From: Carcharhinus longimanus
Taxonomy: Eukaryota
Assembly: GCA_030264375.1 (NCBI GenBank)
Contig: JASCQW010000072.1
Coordinates: 84,703,884 to 84,767,883 of the forward strand
DNA: 64,000 nucleotides
Reading direction: 5' to 3'
Part shown: one piece after another, positions 1 through 64,000 of the stretch
Numbering within the stretch: the first letter of the stretch is position 1
Layout of the letters: the number at the start of each line of letters is the position of its first letter
The notes under the pieces: model-generated
What the model was told of the DNA's origin: nothing
The model's input: only the letters and a program-made list of their open reading frames with translations
Databases searched by the model: none
Position numbers and translations under genes: made by a program

Positions 1-844
1 CCAGATTTATAGCAGCATGAAAATAGGTCGCGATTATCTGGTCCAGACTTCAATGATGGTCTGCACTTCCCGTGGCACCATGTAAGGAATGGCATTTGAA
101 TATCATGAATGTTCATTTTGAAAGCAGCTTTGACACAAACACATCATACAGGTGTGCTCAAGATATTCCTACCACTGCACATGAAGGAGCTCATAAGGAC
201 AATCTTCAGACACCTAGCTGCAACAAAAGAACATTCCTCCTCTTCGACACAATCATTTTCCCCGAAAGCAGCCATGGCCCTAACTCGTCAGAAAAATCAG
301 ATAGACCATGGAGCTCTCAAGATTCAGCATCATTGGGGGCCATCTCTCTGTTCCAGCAGTCCTGGGCTGCAGGCACGGAGAAGGCTGTGTGTGGGTATGG
401 TTTGAATGTGGCACATAATACAATGATCTGCCTAGGTGGGGCTGCTGAACCACAGACCACCTGCCCACGATACAACGATTTAATGAAGTGAGAAGCATAT
501 TATCAGGCATGAAAACCCGCCATTGCGGCCAATGGGAAAAATATTGCTCTTCCTGCCCGACACCATGCTTAGTCCATGGAGTGGAAAATCCCACCCAGAA
601 TTTCATTGGTTGCTAAGCACCTTGGATTGATCGGGGCCATGAAAGGAATTTTATAAATAGAAGGTTTATCCTCTTTTGACACCATAATCAAAGTGATAAC
701 CTGACTTCTACTTATGCTCATATTTTATGTTTAATATTACAGTGATAATAAATGATGTATGACATAATATTCATGGTATAAGCATCAGTGTTTGAATGTG
801 ATATTGTGCATGAGCTGAAAACAGACAGAATTAATCAGCATGGG

Positions 845-1235
845 GATATATATCTGGTGCTATGTAATGAGGCAGGTAGAATTAGGGACCTTGCGGTGAT
901 GGATCCTCTTGGAGAGAGTGATCATTGTATGGTGGAGTTTCTGGTGCAGATGGAGGAGGAGAAAGTGGGTTCCAGGACACGCGTCCTTTGTTTGAATAGA
1001 GGGGAGTACGGTAGGATGAGAGAAGAATTGGCGAATGTGGACTGGGGGAGNNNNNNNNNNNNNNNNNNNNNNNNNNNNNNNNNNNNNNNNNNNNNNNNNN
1101 NNNNNNNNNNNNNNNNNNNNNNNNNNNNNNNNNNNNNNNNNNNNNNNNNNATGATCTTATTGAATGGCGGGGCAGGCTCGAAGGGCCAGATGGCCTACTC
1201 CTGCTCCTATTTTTTATGTTCTTATGTTCTTATAT
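845..1235 (+). mobile_element. CR1-type LINE, 5'-truncated, interior lost in an N-gap
   Basis: Left of gap: APE endonuclease end (LVLCNE..I.DL.V.DPLGESDHCMVEF..LNRGEY..MREELANVDW). Right of gap: CR1 3' end (gcaggctcgaagggccagatggcctactcctgctcct, (ttatgttc)n). Confidence 0.85.
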
Positions 1236-4200
1236 GAATTTCCTTTTATCTGTCAGTAGTATAAAGGTTCAGTTAGCCGAATGCCATTATCCATTTCTTG
1301 GTTTTATTGTCATCTCGGGCATTAATAATCATAATTTAACTGCATACCATTCAACAGAATGTCAACAAATGCTCAGATTAATGTTGGAGGAATCGATACT
1401 CACAGTAGCTTTGCGTTAACCTCAAGGATGCAGCCCACAAAACCAGTTGCACCATCACTTGGAACATACTGGATCCTGGCATTAGGAGACATTATCCAAC
1501 TAAAGTCACCTTAAGTAGTAATTCTATAACCTAAACTAAATGTGGCAGACATTTTATACTGCAGCTTGGAGTAGACCAGCATTCTCCCCTGATTTTGATA
1601 ATACACTATGGTCAATAATCCTGCAACTGGGACATAAGATGGAGTATAAACTTTGTTATTGGTTCACTGAATGCAGAGGCATCAATGTAGCAGTACAGCA
1701 TGGAAAATGGCAGGCCTTGCATAATGATATGAAGAATTCCACAACTTGTATTGAATTGAACACTTTATGTAGTGAATCATATTTTAGATTTGCTTCCAAA
1801 GCAATGTAATAATGATTTTGCTCTCTAGTAATCCCAACAGAATATTCCTTCTAGGCTTTGATTTATATTATCAAGAAAACAGAGTAATTACTGCCTGTTT
1901 ATATTGTTTTCTTTTGTATTATTTTACACTCAAAGGGCTGAATTTTACATGCTCCTCGGTGTGTTTCCCACAGGTGAGGCACACGAAATAGGTCGGGCAC
2001 CCATCCCCCCATCTTCCCACCCACCCCAAAGCTCACCCAAAATAAGAAGGGTGAGCAGACACCAAAATTGGCAGCCCTTACAAAATACTTAAATAAGAAC
2101 TGAAGGATCAATTAGGCTTGTTCGTAAGCTTGTTCACTATGATAATAAGGCCCATGCCTTAAAAGAATGGACAGCCAGGTGGGAGCAGGCAGCCCTATTT
2201 TATTCCTGAGATAGTTAAAGGGCAGGAAGAAATTGAGATTGGGGGGCGGATGGGGGGAGGGGGTGGATGGGGGGAGGGGTGGGGTTGGGGGGTGAGGGAG
2301 TTGCACTTAGGACTTCCCTTTGCTGACTGTGGGCTAGTCCACCTAAGATCAAACCTCCCTGTTCCTTCCTATACCATCCCTCTCTTAAACACAGCCCTTC
2401 TCCCTAACATACCCTAATCTTCCCAACCCAAGATCCCAGACTTTCCTGTTCTTTGTATCCATCTTCTCCTTCTGCTGCAGTGCTGGCAGCAGCCTTCTTG
2501 CACTGCTAGGACTGATAGAGCTGCTTGCTCCAGAGGGCAGGACTTCTGTCCAAGTGAGGGGCAGAGGTCCCACTCAGTCCTCGTTAATCAGCCTTGCAGC
2601 ACTTTACCGCACTTTACTACTGCAGGATGGGTCAGTCTGGAACATGTCGGCAACATTTCTGGGAGGGCATGCCATCCACTCACCCACATCCCTTCCAAAC
2701 TACTCCTGCATCAACATTGTATTGGGTTTGCTCAAGGTGACAGGCATGAAGCAACCAGGCTAACCTGGAGAATATGAGAACAACAGACTGACCTTAGAGA
2801 GGAAATAAACCTTGTCAGCCTATTGTATTCCTCAGTGCAGTATCTTTCCTTATTTTTCAAGCGGTCACATTGGCAGCTAGAAAGATACTGGACTTCCCAA
2901 ACATATATGACTATTTCAATATCTTACTATAATCCTGAATATAAATCTATTGATCTTCACAGAATTTGTTCATGAAGCACTGGTGTCAAGTCCTGAAATG
3001 GCATCTAGTCCACTGAGTGGAACAGTGCTCTTTCTATGTATCCATTCTGTTACTTGCCACCTTGAAAAGAGATCATTTTGATCCATAGCTATGTCATGCT
3101 AAATTCCTGGTCCTCTCCAAATGCCTTGACCCAGTATTTTATAATGTGTGTTTTGTTACTCTAATTAAAATGTAATGACAGACAACTAAGAGATTCATGA
3201 TCACTGGTGCATATCTTGTGCTACAACTGCCAACTAGGCACTCATCAGCAGTGCTCTCTTGAAATAATTCATGAATGACTGTAAGGGCTAACAGGTGGAT
3301 GATCTGTCTCCCCTAATATTCTAAGACAATGCACTGAACTCTCAATATTCTTTCAAGTTAGTTTTAATGCAGCCAGTATTGAACATGAACGCCATTAATT
3401 TCTCAAAGGATTCTCTCAATTGTCTCCCATAAATTTGGCAGAATCCTCAGAGAAATGGCATAAACCCAGCTGTACTGAGTCTCTGCCATTTCCAACAGTT
3501 TCATCAATAAATTGTAAGGGGCATAAATTTCATTCACTTCTTATATGATGGCCAGGGCACAGAGCCAGTGGTAAGAACTCCAAAAATCACCTGTGGCCAT
3601 ATTGACAATTTTCAAAACGTAATTGTTTACTCCAGTGAATAGTTATTATCATACCTTTGAATAAGGCATTAAAAGTGCAAGGTTGTAATGATCTTCTCCT
3701 TCATTGGAAGGACAATTCCCAAAATCTAGGTTTGTGCTTCCCTGATTAATCATAGCCAGTTTCCTAAGAAATTTTGCACATATAGCTTTGAGGGTAAGGT
3801 TGGGGGTCTGCAGTTCATGTAAATGAACTTGCCTTACATCGTTCCTTTCATATTTCCGCTGCCACTCCCCCCACTTTAAACGATATGCTATATTAATGAA
3901 TACCTACTGGTACGTCCCTTTCCAGAATGTTAGTTACATCAAAGAATGATCTTTTTAACTTTTGGATAGAAACATTCAGAGAGTAAAAGTGAAAAACAAA
4001 CCTAGATTATATTGAAAAATTAATCTTTAGTAGTCCTAAAAATAGAGTTCAGTTTAATTCATGTTAAAATTAAAACACTGTCATGTTTACCTAGCCCTCA
4101 CCATTTGGAATATCCACTTCTCAAATTTCCTGTTGCTTTTAAACATAACACACCAGCAAAGAGGGAGAGAAAAGGGCAACCTTACAAATAGCATAATGAT

Positions 4201-4439
4201 CATAGATCATAGTTTTAATAGTGATGACATAGGTAATGCCAACATGCATTGCTTAACTATCATAGTTTATCATTGTCGGTGCAGGTATGTCAGATGTACA
4301 ATGTAAATTTGTATACCTTTAATTGACTCATTTAGAGCTATTTATATGGCCTCAGGTGTACTATTTTTTAAGGATAATCATTCTGAACCCTGGTATCTAG
4401 GTGCAATCATTGAAGCTAAGTTTATTGTTAAGATATATC

Positions 4440-4594
4440 GGGCAGAATTTTCCCGTCCAGCCCGCCACAGAAATCATAGCAGGTGGCAGTTTTTTGGCAG
4501 GTTGGTGGGGGGGGTGGCAGGGACACCATGCAATGATCTGTTGGCTTTGGACGGGATTTTCCAGTCTTGGGGCGAGCATGGCCGGAAAATTCCA
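4440..4594. mobile_element. MITE, Harbinger-like TIR family (about 130-180 bp)
   Basis: gggcagaattttcc...ggaaaattcc inverted ends. Confidence 0.6.
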
Positions 4595-5799
4595 TTCATT
4601 GTATTTCACTGATGATTCCTCTCTCTGTAATGATGACTTGAACATCAATGATAGAACATTATTACATTGATTCAATAGATATGTACTCCAGTAACTGTTT
4701 CTATTTGTGCATTATAATTTCAAACGTACAATGTTTAGATTATTTTAATTGCAACTGTAATCCAATACACACCAGCAAACACAGCAATGTTCAATTTCTA
4801 TTGATTATCAACACAGGAAAACAGAGGACTCAGATCTTCCAATCTGTGGATTGTTGTACCCTGGAGGATGTGCTGGAGAACCCTCAGAAGTTCCAACACA
4901 AAGGACTCTGTGGGAATTGCCTGCAAAGTTTCAATTCCCATTAGGCAACTGTCCTGCCTCTGAAACTGAGTTGAATTCGCAGACTTTGGATGGTTCAGAT
5001 GCACTTAGCAGAATAGTTTCCCAGAAAAAGTCAGAAGGATTTAAACAGTCCTAACTCCTTGATAACTCTACTGCTGCAAACCCACCTCTCATTCCCATTG
5101 ACCACCTGACTATCTGACCATCCCAACTATCCTCCAGACCATCCTGACTACCAACATCATCAACCACACCTATCCCTGACTACTCAACCAGCCATCAACC
5201 CTGACTACCCCCACACCAACCACCACTCCACCCCTTGATGACCCCCAACCAACACCCAACAATGCTTCGACTCTTTCTAACCATCCAGCCCCACACCCAT
5301 CCACCTGCCATCCTATCCCCACACTCACCCAACTGCCATCCTACCCCCTCACCTTCTTTCAGTAGCTTGTTAAACTGTGTTTGGCACCTTTAAACTTACC
5401 GGAACACGGCAGAGGGATATGGTTTAGCTTCCCCCAGGGAAGGATTCCAGGGGCAGGAGGCCTGGTTTGGAAGTCCAAATGAAAATGTACAACTTGGGTG
5501 CAAGGTAAATAAAGAACAGTAGAACGGCATTCTGACAGTGACTGCCACTCCTCAGAAGATTTAGCCGAGGATCAGAAAACCAAAACAGAATCATAGTATA
5601 ATAATGAAGACACAAGACAAGTTAAAAGGCTTCCCTCCTGGAACTCATTACCTCAGATACAGTACACAGCATTTCAGTATGAAAATTGGTTTAAAAAGTA
5701 GTAAATCTCTGCATTGAATTTGGTATATTTGCAAGTTAGTATCGCATCTTCGCAATTTTAAGAGAGTGCTGCCAACAAGTTTTCCTAATATTAACATAT

Positions 5800-6000
5800 A
5801 TATCTGGGAAGCTGAGTCCTATGAATGCACGAGAAGCTCTCCCTTGGCAGACTGACAGTGTTATTACTTTGAGTTTATTTGGTCTGTTGCACACACATAT
5901 ATCATCAGCCTTAGACAAAATTATTGCCCACTCCCCTTCTGACATCTTCTGATCTGCTGCTTTCAATGAGGTTTCCCATTGCTTGCACCCTCCATCACCG
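5800..6000 (-). mobile_element. Degenerate L1/Tx1-like LINE ORF2 C-terminal fragment
   Basis: KQWETSL...MSEGEWAIILSKADDICVCNR resembles the fish-type L1 W E.DL...S.EEW..I...SIC.R region. Confidence 0.4.
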
Positions 6001-6138
6001 GGGAACCTATGTCGGCAGGACCAGTTGTAAAGTCCCACCCATAGTAACATAATTAGCATTGTCTTTAGTCTTACTGATTAACTATACATTCTTGGCATGC
6101 ATCACTTATTTAATATTGCTGAAATAATGGTTACTTAC

Positions 6139-6304
6139 CCAGATGGGCAAACACATCCTGACTGACATGGCATGGATTCCGGGCATGAAATGTTTAAGAG
6201 TAGATTTTCACAGGTATCTCTACACCCTGCTCCTACACTTGCATCAAAGCCACTCACGGGAGCACTGCAGTTGAAGTATATTTGCTCAGGACCACATTGC
6301 GAAC
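6139..6304 (-). CDS. OTOG: Otogelin exon, TIL' (GSQCGPEQIYFNCSAPVSGFDASVGAGCRDTCENLLLNISCPESMPCQSGCVCPS)
   Basis: 166 nt, CAG/GTAAGT, phase 1-2, TIL pattern ending SGCVCP. Confidence 0.95.
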
Positions 6305-7529
6305 CTGTACATTAGGAAAATGGTTAATAATATTGTGAACAACCATAACCATAAACTGGCATGCTCAGGACAGAAGCCATGCCAGGTTTCAGATATTGCC
6401 AGATTTTGGGTTGAGCAGTTTGGGCCATGGGCACCACGGGCTAAACTAGATCGGGTGGGCTCAACGGTCACTTAACGTGCAGCTATAGAAGGGCATGCAA
6501 GCAGCGAAGTGGAGAACTTGTTCAGCACCACATTGAACAAATGAAGCGTCTAACTGAATTGTCCAGCTCAGTTATTTTCTTCATTTTACTCAATTAAAAT
6601 TGATGCACTGCACATTATAAAATTGTCAGTTTTTTGGACAACTTTGGCTTTTGGATAGATTTGAGACAATTGCTGAAATTTTCCCATCCTTCTCGATGGT
6701 GGGATTGGAAAATAGCAATCCCCAATTCCACATTCCCCAGAAGTAGAGGGTGCAGAGCTTACCGAACCCATCGGTGGAACTGGAAAATCCTATGGCGGGC
6801 CACCTCCACCACCAGAAAAACACCAGTATCCGTATTAATTTTCACAATCAGTTCCAGAACTTTATGCAACATTTTTTATGGTAGTCTGTCGTCATCTGAC
6901 CTCATCCATGCCAAAGACTTACCTTGCGCAGAATTGCAAATGTAGTCACAAATTGGTGGAAGTATTAGATTGGAAAAGGTTTGCAAGAAAACAAGCTTTA
7001 CCAATTGGTCCCTTAAATTTCAGTTAAATATATTGGCAACACTGGTTTCAATGTTTTAAATAACTGTTTGCAGTAATTGGAACTTCCAAAATAATGGAAC
7101 TAAACAAGTCCTCAACATATGTTCTGATCATTTTCTGAAATTCACTTGAAAATATTCTACCAATGAAGAAGTAGCTGTCAATTTCATTGGTGCACTGCAA
7201 TACCATTCCATGCTCAATTCCAAAAGAATACAAGGGGTGATTTTATTACATTTATTTCTGCAATATTTTTGTAGTTCTCGCCTAACTACAATTTACCAAC
7301 AATGTGGTTTCCAGTAGTGTTCTGGAGGTTAAATTTCCTTAATCTTCCAGTGATGATATTATAAATTTCATGTTTCAGTAAGTAAATCATTTCACATTGC
7401 TTACTGTTCTCCGACTGTCATTTTTTTCATGATAAAGGGGAAAAATATGCTTGCAAAGCCAACAGCACAGTTAATTCAAATTCGAATTTATTGAATGAAA
7501 TAACACAGCTAGAAATTCAGATATAAAAT

Positions 7530-7674
7530 AAAGTTTATTTATTAGTCACAAGTAGGCTTATATTAACACTGCAATGAAGTTACTGTGAAAATCTCCCAGT
7601 TGCCACACTCCGGCGCCTATTCGGGTACAGTGAGGGAGAAGCTAGCTTGGCCAATGCACCTAACCAGCACATCT
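7530..7674 (-). mobile_element. V-SINE 3' fragment, alternative tail (type B)
   Basis: Reverse complement of the tail seen at 10790-10910 (ggagtgtggcaact..cacagtaacttcattgcagtgttaat..agcctacttgtgactaataaataaacttt). Confidence 0.75.
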
Positions 7675-8219
7675 GGTTATAAATTTAAAAAAACTAATAT
7701 AAAAAACTAATATAAATTTAGTGTTGGTGACATTAGTGGACCTATATAAATAATTAATAAAATCATTTATTCACTTTTATGAGAGTTTTATGTCTATTTC
7801 ATTACATCCATTGATTTTTCACTAGCATGGTATATGCTTGAGGTATATTCTATTCCATGTCACAAACTGTATATTATCTCTTTCCATGTACAATATTGAT
7901 ATTACACTTTTATTTTAAGATGGCAAGGACCACATTTAAGGCTGCAACACATTTTCAGCTTTGCATTTCTGTCAAAATTGGTTTAGTTTAATTGTGGTTT
8001 CATCTGAACTTCCTCCTTGAAGTATGAGCCATCTGTTATTCTTTATTAAATGATCTTGGTTCTCTGCAGTACATGGAGAAACATATCAGAGTATTAGTAC
8101 TGCTCATAGCAAATGGAGCATTCCTACATCTGTTTAGGTAAGGAGATTTGGCATTAAGATGAAAAATATTACAGTAAAAAAAAGCAGAGAAATGATAAAT
8201 CCCTGTTATGAGAAAAGGC

Positions 8220-8350
8220 AAAATACTGCAGGTACTAGAAAGCTGAAATAAAAACAGGAAATGCTGGAAAAATGCAACAAGTCAATCAGCATTTGTGGAG
8301 AAAACAGATAAATTAACACCTTGGATATGATCCACTTCTTCCAAACTGCA
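8220..8350 (-). mobile_element. Penelope-like element terminal fragment, degenerate
   Basis: aaatactgcaggtactagaaagctgaaataaaaacaggaaatgctggaaaa..agcatttgtggagaaaacaga; same family as 57625-57730 and 21195-21295. Confidence 0.55.
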
Positions 8351-10455
8351 AAAAATGTTTTCAAATCTACTATACAAATTTGTTACATTTCTTATTTGCA
8401 ATAACAAATATAAAGTCTGAGATGAATTTGTTAACTATGCCAAGCTTCTTCCTTGGTATTTATGATGGAATTTTATGACCTCATTGTGCCCGTTTTATGG
8501 AGGGAAAATGTTGTAAAATTGGGCATAATAAGACTAGTAGGAATGGTGTCTGTTTTCATTTTACCAAGAAAAAAGTAATCGGCACGATTGGGACCTTGCC
8601 CAAAACAGGTGATACGTCAATTTATATTTTTTTGCATTCATCACAATGTAATTAGTGAGCTTCACTCCCAATCATCCCAGATCATCTGCCTTAATGAATT
8701 CAGTCGCTGCAGCTGGATTGGTCTTCCACAGTGAGCTCCAGAAGCTCTGGTGTCACTTGGCCCTGCGAGTCCTGAAGGACACCAGCGTTCTTGCGGTGGC
8801 CTTGAGTCAGAGGCCACCTGTCAATGACAGCAGCAAGTGCCCTTTGAGCCTGGGCCACACTCTGCAGCCCCTCAACCATGACCTTCTGTGACTGAGCCAC
8901 GTTCTCAAGGGCTGCTACCATTGCCCACTATGTCTCAGCACTATCCCACTGGGTCTCCTGCAAGCTCTCGAGTCTCTCAGCCATGGACCACAGAATCTTG
9001 AGAATCTTGAGGCCCTCAGCTGTGGCCTGCTGTGACTCGGCCATGGCCCTCTGGGACTCTGCCGTGGTCTGCTGTGACTTGGTCATCGCTTGGATCTTGC
9101 CTCTCATGGTGAGGATTTTCTGCTCCAGGCTTTACACTGCAGATGCCAGCCTTGCAGTGTGGACCTGGGAACCAGGCCAACCACGCAAGACAGGCAGTAA
9201 CTGGTCCATCTGAAAGCTTTGCAACTCCTCCCAAAAAGCCTCACAGTCAAACCAGTGTTGCTTTCAGCTCCTCCTGCAATATATGGTTCTGTTGCTGCAT
9301 CTCCAGCAGCTAAGGGATAAGTGACCATAGAGACCCAGCATGTAGCATAGTTGAGTCCTCACCTCCGGCACACCCCTGATCTCACACATCTCCTCCTCCA
9401 TCTGATGCACATCAGGAGATGTGTCGTGTGCACCCAGATAGTGACTCAGATGCCTCACCACTAACTTGACCCACCAATGTGAGAATCTGGTGAGTTGTGA
9501 GGTGGAAGCNNNNNNNNNNNNNNNNNNNNNNNNNNNNNNNNNNNNNNNNNNNNNNNNNNNNNNNNNNNNNNNNNNNNNNNNNNNNNNNNNNNNNNNNNNN
9601 NNNNNNNNNGACTCAGATGCCTCACCACTAACTTGACCCACCAATGTGAGAATCTCGTGAGTTGTGAGGTGGAAGCTGATGTAAAACTGGTGCGGCCTCG
9701 GAGCTCCCTTCATTAGCCTCCTCTGAGAAGTCTTCTGAACTGTCAGGGGCAGGATGAATGGAAGCAGCAATGGGAGCAATGATGCCAGATGGCCCAGATA
9801 CATCAGGATCCCTCCCTGCAACTTAGAACACAAGGTTAAGTGCAAGGGAGAGAGAGGAATCTGGGCTGCATGCAACTTACTTGAGATTTCTCCAACAAGT
9901 GCTCACTTCTATGCTCCAGCCTTACCACGCTGTCATTAATGGTCCGCATCCCCTCCACTTTCACAAGCTCTAGTGCCCCCTCCTCAAAGGGGGTGAGGAT
10001 CCAGATTTCAGGCACACAACCCCCTGTCTTCGCCCTCTCTGATGATAATGAGTATTCTTTGCTTGTGGGGACAGAAGATGTCACGTAAAATCTGACGGCA
10101 CAAGTGCTGCAGGGTTTCAGGGGGTAGCCCTCAGACGGCAAGGATTCTGATACTCTTGGGGGAGCAGAAGGCAGGTGTCTGAGAGTCAGGTGCTGAAAGC
10201 ATGCAGGATGCTGGGGAGGGGGGCAACTGAAGTTCATGTAGAGGGAAGATGCAAAATGAGGTGAAATGCTCACCCGTGCTACCCGAATTAGGTCATACAG
10301 TTTTTGCAGCACTGCTTCCCAGTTCTCCTGGCCAGTGCTCTGGCACTAATGCATGCTGCCAGCATCTCCCAGGCTGCATTTTCATCTCTTCCTGTGGGAT
10401 GACGTCCTGCTGGAGAGAAAAAGGACATCCTGCCTTGTCTCCAATGCCACCAGCA

Positions 10456-10539
10456 GAAACCCCTCGAAAGCTAGTGAGTTTTCTATCAAATAAATTGGTT
10501 GGACTAAAACCTGGTGTTGTCAGACTTTTTACTGTGTGT
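10456..10539 (+). mobile_element. Penelope-like terminal fragment inserted in Harbinger ORF1
   Basis: cgaaagctagtg..ggttggactaaaacctggtgttgtcagacttttt; same family as 36127-36270; flanked by ACCAGCA at 10449-10455 and 10540-10546. Confidence 0.75.
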
Positions 10540-10610
10540 ACCAGCAACCTGGCCAGACCAGCATCCGAAAAACAGGGAGCTGTCTTCCTGGAAGCCATTT
10601 CATCCTGCAC

Positions 10611-10910
10611 TGGCTATACAGTGGCACAGTGGTTAGCACTGCTGCATCACAGTGCCAGGGACTCAGGTTCAATTCCTGGCTTGGGTCACTGCGTGGAATC
10701 TGCACGTTCTCCCTATGTCTGCATGGGTTTCCTCCAGATGCTCTGGTCTCCTCTCACAGTCAGAAAAAGATGCTGGTTCGATACACTGGCCATGCTAAAT
10801 TGTCCCTCAGTGTATCTGAACAGTACTGGAGTGTGGCGACCAGGGAATTTTCAGAGTAAGTTCTTTGCAGCGTTAATGTAAGCCTACTTGTGATACTAAT
10901 AAATAAACTT
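10611..10910 (+). mobile_element. tRNA-derived V-SINE, tail type B
   Basis: A box (gtggcacagtggttagc), B box (ggttcaattcc), V-domain-like core, tail ending aataaataaactt. Confidence 0.85.
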
Positions 10911-12559
10911 TATTTTTTCTTTTTACTTTACTGGNNNNNNNNNNNNNNNNNNNNNNNNNNNNNNNNNNNNNNNNNNNNNNNNNNNNNNNNNNNNNNNNNN
11001 NNNNNNNNNNNNNNNNNNNNNNNNNNNNNNNNNNGCCTACTTGTGATACTAATAAATAAACTTTATTTTTTCTTTTTACTTTACTGGCTGTCCAGCATTG
11101 GGGTTTTATGGAACTGTCTCTTGTTAGGGCAGATCAGCTGCAGGCAGTTTGGGCGAATCACATGCCCATTAGAGAATTCCAGTGCGTTTAATGCAGTTTG
11201 TCTTGTTACCATGGAGGAGAAGCCAAATCATCACTTGCAGGTGTGCTGATTGGGGAGGGAGGGGGGAGGGTGGGGGGAGGTTGTTGGTGGTGGTGGTGGT
11301 GGAAAGGGGGTCAGTAATGCTGGGGAAGGGGGTTGTCTCAGATGTCAATGGGGGGAGTGGGAGGGACGTCTGCCAGGAGAGCTGTTTTTTTTCCCACTTT
11401 TCTTACACAAGCGCAGTTTGTGTCTCTGATCTGGTGAATTAGGCCCCACCCACTGCTTCAAGTAGCTAGAAATGGTCTAGCCCATACTTTTAAAAACTGA
11501 GTGCATTTGATTGGGCGTGAAAACTTGCCCATAAAACAGGTCAGGAACTCTCCTGTTTTCATGCTAGCAGAACAATTACAAAAAAGCTCGTAGAATTATG
11601 TCCAATATGTACTAATATCCAACATTTCATATGTCATATTTTTTCATATATATGCTCTGAGGCAAATGATAATCAGCTGGATTTAATATATCTGTCACAG
11701 CGAGAATCATGGGAGACAAGTCAGTCCCGCACCAGTGAGAAAAACCTCATGATTAAGCTGGAGGCAGGAATGGGACTATGGGAGAATCCTAACTGCTCAC
11801 AGTGGATTATTGATTAATTATTGAATAAGCTGACATCAACTATCCTTGAGCACTCTGGAATGAAATGGTGTCTCAGGAATTACATGTGAATGACTTGATT
11901 TTCCCATGATTCCAGAAGGCTGCCAGGTAAAAAGGTACCTAATGCCACAGTAAGAGACCCAGCAGCATGGTGAGAGTCTGGATGCTGAAAGCCATCTACT
12001 CACTGCCTTGGCTTCCAACCCCACTGTTCCCCATCTCTCAAGACCTCCTTTTCACAAATCCCATCCTGCACTTTGTTGTGGTCCATGTTCCTCAGTGATC
12101 CCTGGCCTCTTTCTGGGTTCATTATCAGTAACAGACATTGCTCCTGGTGGTGCTGCCTGAAATGGAGGGCCGCTAACCTCTGATTAGCTCTAGCAGCTCT
12201 CAGTGCACTGCATTACTGACTCTGGGGTCCTAAATCCTGGTGAAGGCCTAACGCTGACTAGTTAAGTGCTTGATCCCATTGAACCTGCTCCTCTGTGTCA
12301 TTGCAGATTTACCACTATTTTTCTAACTGGGGTGGAACCTGCATTAATTATACTACATTCCACCAGTGTTTCTTTTCATAAAACAGATGACTGGGAGCAG
12401 AATAGGAGATGAGTTTTGGAAAACAGGTAAGTTTTGCAAATTAACCTTTGTAATAAAATTTTAAATGCCAAATATATTCTTGGCTCATTAATCATTCTTG
12501 GCAAATGTCTAATCTTTCAACACAGAATAAACATTAATCGTCCCAGATCTAGAACTTAC

Positions 12560-12603
12560 CAAGTTTTTGAGTCTGGAGCTGCATGACACCTTCAGAACAA
12601 ATC
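12560..12603 (-). CDS. OTOG: Otogelin small exon, E2 second half (WICSEGVMQLQTQKL)
   Basis: 44 nt, polypyrimidine-CAG/GTAAGT, phase 2-1 bridges the flanking exons exactly; C..GVM matches recalled OTOG CKDGVM. Confidence 0.85.
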
Positions 12604-14581
12604 CTGAAAATGATGACAAAGACATAACTTTCAAACATGCAGTTTTATGATCAATCTTCAAAACAAATGCAGATATTTAATATGAAGTGTTTCACATCCA
12701 ACATTAATCAGCTAAGGCAATAGTCAATAGTGGGATTCTCTGGCGTCCCCATGATGCCTTTCTCGCAGCGGGAGGCAGCATGCCACTGGTCTGGAAGATC
12801 CCACTGGTATTGGCCCCTCCACCAAGGGGAGAAGTTTTTTCCTGTCTACTCTATCTGTACCCCTCATACATCACAGTCATGTCCTCCCCTCAGTCTCCAA
12901 AAACTTACAGTATAAATAACTTGTTCACAGTTTAAACATCTAATAGCCATCTTTAATTTACCCATATACTAAAGAAGGACATGCAAAAAACTTTACTTGA
13001 ACATCTAAATTCTCACCAATTAATACAATAAACAAATTAGCCAGTTGAAATGATCCCTTGTAGTCACAACCATGATAAAACTGAACTAAGGATTTTTACT
13101 TTAAGAAGGTGTCTTGATGATAAATTTTTCCCTCTGGAGCACACATCAAGCAGTTGGTAGGGGTATTTTATGCAGCCATCTGTGTTTAATGAGCACATGC
13201 ATATAAAGGGGGTCTGGGGAAGGAGAATCTAGAGACTGTTTGATTGGGCCAAGACTGAATTCAGGTCTGGAGAAGCTGAGATAGAAGGTTGGAGGGCACT
13301 GGTGAAGGGAGGGATATTCACAAAATTCACTATTGAAAAAGAAAATCCTTTGGAACTGTTACCCACAGGTCACTTTAATGAATCTTTGCACGTTAAATAT
13401 TTTAATGGTCTGGATTTTGCAGTGGTGAAGTTGTGGAACTTTCACTGATTTGAAAGAAAGCTGCCCACGAAGATCTGGGCCTGAATTTTAAATCAGTCTG
13501 GCATGTACACTCAGCACATCCAGAAGTGGGCACAAAACGCTACGGTCAGCACTGAAATTTTAATTCACATTGGCTGGTCAAGTAAAGTTCAGCTGGCATG
13601 AAACACATACAAGGAAAGGCTCAGTGCTGTTGGGGAGAGCAGGAAAGGGCAGTATCTGAGTAAAAAGAAAGTGCAGGCATGCATCTCTAACATGCTCCCA
13701 CCAACTTTTGGTGTGATTTCACACACTTCTGAGTTGGGAGCACACCTGCCTGAATAAAGTAAAATTCTGGCCCTAGAGATTCATCTGGCACAGATTTCCC
13801 CTTTCCCAAAGGCAGTTTAAATTTTGCAAGTCAACTGAACTGCAGTAATGTCAACAAGAAGATTAAATAGTGAATCATATTGAAGCATTTCCACAAACAG
13901 CAAACTAGGAAGTTAAAAGCATTGAACCAGATTATTATTAATATAAAATTTCAGATTACAAAATAATTGGATTAAGATAGAAGTTAAAATAAAGATAAAC
14001 TTTTTAAATAACAAAAAACTTTAGCATAATAGAGAAATTTGACATTTCACAAAAATAAAGTTAGTTCTTCAAGGTCAACAATGGTGTTCTGCTAAATGTA
14101 ACTTTGTCAAGAGTTAGAGTGTTAAGAGTGAAAGTTAATTTCAGTTCAAAGATTTCCCATTGAATGCAGGTCCACCAAGCAATACTGCATCCCCTGGAGA
14201 AACATATAAGCACTGACAGTAACTTCCAGATTTTGGGAATACTCTACACATTTGTGGACTCCTGAAGTTCTGAACTGTTTCAGTGGAGTAATGGTGGTCA
14301 ATGTGACAATAAGCTTCTCATTGGTTTCTATAAAATGCATTAGTCACCCATTTCAACACGTCTAAAAACCCTGTCAAGGGAGCTTCAGGCAGCTAATGGA
14401 CAAGCAGTCTTTTTCTCCAATCTTTCATTGCTAATTACCCATTTTCCAATGTGAATAGGACAGGACGTGATTGAAAATTTCTCTCTCTCATAATATTATG
14501 ATTAAGGTCCTGCAATGTAAACTGATAATCTGTATAGTATAGATAACCCTCATAGACTTTTATTTCTATCTTCTGACATAT

Positions 14582-14900
14582 GGGCGGCATGGTGGCACAG
14601 TGGTTAGCACTGCTGCCTCACAGTGCCTGGGACCAGAGTTCAATTCTGGCCTCAGGTCACTGTGTGTGTAGAGTTTGCTCATTCTCCCTGTGTCTGTGTG
14701 GGTTTCCTCAGGGTGCTCCAGTTTCCACCCACATTCCAAAGATGTGTGGGTTAGGTGATTGGCTATGCCACATTTCCCCTTAGTGTCAGGGGGATTAGCA
14801 GGGTAAATATGTGGAGTTATGTGAATAGACTCTGGGTGGAATTGGTGTCAGTGCAGACTTGATGGGCTGAATGGCCTCCTTCTGCACTGTAGATTTTCGA
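14582..14900 (+). mobile_element. HE1-type V-SINE (CR1-like tail)
   Basis: gggcggcatggtggcacagtggttagcactgctgcctcacag head; tail gatgggctgaatggcctccttctgcactgtag. Confidence 0.88.
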
Positions 14901-15404
14901 TGATATTTTCACCCCTCCCTAAAAGATTGTTCATGTTAATTATTTATACTTATAAACATAATCATGTTAGAAACAGTATCTAATTGAACAATTGTCCATC
15001 ATACTGGAACATTGGATCACAAGTATGAATAAATGGTTAAACATCATGATATCAATCAGTGAAGAAAGTAAACAGCGTTTATCAAAAATTAAAACCAAAG
15101 CATGCAACTTAGGAGTAATAGTATTGGAATGACTATTCCTTTTACTGGACTTACTGCTAGCTGGAATGGCAACTGGGAAATGAATTGAAGGACCCAGAAG
15201 AAAAGATTCCCAAATCTCATTGTTCTTCGGAGCATTGAACCTGGTGGCTGTGGCTGTGGTGAGTGCCTGATTTAAATTGAAAACCGCTTTTTTTCTGTAC
15301 TTCCNNNNNNNNNNNNNNNNNNNNNNNNNNNNNNNNNNNNNNNNNNNNNNNNNNNNNNNNNNNNNNNNNNNNNNNNNNNNNNNNNNNNNNNNNNNNNNNN
15401 NNNN

Positions 15405-15482
15405 GGTGATGCGGCGGCGCGGGCTCATTGGGCCGAAGGGCCTGTTTCCCGTGCTGGGTTGTTCTTTGTTCTTTGTTCTTTT
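15405..15482 (+). mobile_element. CR1-type LINE 3' end abutting a gap
   Basis: gggccgaagggcctgtttcccgtgctg followed by (ttgttct)n tail. Confidence 0.7.
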
Positions 15483-15641
15483 TGTAAATCAACATACCAA
15501 AGGGAAATGGATTTCCCTCCCAACTATGAGTGAGCTGAAAACTGATGGGCAGTGTCCTACAATGAAAACTAAAATTACTCAACTAAGCCAGAAAAATGCT
15601 TTCTTTACTACAAGTAGTTTTCTAATAAATTTCAGAGATAA

Positions 15642-15777
15642 AGGCCAGATTCTCCAATCTCCCATGCAGCTGGGATTCTCCTGTCCTGCTGTAATGAAAA
15701 GAGATTTGGCTGAGCGCCAAATTCTCCATTCTTGCTGGCAGCGGAGGCAGGACATGAAAATCTGGAGATTTCCAGCC
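15642..15777. mobile_element. MITE, same family
   Basis: ggccagattctcc...ggagatttccagcc; core gagatttggctgagcgccaaattctcc. Confidence 0.6.
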
Positions 15778-15902
15778 AAGGTCTTCCTTTAGTTTGTTGT
15801 ACAAGAGCAAGAGATGGTGAACATGTTTTAATTATCACTAGTATTCAGTTGCATTAGAAATAAACACTGGAAGATGAACTAGAAATTGCAGTGACTACTC
15901 AC

Positions 15903-15977
15903 CACATTCCTGAGGAACTAATTGCCACTTCTCCAGGTGAGTATTCTGCACCCATAAAATAACAAGGACAATCATTC
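15903..15977 (-). CDS. OTOG: Otogelin exon, E2 first half (NDCPCYFMGAEYSPGEVAISSSGM)
   Basis: 75 nt, CAG/GTGAGT, phase 2-2, CPC...G..Y.PG motif. Confidence 0.94.
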
Positions 15978-16774
15978 CTGCAAAAGTCAATTACATCATT
16001 TCAAATCTTATTTATACAATACATTCACTAAATTCATGTACGTGTGCTATGGGGAAATTGTATGGATTAAACATAGCACTTCAAATTGCAATCAAAAATC
16101 AGTTTTGAAATGTGAATAGAAAAACAATGGTCCCAAGGCAGTTGAGATTTTTGCTTAAGCTATACTTAAAGTGAGCATCCTTTTACCAGATACATTTTAT
16201 ATCATAACATGTAACTTGTATTATGCTGAGAAGTGCTGATTATCAAGGTATATGTTAAAGTAAATATTTATCTTATAGATTCTAAATCTCTTTTAAGAGG
16301 GGCCCACAAAACAGATTAATATCCATAGTTCAGCTATATGTACACATTAATATATTTATAGTCAACTTTATTAAATGTGTGGTCTATAATTGGAAGTGCT
16401 AGTTGCTCTATTGTGACAAAGCCTACAAATTTCTAAATCAGCGTGAAAATTGTTGTGTTGGCTAATGCCTCACTTTGATAATGAAAATCTCAGAAGTGGT
16501 AACTATGGCTTTTGAACAAATTTGAATGTTAAAAGCTTTCGCCAGCCTTGGAAATTACCTATTCCCAATTATCACTGGCTTCTCTCCTCTTCTGTTTTTC
16601 TTGAGACATCCATAACCATTAATTGAACTAAACAACAGTTTAACATAAATTAATAGTTTACAAACTCACAATAAAGGCAACCAGGACATATTTTTCAATG
16701 AGAGAATCTTTTGGTAGTCATTAAAAAACGCAAGGAGAGATTTTGGTGAAGTGATGGAGGCCTCTCTCGGGTTC

Positions 16775-16900
16775 TTTTTGCTCTTTCAGGGATTGTGGGC
16801 ATCACTGGCTAGGCCAGCATTTATTGCCCATCCCGAACTGCCCTTGAGAAGGTGTGGTGAACTGCATTCTTGAACCGCTATGGTGCATGGGGCATTGGTA
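16775..16900 (-). mobile_element. CR1/L2-group LINE 3' end
   Basis: Reverse complement reads gggcagttcgggatgggcaataaatgctggcctagccagtgatgcccacaatcc; related decayed copy at about 54480-54680 (+). Confidence 0.6.
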
Positions 16901-18388
16901 CATACACAGTATTGTTCAAGAGTTCCAGCATTTTGACCCACTTTACCACAACATTGCCAGGAGAAGGCAATCAAGAGCCAGCAAGGGTGGGGGAGGCGTT
17001 GTTGGGTGGCCAATTCAGGTCAGCAGAGGGCCAGCAGCTTCAGATCTTCATGGTGTAGCTGAGAAAGGTGACCAGTGCTGAGGCCAAAAAAAGAATGCAG
17101 AGGTACCTACATTTTGAGTCACCCCAGAAGGTTGAGCATTACATAAATTCATAGCTAGGCCTGGCAGGCTGGGGCCCAGAGAATGGAGCTAAAATCTCTC
17201 TAGTGAAAGAGTTGGGGCCGTCAGAGCGCCATTCACTGCTGGCAGCCCACTTTGTGCAGCATGAGACCCAGTACTAAGGTCCAAGCCCTTGGAATCCACT
17301 GTGAGCTATGGGTTGGCTGCCCTGCCAATGGTAAAATGCCAATAGTTTGGGAAAATTGTCCTTAATTGGGCCATTAGTCACTTAAATTAGTTGCCTGTTG
17401 AAGAAAGATGGGCAACTAACCCATTGCCATTTCCATTGCTGAGAAATTTCCCAGTGGTAGGCTATGTCTGGTAGTCATTTTAATGTAGCCGCATGGCATT
17501 CAGCCAATTGGGCAGTGGGTAGAATTCTGCCCACAATCTCCACAAAACTTTTGGCAACAATCATATTCTACACATCATGTAATTAAAGAATATCTTATCT
17601 TAAAGAAACCAGCAACTGAATTTCCAGTTGGGAAGCTGAAGTACGTTCTTTTGGAAAAGAATGTGTCAGGGAATTACTGGCTGTTTTGCTGCATGGTTTT
17701 GCAATATAAGACAGCTGCATTCCACAAACAGAATAATATAAAATTACAACTGGGAGCGCTTCCAAAAACTAGGAGCTTATTAACCCCATTAACTGCACTA
17801 AACAATCTGAAAGAATATAAAGCTGTGTAGGATTGTGAATATCAAAAATTGATTAATCAGCAGAGGAGTATCAAAGTTACAGTAACATAACAATATTGAC
17901 AACTAGTTGACCCACTGGAAAGTAATGCTAAAGTGAACAGAGAAAGTTTCAAGTATCTTTTCTGTTTCAGTAATATGTGCAAAACATTTACTTCAAATAT
18001 AGCACAAAGGTTTTCAGCCATTGTTGCATACAATCTAAGCATGAGTTGGGAATTAAGATATTCAGTTTAGTGTTATTTTTATTTTCAGGGAAGGAAACAG
18101 GGTCATTTACATATTTGAAATTGTTGGATTAGTTTGCATCGAATGATACAACCTGGAAGAAGGCTATTCAGCCCACCACGTTAGTGTCAACCAACTAAAT
18201 ACAGCCTTAAAAAGCTCAAATATTAATGAGATTGAGACAAATTATCTCATGGACCTCCATAAAATATCAATGACCATCATTTGATCTTGGATGTTCCTCA
18301 AACATCCTTCGATAAATGTCATATACTCCTCTCATGGGTGCAACTGGCCTATCTGCAGTCTTGCAGCATAATAAGGAAAAAACATTAT

Positions 18389-18523
18389 GGCTGGGATTTT
18401 TGACCATTCACACCCCGTCGTCGCTGCAAGCAATGACCGAAAATTTAGCGCTCAGCCATCTCTCCAATCAGTGCAGTGGGCTCAGAAAATCCCGCCGGCA
18501 TGAACAGTCAGAAAATTCCACCC
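18389..18523. mobile_element. MITE, same family
   Basis: ggctgggattttt...gaaaattccaccc; core aatttagcgctcagccatctctcc. Confidence 0.6.
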
Positions 18524-18634
18524 TATAACTTTGAATTGTATTGCTTAAATTATATATCACATGCAACAGTTAAATTATTCAAAAGGGCATTTCAACAAGC
18601 AATCCTCTTCTGATTCATAAATGTTGTCACTTAC

Positions 18635-18800
18635 TTCTTCACGCACGTGTGTGATCTGGTGTTGTAAAATGTACCGTCAGGGCAGTTGCATCCTTCAGCA
18701 CATTCACCAAAACATTCTTCTGGCGTAGATATTGACTCGCAGGTCTGATTACAGAATGATACACAAGTGCCATACTTCATTGTGTCTGGGCACTGAATGG
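18635..18800 (-). CDS. OTOG: Otogelin exon, TIL-2 (IQCPDTMKYGTCVSFCNQTCESISTPEECFGECAEGCNCPDGTFYNTRSHTCVK)
   Basis: 166 nt, CAG/GTAAG, phase 1-2. Confidence 0.96.
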
Positions 18801-19986
18801 CTGTAGAGATTAAACATATGCATGAAGGGTATTATTTATCAGGGAAAATTCAGGATATTTTCAGTTAGCCATTAGAAATTTATTGTTTCAGGAAACATGG
18901 ATGATGCCGTTATTGGAATATTTGAGAACTGCAACGTATCATTTTAGGTTCAATCTATACAACGGAGTAAGTGATAACAAGCAGAAACTAGGGATAGAAT
19001 TTTAAAATCAGGGCTGGGAACTTGACTCGAGTAATTTTTGGGCCCTGGCCCTGCACCACAATTGTATCACCGGGAGACAGGAGCTGCTTGCTGAGCGTGA
19101 ATGGCAAAGACAAACTGCAGACATGATGGAGCCTGACACAGTCTTGCAGAAGAGAGCAGACCTTGGCAAACCAAAAGCCTTACTGAATTAAAAAGTGACC
19201 AAATGGCTCAACGCAAGATAAAGCACAAGATCCTCCAACTCCTGAAATTTTTCAGCATTAGTAAAAACTTTAACTTCTGTCCACTTTGAACCCAAAAGCT
19301 GTAAATTAAGTTGCAACAGACTGTTCATGTTTGGAGATTTCAGCTTTGGAACTCATATTCTTACTCTCCACAAGTTCCTTGAGAAGTTTACTGGGCCAAT
19401 TAGTGGCAAGTAGATTCCTTGATTGCTCCCTCCCTCTCTCCCTTTGGAAATTGCATTGTGTTTCTGTGGCAATGAGGTCAATTTTTAAATCATACCCTCA
19501 CCCCTTCCTGATGCTATCAGCTATTGAAAATCCAGACCTGTGTTTCTCCAGAGGAAAATAGAAAAGATATAGGAACCTAGATAATTAGTCATAGTCTATG
19601 AATGATCTCAGTCACTTAACTGAGAGAAATAATTGATTATTTAGCTTGAGGGACATGGCTCCACATCAACCAGTGGGTAGGGCAAGAAGGCAGTTCTCAA
19701 GTCTCCCTCAGCTGGAACAGGAATCGAAACTATGTTGTTGGTATTATTCTAAGACACACTGTAGTCATCTACCCAACTGAATTAACACTCTCGTCTTTTT
19801 TTCAGGTCTGAAGAAAATAATCACAGATTTTTATGTTTTTATAAACCCAAAAACAAAATTACTCATTCTGAATAATAGCACCCAGATGATTAGTTTACAG
19901 GCACCCTGATATATCATGGATTGAAAGGCTTTCTCATATCTCACTATTTCCATGTTGCTTAATTTTACTCATATTATACATCACAT

Positions 19987-20783
19987 CATAGAATATCTAC
20001 AGTACAGAAGGAGACCATTCAGCCTATCAGGTTAACAACCTCAGGCTAAAGGGACAATCCTTTAAAACAGAAATGAGGAGGAATTTCTTCAGCCAGAGAG
20101 TGGTGAATCTGTGGAACTCTTTGCCGCAGAAGACTGTNNNNNNNNNNNNNNNNNNNNNNNNNNNNNNNNNNNNNNNNNNNNNNNNNNNNNNNNNNNNNNN
20201 NNNNNNNNNNNNNNNNNNNNNNNNNNNNNNNNNNNNNACAACCTCAGGCTAAAGGGACGATCCTTTAAAACAGAAATGAGGAGGAATTTCTTCAGCCAGA
20301 GAGTGGTGAATCTGCGGAACTCTTTGCCGCAGGAGGCTGTGGAGGCCAGGCCATTGAGTGTCTTTAAGACAGAGACAGATAGGTCCTTGATTAATAAGGA
20401 TTATGGGAAAGGCAGGAGAATGGGGATGAGAAAAATATCAGCTTTGATTGAATGGTGGAGCAGACTTGATGGGCCAAATGGCCTAATTCTGCTCTTATGC
20501 CTTATGATCTTATGTACTGACCAACTATTCCACCCAGGCCTTATTCCCACAACCCCATGCATTTACTCTGCTAATCCCACAGACACTTGGGTCAATTTAG
20601 TGTGGTCAATCAATCTGACCCGCACAGCTTTGGATTTGGGAGGAAACTGGAGCGCCCAGAGAAAACATGGGGAGAACGTGCAAACTCCACACAAACAATG
20701 AGCTGAGGCCGGAATTGAATCTGGGATCCTGGCGCTGTGAGGCACGGTGGCAGCAGTGCTAAACAGTATGCCTCTGTGCTGCC
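19987..20783 (-). mobile_element. HE1-type V-SINE interrupted by a CR1 fragment
   Basis: SINE tail 19987-20032; SINE body and head 20515-20783. Confidence 0.8.
20033..20514 (+). mobile_element. CR1-type LINE 3' fragment (ORF2 C-terminus plus tail)
   Basis: NLRLKGRSFKTEMRRNFFSQRVVNL(W/R)NSLPQEAVEA..LSVFKTE.DR.L; tail gatgggccaaatggcctaattctgctc. Confidence 0.9.
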
Positions 20784-22039
20784 TTTTGATACATAAATTT
20801 ATTTGTTATATAAACTAAATTTGTTACATATATTTTAAATTACCATTGTTAATAATTATAAATTCTGCCAACAAGATTATTAGTTTAATTAATTCTAAAG
20901 AAGTATAAATTCTTTAATCATATAGTCACAATGGGCTGGATTTAGTGCAACTCATTATTGTGGAAACATGGCCCTCTGATCCACTTAACAATGGGAATGG
21001 CAAACATCTCTGATTATATGGAGGCAGAAGGGGTTGACACAGAATTCCTGGTTGCCCGTGGCCGATGTCAAATTAATGAGTCAATTGATATCCATTATTC
21101 TTGAGCCCATTGCATGTTAATGGTGGCTCAGGGATTAAATGGTGAGCCACAGAGCCTTCACACAACCTCAGAAAACCACCCAGAAAACTTTAAGAGAAAA
21201 TGTCAGAAAATCTCAGCAGGTCTGGCAGCATCTGTAAGGAGAGAAGAGAGCTGAAGTTTGTCAAAGCTTTTACCCAGAAAACTTCATCAGATGTCAGCTT
21301 AAGGTTATGTCCCTCACAGTCAGGCACTTTATGCCTGGTCAATGGACCCAGCATCGGGCAAGAAGTTGATTGCCAAAAGCTATGTCCTCCTATTACATCC
21401 AACCAACCTCCTCACCTGAGCTTCCATCTTCAATACCTCACACCTGGACTTCACTCACCTGTAGCCTAGGATTACATGATGACCCTCGGCCTTTGATGAG
21501 TTCATTGCCACCAGCAACCATCACTCTGGCTGATGTTATTGGCATGAGAGGCTACCAGCCTCTGATTGGCCCTCTGCTCTCTGCAGGCACCACCACCACT
21601 GGGGATCTCAGTCTTTTAATGCCTAAAAGGCAATTGATTCTGTGGGGCCTCCTCAGTGAACCTGGTGGAGGTTGCCTATCAGTTGGCTGACTATTGGGCA
21701 AGAACCCCATTAGTCAACAAAATCCTGGCTAAATTTTCCTTTTTAATACTCTTTCAAAACGTAGTTACATTTTTGTGGTAAATCAGAATACATGTCCCAT
21801 GACCTAAGATAAGGTGACGTCCAGTTCTACTTTGAATTCGGTTCATAGAATATAATGCATATTTTTCCCATCAAGAAATTTCATTCTATGTAACCAATAC
21901 AGACATAATGCTTCCAGCATCTGAGCTTGAACAGATATGTTTTGCTCCCCCTCCTTACATATATCATTACATTTCCTTATTAGATGAACAAAACATAATT
22001 TAAAAATATATATGTTTTACAGAACGTATCAAGTAAGAT

Positions 22040-22312
22040 TAGATTTAGTCACAAGTAAGGCTTACATTGACATTGCAATAAAGTTACTGTGAAATTCTCC
22101 TTGTTGCTACATTTCAGCACCTGTTCAGGTCAATGCAGCTAACCAGCACATCTTTCAGACTGTGGGAGGATACCAGAGCACCCAGAGGAAACCCACACAG
22201 ACACGGGAAGAACGTGCAAACTTCACACAGACAGTGACCCAAGTCAGGAATCGAACCCAGGTCTCTGGCGCTATGGGGCAGCAGTGCTAACCACTGTGCC
22301 ACTATGCCGCCC
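22040..22312 (-). mobile_element. tRNA-derived V-SINE, tail type B
   Basis: Head gggcggcatagtggcacagtggttagc on minus; tail ..cacagtaactttattgcaatgtcaatgtaagccttacttgtgactaa. Confidence 0.85.
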
Positions 22313-23409
22313 TGTATTGGTTTAAAGAGATAACAGAATAATGTCACAACCTTCCTAGTTGATATCAGCCATTTCCTGGTAACTGTGCTTAAAAGACAGT
22401 AGTCCTACAATTTAGTGTGCCAGCTGAATCTGATGGATACATTGTGGGTCATCCATCATTAAAACAACCATTTTCTACTCTTGCTCATCTTCCCACAGTG
22501 CAAATAGTGGACCAAGTTCAATACTCAAGCATAAACAACATAGGTCAAGGTTTTCTGTTCAATCTGCCTCACGTTTTATGCCGATGAATGTGGCCCACCA
22601 TTGGTCAGCTGTGGGACCAGAAGTCAATGACGTTTTCCATTGACTGCACCCCTCACTGCCATGAAACCCATCACAGAGGGGCGCTGTCGGTGGGTTTAGA
22701 AGATTCTGCCAGCATGAATAGGTGAAAAGCTCTAGCCATAGTGTCAGCTTTGCCTCAGATATGTAACAATTCAATTTTCTGCAATGTTATATTTCATGAG
22801 AAGGTCTACAGTGCACCATGCATGCATTTTGGGACTTTAGAACAGTGGCCGGAATTTTCCCATCCTGCCCGCCATGGGAATCAAAGTGGGCGGGGGCAGA
22901 CCATGCNNNNNNNNNNCCATTATATCCTTTGATTTAAATATCTAATATTGAAATAATCGCCTTAACAAACACAACACTTTTTCAATAGTTTATAAGCCTC
23001 TCTTGTTCTTCCTACAAAATCCCCTCTCTATCACGTATCAAATCTGTTAAAATGAAAATCATTACACCATACCCTATTCTTTCATTCTCTTCCATGATAT
23101 CTACAATTGTATTTATTTTGTTGCTCCTCTTAAATTTGGGTTTATAATTATTACTTCCTGATTCACTCAAAGTTTCTTTATTGCACTTTTCACTCTCGTT
23201 ATTCTTTCTTAATTTAGCAAGTTGCAAATTTCAATCTAGAAAGAGAACAATTCTATCCAGTTATAAGAAAAAGTAATTAAAACAATGGAACTTCTTCACT
23301 TACAAATGTGACAATCCAAATGTTTCTGCTGTAAGTTGAAATTAGAGAAAACGTCCTGTTTGCTTAAAAGGTAAATGTGCATAGAAAATAGTAATGAAGT
23401 ATTACTTAC

Positions 23410-23622
23410 CACACTCTATGACGGTGGATCTGAAGTCTATGAAAATGCCATAACTTCTACATTGTCGAGCATAGTGGGCCACAGCAGAGCACATACATGT
23501 TTCTCCACACTTGCAGGTGTCTGTTTTGCATTGTTGTTGATACAGGTCAGGATTCAAATATTGATGGCACGATGCAAACAGATATCCACCAATAATGCTA
23601 CACTTCTCTGTAGCATATGAGG
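23410..23622 (-). CDS. OTOG: Otogelin exon, C8-2 (ASYATEKCSIIGGYLFASCHQYLNPDLYQQQCKTDTCKCGETCMCSAVAHYARQCRSYGIFIDFRSTVIEC)
   Basis: 213 nt, CAG/GTAAG, phase 1-1. Confidence 0.96.
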
Positions 23623-24037
23623 CTGCAGATGAAACATTAAAAAAAAACGAAATGTTGAGAAATGTTTCTTTTACAAAATAAAAATCTTCCTGTTGTAAGT
23701 GTGGAGTGTAAAGTTAATTAAATCTTTTCACCATTAGCCAATGGTTCGATATCAAACTTTCTCAACCACGTTCTCATTCATCTCTGCTTTGAATCATGAA
23801 GAACACAAATTTGAGCAAGCTAGAGTGACAGCAAACTTTCAACTCTTCTTTGCTTTCATGTATGGAAAGATTTATTGGGCAGGATTCCCTACCAGTGTTC
23901 GCTATGGGTGAAAATGGTGATGTGGTGGAAGATCTCACAAGATTGCTGAAACGAGAATCTCAGCAGTGAGATCACATTTTCTAATTTAACCTACCCCTTG
24001 CCAGAGATGTAACGAGGTTCCCACCCAGAAATGTCAG

Positions 24038-24256
24038 TGTCATATATATATATTGGGGTATGTACATGTCCCTTTAAGTGCCGGTCATGTGTGGGAAGGG
24101 GGGAGGAGTGGGGCTTAAGTCGGAACCCAGTTAACCAGTCTAGGGTTTGACTGCGGGATAGTATACATGTCTAATAAGAAGGTTCCCATTGTTTAAGTTT
24201 ACGAGGCATACTTCATGTTCTTTTTCCACAATACGTTGCTAAATACATACATAACA
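24038..24256. mobile_element. Solo LTR (TG...CA), probably Gypsy/BEL class
   Basis: Ends TGTCATAT...ACATAACA (imperfect inverted termini), flanked by gtcag/gccag (5-bp TSD, one mismatch), inside a TIR element. Confidence 0.6.
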
Positions 24257-25004
24257 GCCAGCTGCAGGAAATGCATATGTGAATGTTAGCTGTTGTCCTG
24301 AGTATAAATTACTAAATTAAAGGGCTTCCTTGCCATACATTCCCTCCCCACATTAAAAATTCCCTGCTTGAGAATTCCTTCACTGCCGGTGTGATACACA
24401 GGGAAGTCCAGCTCCTCCAGAGGGAGGGGGACATGCCCCGCATTACCCTGGCATTGCCCCTGGCACTGCCCTGGCACTGGAATTGCTCTGTCACAGGTGA
24501 GCAAAGTAAAAGCATTTGGACTAGAAATTGGGTTACTCAGCTTTTCAGCTGCAGGCAGACATAAGTCTGACAATGGGGAAATCTTCCGATTTTAGTACTG
24601 GCTCTGGTGAAAAAAACAGGCATGCATCTCCACAGCTGCAGTTCCTTTGGAGATGAGCCGCACATAAATTTGGCGCTCTCACCTATTTACCATGGTCGTG
24701 GAGTGGAACAGAGCAATTTCCTGCTGCTGGTTGCCTCTTTGTTAATGTCATTGGCCATTGTACTCAGCAGGAGTCGGATCAGCTTTGTACTAATAGCACA
24801 TGGTGTAGCCTCTCTGCCTCTTCTTAAATGCCGTCTGTCCTTCTTAAAGGGAAGATGGGCTAAATAATATTGCTGCAATTTCATGGGAAATGAAACTGCA
24901 AATGGTCTGGATTGATGTGGTGTTGGATGTGTGCAGGAGGAGAGATGTCATGGTTCAGTGGAAAAGCCAGGTACCCTCAAGGACTGCCCTCGAAGTAACA
25001 GCAG

Positions 25005-25270
25005 ATGATCCCACCCAGGCCCTACCCCCATAACCCCACATACTTACCCACTAATCCCTCTAGCCTGTGCATCACAGGACACTAAGGGGCAATTTTAGCA
25101 TGGCCAATCAGCCTAACTCGCACATCTTAGGACTGTGGGAGGAAACCAGAGCACCCAGAGGATATCTATGCAGGCACAAGGAGAACGCGCAAACTCCACA
25201 CAGACAATGACCCTAGCCGGGAATCGAACCCAGGCCACTGGAGCTGTGAAGTAGCAGTGCTAACCATTAC
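25005..25270 (-). mobile_element. HE1-type V-SINE
   Basis: ggactgtgggaggaaaccagagcacccagagg..gggaatcgaacccagg..agcagtgctaacca. Confidence 0.85.
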
Positions 25271-25809
25271 TAATCACTAATCTATAAACTTAATAATTGA
25301 GACAGAGACCAAAAAATATACCTTCATTTTCAGCACTGCCCTTGTTCTTTTGAACTTTTCATTTGTTTTTTTAATGCTTTTTAAAAGTCTTACCAGCAAC
25401 ACTTCAGTGCATTATCTTGGCTGCATATAAAATCCATATGATATTGGCATCACAAATATTCTCTAATGACCAAGGCGCGAATGTTCCAGCCCCTCATGCC
25501 CAGTGGAATCTTTTCATCCCACTGATGTGAGTGAAGGTTTCAATGGTCCCACAGNNNNNNNNNNNNNNNNNNNNNNNNNNNNNNNNNNNNNNNNNNNNNN
25601 NNNNNNNNNNNNNNNNNNNNNNNNNNNNNNNNNNNNNNNNNNNNNNNNNNNNNNCAATGGTCCCACAGCGGTGGAGGAGGCTGGAAAATTCCAGCCTAAT
25701 TTGAACTGGTATTCCATAAAGACATCCAAATCACCTTAGCAGTAAAGCCAAACAGATTGGAATATGATCAAGACTAATAATAACCAAGTTCACTTCACCC
25801 AAGACTCAC

Positions 25810-25934
25810 CAGATTGCTGATGCATGTCACATGGATCTACCTCAGGAACGTTGGTACCTGGGTTACATGCTGTGGAGATTCTCCAGGAATTGGCAAACAG
25901 CTGTGGTGTGCTTTCAATCATTCCCCCAGGGGAC
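25810..25934 (-). CDS. OTOG: Otogelin exon, VWD2-C8 linker (SPGGMIESTPQLFANSWRISTACNPGTNVPEVDPCDMHQQS)
   Basis: 125 nt, AAG/GTGAGT, phase 2-1, ESTPQLF.NSW motif. Confidence 0.94.
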
Positions 25935-26094
25935 CTTCACAAATGGTAATGAAAATAAGATGGAAGGAAACATTGGGTGCAGTACAACACAAGGCTGTCA
26001 ATTTGCTATTACCCATCTTCCATTATCACCAATTAACATCTTACTAGTTTTAATAGGTAATAGATAAATGGTAAGATAAAGCCAGAATAATCCC

Positions 26095-26290
26095 AGATGA
26101 CTATAGGCTGCTCTCTCCTTTGAGGGAGAAAGCTGACTGGTGATGATTTAACCTGGGATGATCACATCTTAGGAGAAGGGCAAGCTTGAGAAGGCATGCC
26201 TTCATGAATAAACTCAAACGGTACAGGATTGAACCCGTGCTGTTGGCGTCGTTCTGCATCACAAACCAGTTGTCCAGCCAACTGGGCTTT
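26095..26290 (-). mobile_element. tRNA-derived SINE (non-HE1 family), copy 1 of an inverted pair
   Basis: Minus strand gcccagttggctggacaactgg..gggttcaatcctgtacc (A/B-box-like); body ttcatgaaggc..cttctcaa..ttaaatcatcaccagtca; another copy near 19660-19790. Confidence 0.65.
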
Positions 26291-26455
26291 AGTTGATTAG
26301 TGACCAGAGTGATGCTAACAATGCATGCTCAATTCCCATACTAGCTTAGGTTATTCATGAAGGTCTGCCTTCTCAACCTTGTCCTGTGCTTGAGGTATGG
26401 TGATTTTCACGTTAAATCACCACCAGTCAAATCTCCCATTGAAGGGGAAATCATA
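26291..26455 (+). mobile_element. tRNA-derived SINE, copy 2 of an inverted pair
   Basis: gttattcatgaaggtctgccttctcaaccttg..gttaaatcaccaccagtca is the reverse-complement match of copy 1. Confidence 0.65.
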
Positions 26456-28858
26456 ATAATAGATAATAGAAACACCACGTTCTGCATAATTCTGCAAATA
26501 GCTTTAAATTCTCAAAATAATATTGTGAGAAAACATTCAATATGATTTTACATTGACTGGATGTTGCATACCGACTGCATCATTGTGGGGAAGTGCCAAG
26601 AATTTAATATAAGGAAAGGAAATTGAAAAACCAAGAAACCATTCCACCACCTAGGAATGGACTATCAAGCAGAGGCCTAATAGTATATCTGCATTTTCTC
26701 GTGGTTTACGATGCTGTGTGGTGAGAATAAAAATAATTAAAGTACATCCCCTGACAGGAAAATAATGTAACGATGACCCGTTAGGGTAATATCAGCATAT
26801 AATAACAGCTAATTACCAATGGTTACAGAAACAACTGAGGATATCGCTACGTTCCAGGTAACTTGGCTCAGCTGAGCCCAATTATTTTTTTAAACCTCTA
26901 TCCTTCAACTATAAACCTTTGCCCTCATTGCAGCAGGATAATTAACCATTTTTTATTCCTTGCTGAGTTTTCTGACTAAAACTCAAGGCTGAAATTTTCA
27001 GACCATCCGATCATGTCAACAGGATTTTCCCATCCTACTGCCGTGAACAGAGATTTGGCTTGTCACCAAAATCTCTATCTTCACTACAGCGGGACCATGG
27101 CATGAACTGGCTGTAAGATCACGTCCCACTTCTCTGTTGCAATGAACTGAGAAATAAAGGCTATTTTCTTACATCAGGTCTTTAACAAATGAACTAGATA
27201 TTTCAGTACAACAATATCTATCTGCACCTTATTATAATACACCTTCATAAATTTCTAGAAAATCTTATTGCTTATGTAATTGATTCTAAACAATATCAAA
27301 TTAGTTCTTTTCATTGGGCCAATTCTTCCGAGCAGTGGCAATGACAAGTGGTTTGCAATTGCTCTCAGATTCTCCCAACACAATGCTGCTGCACATTTCT
27401 TCTAGAATTTTCAGATCTCAGCTTTCACAGGAAAGCTGCACTTCCTGTGTACTTCAGGAAACACTGTTTGAGCAGAGTGGTATCAGAGGGAAACAGCTCT
27501 GGGCCTTTTTAAGGTATTAGCTACTGCTTGGCAAGCTTAAATGCCCAGTCTTTGAATGTGAGTGAATAGATGGGCGAATGAGTGAGATGGATAAACGGAT
27601 ATGGTAGGTAAGGTTGGTAGGTGGGTAAGTGAGTAAGTTTGTAGGTGGATAAGTGGCTAGGTGAATAGAATGAGTGAAGAGAAGNNNNNNNNNNNNNNNN
27701 NNNNNNNNNNNNNNNNNNNNNNNNNNNNNNNNNNNNNNNNNNNNNNNNNNNNNNNNNNNNNNNNNNNNNNNNNNNNNNNNNNNNAGGTGAGTGAGTGGAT
27801 GAGTGGATATGGGGATGAGTTGGGTAATTGGGTGGTTGGGTCAAAGGGGTAGTCAGGTTGGGTCAGTGGAGATAGTCGGGTCAGGCTTGGAGAGATAGTG
27901 AGATTGGGGCCAGGAAGGTAGTCAGGACTGGTCGATGAGTAATTGGCTCAGGTCAAGGGGACAGCCAGGGGATAATCTAGTGGTAAGTGTGGCAGTCACG
28001 GGGTTGGGAAGGGATAACTGGGTAGTTGGTTGTGGAGGTATCCAGGTGTTAGACCAGGTTTCAATCAATCTAGCAATTCCTGGCTAACTATCCAGCTAAT
28101 CCACACAGATCTATCTAACTCAAAGTCAGAGACATTCAGGAAGGGTCATAGGCAACAGCGGAATTGCCCTCAAGAGGTTTAAAATTCCTGCATAAAATTC
28201 CCACTCAAGTCCAATGTCAAGATTTTCACAGAGTCCTGAGGTTTATTTTGAGAATTACACCGAGTCTGTAGCAATCTGGGGACTAGAAGATTTGGTTTAT
28301 TATAAAATCTTACGTATGTATTTGTCGTGGAAATTGTCTATGTAAGCTGACAACTCTACAATTATACAATTTGACCACCAGGTGGCTTTTCAGAATATTA
28401 AAAGCAAGCAAAATTATTTTGAAAATTATTCCTCTAATTCATCCATTTAACTTTAGCTTAGGATAGCTTAATTTAGATTTTCAGTCTCCAGCTCTGATAA
28501 ATTACTAATTTCTTTGAGAAAGATAACTTATAATTTGCTTTATGGGCTAAAGTAGTAGAATAAAACGTCAATTTATCCTATACTTCAGGTACCATGTGAG
28601 CACCTGGTACAAATGAAGAATGGGCATATGTTTGGCACATAAGGGTTGAAGTTCCTGCCAAGCTTCAGACATAGATATGAAATAAAACCCCATTACTCAA
28701 CTGCAGTAGTGTCAGAAATTAATCCTTGTTGAAAACAAACACAAAGGTTTAGATACAAAAATTTTCTGATTATGACTACTATTCTTTGTAGCCAAATTGT
28801 AGTCAGTCATTAAGTTCTAATCAAAGCCAATTAACCTCAAAGCATGACAAATACTCAC

Positions 28859-29036
28859 AAGAAATCGTCCTGAATATTGTCATTGAACGTTCCACAGAGT
28901 CCAATGGTATCCTCTTTCCATCTCACATCCACCTGGATGTAGAGCCGCCTCCCCTCTCTATCATACTGCAAACGCAGTCCAAAGTCTGTCTTAATTTGCA
29001 CAAACATAGAGCTAAGCTCAGTGACTTCAAACAAAT
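28859..29036 (-). CDS. OTOG: Otogelin exon, VWD2 ([59 protein letters not shown])
   Basis: 178 nt, CAG/GTGAGT, phase 1-2. Confidence 0.96.
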
Positions 29037-29264
29037 CTGTTAAAAACAAGGAAGTGTATTATTGAGGATATGGTGTGAAATTTCTGTTTGAGCAGGTTGA
29101 TGTCAAACTGATTGTACTAATTGGCTGAGTTTTACCAAGTCTGTTGGGTGCAATGCCAACAGCAATTAGGTTAGCTATGTGTCTCAAATTCACATATGCA
29201 CAATGGATCTCATCATAAATTGTTAAATGTAGCACACTTGAATTGTGGAATTGTGAGTGGTGAG

Positions 29265-29375
29265 GAGGAAATAAAGAGGCTTCACGGTGATTTAGACACG
29301 TTGAGTGAGTGGGTAAATACATGGCAGATGCAGTATAACATAGATAACTGAGAAGTTATCACTTGAGTGGGCATA
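29265..29375 (+). mobile_element. CR1 RT fragment
   Basis: EIKRLHGDLDTLSEWVNTWQMQYNIDN.EVI, the CR1 L..DLD.L.EW...WQM.YN motif. Confidence 0.75.
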
Positions 29376-30594
29376 ATTGCATCATTGGTTAGTCTTCAAG
29401 CGTGTCAATTGACTTACAAGTGTTTGCTGATCCTCCCCACCAATACCTTGGAGTTCTCCTAGCCTCGCCCTGCCAATGTTATCCTGGTCTCCCCTTACTA
29501 GGTCCTCTGGCAACCTGGAATCTTCCCACCAGTACTCTGAAATCTGCCCCTAGGGTCCCTGGAATCGTCCTCCAGGTATCCTGGAGTCTTCCCTACCCAG
29601 GTATCCCAATCAAAAGATGGTTACTCCCAGGTCAAAAAATGCTCAGCGCCCACCAACCATTCCCCCCCCCACCCCCGCGCCCGCCCCCTCCAGTCAAAGG
29701 CTGCTGAGCCCCTGAGTCAAGCCTTGGTACCACCTCTCCCCACTACATATGCAGAGCTGGTCTACAAGCACTTTCAAACTCCCCTCGGAGGGGTGATTGC
29801 CAGGTGCGTGCCTTTTGAAACCATTCATAATTTGTGCCAATCTGACATCAAGCTGCCGTGAATATATTTTTGGTTAGTTGGGTGGTATGATTCCAGCGTA
29901 TCAACCTGATAATCAGATGCTAATGTATTCAAATGAGGTTCCCTTCCCTGCCACTGACTTGGGAGAGGAAGTTTGCAATAAGCTTTCACGTCAATGCAAA
30001 ACATGACCTTAGCTTTTTCATGATATTTTCTGTTCCTGTTATCGAACCCACCCATGCTAACGGGAGCAGAAAATCCAGGCCAAAGTCATTCCTTGCCTCC
30101 TAGTGCTCTTCTCAAATATAAGCCATAAAACTCTGATGGAGCCGATGCATCTTGTCTAATCTTAATAGATTTGGACTGTATCAAACATCTAAATAGAAAT
30201 TGTCTCTCAAATAAATGCAGAGTTCTCATTCCATCTCAATGATATAAAAATGTACAAATGATTAACACCAGCTCTTGTACTAACAGGTTAAAAAGAAAAT
30301 ACTTCTGCCAAGCAAAGCTGATAGAAACTATACACTCAAAAATTGCTAGTATCAGGTAATATTTGGAGATCGCTACCCAGTTCTAACAAGTAGCAAATGA
30401 AAATATTTGCTTGTTCAGGAACATATGAATGTGGCTCTGTTTAATTCTTGCAAACGATCAAGCAGGCAGTTAAGCAAATTGATAGATACCAAATACAATT
30501 CCTGAAAATGCTATGGGGTAGCAATATTTAAAAGTTATTTAAAAGATAAAGACATTTTTAAAGATTTTAGCAGCACTAAGTCAATAATTCATAC

Positions 30595-30727
30595 CATCAG
30601 TATAAGGCAAACTGATCCTGTACTGATTAGAATGATACACCTCTCCTGAACGAGTCAATGTCATCTGCTTCTTCACATCTTCATCCACAACCACACTCAC
30701 TGACTGAATACAAGCACCATTTAGATT
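30595..30727 (-). CDS. OTOG: Otogelin exon, VWD2 (NLNGACIQSVSVVVDEDVKKQMTLTRSGEVYHSNQYRISLPYTD)
   Basis: 133 nt, CAG/GTATG, phase 0-1. Confidence 0.95.
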
Positions 30728-31379
30728 CTGAGAAAAGACGCAACAGACACAGTTTAGAATTTCATAATATGTGTGCTTGCTCCATTTACTTTTAGGACAT
30801 TTACATTGTGATTTCAATCTGTCTGACAGATCTGTTAATTGGGAAAGCTAAATAAAGGGAACACATATTAGACTGGGAATTTCCTCAGTGTTCTCCCAAA
30901 CATCTGCCACCACTTCATCAGAAGATTAAGGGAAACTTTATTTATGCAGGATTTCTGCTTGAGACAGCCAAAGGAATATTTGATGATAATCTTAGAACTT
31001 GAGCAGTTAAAGTTGAATCAATGTGAAACTTCTTCACTCAAAGCAGCTTAAGAATGTGGAATACTTTGCCATGAAATACCATAGGTGTAAAGTCAATTGA
31101 AATATTTCAAAGTGAAATATATAGGACAGAATAGGAACAAAACGTATTGGGGGTGCGATCTTACCTTCTCGTCCCACCAGTCGATGGGTGGGGTGAGCCG
31201 GTAAGGGTGCAAGAGAGGTGAAACATCAGGTTTGCAATCACTTTCTCATATCTTATGCTTTTATTGGTACCAGACTGCCAGCATGTTAAGTCTTGCTCCC
31301 AAAAAGGGCACATGGCTGATCTCAATATTTAAATACTATGACAAATAGAATTTAAATATTACAAATGAGCCCGGGACAC

Positions 31380-31570
31380 AATCATTACACAGAGCACAGA
31401 GCACCATGGAAATGCTTCAGCCAATCAGAGTCATCTTGCCAAACAATCAACACTGTTTTCTCCTGAAATCATAATTGCCATGATTGTTTAAAATTTGGCA
31501 TTCTCGTGTTAGTCCTGGTGAGCGCAGGACAAAAAGTTTCAGCAGCATGTCTCCCTTTTAACAATAAAAG
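31380..31570 (+). mobile_element. Penelope-like terminal fragment with decayed hammerhead-like core
   Basis: ..aaatttggcattctcgtgttagtcCTGGTGAgcgcaggacAAAAagtttcagcagcatgtctc. Confidence 0.45.
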
Positions 31571-32699
31571 CATGTTTTCAAATAACAATTGAAAAGGAAA
31601 AAACAAACACAATACCTTAACAAATAGTATACCCTGTACATTTGGATGACAAAAATGCAGCTTAATTTAGTATCAGGGTGTTACACACTGTTCTGGAAAT
31701 CAGAATAAAAGGCTTTGAAAGGAAATGCACACCTCAGCTGTTCAGAATTCTGAGTAATTATGCTTTTCACTGAAAATGGCCCAGCCAACCAACATGCAAA
31801 ATATCAGAGGGTTTGTTTGATCTATTTGTGTTGTAACAGGTTTCCTGACCTTTGTGAGGTGCTTTACAGCATGGGAAATTATCACCATGGTTCAATAATT
31901 TTTAACTGAATATAAAGAGGGCTAAATGTAAAGATTACCAGAATATTCAGGTACAGTTATGATGGAAAACTATTTCCTTCTCACCATTTTTACTGCCTAG
32001 AGTGGATATTAAATATTCACCAGTGGTAGCAATAAAAAGTTGAAATGTATGGAGAAAAACAACCAGAAAAGGAGTGAAATTCAAGCCAACAATAATTCCT
32101 TGTTCTAGGTGAATTGTCTCTTTGATGACATTTCATCAATCCATGTTCAGCAGGTGTTTTCATATCAACTGCTGTCTCTTTCACTAACCACTTTGCAAAC
32201 TTCTTTTATCCTAGCCTGCTCTCATCATCCACACCATCAAAGTCATTGACGTTTCAACAGACACAGATAAGGTTCCATTGACTCAACTTCTTGTCCAATT
32301 GATTGTCCTAGATGTGTCTGCAAATTTCACATGATTCTTAAATCTACATAGTCTTGGTGAATATCACTTTCATCAGCTTCCTGGCACCAGAAGATTGCTG
32401 GCTTTGTGGTTAAAGAGTTAGAAACCTTGTAGGTTTTCTTTCAGGTGAAATGTGATGGCCTCGATTGTGCCATTTAGTAATGGTAAGCTGAAAGGCTTTT
32501 ATCTCAGAAGAGGTATGCAGCAAAGTCCAGTTATTCAATTTCCAACACCAATCATTACTCCTATCTTATTTTTCTCCAACTGACCTCTTTATATATTTAC
32601 TTTCCTTCAATTCTGTTTTATTGTGCAAAATCAATTTTGTTCAATCCCCTTCTTCTTTCAGACCATCTGTTTCAAAAACAAAAACAAACTGTTTCTTAC

Positions 32700-32845
32700 T
32701 GTGCCACACTGAGAGTTTTGGAGGCTGATGGTAAATTTTCCAGAGTTATGGCTCTTTGCCAGAATATATTGGCATGTAGCATGGAAGGTGTACACCCGCT
32801 CATCAAATGTCTTGAAGTGAATATCTCCAGTTACTGAGCACTCCG
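32700..32845 (-). CDS. OTOG: Otogelin exon, start of VWD2 ([49 protein letters not shown])
   Basis: 146 nt, TAG/GTAAG, phase 1-0; also seen in ORF 32658..32870. Confidence 0.96.
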
Positions 32846-34153
32846 CTAGAATCAATAAGAAAAACACCAAGCAAAATCAGATCATCACTGTAAATAATCT
32901 CTACATTATTAAACCTAAATCAGAACTTTATGGATCATTGTGGGAAATTTCTGCTGAAAAGTTAATAATTATTACCATATTTTCTGAATCAGAGGTAAAT
33001 GACAATTGATAGCATTTTGATATTTTCAGCAATGAAGTTAGACATAAACCATTATCAACCCACAAATAAGGAGTGAGACTGCCCTTGAATTGTATTGTGT
33101 ACATGCAAGTTATGTGGTGCTATCATTTTGACATGGCTTTGAGTAAACATTTCTTGGGGTGGAGTATAGAGAAATGGATTTATGTGGGAATCATTTACTT
33201 TGTAAGAACAAATCTGCTCAACGTTCGGGGAGACATAAGTCACTCAGTTAAAAAACTAAGGGACATCAGGCATAACTAATACAACTAAAGGGTCGTAGAG
33301 TTGCGTAATGAAGTCAGGAATGGCTGTTAATGTGTACAGTGGTAACAAATTCTAGGGACAATTGAAAGTGTTTCTGGAGATATTAAAGGAGGATAAGAGT
33401 GGCTGATTCAAGAAAGATTAGACTTATTTTTATAATTGGCATAATTCATAATTTTTATATTTAGGTTAACCATGAACTGCTGTTGCAATTGTGGAAGAAA
33501 TCCCTCTTCTTATTCAGGTAATATCTAATCATCACCCAACTCTGATATAGAGGTTAGCAAAAGGATAATTCATTAACAAATAAGTAAAAGTTTATTAGGC
33601 TCTGAATTCAACAGTGTGGAGCTTGTTTGGTAGATATAAAATGGGAAATTTAGCAATGGGAAGACCAATACCTAGTTTGCAATGGACACAGACCATGACT
33701 AAATTCAACTATACTTTTATTTAAGCAGCAAATTTTGAAATGAGGTTTCTGCAGCCCTTTTCATTGCCCTTCTCTAAAGTGTGAAAAGTAGTCAAAACTT
33801 CCATTGCTCTAAACTTGGCCAACTTTTTCAAGTTCTATTGTGGCCTAACCAACAGTCCTTAAAGGGAAAGATTTATCTTGAAACTTATCTCAATGTGGAA
33901 GCAGAAGGAGCAGAGGCTACTTGAAACAGTTAGATGACTACTCCACTGAGGCACCGATTTGCCATTTCCAGCTTGTACAAAATGTCAATGAAAACCAATT
34001 GAAAAGTAATTTAGGCCTCTGAAATACCACATTGACTGGGCACAACAGGTGAATCCCCGATATTGTGTCTATTTGTGGCCCAAGCCCAAAGCTTATCCCA
34101 CATAATAATTAATGGCACACAATATGTAAAATACAATAAGAAAAATTGTTTAC

Positions 34154-34200
34154 CTGAACAGTTATTCTCGGTACAGTTCCAAACGCCACTAATGCAAATA
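34154..34200 (-). CDS. OTOG: Otogelin small exon, E1 (CICISGVWNCTENNCS)
   Basis: 47 nt, CAG/GTAAA, phase 2-1, CxCxxGxWxC pattern. Confidence 0.93.
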
Positions 34201-35559
34201 CTGCAACCAAATAAAGATATTTAAAGTGAAATGAATTGAAGTAATACTTCAATTCCTTATTAGGACATTTTTTTTAAATCAATTTACAATTATAAAAATA
34301 TGTAACACTTTGACAACAGAATATTTAGCACCATCAGAAAGAGTGAGAAATAGAAGGCAATAGCGAAATGAGGAAAATTTATTATAACAAAGTGTGTGTG
34401 TGTTCGTTCAATGCAAGGGATGGGGGATGTGAAAATATGGAAGTTGTGTATTGGAAAAAGAAGTAAGGAGAAGAGTATTAGCTTGAAACTGGTGAATAGA
34501 TGTATTGTACCAGTGTAGCTGGATAGAAGAGTGCCAATTTGAATTCAAAGAGGGGTACAATTGTCAAAATGAACTAGAAGTAGAAAGATATGTTTCTATT
34601 GCAATGCGACAGCTGGTTGGATGCCTGTGCTTCCTGTTTAGAGGTGGGGAGCATTTAATCGGGATTTTTCAACTACCTTCGCACAATTATGTCTGAGGCA
34701 GGAAGGCCAACTTAAGGTTGTTATCTTGCCACCACTGGTATTCAACACACACAGCCTGATTAAGAGGTCCAAAATCAGAAAATTGCTGGAAGTTGAGGTG
34801 GGGGGGATGCCCTCCAGTGGATGCATTATTGGCATTCCCTGGTGGCACTGCCATGTAAGTGAGAGCTTCCAGTCTCTGACAGGCAGATTTCAGAGGAGGA
34901 AGAGGAGGGGTTGCAGGATTGCCATTCCTGGGGTCTGAAATTCGGCTGGCCAAGTAAGTGCCTGATTGGCAACTAATATGGCAGAGCTTCTCTAACCACC
35001 ATCACCTGGATTAAATTTCACCCAGTGTTTCTAAACCAGACCTGGAAAAGATCAAGTGCCTCTCAGAAGCTGGGTCCCTTAGATCTTCATGTATTTATGC
35101 TTGCCTTCCACATGATCAGAAGATTACATCCAAAGATTAGAATCCATAATCTTCGGTGACACTAAGCTACAGCTGACACAAGGATACCCTTGGGTGTTCA
35201 AAAGTGTTAATTTGTCACATTTCTACTCAATGTTCATCAAACATGATCTTTAAAGTCCCACTGCCTTGTCCTTCCCATTGTTTCTTGCTGCCTGCCATGT
35301 AGACTTCTGTCTTGTGAAAAATTGTAAAACAGGAGTTACAGACAAGAAATATGTGTCTGTGAGAAGGATGGATTATTGACAATAGGACTGCGTTTCTGCT
35401 TTTATGGGTGGAAATGGGGATGCACAGTGGGTTCAGAATTGGTGTGACAGATAGTTGCACTGTTTCAATTTAGCTGAAGTGTACCTAACTTGGTGCATCC
35501 TGAGCACTCCTAGAGACTAAGTGTGAGCCTTCAGGTACCCTTGCCATAGTAGATTCCTC

Positions 35560-35850
35560 CTTCGACTGCTCCTCCTCCTTCTCCCATGTAGCATGGTTAA
35601 CATATTCCTCCTCATGCAGCTCCAATCCTCTCTGTTACACAATGTTGAGCAAGGCACAACAGACCATTATAATTCAGGACATCCTCGCTAATACACACTG
35701 AAGGGAGCCCCCAGATCTGTCCTGGCGCCTGAATCACATCTTCAGCGTTTCGATGGCTTCCTCAGTGATCACGCTTATGTTCATGTGGCTTCGGTAATGC
35801 CTTTCCTGAACATCAGTGATAGGCTTCCTCACAGGTTTCATCTGCCAGAT
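35560..35850 (-). mobile_element. Harbinger (HARBI1-like) DDE transposase C-terminal relic
   Basis: WQMKPVRKPITDVQERHYRSHMNISVITEEAIETLKM*FRRQDRSGGSLQCVLARMS*IIMVCCALLNIV*QRG follows the W.MTP..YN.SH..R..IE..G.LK.RFRCLD.SGG.LQY.P..II..CC.LHN pattern; three stops. Confidence 0.85.
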
Positions 35851-36126
35851 ACTTATAGACTGTAATCTTTGTCCCTAAGGGACTATCCATTCATATTGTT
35901 TGAAGTACGAAGATCTGTGAGAGAACTGACTGACGCAGAATGAGGCATTATGGCAAATCACTGGGAATCTTGCACATACATGGATGATGAGCTTTTGCTT
36001 GTTGTATAGCAGCTGAATTAATGAAGTGCAATTCCTTTCAATTGATGAATACTGATCAGTAATCTGAGTTGCTTTGATTGTCAAATGTGACAACATGTTA
36101 TCATTCCCTGTACCTATAGGAATCCT

Positions 36127-36270
36127 GATGTGGAGATGCCAGCATTGGACTGGGGTAAACACAGTAAGAAGTCTCACAATACCAGGTTGAAGTCCAACAG
36201 GTTTATTTAATAGTAAACCCACAAGCTTTCGGGGTATGCCCCTTCATCAGGTGAGTGGAGAGTTCTGGTC
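36127..36270 (-). mobile_element. Penelope-like element terminal fragment
   Basis: Minus strand ..aaataaacctgttggacttcaacctggtattgtgagacttcttactgtgtttaccccagtccaatgctggcatctccacatca; carries a hammerhead motif. Confidence 0.75.
36217..36256 (-). ncRNA. Minimal type I hammerhead ribozyme motif
   Basis: ACUCAC-CUGAUGA-A-GGGG(CAUA)CCCC-GAAA-GC-UU-GUGGGU: 6-bp stem I, 4-bp stem II, intact core, palindromic AAGCUU in place of stem III. Confidence 0.75.
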
Positions 36271-36349
36271 TCTGACAGAGCAATTGTGCTCTGAAAGTAG
36301 CTGCACCTCTGACCAAACTGTTCCAGGAAAGCTCAACAGGCAATTAATC

Positions 36350-36740
36350 AACAGCCTTGATCCAAGCATGAACAAAAAAATCTGAATTCAAGAGGTGAGG
36401 TGAGACTGACTGCACTTAACAAGTAGGCAGCATTTGACCATGTGTGGCATCAAGGTATCCTGGTCATGCTGAAGTCAATGGGAATCAGGGGAAAACTTTC
36501 CAATGGCTGTAGTCTTTCCCAGTACAAAGGAAGATGATTGTGCTCGTTGAAGGCCAATTATCTTAGACCCAGGACATTTCTGCAGGTCTTCGTTAGAGTC
36601 ACACCCTAGGCTCAATTGATGCTTCATCAATAACCTTCCCCTCCATCGTAAGTTCAGAAGTAGGGAAGTTCATGAATGACTGCACAGTGTTCAGTACAAA
36701 TTACAAATCCTTAGATACTGAAGCAGCTCCTACCTGGTCC
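36350..36740 (+). mobile_element. CR1/L2-group LINE reverse transcriptase relic
   Basis: EVRLTALNK.AAFDHVWHQGILVMLKSMGIRGK..QRKMIVLVEGQLS..QDISAG..FINNLPSIVSSEVGKFMNDCTVF (decayed AFD, PQG and FADD regions). Confidence 0.8.
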
Positions 36741-37660
36741 ATGTTGGACTTATTGCAGTGCATTTACCAAACCCTGAATATATGAATGTTCTTTTACTTA
36801 GTCTCTACGTAACACTTTCCAGCATCTGTCATTTTAAGTTTCAGAAGTTTCTTAGTTATTACACAATGGACTCATAGAAAAGCTAAAGGATAACTAGCTA
36901 TACAATATCAAATTATATGATAAGTAGATCAAAGTCCCATACTTTATACCAAACCTTTTCATTATTAGTTATTTTAACCAGGTGCTCAAGAGGTCTGAAT
37001 AACCATGATTCTCCCTGCAGGGCTCTTAGGAACAAATTGATGGAGGTTGAAGTCCTCTCTCCTGACAAGAACTTTCTCTACCTTATCTCCAAGTCCACCT
37101 CACAACTTGATTCAGAATTTAGTATTTCGGTCAAAGGCTTCTAAACGATGAAGGATAATTAATCATATGAACCCGAATGATCAAAAGTATAGAATTCTGG
37201 GACATTCCTATTATGTGTAATAAGGGTACTTTTCTGACATAGATCCCTTGGAAGTGAGACTTTCATTCTGGCATTGTATATTGGAAATCCAAACATACCC
37301 TTCATTCAAGGTTTGCACCATTAATGGTTGGAAAATACTACTCAGAATGCACCTGAATTCCTGATTAGCTCTCCCTGCAGAGTGAGTAAAGTCAGAAAAT
37401 CAGCTCAAGTATATTGATCCAGTATATTCTTATCACTTGTTTATATTCCTATTGTTCTCCATCTTATCATCGTTGTTGCAATTGGAGGTCTGGTTTTGTT
37501 TAAAACTCTCCCTGTCAAGTACATATTTAATAAGGTATCTAAAAACTTGAATTTACATTTATGACACATCCTCTAATACATAGCTAATAATACAAGGATT
37601 TATAGTTTTTAATGTAAAATAAATTCTACTAAAAATAGAAACAACTCCAAAGTCACTAAC

Positions 37661-37769
37661 CAGTAGGTGCATTGCTCCTGAATTTCAGAGCCTGATGTAT
37701 AGGGAATACCTTGAAACATACAAGGACACTCAGTGGGGTTCAAACAGGATCCATTTTCGTGAATTAAAC
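37661..37769 (-). CDS. OTOG: Otogelin exon, TIL-1/E1 (GLIHENGSCLNPTECPCMFQGIPYTSGSEIQEQCTY)
   Basis: 109 nt, CAG/GTTAGT, phase 1-2. Confidence 0.95.
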
Positions 37770-38009
37770 CTGTGAGAAGCAATTATATCAATTTATATCT
37801 CATTTCTAAAAACATTTTACGTTTGTCAGAAATTTCAATAGGTCATGGTATTAGAAGTTATATTCAAGACTTATGTGATAGGCAGGTGCAGGAAATTACT
37901 ATCTTTTGGATAGCCAGCTGATGAAACTGGAACTAATCACAGCATTTCAGTAACAATATTCATGCATCAAGAAAAATTTGATTGTTCTGTAAGAATACTT
38001 TTTTAACAA

Positions 38010-38640
38010 TGACAACCGTATATTTACAACAGTATCTTTAATGTAATGAAACATCCCAAGATACTTCACAGGGATAGTATAAGACAAAGCATGAGACCAA
38101 GCCACATGGTAAGTTTTGAGGTTTGTCTTAAAGAAGGAAAGCATGGGGGTGGATGGGACAGGGGGTGGAGCGGGGGGGTTGGAAAAATATGCCAGAGCAA
38201 CTGAAGGCACAGCCACCAACAGTACAGTAATTAAAATGGGAATGCACAAAAGGTCAAGAGCACAGATTTCTTGAAAGGTTGTGAGAGTTTACAGTGAGTT
38301 GTGGGGGGAGTGGGCAGCTTCGGAGGGAAGGATGAAAATTTTAAAATCAAGACATTACTTGACCAGGAATAATTGTAGGTCAGCGAACACAGTAATGAAA
38401 GTGGAATGCAACATGCTGCAAGTTAAGCAGAGGGTGGGATGTGGGAAGCCAGCCAGGATTGCTTTGGAATAAGAGGTGATGGAGAAATGAAGGTTTCAGC
38501 AGCAGATGGACTGAGGCAGGGTGGAGTTGGGTCGAAATAGGCAGTTTTTATGATGTTACAAATATGACGACGCTCACCTCAGGTTGAAATGTCACACCAA
38601 GGTTACAAATAAACTGACTTAATGGACTGTTCAATTAAAA
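38010..38640 (-). mobile_element. L2-type LINE 3' portion, old
   Basis: Tail cctgtgaagtatcttgggatgtttcattacattaaagatactg; internal aaccttggtgtgacatttcaacctgag. Confidence 0.6.
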
Positions 38641-39056
38641 ATAAAATGTAAACACTTCTATTCGCTCTGTTATTTGATTTGCTGCATTTTTCCACTGTCT
38701 CTGAATTGTTACTTTAAGTGTGATTTTATTTTCTCTCAATTAACTTACTATTAGTCTATTCTCATCATTTTTAAAGAAAGCATTTAAGAGCTGATTTCAC
38801 TTTTCTTCCTCCTCCATTCTCATTTGGAAAGAATGGCAATATTTATTTTAAATTACCATGTCATCTTATCTATCCAGCCAGTTTTAAAGATAATTAAATA
38901 ACTTAAGATGAAAAGATACATATGGTCTCATTGTCATACAAACATGTCAATTTTTGAAACATTAAAACAGGATAGGTTGACAATGGACAAGCAGATAGTA
39001 TTATCCTTACCTACGAGCATTGATTTTAGCCTAAATGCTCTAAATTATAACTCTAC

Positions 39057-39182
39057 CTTTAGGGCAATAGCATCCATCAAGGCAGAGAAAATCATTATCA
39101 ATGCACTCCTGCTCCAAGCCACATGACACGGGACAACAATCCACACATTCCTGGTGGACAAATTCACCTTCACAAACTGCCG
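39057..39182 (-). CDS. OTOG: Otogelin exon, TIL-1 (AVCEGEFVHQECVDCCPVSCGLEQECIDNDFLCLDGCYCPK)
   Basis: 126 nt, CAG/GTAGAG, phase 1-1, TIL Cys pattern. Confidence 0.95.
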
Positions 39183-39849
39183 CTGTCGGAAAAGAAAGCA
39201 CCAAAATAAAAATGATCAACTGAAATAATTTGGGATTTTCATTCATCGATCATTAAATTATTTTCGTAAGAGATAGGTTTTGGAATTCTTACATTTATCA
39301 CGTGACAACTGCTCTCAGCAATTAAACACTTCCCTAGCTTTGGCTCCCAATCCCGACACTAAATATTTCTAGTCCTTGTTTCGTATCTGCTCGATGTAGA
39401 ATAAAATTCCCTCTGTGAACCATGTGCCTACTGCTCAATCTAAGTTGAGTACCTCAAATTATGTCTGCATAAATTTATACATTTTCCATATTATCCTAAT
39501 GATCTGTCTAAATAAGATCCTGTGAGATCCCACAATACTGGCAGCAACTGTCCACGCAGTCAGTTCACAAGAGCAAAGATCAGAGAGTGTTCCAGTCTGA
39601 CCCATGACAGAAATCAATGGAGACAGGACCAGTAAAATTTGGAGAACAGCCAAAAGTTGATTGATTCTGGAGGGATTTCCAGTCCAATCAAAATTTCACT
39701 CACAGTCTCAGATGTTAACTATAATTCATTAGTTACACGAGAATAATACACAAGAACCTTGTACTGATAGTGTTGCAAAAGTCTTTCCAGCAATTGTTCC
39801 ACATTAAACACAAATTTTGTTGATTTAACTTATTCCTCTTTAGAAATAT

Positions 39850-40911
39850 GGGGCCCAATTCTCCCATTGCAACCCATAATTTTTCTGGCAGGTCAGGTTG
39901 GGAGATATGCGTATCGGCCATTTCGCGGGTCCCTGTGAGTATTTACAACCCGCGCACATCTCCCTACCGGAAGAAAATGGCGCCATTGGGAATTTGAGAA
40001 GTCTGGCAGGAAGCGAGGTAAGTAATTTAAATATGTTTTAAATGTAATTTAAATGTCATTTCAACATGATTATCCATTCCGTGCCAGCCCCAGTAGCATC
40101 ACCCACCCCATCAGGAGTATTTCATTCCGGCAGGCTTAGAGTAGTTCCTCACATTTGGGGAATTAGCAGGAGACCACGCCGGAGTGAAGGGGGGGCTGCA
40201 ATCGAAGCCCCCCACGGGGTCAGGCAGCAGGGACATTGCGCCTCTGGGCATGGGCAGCCTGGCAGTGCTAGCCTGTGCCCCCTGGCACTGCTCAATGGGC
40301 AAAGTGCCCAAGCCCAGAAGGCACCTTGGCACTGCTAACCAGGTATAGGGCAGTGCCAAGGGGGCAGGACCTATTGTGGCAGGTCCCAAAGAAGATTGGT
40401 GGGGATGGGGATCAGTCTGGGCTGGAGGAAGGTCAGTGATCAAGGTAGACTGAGTGGATGGCGGAGGGGGGGNNNNNNNNNNNNNNNNNNNNNNNNNNNN
40501 NNNNNGCTGGTGGGGGGATGGGCTGGACATTGGGGCACTCTGGGGTTGGGGTGGGGGGGGGAGTGGTTTCAGGTCTGGCCTGGGAACTGTTGTGGGGCCA
40601 CAATTGGGCCATGGAGGGATGGGGAGGGGCACTGAAGGGGCAGCACTGCAGTGGTCCTGGGCTGGCCAGCGATCAAGCTGGCTAGCAAATGGGCTGACAG
40701 ATCAGAGCCACTGCATATGCACAGAGTTCCAGAACTTACAGACTCTGGCACAAATAGGTCCTGCCCCCCTTCCTGAGGTTTTAATGAGATTCACGATTGT
40801 GACCTCTGCATTGCACAGAGTGGGAAGATTCGAGTGAAAAGCTGCGCTGAAAAGAGTTGTGATTTAGAACAGTTTTCCCACCAATTCAGCACTTTTGGAA
40901 GAATCATCCCC
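39850..40911. mobile_element. Non-autonomous TIR element (Harbinger-like), about 1.06 kb
   Basis: Ends ggggcccaattctccc / ggaagaatcatcccc; G-rich core; shares ggcactgcc motifs with the element at 23877-24620. Confidence 0.55.
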
Positions 40912-42340
40912 ATGAAGTTTTATCATTTAGAAATAAGCTACATGCCTAGGATAGATGTATATATAATCAGCCTGATAGCTAGAGGAATAGGTTAGTTCTG
41001 TAAGTTTTTTTCACTGGAAGTTACTTCAGGTTTCATTTTCATAGAAATAAGATTAGTGGGGTAACTTATCTTAGGTAATGACGGCTAGTCCAAAAAGGTG
41101 TCCTTAGTGGGACAGCAACTTGCAGATAATTAGAACAAACAAAGAGTAGAAAGTTGTGCTCAGTTTTTTAATTAAATCTTGCTTAAAAAGGTTTAAGAAG
41201 ACTTGGACACTGAGGAGAGAAGCCGAAGAAGAAGAAAGAGCTGTTTACGTATGCCAACTGTCCCATCCAAATGAGACTGGTATTTGTTATGTGCCATGGT
41301 AATTTATCCAAAAAAATGAAGTATCAGGTTCTGACTGAAAACCATTGGGTGGGATTTTACAGCCTCTCCCATCCTGAAACTGGAAAATCCCACACGAGGT
41401 CAAATGGATCTTTCTCTGATCTGCCTCTTGCCTGTTTCGACTCCCGTGGTGGGCGCAACGCTAAATTTCCAGCTATTTTCTTTCTCCCCCAGAGAAACAG
41501 GCAGGACATTTCTCCAGATCTTCTGACACTTGGTCAAAACAAAAAGCAGGGGAAAGAATGTTTTGCACCATCATTTCTGAAAAGAGCGTCCCTATCTCAA
41601 ATAGAAGTTAAAGGCCCCCTTCCTTCCCCATCACTACCAGCATCAGGGCACCAGAGTCTCCTCTTCCGTCCCTGCCCTCCTCCCACCCCCACAGTGCAGG
41701 CATACCTCCTCCTCCCAGCAATGCAGGCTTTCACCCCTTCCTGTAATGCAGGTATATATTGCATCCCCCTCTCTCCTCATCCTGCAATGCAGGCCTTCCC
41801 CTCATTCCCTCCCCTGTATTACCCCTGCAATGCAGAAATCCCCTCCCTCCACCATTCCCCTCCTCTCATTCTGAGATCTCGTCAGCATAAATCCAGTTAT
41901 GACCTCTCACAAGAATTAGCAGCTATAACAGGATTTGGACACGTATCGCATGGGCCTGGAAAATCCTAGCCATTGTCCATTCGATAACCAAAGTGTCCTA
42001 TTTCATCTTAAACTTAATATTTCACCAAATTCGTTGCACTCAATTTTGATTGATTGGTTAGACGTTGCTAACACTCAACTGTCTTCAAATTTTTAAAAAA
42101 TATTACATTGCTCTGTGCTAAAGGCATTTTACTTTCTAGGTGCATTGTTTTTTAGGATGGGTACCTATCTCACACCAACAACTACATAGTCTAAAGTGGA
42201 GTCATAGATCCAATGAATGCTGTCAGTTCCAAAGTCATCCACCTCCAGTCATGATGTTGGCGATTTTCTCAGCTTTTGCCTATCTTGATATTATGACAAA
42301 CATTACTTTTAATTTCATAACTTGTGACTCAAAAATCTTT

Positions 42341-42466
42341 GGGTGGGATTTTCCAGCCATACTCAGCTCAAAACTGGAAAATCCTATTGGAGGTCAACGG
42401 ACCTTTGCATGTATGCCCTCTGCCCACTATGATTTCCATGGCAGGCAGGATGGGAAAATTTCCCCC
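42341..42466. mobile_element. MITE, same family, about 60 bp from an exon donor
   Basis: gggtgggattttcc...ggaaaatttccccc. Confidence 0.6.
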
Positions 42467-42526
42467 TTTGTGTCATAGCCAACAATCTATAGAACTGGTC
42501 GATAAGTCTGTTGCATTGCATCATAC

Positions 42527-42636
42527 CACACTGGTTGAATAACTGTCTCCATTCGTGCAGTGGTCGATTTGCTTGTGCACAAGCTCTTGCATACTCAGTC
42601 AGCACTCCACATAATGTTGTATTATCAAGCCCATAC
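42527..42636 (-). CDS. OTOG: Otogelin exon, C8-1 ([36 protein letters not shown])
   Basis: 110 nt, CAG/GTATG, phase 2-1, EYARAC..WR motif. Confidence 0.95.
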
Positions 42637-42916
42637 CTGATAGAACGAGGGAAAGTAACAGTATGGATCAGCAATTGCACAGCCAGATTAATGATGCTTT
42701 CTTCATTTAATCAAAAGTCTTGTATTTGATTCCTGAACACTTGCAATCCAGTCAATGAACCTAGCTTTTCAGAATGCTAAAAATTATACTGTTTAAAACT
42801 TGCATAATCTTTCATTGTCATAAAAAAATTTTATGGGATTATATATTGTATGAAACTACTGATAAATATAATAAATATACATTGATAAGGACTTGTAATT
42901 CTTTAAACATACTCAC

Positions 42917-43023
42917 ATGCAGAGATCATTCACACAGCTGGCCATATATGGATAAGGTTGTACATAATAATGGCAGTGGATAAAAGGATATTCGAGAAGC
43001 ACTGTGCACATGTCTCTTATTTT
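42917..43023 (-). CDS. OTOG: Otogelin exon, C8-1 (KIRDMCTVLLEYPFIHCHYYVQPYPYMASCVNDLC)
   Basis: 107 nt, CAG/GTGAGT, phase 0-2, F..CH..V.P.PY..SC..DLC. Confidence 0.95.
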
Positions 43024-43344
43024 CTGGAGATCATCATAAAAATGTTAGGAACTCTTATAAAGTCAAGGTGTAAATTAAATATACACCATATTTTACAAAC
43101 CAGAAATGGAAACTGGCATTATGTTTTCAATAATATATTAAAATTTAAATGGAGTCTGTAACTAGTCAGATTAATTACATAGAAGTTAGAAACATAATGC
43201 AAGAGTTGTAATTACATTATTGATAAACGGCTGTAAAGTATCTTTTTACTGAGCCTAATTGACACATTAAACTGATGATGACTCTGTGAAGCCCTTTCAG
43301 AAAACTTAAATGAATTTATGTAAACTAGGAAAACAATAAGTAGT

Positions 43345-43460
43345 CCATTAGTTTCTACATTACAACAGTGACTAATCTTCAATCGTACTCCATTGGCTGT
43401 AAAGCACTTTAGGACATTGTGAGGTTGTGAAAAATACGATAGAGATGTACATATTTCTAA
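43345..43460 (+). mobile_element. DeuSINE/L2-type tail fragment
   Basis: tacattacaacagtgact..cattggctgtaaagcactttaggacattgtgaggttgtgaaa; similar relic at about 600-665. Confidence 0.55.
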
Positions 43461-45895
43461 CATAACAAAGTTCATTCCACAATTGTATGGAATCTTCAAC
43501 AGCCAATAATTAAGATATTAATCAGTCTCTACATTAAATAGATATAGTGTGAATAGTAGATTCTTGACCAACTGGTCATTCTTTTTCTTCAGCATGTGAT
43601 AGAGGTGGAATTTTCTGTCTGTTCCCACCAGCGGGATCTTCCAGTTCCACTGACAGAGATCTCCCACAACCAAGTTGTGAACAACAGGAAGCCCCGCTGA
43701 CAGCAGTGAGACTAGAAGATCCTGTCACCAGCCAATGGCAGGCTGCATCTGCCACTGCAAAACATGCCATGAAGGGAGCAGAAATTGCCACACATGGTTT
43801 GACCACATGGAAAATAATTTAAATAGGGATAATTGTAACATCCTGTGATCCGAGCACAGAACCACATTTTAAAGAGAATAGGTTGGTGAAAGGAGTTCCA
43901 TGTGTAGCTATCCTCAGAGTGGGGGAAACTACAGAGGTACCACTCATGTCTGAGGGCCAAATGGTTGCAATTTACAAATATAATGGTATTTTGCTCCAAA
44001 AGATGAATAGTTTGAATTCAAAGTCTACTGTTGGTCTGACAGATTTAATAAATAATTATCTGATGCAGAATTAGCATAACTCTTGAAAGTTACGTACTCA
44101 AAGTGGAAGAATTTGCAGGTTTATGGGGAAAAAAACTACACTGTAGAAATACACTGGACAGCTCTGCCAATTGAACAGCTCTATTGAATGGCAGCACCAC
44201 TGGTGAGGCAATGACACCCACCTGAGTCCTAGAATCGTCACTAGATCCCAGGCCACAGGCGAATGATGGTAGGAAGAAGTGAGGGGTGATCAGTATCAAG
44301 GCCTTCCTGCCACAAACTAAATCAGGATAGAAGCAGGAAGTTGGTGGGTCCTCAACCACCAGCTTGATGAAATTTCCCCTGCCATCAAACTCGCCACAGA
44401 GCTAATATGAAGTTAGTCTTTCAGCTTCTCCTTCTGTTCCATGCCCAGCTACATGTGATAGCCCATTTCTTCCATTGCTTCTACTTCAAACAGATCGTAC
44501 GGTAGGTTGCTTCCACAATAAAGATCGTTTTCTATGTGGTCAAACCATTGATCTTACCAGGTTGCTGGGATGGAGGTGGAGGTGGATAAGGTGCAAAGGT
44601 GGAGCAGGTTGAAGTTGCCATTCTGCTCTCATCAGAAGCATGTACCCTATTTGACTCAAAGATTGAAATTCATTCCACCATTCAGCAGGGTTTTTTAGAG
44701 AGGTGCTTGTGCCATAAACCATTTCAGTTACCACTGAGCTAAGGCTCACTTCCAAAGCAAGTTTTAATTTAACATAAATTTGTCTATCTGAAATCATGTA
44801 TGAAAAACACAAAGGTTATCCATTTGAAATAATAAAACTTTGCTTCCATCACAAGGCCCATCGGTATACTTAGAAACTTGATTGGACAACAATCATAGCA
44901 ATGATACAGTAATAGAGAATAGAGATGTCAGACCAAGGGTCCGTTAATTAGATATGAAAAAAGGCGTATTTTGTTTATCTGTTCTGACAAAAGCCTGCAA
45001 TCTGGGATTCGGTTTTCTTCTGTGACTCCAGCAGTATTAGCTATGGAAATTTCAAGCAATTCACAGATGCCCCACTAACAAAGTTAAAATATATTCAAAT
45101 GTTCAATTTATTGAATATATCGTAAAGAAAGATATCAAATTATTGACATCCTTTTCTGTTATGCTATTCATACATTACAGCGTGATAAACCTTTTTATAT
45201 ACATAAAATTTAATTTGATCAAATCTGTCCTGCTTATGAATGTAGATTTATCTCATTGATTTATTATTTATGTATTATTTGTCACATATTTATTAGAGAA
45301 AAATATCTGTATTCTTGTTTCTTAACTCAAATTCCTGCTCTATAGCAAACCTCTCTACTGTTGGCTGTCTGTGTTAGCTCCATTGTTTTTAACCAGCCTC
45401 TTATCCAGATTTTGAGCTACGTACACCTGTCACAGTTTTCTCTTCCAATATCATTGTCAACCATTATCTTCCCATTGGTGTTCTTTGCCCCTCTGCTCCT
45501 GTTGTCTTTCTTTCTGCTCCTACTTCAGCTTCTCTGTTCTGAATGTGTTTCATATTATTCATTTCCTCCAGCTTCCCCCATAATGGATCCCATCAAATTG
45601 TTACCATGGCTTTACGTTTAGCACACAAGCGACATTACAGGAAATGTACTGCTTATAAAAATTTGTTTTCGGATTATGCAGTTACAGATTCTGGAAGATA
45701 AAATTGTTGCTATATTACTAAAATCAATTATATCTTAAAGAACACATATTGCAGCAATGCATCATATTATAGTTGTACTGATCCCAGCAAAGAATTAAAA
45801 TTTGAAGTTATTACTATCTCTGGTATTCATAAACAACATCAAAACAGTTATTGCAAATAAAACTTGGTTAAAACAAAAATTGGTTTATAACTAAC

Positions 45896-46026
45896 TTCAG
45901 TTACTCTTTTGCTTTGTCCAGAACATGGTGCTGGGTAGTTGACTGGAATAACATGACAAGGTTGCTTATCTGGCATGTCTTCTCTCCAGCTGTTACCAAA
46001 AATAGCTATTTCCTCCGTCAGCAAAC
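45896..46026 (-). CDS. OTOG: Otogelin exon, VWD1-C8 linker (GLLTEEIAIFGNSWREDMPDKQPCHVIPVNYPAPCSGQSKRVTE)
   Basis: 131 nt, AG/GTTAGT, phase 1-0, FGNSW motif. Confidence 0.93.
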
Positions 46027-46799
46027 CTTAAAAAAATTAAAAAATCATTTAACTTCATTCGATAAAAGTAAATAGTCCTTGAAGCCCACCATTTCCTCTT
46101 GAATGAAAATCAAATGGAAAAGTAACAGATCGTAACTAATGGGCACTTATTGAAAAATGAGCTAATTCCATTAGGCTTCCTGCATTCAGCAAATTGTGCA
46201 TAACAACAGCAAGATTCTATCTTCAGGAACACCAGTCGCTGAGAGCTTGCCATTGTGGAAGTCGAAAGTGCCATTGCAGGGCACTGGGCTAGTTTTCAAA
46301 AGTGTACTCTAGCACCAGTGAAAATCATGACGTGAAGAAACATTAGACATTTCGGATGGGATTTTACATCCCAAAATCATAATACCCCACCCAAAGTCAA
46401 CGGACTTTTCCATTATCCACCTCTCACCCGCTCTGATTCCTACTGATTCCTATGGCAGGTGGGCAGAAAAATTCCAGCCATACACACATTGGGCTGGAAA
46501 TTAAAGTTACAGTTGCACTGAAAATTTTAGAGATGCATACATGGTTCTAATTAAGTTTGGCTTTGATGATAAGTATGAGTGGGAGCATGAAAGTTGACTG
46601 GCATAATTGTCTGTAAGTGATGGCATTTTGTAATGAGAAAGGAAAAGACATAGTCAAGATTGGATCATGAGATGTTAAGCACTAGATGTGGTGGCCAAGG
46701 GAACCCCTGCAGATTGTCACAAATTTGTCTACAGCTGATAGTGGACTACCCTCTGCATTGCTTTCAGCTGCTCATTTTACACTGGCTGATTTTGCTACT

Positions 46800-46985
46800 C
46801 AAGAACACAACAATTAGAAGCAGGAGAAGGCCATTCAGCCCTCGAGGCTGCCCTCCCATTCGCCAAGATTCTGGCTGACCTGATTGTAGCCTCAACTCCA
46901 TTTTTCTGGCTGCCAGCCCCATACCTCCCCAACCCTCCAATAACCCTTGATTCCCTTGTCAATCAAAAATCCATCTAATTCAGCC
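46800..46985 (-). mobile_element. CR1 LINE 3' end
   Basis: agcaggagaaggccattcagccctcgaggctgccctcccattcgccaagattctggctgacctg..aataacccttgattccc. Confidence 0.75.
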
Positions 46986-47621
46986 GAGAGAAAAGGCAAG
47001 ATCATATTGGTTCTGGTGGCCCCTGTTCCAAAAGCAAACAAATAGAAATAAAGGTCCTATTTTGTTATGCCAAGCTGGAGTATTCAGATGGCCAGCCTGC
47101 TTTGAGCATTCTAATCTTTTTAAAGTAAATGCTTTCAACCTTTAAGACTCTAAGCTAAGAGCTACACTGAGCATCAAAAAGCAGGGATTCACGTCACAGT
47201 GGACTGCCAACTTGGTCTTTGCTGCCCTTGATTGCCTTCTTGGTTGCTTGGCTTAGGAACTTTGCATTCGCTTAATAAATAGATTGTTACAAAAATGAAG
47301 TTTACAAAATTGTTATGTTTGGGACTGTCTCTTTAATTTGAGGGGGGGTGTCATGCCACCTATTCTGAAGGCTGTTTGACAAAATAGAGGCTCAGCTGCT
47401 TACTGGAAAGAAGGTACAAGATGTTCATACTTGGAGACAGTAGCAGTAGCACCTATATAAACATAGTGGTTCAGACTGCTCTTCTTCAAAGTCTCAGTCA
47501 GAGAATATCAGGTTGTAAACAATCATGCTTTAAACTGTTTGTTTACTTCCAAGAAAGAATAGAATGGATATCTCAAAATAATTGCATTTCTACCCAGATA
47601 CAAGTCTCAGGTAATTCATAA

Positions 47622-47944
47622 CATTATAGATTCCCTCTGGTAAGAAGGAGGCCATTCAGCTCATTGAATCTGCACCAACCACAATCACACTCAGGCCCTG
47701 TTCCCATAAACCTACATATTTGCTCTGCTAATCCCCTGATACAATTTAGCATGACCAATCAACCTAACCTGCATATCTTTGAACTGTAGGAGGAAACTCT
47801 GGAGGTATTCCTCCAGAGTACCTGGAGGAAACCCACACAAATACAGAGAGAATGTGCATACTCCACAAAGACAGTGGCCTGAGGCCAGAATTGAACCTGA
47901 CTCCCTGGCACTGTGAGACAGCAGTGCTGATCACTGTGCAGCCC
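47622..47944 (-). mobile_element. HE1-type V-SINE
   Basis: agaaggaggccattcagctcattgaatctgcacc..gaggaaacccacacaa..gcagtgctgatcactgtg. Confidence 0.85.
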
Positions 47945-48589
47945 AATTATTTTGCCATGAAGATGGGTTTTGAGAGGGGGAAGCATCCTTGCGCCAGTGT
48001 GAGAACAAGTTACAGGCTTTCCTAAAAGATATTCCTGAAACTCACAGACAAATTAGTATATCAGGATCGAAGAGAGAGACAGCAGGTAAAGTCCAATTGC
48101 AGTACTAGTGCTTGAGTGACTAGCTGATGGCCATGTACTAGGAAATGATGAGTGCTCTTAGAAGCTTGCCAACAAGCTAGCATTTGCTGAGAGAACGGAG
48201 AAGTCAACCTCCATTTCCTTTGCTCTGTGAAGAAGGTTAGTGGAGAAAAAGTCTGAAGAGACAATTGCACGATCAGGTACTCCGCAATAAAAAGGAGAAT
48301 AAGTCAGACATAGGACTGTGATAAATTGGCTCACTGCTCCACATTTTTTTAAATAAGGATCTTTTGGTACATCCAGTAGAAATGAATTTAGCAATGAAGT
48401 TAGAAAGTAACAGAGGAGATTTGTATTACATTGTAAAACAAAAACATACTTTGCAGATTGTGGGATAGAAGGAATCATTTCCTATGTTGAGACACCTAAC
48501 ATTTGTCCAAGATAATACTGCACATCACAAAATCAAATTAACATATAAGTGCTTCCTTGATTTAACTTCCTTGATTTTCTTTTACTTAC

Positions 48590-48795
48590 CATAGCTGGTG
48601 TACAAGTCATCATGCATATTTCCATTGAAGTTGCCACATAGTCCACATATTTTTCCAACATAATCCACGTTCATTTTTATGTAGATTCCTGAGCTACCAT
48701 CCCATGCCAGCGATAATCCATGGTGATGTCTAAACAGTATGTACCCAGCTATTTGTTCAAACTTTAGATTTCCAATAATATATGGCAGATGAACA
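48590..48795 (-). CDS. OTOG: Otogelin exon, VWD1 C-terminal part (VHLPYIIGNLKFEQIAGYILFRHHHGLSLAWDGSSGIYIKMNVDYVGKICGLCGNFNGNMHDDLYTSY)
   Basis: 206 nt, CAG/GTAAG, phase 2-1, WDG and CGLCGNFNG motifs. Confidence 0.95.
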
Positions 48796-51329
48796 CTGAA
48801 GAACAGAAGCAGAATTGTTCAAATTTACATTTTTTATAAAATAGGCAGCCTAGTGTTTTATAGTTTAAAAGGAACTAATGTTATGTTGTTGTGACTGCAT
48901 TATACTAACTTAACAAGGCATATAAAACTTTGTTTACAACTCCAAATAAATCAGAGTCCTTATATGCATACTGTATAATTTTAATAATAGCCATGAATGA
49001 AAGTAAGATACAGTTAAGGACACAAGTTCACATACAAAATTTCCAATTTGATGAGACTTAGGTTTCATTATGGTCATCTGATTGAGGTGGTATATTAAGG
49101 AAAAGTAGTTTCCACAGGAATGTAAGAAAACTGCAGGCCATCTTAACCCTGGGGTTATTTTCCACACCTGTTTCAGCGTAGCATTTGCTGACAGTTTTGA
49201 ATCTTTGGAGTTGGTTTAGGGTTGATTCTTAAGCACTAGGGGGGATAAAAACATTTTATTGGGATGATAACAGCACCTTTTCAAATACATTCAAGAAGCA
49301 TCACCTACAATTAAATCAAAACAATGAAAGACAGTAAATGAATTTGGAAACAGTATTTAGTTAATTCAAATTTGGGATAGAGAATAGAAAACAAGCTGAG
49401 TCATAATGAGGTGCTGAATGCACCAATAAATTCCCAGGTCATGCCTCAATAATTTCAATGAGTAAAACAGTGAGTAACTAATTCATGAGATGGTTAACTG
49501 TGAAACAGAACATTTCTCGCAACATTTTGAAGATGTTATCAGCACCATTACATTTCTTAATTCTGCTCTATGCAAATTGATCTTATCGTAAAATCAAAAA
49601 TCTTTTCCGTATTTCCTGAGATTTCCTGCTCTGTTTCATATGTAAGAGGCATGATCAATAAGTCAAAGTTCTTTTTCATATAATTTGCTACTAGTACTTC
49701 CTCTGACATTTCTGTTTCCAGATACCTTGTCCCTCAGCAACCTTGTCGCCTAATTTACACTAACTACAACACTGAGCATTAGAATTCCAGTAACAAGCCA
49801 TGAATTTTTGGGCACAGAGGCCAGGATGTATCATTGGATAGTGGGATCCATAGTGCTGGATTTGCTTCCTTTACTTTCTTTCTCTACCATTGCTCTGCCT
49901 CTGTAAGGATTGGGATTCGAAGCTTAAGGCAGCTTGATGATCAATTTATTTTTATATATTGAGTGATTGGTACAAGTCCTTCCCAGTCATTAAGGTCAAT
50001 GCAGCAACGCTTGAAAGGGAGATTCAGAGTATCTTTGAAGCATTTTCCCCTGCAGCATTGAGAATTTACAAGTTGAGAAAACAGGACACAGTGGGGCGAT
50101 ATTTTCCGCAATGTGAATGCAGTGACTAGTCCATCAAAGTTGATTTTGCATAAGTTTTGCCTGAATGTTTGTGACAGTGGCTTCAAGAAGGGCACTAGCA
50201 TTTGTCTTCCCATTGAATCCAGAGAATGTGGCAAGGTACTGTTGATAGAATTTCCCTCCTGCTTATGTGGTAATAAAGATTAGCGAAGACTTAAAGTTTT
50301 GCATGACCAGATTCTTTGAAGCTGTCATTGATTATATATGTCACATCAATTCAAATTTCAGTAAACTGATGCAAAAACAAAGCCTTGTTAGCAAGGATTT
50401 TTTAAATTATAAAAATAGGAAAACAGCATTATCTATGATATAACTTATACAACAGTGATACGATTTTCCAATTTATAACATGCATATACTTAGCCTGTCA
50501 TAAATAATCCATGTTTATAATGATAAACACAAGTTTGTAACACAAATATTACTATGTTAAAGTAATGAATGGATGCGAAATGGCACAACACCCTACTCTT
50601 CTCTACAGGTAAGTATGTCATCTTGAGTTCCTTGCAGGAAATTGGGTAACAACATATTGATTAGCTTGCTGCCGATGAGCAAAACAACCCATGTCTTTAT
50701 GAATGAGCTTGAAGAAGAAGCTGACTTCATGCCTGGAAGTCTGTGAAAATTAGTGATGTGATTGCTCAGATTGACAACTTTACCAATTGGTCGAATATTT
50801 TCTGTGCTTCTTGGTGGGAGAAGGACTGACAGTGTTTAATCTTCGCTTCCCCCAAACTTATCATCCAGGCCACATTTCCTAAACCTCCCTTTGGCAGGTG
50901 CCCAAGATATGCTCATTGAAAAAATACAAATTATGTGACCTCCATGCTCTGGTGGGGTCCAAAATGGAAGTTCCCACCGTATGCTCTGATAAAGCAACAC
51001 GTAATTTATTTTTAGCACTGAGGAGAACATATAGAGAAATAGTCCATAATCCACCCTGTGCAGGAGGATAATTGTACAATATGCAAGTATTTTCAGAGGG
51101 AATTTTTATTTGGTGAAATAAATACAACAGTTATCTGTGGCATGTAAAGCATTTCAAATGCCAGTTGCAAGATTTAGGTTAGAGTTTTGAGGACATGGTC
51201 GTGTGAAAGCTGTGAAAGGTTATGCTTCTGCTTCCCTGCTCATTTGCTGATGCTGATGTTCAGCATGCAGCATCTGTGGTATGCATTCAATAGGCACAGG
51301 CAAACTGAGGTGTCAACTTGTGGACACCC

Positions 51330-51540
51330 TTACCTTGGCATTCTTCATCAGGCCTGAGAATTGCTTTCTCAACTGTTCCCACATGAATATGAAAGATGGC
51401 AATCACACAACCTACCACTTCTTGCCATGCTTGCTGTATACCAAGGCTCCACCCAAAATATGTCTACTGTTATCAGCTTCACATCTTTTAGCAAAACATC
51501 CAGACTGTCATCATCAGGGGGCAACAGTGCCCACATACCT
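51330..51540 (-). mobile_element. Second Harbinger Myb/SANT-like ORF1 relic
   Basis: PPDDDSLDVLLKDVK..IF..QQAWQEVVGCVIA..WEQLRKQFSGLMKNAK|gtaag (with frameshifts); same exon end as the copy at about 10275. Confidence 0.6.
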
Positions 51541-52064
51541 TCGGCAAGCTTCATAGATTCTCTTCAATGTAGCAAAATTAACCAGCTGTATTAAGCGGCA
51601 GACTTTTAAAACTTAATACTCTCATGGTTCTTTACCTCTGTTTATTCACTGAGCTTGGACTTTCAGAAAACTTATAAAGAGCACATTCAAATTATCACAC
51701 TAAGCTGAACCCAGTAAAGTCAGATATCTCAGCCACCCACAAAAAAGATCACGGGAATGTAAAAATCCAGCGTCATTTTCGCCTGTATCACAGAATCGCT
51801 TCAAACAAATAAACAGTTTTATATGCCTAATTCATGTAGAAATATGGTACAGAAAAGACTGCTTTTAAAAGCAACTTCAGGTTGTGTTGAGATAGTCTCC
51901 TTATTATGAGTTGCAGTCTGAATGATTGAGTGACTAGTGAGATTAATATTCAATTGTAATTGAAAGAAATAGTTCTAATTAAGTAAATCTTCAACACATG
52001 TCTTTTTGGCACAAGCTTAGTTCAACAGAAGGATTTGACATATATTGGAAACATCAATAATTAC

Positions 52065-52186
52065 CTTTGTCCATGGTGGATGACTTCATAGTTTTGCAGA
52101 ATAATTTCCCCTTCATACGTAAAGAATAAACTGACCGATCGCTGACAAGAATATGGAGAAGAGGGACATGCTGGGTCATTGTGTAC
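52065..52186 (-). CDS. OTOG: Otogelin exon, VWD1 (VHNDPACPSSPYSCQRSVSLFFTYEGEIILQNYEVIHHGQ)
   Basis: 122 nt, CAG/GTAAT, phase 0-2. Confidence 0.95.
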
Positions 52187-52929
52187 CTGCAGAACAGGAA
52201 ATATGATATACACAGATCAAAGACAGTGGATTTAAAAATAATGTTAATTTAACAGTACTGCAGCAAAATTACATGGATAGTGGTCACCCTTCACTATTTC
52301 TGGAAACCTAAGTGTCAATCCAACCATGAAAAAGGAAATTTCTTTTCTCCCTTACAGACTATGGATTAAATATCTCAAGTAACTGAAGTTCGAGCAGTCT
52401 CAGTCTAATAACTCCATAATAAAGATCATTCCAGAACTCAAAAATACCTTCTAAAGACCATAATCACAAAAGTGTATTAAATGTATCTGCCACACTGGTG
52501 GATAATTTTCTTTATGAGCAAGGATGTATTTGTCTAGCCCTATAAAATCCACAATTATGTAACTCACAATTTGTACTAATTATGGATAAATATCTCAGCA
52601 TTGCCTATATCTCACTGAAACTGATTTACATGATTCTACAAATTTCCCTAACTGCTAGAAATTCTGTTGGGGGTATCAAAATTAGATTGATTCCTCTAAT
52701 ATAAGACACAAATATGCCTTGTGCTATTTTCAGAAGCAAATAGTGGGAAACCAATTCCAAATGCCCCAAAGTTATGTGTCAAATCAAGGACAAAAATAAA
52801 CAATTGTTTGATATCCATTTAGTAAACTGACTCCCAGGCTGTTTGAACCAAAGTAAACAATACTTATGTGAGAAAATGTATGTTCATTTAAACTTGCTAA
52901 AACCAGTTCCTAGTTTTATAAAGCTATAA

Positions 52930-53270
52930 AAATGAGGTTCGATCTTATTCTGTGCTCAACTAGTTGATTTTAGCTCAAGAGGCAAGTGAAAGAAGCAATA
53001 TAAATTGCCCTGGTACTTTAAAGATACAAAATGCAAAATCAGCTGGGATTCCTATTCCTGGTTTTCAGTCTGGAAAGTGTGGGTGTGATAACTTCAGATG
53101 AGTACAGAATCAAGCTTACTTACAACAACCTGAATCCAATTTAATAGCCTGTCAGATCTACCATCCAAGCTTATAATTCACAGATAAATAATAGGGTACG
53201 AGAGGGTGACCAGCAACCATACGCCTATACTCCACTAAGGAATCAACATGTTTGGTTGGAGAGAAAAGTC
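52930..53270 (+). mobile_element. Ancient SINE-like relic
   Basis: tctgtgctcaactagttgattttagct..aaaatcagctgggattcctattcctg..aatagcctgtc; reverse relic near 59020-59130; family not firmly identified. Confidence 0.35.
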
Positions 53271-53840
53271 TCAGTTTCACCTGGAAAAGTTACGCCTTCT
53301 GGTCCATTGGAGACACAAATATGAATTGAAGTGAAGAATTGAAGCGAAGAAAATGAAAGATAGTTGAAGAAAATAATGTTACCTCATCAATGTAAATCCA
53401 CTGATCTGAGAGCAACCTTTTCCTATCTTCCAGATCAGGGAACTTCCAAGCTTTCAGGCTTTAGGGGATGACCAGAATGGGTGTAGTAGCAAGATGTTTG
53501 AAAGAGATGAGGAAGTCACAGCTTTGGGGATGCAGTTTTGGTATGGATGGTGATTCCCTTTTTGGGATTTATGTGTCTTGCATTTTATGTGTTTTGTTTG
53601 CATGAAGTTCTTAATTTTGGAATCTTGCAATATGCGTATGTCATTTTGGATGTGGAAGCCAGCTTATTTGGAAGCACAATATGACCACCCAATATAAAGA
53701 CAATTATATGCAGAGCTCTAATAAACTACAATTCACAGGAACCACTGTGCAGCAGAACAAGAGAGAAACCGGTTATTGCATGAGAGAGGGTGAGAGGGGG
53801 AGAGATAAGCAATATAACAGACAGACAGACTCTAATATAG

Positions 53841-54093
53841 AACATAGAACATAGAACACTACAGCACAAACAGGCCCTTCGGCCCACAAGTTGCGCCAAT
53901 CACATCAATACCTNNNNNNNNNNNNNNNNNNNNNNNNNNNNNNNNNNNNNNNNNNNNNNNNNNNNNNNNNNNNNNNNNNNNNNNNNNNNNNNNNNNNNNN
54001 NNNNNNNNNNNNNTTAGCTTTAAAAAATCGCTCTACTCACCCACAAGCTCTCCACTCGCAAATCGCTGCCTCTCTTCAGTGCTCCCACGGCCC
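53841..54093 (-). mobile_element. CR1 LINE, probably long or full-length, collapsed into an N-gap
   Basis: 3' tail (atagaac)n plus acagcacaaacaggcccttcggcccacaag; CpG-retaining 5'UTR-like end; AATATAG at 53834-53840 and 54094-54100. Confidence 0.7.
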
Positions 54094-54734
54094 AATATAG
54101 CAAGTCATTGACAATAAACTCAACAGGAACAACTATTTTAACAATGTGGTTACAAAAATTGGGCCTGGTTAGGATACCCTGAGGATTGCCTCACCATCTC
54201 ACTGCTTTGAGACTTTTCTGTATCTAATAGGCTAAAGTCAGACATGTGATAACAAAATAAATATATAAAAAAGGGAACAGGTGCAGAGCAACAAGACTCA
54301 CAATGTTTTTCACCATAGAGGACATGACATTATGCGGATCTTTCACCATTTGTGCATAGCTCCTTCAATACTCACTATCTACTGAGCACACTGCACCAAC
54401 CACACTAATCTTACTTTCATAGTACCTCCCAGCTGTGTAATCTCTACTATCAAGAAGTTCAAGTGCAGCTCCACAATGGGACTACAAGTTCCCTCAAATT
54501 CACTGCACCTAACTCAGACATAATCCTTCATTAATGCCAGGCTAAAATCCTGTAAATCTTTATGATTGTGGAGCACAATCAACATAGGACTGCAACTGTT
54601 CAAGGAGGAGTCCTACCACAGGAATTAGGGATGGGAAACAAAAATGTGTTTGTATCAGTGTTACTGGAAAATGAATAAAAAAGGACTGTAATGATATTCA
54701 TTCAAAGTATGTTACATTTAATATCTACTCTTAC

Positions 54735-54889
54735 CTGAATTGAGAAGCTCTGTTGGCTTTGCTCACATTCCCTCACTAGTGTGTATGTGCAATTTCCAGG
54801 GTAATAATAATAAAGCCCATCAAATGTTTCATAGTTGTATTGGCCCCAAGTTCGACAGATCAAATCACGACTGCTACCTCTATTGGGAA
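54735..54889 (-). CDS. OTOG: Otogelin exon, start of VWD1 (VPNRGSSRDLICRTWGQYNYETFDGLYYYYPGNCTYTLVRECEQSQQSFSIQ)
   Basis: 155 nt, AG/GTAAG, phase 1-0, C..WG..TFDG VWD motif. Confidence 0.95.
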
Positions 54890-56789
54890 CTGAAAAACAG
54901 ATATAAGTTAATTATTTCTTTAAATTTTTATGAAGCATTTTAAATCATTTATGAACAACTTTCATGTCAAACAGATTAAATTCTGTTGATGACCAAGAAT
55001 CCAAAAAAAATGCATTTGCCAATCCATTATGATCCGAGTTTTTATGTATTTCTTCCCAATTTGCATAGCATTCAAACGGACCAAACTGGTTTACAATCAC
55101 TTACACTTCAGGCAAATGCATTATCACTTAAGACCCATCACAAATTAACATTTTGTTGCCTGTGGAACATTTTATGTAAATTGAAATACTTGGGGAGCAA
55201 TTTGCATCACATATTGACGCAAATGTGAAATTTTGTAAGATGGCTATGCTTTAAAACTCTAATTTAAGATGAAATATAATGTCTTGAACTGGGGGCTGAT
55301 GATCAGACTAAAAGCTGATCAGAACAATGCCCATATGCACTGTAACTGAAAACTACAGAAAATCCAGTGACAGTTTTCACACCTTAACACAAAATTGGTT
55401 TTCAAGACACAGAGGACAGAATCTTGTTGAGGTCTCACTTGTCTGCTGGAAAGCTGGTGAGAGACTCACACTACATCTTTTCAGGAAGGCCTGCTGACCC
55501 ACAAGCCAAACAGGCATTGGTGAGGCCAGCAACAGGCCATCCCCAGGAATCAAGACCCTGGGCAGGGGTGGGCAGAGGAGGAGGTTTCACTTCCTGAAGA
55601 TTGCCAGCCAATCGGAGGCTGGCAGTTCTTGTGCTCATCAGTGCCAATGTGGAGGCCATGGCTGCTGCTGGAAGAAAAGGCAAAACCGGAGTCCCTGGAT
55701 CGCAAAGTCACCCAGGCCATAGGTAAATAATGTGGTGGGACATCTATGCAAGCTGGGATCACTTGGAGAGGGTTGTGACATGAAACTAAAGTAGGTTTAC
55801 ATGATCAATAGTTGCATTGTAAAATATTAGAAAGAAAGTATAGATGTAACTGAGTTTAATTTTGTGTTTTGTGTAGGGAAGGGTACAACTCCAGTTAGAT
55901 TCATGTTAAACAAAGTGTTCGAGTTGGGTTTTAGTTTAAAATGTGTTTCTATTGGGTTGAGAGCGGTTTTACAGCAGGAAAGGTAAACTTGAGTTTGAAG
56001 AAATAATGAGACATTACATAGCACCCAGGGACACCATTAGGATAGAACGACTTTTTGAACATGTTTTAAACTAAAATTACAGGCAGCTGGTCACAGAAAA
56101 CCAGAGAGAGCACAGTTCCTAGCTCTGCCAGAAGCTGGAAAGTTATGCAGTGGAGTAATGGGCATGAAAGCAAACTTCAGAAAAGCTAAACAACTAGGAA
56201 CTAGAGGTTTTCTGTAAGTTTGAAGTTAAAGGAACAAAGGGGAACTGCCATTGAAACAGCTTATTGGTCACTGAAACTAAAGACAGAGATGGAAGTGCAA
56301 ACCCAGGGAAACTTGGCTAAGGAAAAGCCAGATACATGAAGCAATCACATATTTGGTATCCTTATTTCCAGCCTTTGAAATCAAAAGCATTCTGTTGGGG
56401 ACTGAATAATTAAATTTTGTGTAGAACTTTGGATGCTGTGGCAATTCAAGACAAAGGAACATTTGAAAGACAGTTCAAAAACCCAGAGGCAGATCATTGC
56501 TAAAACAGCTGAGAGCCTTATTTGCAAGTATAGTTGGAAATCATGAAGGTGGATCCATAATGAAAACAGCTGAGGGAAAGCTTTGGCTGAAAGATTTTAA
56601 ACATTTTTTTTGAGAGCAAGGTTTCAGAAGCACTCATGTGATAATCATCTAGAAGGAATTTGAAGAGAAATCCACAAAAAATTGATTGAGTAGCATTTGC
56701 CATTTGGGTTCAGAGTGAGATGTTGTCTGACCACCACAGCCTGTTGGGTTACAGAATCCCACATCAGTGTTCTCAATAAACACACACAC

Positions 56790-56893
56790 TGGAATTCTCC
56801 GGCCATTCATGCCCTCCTGCCGCTGCCAGAGAGGATGAAGAATTGGGTGCTCAGCCAACTCTCCATTCACCACAGCAGGATGGGAGAATCCCA
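56790..56893. mobile_element. MITE, same family
   Basis: ggaattctcc...gggagaatcccac; core aattgggtgctcagccaactctcc. Confidence 0.55.
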
Positions 56894-57060
56894 CAACAGT
56901 GGGATTGCTTATAATTGGGATTGTTTATATTGCTTATAAATTGTGATTTTTTTTGTAATTAGTTTACTGTAAATAATACCTATATATCTCAAATTTTAGT
57001 TATGAGGCATTATAGATGTAAAAAGTACTATTGGGATTTCATCTTTTATCAAATATATAC

Positions 57061-57159
57061 CTGTTTGGCACCGTGTTCCATTTGCCTCAAACTCAGTACA
57101 GTCACACTGGTTCACATTTACACATATTCCTGCATTGAGACATGGGAGCAAGCATTGAG
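57061..57159 (-). CDS. OTOG: Otogelin exon, EGF-like domain (QCLLPCLNAGICVNVNQCDCTEFEANGTRCQT)
   Basis: 99 nt, AG/GT bounded, phase 1-1, six-Cys EGF pattern, joins next exon in frame. Confidence 0.92.
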
Positions 57160-57624
57160 CTGAAAGAAACAAATTGGCCAGATTTAGTCAATGACGTAAA
57201 AATGATAGTGACACACCTTACTAAAATGACACAAAGCAAGAATATATTGTAATACAGTATACTAAGGCCTGGAAGAGCAAGAGCTGCTTTAAATACTTAA
57301 ATTCATTTCCTTTAGATATTTAGAGGGTATAATTAAGGTTACAGTTTTAATAAGTATTATTCAACGTGTACTAAATGTTTAATTTCATGAGAGGTCTGAC
57401 ACAGACATGTTTATTGCTATATACATTACTTTGTGTGTGTTTATGACCTTGGTTATGTTTGACCCTGAGGAGCTTCCTACTTCATCTCTGTAATATAGAC
57501 AACATTCCACATCTGTAACATCATTTGATTTTGCTATCCATGCAACCGATGTCCTGCTGAAATTCTCATTCATTCTTTCTGTTGCTGTAATTGTGAGTCC
57601 CCCCTGACTTGACTATTTTAATCA

Positions 57625-57730
57625 CAACAAATACAGAGAATGCTGGAAAATTTCAGTAGGTCTGACAGCATCTGTGGGGAAAGAATAGAGCCAATGTTTC
57701 GAAGCCAGATGTCCCTTCATCAGAGCTGGA
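57625..57730 (-). mobile_element. Penelope-like terminal fragment with hammerhead-like core
   Basis: Minus strand agctCTGATGAagggacatctggcttcGAAAcattggct..cacagatgctgtcagacctactgaaattttccagcattctctg. Confidence 0.7.
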
Positions 57731-57734
57731 TACT

Positions 57735-58230
57735 TTAATGCTCTGCTGGCCAGCCTCTCATCCTCTACCCATCATAGAAGTCTGTTTACTTATAACCTTC
57801 CTATCCCTAGTCTATTCTCCACCATGTTCCATTTATACACTAACCCATTCTCACTGATCTAGTTTGACTCACTGTACCCCAACATTTCAAATGTAAGACG
57901 TTCATCCTTATAGGCTTAAATCCTTTCGTCACTTTGCCCCTCCCTTTCTATGTAACATTCTTTATCGCTACCCTGCCACCACAGCCTACCCACCCCGTAA
58001 AAAACAGTGCACTGTGTCTAGTCTCTTATGCGTCCATGTTCCTTCATGAACCATTGGTGGACATCTATTTGGTGCCCTTTGCCCACGCTCTAGGTATTTC
58101 CACCAAAATTGCTGCACTTTTTCACTTCACTCTCTTCCTTTAAGATCGTCCCTTAAATCTGTTTATTTAACTAAGTTTTTAGCTGCTCCTCCTAATATCC
58201 CTTTTGAATTTTTAGGTGGATGTAAGCTAT
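57735..58230 (+). mobile_element. L2-type LINE 3' portion, old
   Basis: aatgctctgctggccagcctctcatcctctacc..aaatcctttcgtcactttgcccctccct..ttcctttaagatcgtcccttaaatc. Confidence 0.55.
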
Positions 58231-59889
58231 CGCTGTGTGGATATACTGTTATTCTAATGGAGCCAAACAAGATCTTCATACAGGAGTCACTAAAACATTA
58301 AATAAATGAAAGATAGACAGAATACACTATGGCTGAAATCTTCCATCTTTTCTTGTGGTTGCAAGTATCCAGGGCTGCTGAAAGTGAATGGAGCTTTGGC
58401 TGGAACATCAAATTTTTTGTTCTCACTTGCAACAGCTCTCACCAAAGATGAGACTAGAGAATCCCGCCCTACATCATTAATACATCATGATTTAGATTTT
58501 CAGCTACTTTCAATGATGAAAGCTATCTTAGAAACCTAGAAAACAGTTAATAATTGTTACCATAATAAGAAAGATGACAGGTTTGAACATTTAAAAAATC
58601 AGCTGGAAGTTTAAATTAAATCATTATTAATCAAGAGTAGAATTTAAACAAGGCAGGTTAACATTTATTTTAGTTCTAGACAACGGTTTCAGCAAATGCA
58701 TTGTTCTCTGAGTACAATGTGAATTATTATGCTGATGTAAAATGGCCAAGTTCTGACCCCCAGCAGCTGTGTTGTATTCAGAATCACTGAGCCATTGAAT
58801 CACTTCTTATGTCGTGGCAATTCAATTCCCACAGATGGTGCTTTGAAATTACTACTAACTACTAAGGTACATCCTGAAAAGCAGTACAGAGGAGGGTAAT
58901 GATATTTGTAATATATAAAACACAGTGCTGTTTAAATTGCACTTAACATGGCTTTCAGACTTCTGACATACTACCAAACAATATCCTCTGTTTATTGAAC
59001 AAATCTATTCTATTTGCCTATGATCAGAAGTGGAAACCTAGGCAGTTCTGACCTTTCCCTAATATATCAATTGTACTATATGAACTATTCTCCTGTCTGA
59101 AATCAGTTAATTTAGTACAGACCTGGGACCTTTATCTCAGAACTTTATCTGTTAGGACATTGGAAATCACTGTAGCTATCGAATCTAAGAATGAGACAGC
59201 ACAGAAGGAGATCATTTGGCCCATCACATCTGGGCTGAGTCTTCAAAAGAGCTACCCAATTCCACTCCCTACATACCATTATCAGGAACATAAAATATTT
59301 ATTAATAAGGAAAAACTATACAGGACCAAGCAGCCTCAATGGCTGCCCAAGTCTCTACATGTCTTCTACGAGTCTTCTGCCTAACAGAGGATTCCAACCC
59401 CTTGACTGATCACCTGAACTTAGTCTCAATTGGTCTTAAAGGGACAATCATCACAATCACCACATCACTCCCCTTTAAATCCTTTATGCAATCATCAATA
59501 ACTCAGATACTCAGTCCTAAAGTCTAACTAAAAGTTGTACACAAGAGTTGGACAATTATAAATTGAGTCCTTATCGGGGTTTTCTTTCTCCTGTAAAACT
59601 GTGTCATTCTGTAGTCTGAGATGTTTCCACAGGATCAACATTAATAGGGAACTCATGTCTCCTGCAACTTTCCTGGCAGTGGGGTGACCCTAGAACAGGA
59701 AACCCTGTTGACATCAGGGGACTAGAAGATTCCATTGCCGGCCAATAGCGGGCCACCTCCACCACTGCAAAACATTCTGTGGGGCTTGCGGAAAATCCTG
59801 CCCATTGTCTTTCAGACTGCTTACAAATATGCAGCAGTGACCCCAGTTGATGATATGAGCACCACTGCTCTTTTTACTTAGGATTAAAT

Positions 59890-60400
59890 TCACAAGATGA
59901 AATTTGCAGATGATGTGAAATTCTAAATGATGAAGAAATAGCCACGTACATGAGGAGGCCATATACTGATGCAAAAGGTAGACACAGGGCAGTTGAAATT
60001 TAATAGAGAAGTGTGTGGTTACATATTTTGGTAAAAAGAATGAGCAAAGCAAAATAAAAAAAGTTACAATTTTACAGTAAGTGAAAGAACAGGGATCTTT
60101 GAAGGTGGCAGAACAAGTTGAGGAATCTGTTTAAACAAAAAAGCATGCAGGGTCATTGGCTTTATAAGATGAAGTACACAAAAGAAAGTAAGTTATCCTG
60201 AACCTTAATAAATCACAGGCTAGGCCACCAGTGGAGTCTTGTGCCTGGTTCTAGAAGAATGTCAGAAGAGATTTACTAAAATGGTATCAGGGATGTGGGA
60301 TTTCAGTTATTTGGAAAGACAGGAGCAGCTGAATTATTTCTGCCTAGAGAAGAGGGGATTTAATATAAGTGTTCTAAATCATGGAAAGGTTTGGACACAG
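59890..60400 (+). mobile_element. CR1 ORF2 relic
   Basis: KFADD (aaatttgcagatgat), .QLKFNREKC..HFGKKN, QKRFTKMVSGMWDFSYLERQEQL..FCLEKR. Confidence 0.8.
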
Positions 60401-60599
60401 CAGAAGAGGGTCACTTGGCTTGAGAGACCAATTGGGACTGAGAGTAGGTAATCACCCCAGGGGATGAAGTCCCCTTTTAAGCAGAAGACAGGTAGGGACA
60501 AGGAGTCAATTATGTGAAGTGCAAAATAATCCATAAAAATATCAGCTTTAAAGGTAAAATTGTATATCGAGATTTCCGGATTTGGAACTGATCTACAGA

Positions 60600-61155
60600 T
60601 TTGATTTGATTTGATTTATTATTATCACATGGGAGGCACGATAGCACTGTGGTTAGCACTGCTGCTTCATAGGTCCAAGGACCTGGATCCGATTCCTGGC
60701 TTGGGTCATTGTCTGTGTGGAGGATACACGTTCTCCCTGTGTCTGCGTGGGTTTCCTCCGGGTGCTCCAATTTCCTCCCACAGTCCAAAGATGTGTGGAT
60801 TAGGCTGATTGGCCATGCTAAATTGCCCCTTAGTGTTCCAGGATGTGTAGGTTAGAGGGATTAATGCGTAAATAGGTAGGAATATGGGGATAAGGCCTGG
60901 GTGGAATTGTGGTTGTTGCAGACTCAATGGGCTGAATGGCCTTTTTCTGAACTGTAGGGCTTCTATGATTCTATGATTCTATCACATGTATTAGTATACA
61001 GTGAAAAGTATTGTTTCTTGCACGCTATACTGTACATAGAGAAGGAAAGAAGTTGCAGAATGTAGTGTTACACTTATAGCTAGAGAAAGGTCAATTTAAT
61101 ATAAGATCAGTCCATTCAAAGAGTCTGATGGCAGCAGGGAAGAAACTATTTCTTG
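60600..61155 (-). mobile_element. LINE 3' end with (CAAAT)n tail (Rex1/Babar-like), interrupted by a SINE
   Basis: (ttgat)n-ttattatcacatg..tattagtatacagtgaaaagtattg..agtctgatggcagcagggaagaaactattt. Confidence 0.6.
60632..60979 (+). mobile_element. Full-length HE1-type V-SINE with TSD
   Basis: Head ggaggcacgatagcactgtggttagc, V core, CR1-like tail (ttctatga)n; TATCACATG at 60623-60631 and 60980-60988. Confidence 0.9.
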
Positions 61156-61958
61156 TTACTGCCTCTTCTTCAGTTTGTAAATGATTAAAGAGAAGTTTGC
61201 TGTAAACATGTATTCAAATGGCCACATCCACACTCAAACTTTTAATTTTCACTTCCATCTTTTGCCCTCAGCTTATTTTTAGATGGATTCTAAACTGAGT
61301 GGCCAGCCGATCAGCTATGGCAAAGAAGAAACACAAGAAAATTCAAATGATCATCAGTATTTCATATCGTGTATTTTTCCAGGATAGGTGGCTATTGTAG
61401 ACCAGACCATCTGTTGCTATAAAATGTGGGTTACTTTTCATTGTGGAAGTCTCTAAAAAGAGCTTGAGCTATTGTTCTATGAACTTCAGAGATGGAAGAC
61501 GGTAAAAAAACAGTTGCCAATTTGCTACAAGCCTGTTTCACACAGTTGTTTTTTATAAACTGCTGTTTCTTTACTGGTCTCAAATTTTGTAGAACTTTCC
61601 CACTATTCTCCACAAATATACAAATGCATAGAAATTACAACATTGATCATTCAGCCCAACACTCAGTCTGTGTTACCATTTGCTCTCAATGCAGACAAAT
61701 AGTTCAAATAGTTAAATCCCTTTGCTCACCAACCTATCTTGTCTTGAATAAGTAACAAATTATTCTACTGTACCTAGTGTGAGTCCCAAGTGTATAAACT
61801 CTCTGGCACTGCCTTCACACCTCTTGGACGTACATACATGGAGTCAGATCAATTTAGTTAAAAACTCCAGTGTTCAGATGAACAGCTATATACACAACTT
61901 TATTTTGTCTAGTGTCAATATAGAAATTTAAGCAAATAATTTTACGATCCTTACTTAC

Positions 61959-62046
61959 TTGCTGATGCCCCAAATAAAGGTCCTGATCTCCGTGCAATAG
62001 CTGTGGTTCCAAAGAGAGGAGAGGGTATGGCAGATGACTGTAATGT
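61959..62046 (-). CDS. Candidate upstream otogelin exon (low-conservation N-terminal region)
   Basis: 88 nt between ctttatttAG and GTAAGT; open in two frames; a phase 0-1 reading (TLQSSAIPSPLFGTTAIARRSGPLFGASA) fits the EGF exon; no recognisable homology. Confidence 0.4.
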
Positions 62047-63204
62047 CTAAATAAAGTGTAAAAGTTCAACAGCAAGTTAAAGCTAATTTCCAAAAATCAA
62101 AACACTTATAAATCTATGACAACTAATGCCATCCTAAGATCATTAACTTATATAAAAAAAAACAGTATATTTGAACTTTGTCACAAGACCTTACAGCCAA
62201 CTTTTATGTAATGGGGGGAGGGGGAGTGTTGCTGGGTGCTCATTAGACTNNNNAAGCAGTCTGCTTGACATTGACTTGCCCGAACCTCCCACCACTGCAA
62301 TTATGCCAGTGGTAGGGTTGGGAGAGGTGTCAACAGCCTGCTCAGCAGTGGGCCAATTGAAACTCTTAACTTGGCAATGAATTCCAACTTAAAGGGCTCA
62401 TTTTGCTTCTGCTGGGATTTGACCAGCATTGGGAGAGGTCCATGTGGGCTGGTGGCAGGCAGGGACTGGATCTCTCCTTAACAGGCTGTTTGGGCCCATC
62501 AGAGGGTTTCTCCCCAGGTTGCCTTCCCCACAATAGCCTCTCAAATCCCAACCCTCCCTAGTTACCTAGTATCCTCGTTCCCTTCGCTGGCACATGTCAG
62601 CTTTGGACCAGGCAAGACCGCAAGCACTTAATCAAATCCCTATACAGGTATGTCTCAGTCCTGAAGTGCTGGGGAGTTGCTGGCCTCTGACTGGCTGGCA
62701 ACTCTTTGAGGCGGAACTTCTCGTTCATCAGGTGTGAAAATTCTATTCCCAGCCATGTTAACTAGTTTCAGGCAAACAGTATTCCCCATGGTAGGTTCCC
62801 CTCCTTAATATTTTATTGAAGATAGGGGTCAGCAAGATACAGTGCCTTATATAATTCAGCCCAATATTATGGCCACTGCTATATAAAATATTTGCTTAGT
62901 CTTTATTTTTGTAAATTTCACGATAGCCTAAAGACTATGAAAACAAAATCTCTACAAATTCCTACCTAAGTAACAATTTACCTAGTGTGCATAAACTATG
63001 ATCAAAAATTAAAATGTGCAAATTTGCTCCTAAATTCAGTAGCGAAAATTTAATCCCATACAAATTTCTGAGTTTGAAATATTTTTTACACTACTATATA
63101 AAAAGATCTGATATACTTCAAACATTTTGAGAGGTTAACTAAAATACATAAGGCATTTAACATTTTCAACATTTTAACAAAGTCTCTTTTGCAATAATTA
63201 GAGA

Positions 63205-63495
63205 CATAGAATCACTGCAGTGCAGAAGAAAGCCATTCGGTCCATTGAAAAATCCCACCCATTCCCATAGCCTCACGTATTTACCCTACTAACCCCCTGA
63301 CACTAAGGATCAATTTAGCATGGCCAATCAATTCAACCTGCATATCTTTGGACTGTGCAAGGAAACCGGAGCACCCGAAGAAAACTCACGCAAATGGAGA
63401 GAGACTGTGCAAACTCCACACAGACAGTCACCGAAGCCAGAATTGAAGCCAACTCCCTGGTGCTGTAAGGCAGCAGTGCTAACTACTGTGCCATC
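63205..63495 (-). mobile_element. HE1-type V-SINE
   Basis: catagaatcactgcagtgcagaagaaagccattcgg..ggaaaccggagcacccg..gcagcagtgctaactactgtgcca. Confidence 0.85.
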
Positions 63496-63869
63496 TTAAA
63501 AGGCACTTTGTAAAAAGTATGATCAATAAAACCATATTTTGTATAATATGAACAAAAACAGAAAGAAAGTGAAACCTTAGACAAAAAAAATGTGTAGACA
63601 GTAGAGACTAGAAATTACTACTGGCATTATTAGACTATACATTATTCATCTGGCAATTACCTGTCTATTATTTTAACTGAGTTATATCCCTAAATTCTGA
63701 TTTTTCTCCATTGGTTTCTAGCTGAACTTACCGCCTTAATTTCAGGTAATCTCAGCTGATAATACATCAGTAACAGTATCCTCTTCCGGATACATTTAGA
63801 GAAGAGCTTCTAGAACATTACTAATTTATGGCCTTTACAAAAAAGTACTTTTGAAGTTCACTCTATTGG

Positions 63870-64000
63870 CATAGAATCACAGAATTCAGAGAATAATTAT
63901 TGACGCACAGAAGGAGAACATTTAGCCAATCGTGTCTGCACTGACTCTCCAAATGAGCAATTCGCCCAGTGCCGTTCTTCTGCTTTCTCCTCATAACAGT
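63870..64000 (-). mobile_element. CR1-type 3' end, runs off the window
   Basis: catagaatcacagaat..gcacagaaggagaacatttagccaatcgtgtctgcactgactctcc. Confidence 0.6.

Follow-up and report, generated by a model that had tools for sequence, protein, structure and literature searches.

Here, we present an analysis of the minus-strand sequence at 36217-36256 in a 64,000-nt stretch of Carcharhinus longimanus DNA (the window). We find that it is a minimal hammerhead motif on the 156-bp clipped end of a Penelope-like element (PLE), and that this lone copy is very probably inactive, or nearly so, and without a role in its host gene. The motif class is already known, as that of the minimal hammerhead ribozymes (min-HHRs) of PLEs described by Cervera and de la Peña (2014; PMC4209133). 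The coordinates of all features are collected in Table 1.

Table 1. Features of the motif, the stub that carries it and the host intron (window coordinates)
Feature	Position	Strand	Basis
Host intron, 3,460 nt, GT-AG, likely OTOG gene	34201..37660	-	Between TIL-region exon 37769-37661 and next exon 34200-34155
5'-truncated pLTR stub, 156 bp, of an apparently Neptune-type Penelope-like element, with the long "tailed" 3' end	36127..36282	-	Copy alignments
7-bp fold-back at 5' junction, CAGAGCA-caat-TGCTCTG	36276..36293	-	Sequence
Minimal type I hammerhead motif	36217..36256	-	Sequence, fold, family comparison
Stem I 5' strand, ACUCAC	36251..36256	-	Sequence and fold
Core C3-A9, CUGAUGA (36250-36244), and extra A (36243) before G10.1	36243..36250	-	Sequence, copy comparison
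Stem-loop II, GGGG-CAUA-CCCC	36231..36242	-	Fold, copy comparison
G12-A13-A14, AGCU palindrome (A15.1-G-C-U16.1), U17	36223..36230	-	Sequence; numbering per hammerhead consensus (PMC4209133)
Stem I 3' strand, GUGGGU	36217..36222	-	Sequence and fold
AAUAAA hexamer of pLTR, sense to host pre-mRNA	36202..36207	-	Sequence; present across subfamilies
Optional ~35-nt PLE tail, ending at the base before the element's ATG	36127..36162	-	Two 3'-end classes; loose ends at 36126-7 and 36160-3; ORF start

The initial annotation placed the motif in an otogelin intron, sense to the gene. The sense orientation was confirmed, because VWD and C8 exons pass the Pfam cut-offs on the minus strand, accompanied by a weak TIL exon below cut-off. 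Further VWD and C8 exons and an exon encoding 778 aa rich in Thr, Ser and Pro lie up to ~130 kb downstream. A protein search to name the host gene gave no match. A single myogenic-factor gene that reads like MyoD is located 536 kb downstream on the same strand; elsewhere on the contig, another VWD gene is separated by ~0.35 Mb from a pair of myogenic-factor genes. Together with the synteny of OTOG with MYOD1 and of OTOGL with MYF5/MYF6, the VWD/C8/TIL gene and its MyoD-like neighbour point to OTOG. The host gene is therefore likely OTOG, with the motif in one of its GT-AG introns.

The letters of the motif read exactly as first quoted, with the full CUGAnGA/GAAA/UH core in type I order. The GAAA box (36230-36227) is followed by GC, U16.1 (36224) and U17 (36223), so that the predicted cut, after U17 in the standard hammerhead numbering, falls between 36223 and 36222. 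G 36242 and C 36231 form the G10.1-C11.1 pair, and the unpaired A 36243 sits between A9 and G10.1. Both claimed stems were confirmed by sequence and fold: stem I joins 36256-36251 with 36222-36217 in 6 bp, including one U-G, stem II has 4 bp, and the 40-mer folds into the two stems with -13.8 kcal/mol (z -1.88; 9 of 200 shuffles were as good). Helix III is absent; positions 15.2-16.2 are palindromic (A-GC-U), and the helix III of a dimer consists of A15.1-G-C-U16.1 (AGCU). The palindrome AAGCUU, which had been proposed to replace stem III, is present in this copy; however, because A14 and U17 belong to the core, only U17 copies have the 6-nt form, and the conserved palindrome is AGCU.

The Rfam hammerhead models, which had been suggested as a check, gave no match at E<=10 in 34000-38500, where the scan returned six chance matches; this is expected for a motif without helix III. 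A loose core pattern matched the window 15 times, with overlaps, at 6 places, and 2 of 100 shuffles reached 15; inside the window this pattern alone is weak evidence. By comparison, exact core patterns matched the 2.68-Gb genome of the same organism 5,648 times with a 12-nt spacer and 24,317 times with a 13-nt spacer (29,965 in total) versus 3 and 5 times (8 in total) for reversed controls, arguing that the motif is not due to chance. A CUGAUGA...GAAA match at 57693-57723 was rejected as a further hammerhead, since it has neither AGCU nor a pLTR tail. The antisense of the motif (36248-36256, plus strand) reads CAG/GTGAGT, a consensus 5' splice site, which is irrelevant to this minus-strand gene and relevant for antisense copies in other introns.

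The proposal that the motif lies in a Penelope-like terminus is supported by longer copies, in which it accompanies an ORF for reverse transcriptase (RT) and a GIY-YIG endonuclease and the pLTR also precedes the ATG of that ORF. A 141-bp query returned 1,531 first-look candidates in the same genome, the best 40 of which have 91-100% identity. Upstream of the motif, long copies encode RT motifs and a VYLIRCRKGCPEAWYIGET endonuclease with a CX4CxxC linker. The RVT_1 Pfam match in these copies is below cut-off (E 1.7e-4), and a Pfam search of a 343-aa ORF found no GIY-YIG family; the putative GIY-YIG assignment rests on a reading of motifs. In the ORF of locus L092, we read a C-terminal GIY-YIG whose GIY and YIG enclose two Cys (CCHH), together with a CX2-5CxxC linker. 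PMC8557442 describes these traits for the Neptune clade, and the element appears to be of the Neptune type by domain layout.

The motif lies downstream of the ORF encoding RT and GIY-YIG in L091-L120 and upstream of an ATG in L259 and others. The sequence runs from the tail into an ATG at 137 genomic places, and in 2 of 25 loci fetched the reading continues for ~700 nt as MTTIDTANC...NLSDYTL...GLNFCP. The translation of one such locus, L263, shares an overlap with the translation of L092, which bears the RT; the ORF is thus bordered by the repeat at either end. Pieced together from partial copies, with no single full-length one among them, the full element reads pLTR-ORF(RT, CX4CxxC linker, GIY-YIG)-pLTR, with the motif and its predicted cut site 96 nt upstream of the start codon and a second occurrence of the motif past the stop codon. 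Stubs with the long 3' end terminate at the ATG of the element (36126-36127 in the window; L259, L263), and so one start of reverse transcription would lie at the start codon. In L264, L269 and L278, the ORF start is joined directly to the start of the hammerhead motif after 37-75 nt, which suggests template jumps onto the motif's 5' end.

Compared with the majority sequence of the 29 copies closest to it, the stub in the window has 8 differences in 156 positions (5.1%), which equals the median divergence of those 29. Two of these changes fall inside the motif: N7 is U instead of the subfamily's C (a CpG site), and loop II is CAUA instead of CAAA. Since both positions are tolerant, this copy would be as competent as its parent. 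No target-site duplication was found at the stub, the longest word common to both flanks being 5 nt, and 36283-36360, searched as possible captured local DNA at the 5' junction, had no match in 464 kb. The fold-back at this junction may be a very short inversion or chance. A decayed LINE-type reverse transcriptase fragment adjoins the stub (36358-36720, plus strand) and has relatives elsewhere in the region. A second pLTR stub, of the A17 type, lies at 10462-10542 on the plus strand, antisense to the gene and truncated inside stem II. The AAUAAA of the pLTR is found in all subfamilies, with a GU-rich stretch ~20 nt further on; as an effect on the host, a cryptic poly(A) site here may be more plausible than ribozyme cleavage.

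For stub ends, we used 96 copies selected through an anchor that lies downstream of the cut; 72 of these copies are uncensored at the 5' end. Family stubs have two fixed 3' points and a variable 5' truncation, often with an inverted piece: the 3' ends form two classes ~35 nt apart, at offsets 54-57 (33 copies) and 90-91 (26), and an inverted piece at the 5' junction occurs in 31 of the 72 uncensored copies. A tail and an inversion are signatures of PLEs according to PMC8557442 and PMC11167929, and all the insertion traits of EN+ PLEs, i.e. 5' truncation, an adjacent inverted copy and an optional tail of 30-40 bp, are found in the family. The copy in the window is truncated and tailed, with at most the 7-bp fold-back. 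Twelve of these 72 copies begin within the first bases of the motif (offsets 32-37), with six at offset 35, in a small sample with positions uncertain by ~2 nt; the copy in the window starts 65 nt upstream of the anchor, outside this cluster. As for a cleavage footprint, only two of the 72 start at the cut offset, which at the low power of this comparison is not above the level of about one per offset.

The initial annotation suggested that the intron may contain a cleavable site. Our data do not support this for the pre-mRNA, nor that this copy is notable, given ~30,000 core-bearing copies, about a third of comparable copies equally intact, no partner in the intron, core decay at background rate and an insertion that seems restricted to a lineage. 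In a monomer, helix III cannot form, because a loop of 2 nt is too small to be closed by its pair. The strand-swapped, active double hammerhead has a predicted energy of -25.1 kcal/mol compared with -27.6 kcal/mol for two monomers, and the A14-U17 register, which is open to U17 copies only and would block the core, has -27.7 kcal/mol. By these nearest-neighbour energies, which leave out tertiary contacts of the core, the dimer is not predicted to be favoured over monomers. In the intron context, stem II has a predicted probability of at least 0.92, and stem I one of 0.01-0.57 depending on the length of the flanks. Metazoan min-HHRs are described in PMC4209133 as without cleavage as monomers and with slow or low cleavage as dimers; in PMC11167929, a PLE hammerhead of Anolis cuts only with protein, and RNA-seq gave no reads ending at its cut site. 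Most likely, the copy in the window is a neutral relic, with stem I poorly predicted in context and little or no predicted effect on the host.

The fate of the other inserted copies is consistent with such a relic. The motif is spanned by 43 of the 96 anchored copies; a further 33 are truncated or rearranged within it, and the other 20 contain N. The exact core is kept in 23 of the 43 motif-spanning copies, 15 of which also keep G10.1-C11.1 and both stems. Non-CpG mismatches affect 14 of 516 core positions versus 26 of 760 control positions (P 0.52), in a small sample of copies with <=3 mismatches per box, a limit that lowers the core rate. Core positions thus appear to decay at background rate, suggesting that inserted copies are not under selection for the ribozyme. 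A strict intact pattern with this type of stem II has 466 matches genome-wide; because many copies are equally intact, the intactness of this one needs no special explanation. None of the 26 stubs in the 464 kb around the window is a second sense copy in the host intron. Downstream, the nearest sense copies lie at 49 kb, with a broken core, and at 68 kb, with decayed stems; upstream, the nearest is at 52 kb. The stub at 10462-10542 was rejected as a dimer partner, being antisense and without a CUGANGA box.

Comparison across subfamilies points the other way for active elements. Among 118 core-bearing copies, the extra base between 9 and 10.1 is A in 117, a count partly fixed by the search patterns. 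The initial annotation named a family consensus without covariation in stems I and II as evidence against a hammerhead. Stem II does covary, on both sides: G-C and A-U alternate at II.2 (87/12), II.3 (60/42) and II.4 (67/23), mutual information in the stem is highest on the pairing diagonal (0.24, 0.58 and 0.41), and in 16 hand-picked rows three of the four pairs change on both sides, although related rows inflate such counts. Stem I, however, has almost no double-sided change: its inner three pairs are near-invariant (paired in 102-106 of the 118 copies), and its outer pairs have one-sided changes (U-G/U-A, C-G/U-G) or are broken. G10.1-U11.1 pairs, found in 34 of the 118 copies, are consistent with CpG decay. 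At position 17, subfamilies differ in having U, A or C (U 72, A 28, C 14 and G 4 in the same set), and G17 occurs in 681 of the 29,965 core matches (2.3%). The covariation of stem II between subfamilies and the avoidance of G at 17 argue that active elements kept the ribozyme and that it is, as judged from these patterns, under selection in them. An NUU cleavage context would be slow; UU (U17) is the majority state of this subfamily and not a defect of this copy. By eye, an upstream CCACU in the A17 subfamilies L037, L035 and L059 could pair with AGUGG across the cut site, hiding A17. The N share of the 464-kb region around the window is 6.4%, and apparent tandem duplicates separated by N runs (L130/L131, L083/L084, L204 and others) are probably assembly-gap artefacts.

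The insertion is probably limited to close relatives, since the element was entered in organisms B, C and D and left in F, G and I. In B, C and D, where the flanks have diverged by 2-4%, the contigs continue past the flank through 24-49 nt of the element and end in repeat, which suggests that the insertion is common to the three; among them, a 31-letter bridging rule at the junction was passed by C only. In F, G and I, where flank divergence is 8-10%, the contigs track the flank as far as 36107-36127 before passing into other sequence, and the element is apparently absent at the site in these three of three informative more distant relatives. In G, the 12 letters beyond the junction do not match the window's other flank, so that the empty site is only partly resolved.

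By analogy with published PLE work, we infer that a tandem transcript of the parent element would have its two hammerheads pair via AGCU, or be helped by the element's protein, and cut slowly, processing the element's RNA; reverse transcription would begin at the tail and stop early, leaving stubs. In the otogelin pre-mRNA, the single copy, with neither helix III nor a partner in the intron, would be removed uncut with the intron. It is improbable, in our view, that the copy is instead a conditional site, at which a pLTR copy acting in trans or a PLE protein causes low-rate cutting of the pre-mRNA and the spliced mRNA is little affected. The core and stems are intact, ~30,000 core-bearing copies exist genome-wide, so that nuclei may contain trans partners, the same gene holds half-copies whose AGCU-U-GUGAGU substrate strand is intact (window coordinate ~-68,000), and the PLE protein activates the Anolis hammerhead in vitro (PMC11167929). 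However, the folding energies do not favour the dimer, the sense copies nearest to this one all lie outside the intron, at the distances given above, the long copies whose translations were inspected (4 of 30) carry stops and frameshifts, and the core is neither depleted nor enriched among copies. On a larger scale, thousands of intact, sense, intronic PLE hammerheads could make up a latent system that cuts host pre-mRNAs, including that of otogelin, when PLE protein or pLTR RNA is present. We consider this very unlikely; if true, it would leave a genome-wide deficit of intact sense intronic copies and would give metazoan minimal hammerheads their first activity in vivo.

A domesticated role of the sequence in regulating otogelin splicing or expression, comparable to that of the conserved intronic hammerheads in amniotes, is suggested by the sense orientation of the motif in a likely OTOG intron and by an insertion apparently common to B, C and D. 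We regard it as extremely improbable, because the motif is without stem III, tertiary loops or an Rfam hammerhead match, the element is apparently absent at the site in F, G and I, the 5.1% divergence is just the median of the closest copies, and the mapped part of the gene carries five stubs in sense and four in antisense. It is also unlikely, albeit worth weighing for the parent element, that the hammerhead-like sequence is retained for a function other than cleavage, e.g. as a protein-binding or reverse-transcription stop signal. According to PMC11167929, hammerhead mutants left insertion in vitro unaltered; moreover, stub 5' ends cluster at the first bases of the motif (12/72) and not at the cut site (2/72), and the inner three pairs of stem I are invariant rather than covarying. 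Against this, the constraints that cleavage chemistry imposes are seen: G17 is avoided with A, C and U allowed, N7 varies freely and the catalytic core is complete. Such a function concerns the parent element and is compatible with a stub that is a relic.

The assignment to the minimal type I, dimer-type hammerheads of PLEs, made at the outset, holds against the published class. In PMC4209133, Cervera and de la Peña describe min-HHRs in the pLTRs of metazoan PLEs, including the vertebrate Xena, Poseidon and Neptune, and liken their extra nucleotide to one in some canonical hammerheads. As in that class, the shark motif is of type I with a full core, an extra nucleotide at 9/10.1, G10.1-C11.1, palindromic 15.2-16.2 and no helix III, and it occurs mostly solo, in elements that are truncated, with thousands of motifs per genome that fall into several consensus families; it differs from that class in a short stem II (4-5 bp) and a stem I of up to 6 bp. 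The 29,965 exact core matches exceed the 4,000 reported there for coelacanth and the 9,000 for Xenopus. The element also resembles Poseidon PAc of Anolis carolinensis (Frangieh et al. 2024; PMC11167929) in its pLTR-ORF-pLTR order, a hammerhead at the pLTR-ORF junction and an optional 30-40 bp tail that gives two 3' ends. However, the PAc ORF starts inside the ribozyme, whereas here the ATG lies 96 nt downstream of the cut; the PAc tail reaches 111-118 nt into the ORF, whereas here the long 3' end stops at the ATG; and a Neptune-type Cys linker sets the shark element apart.

Non-LTR retrozymes, as described in bioRxiv 10.64898/2026.07.22.740005, likewise carry a type I hammerhead in a PLE-derived non-coding repeat and are reported in one chondrichthyan, with many intronic copies in Xenopus. 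However, they consist of tandem units each with a ribozyme, whereas we have a solo stub of a coding PLE. A search for tandem and local repeats found no array or repeat at the motif site, and membership was rejected, as the site has no tandem units and a single copy. The domesticated amniote hammerheads of RECK, CTCL and DTNB (PMC6155905) are similarly of type I, sense and intronic; in contrast to the shark motif, which has no helix III, is multicopy and is apparently confined to close relatives, they are conserved across whole classes. We found no literature on PLE hammerheads in sharks, which are not named in the searched parts and supplements of PMC4209133, one supplement file apart, and a search of literature titles found no paper on this PLE hammerhead family.

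Altogether, the single locus matters little, as one relic among tens of thousands. The family, with ~30,000 core-bearing copies in several subfamilies, provides the numbers to test in vivo cutting by min-HHRs through the strand bias of intronic copies and the ends of stubs. Whether metazoan PLE minimal hammerheads cut in vivo is a question raised by PMC4209133 and PMC11167929, and the shark family is test material for it.
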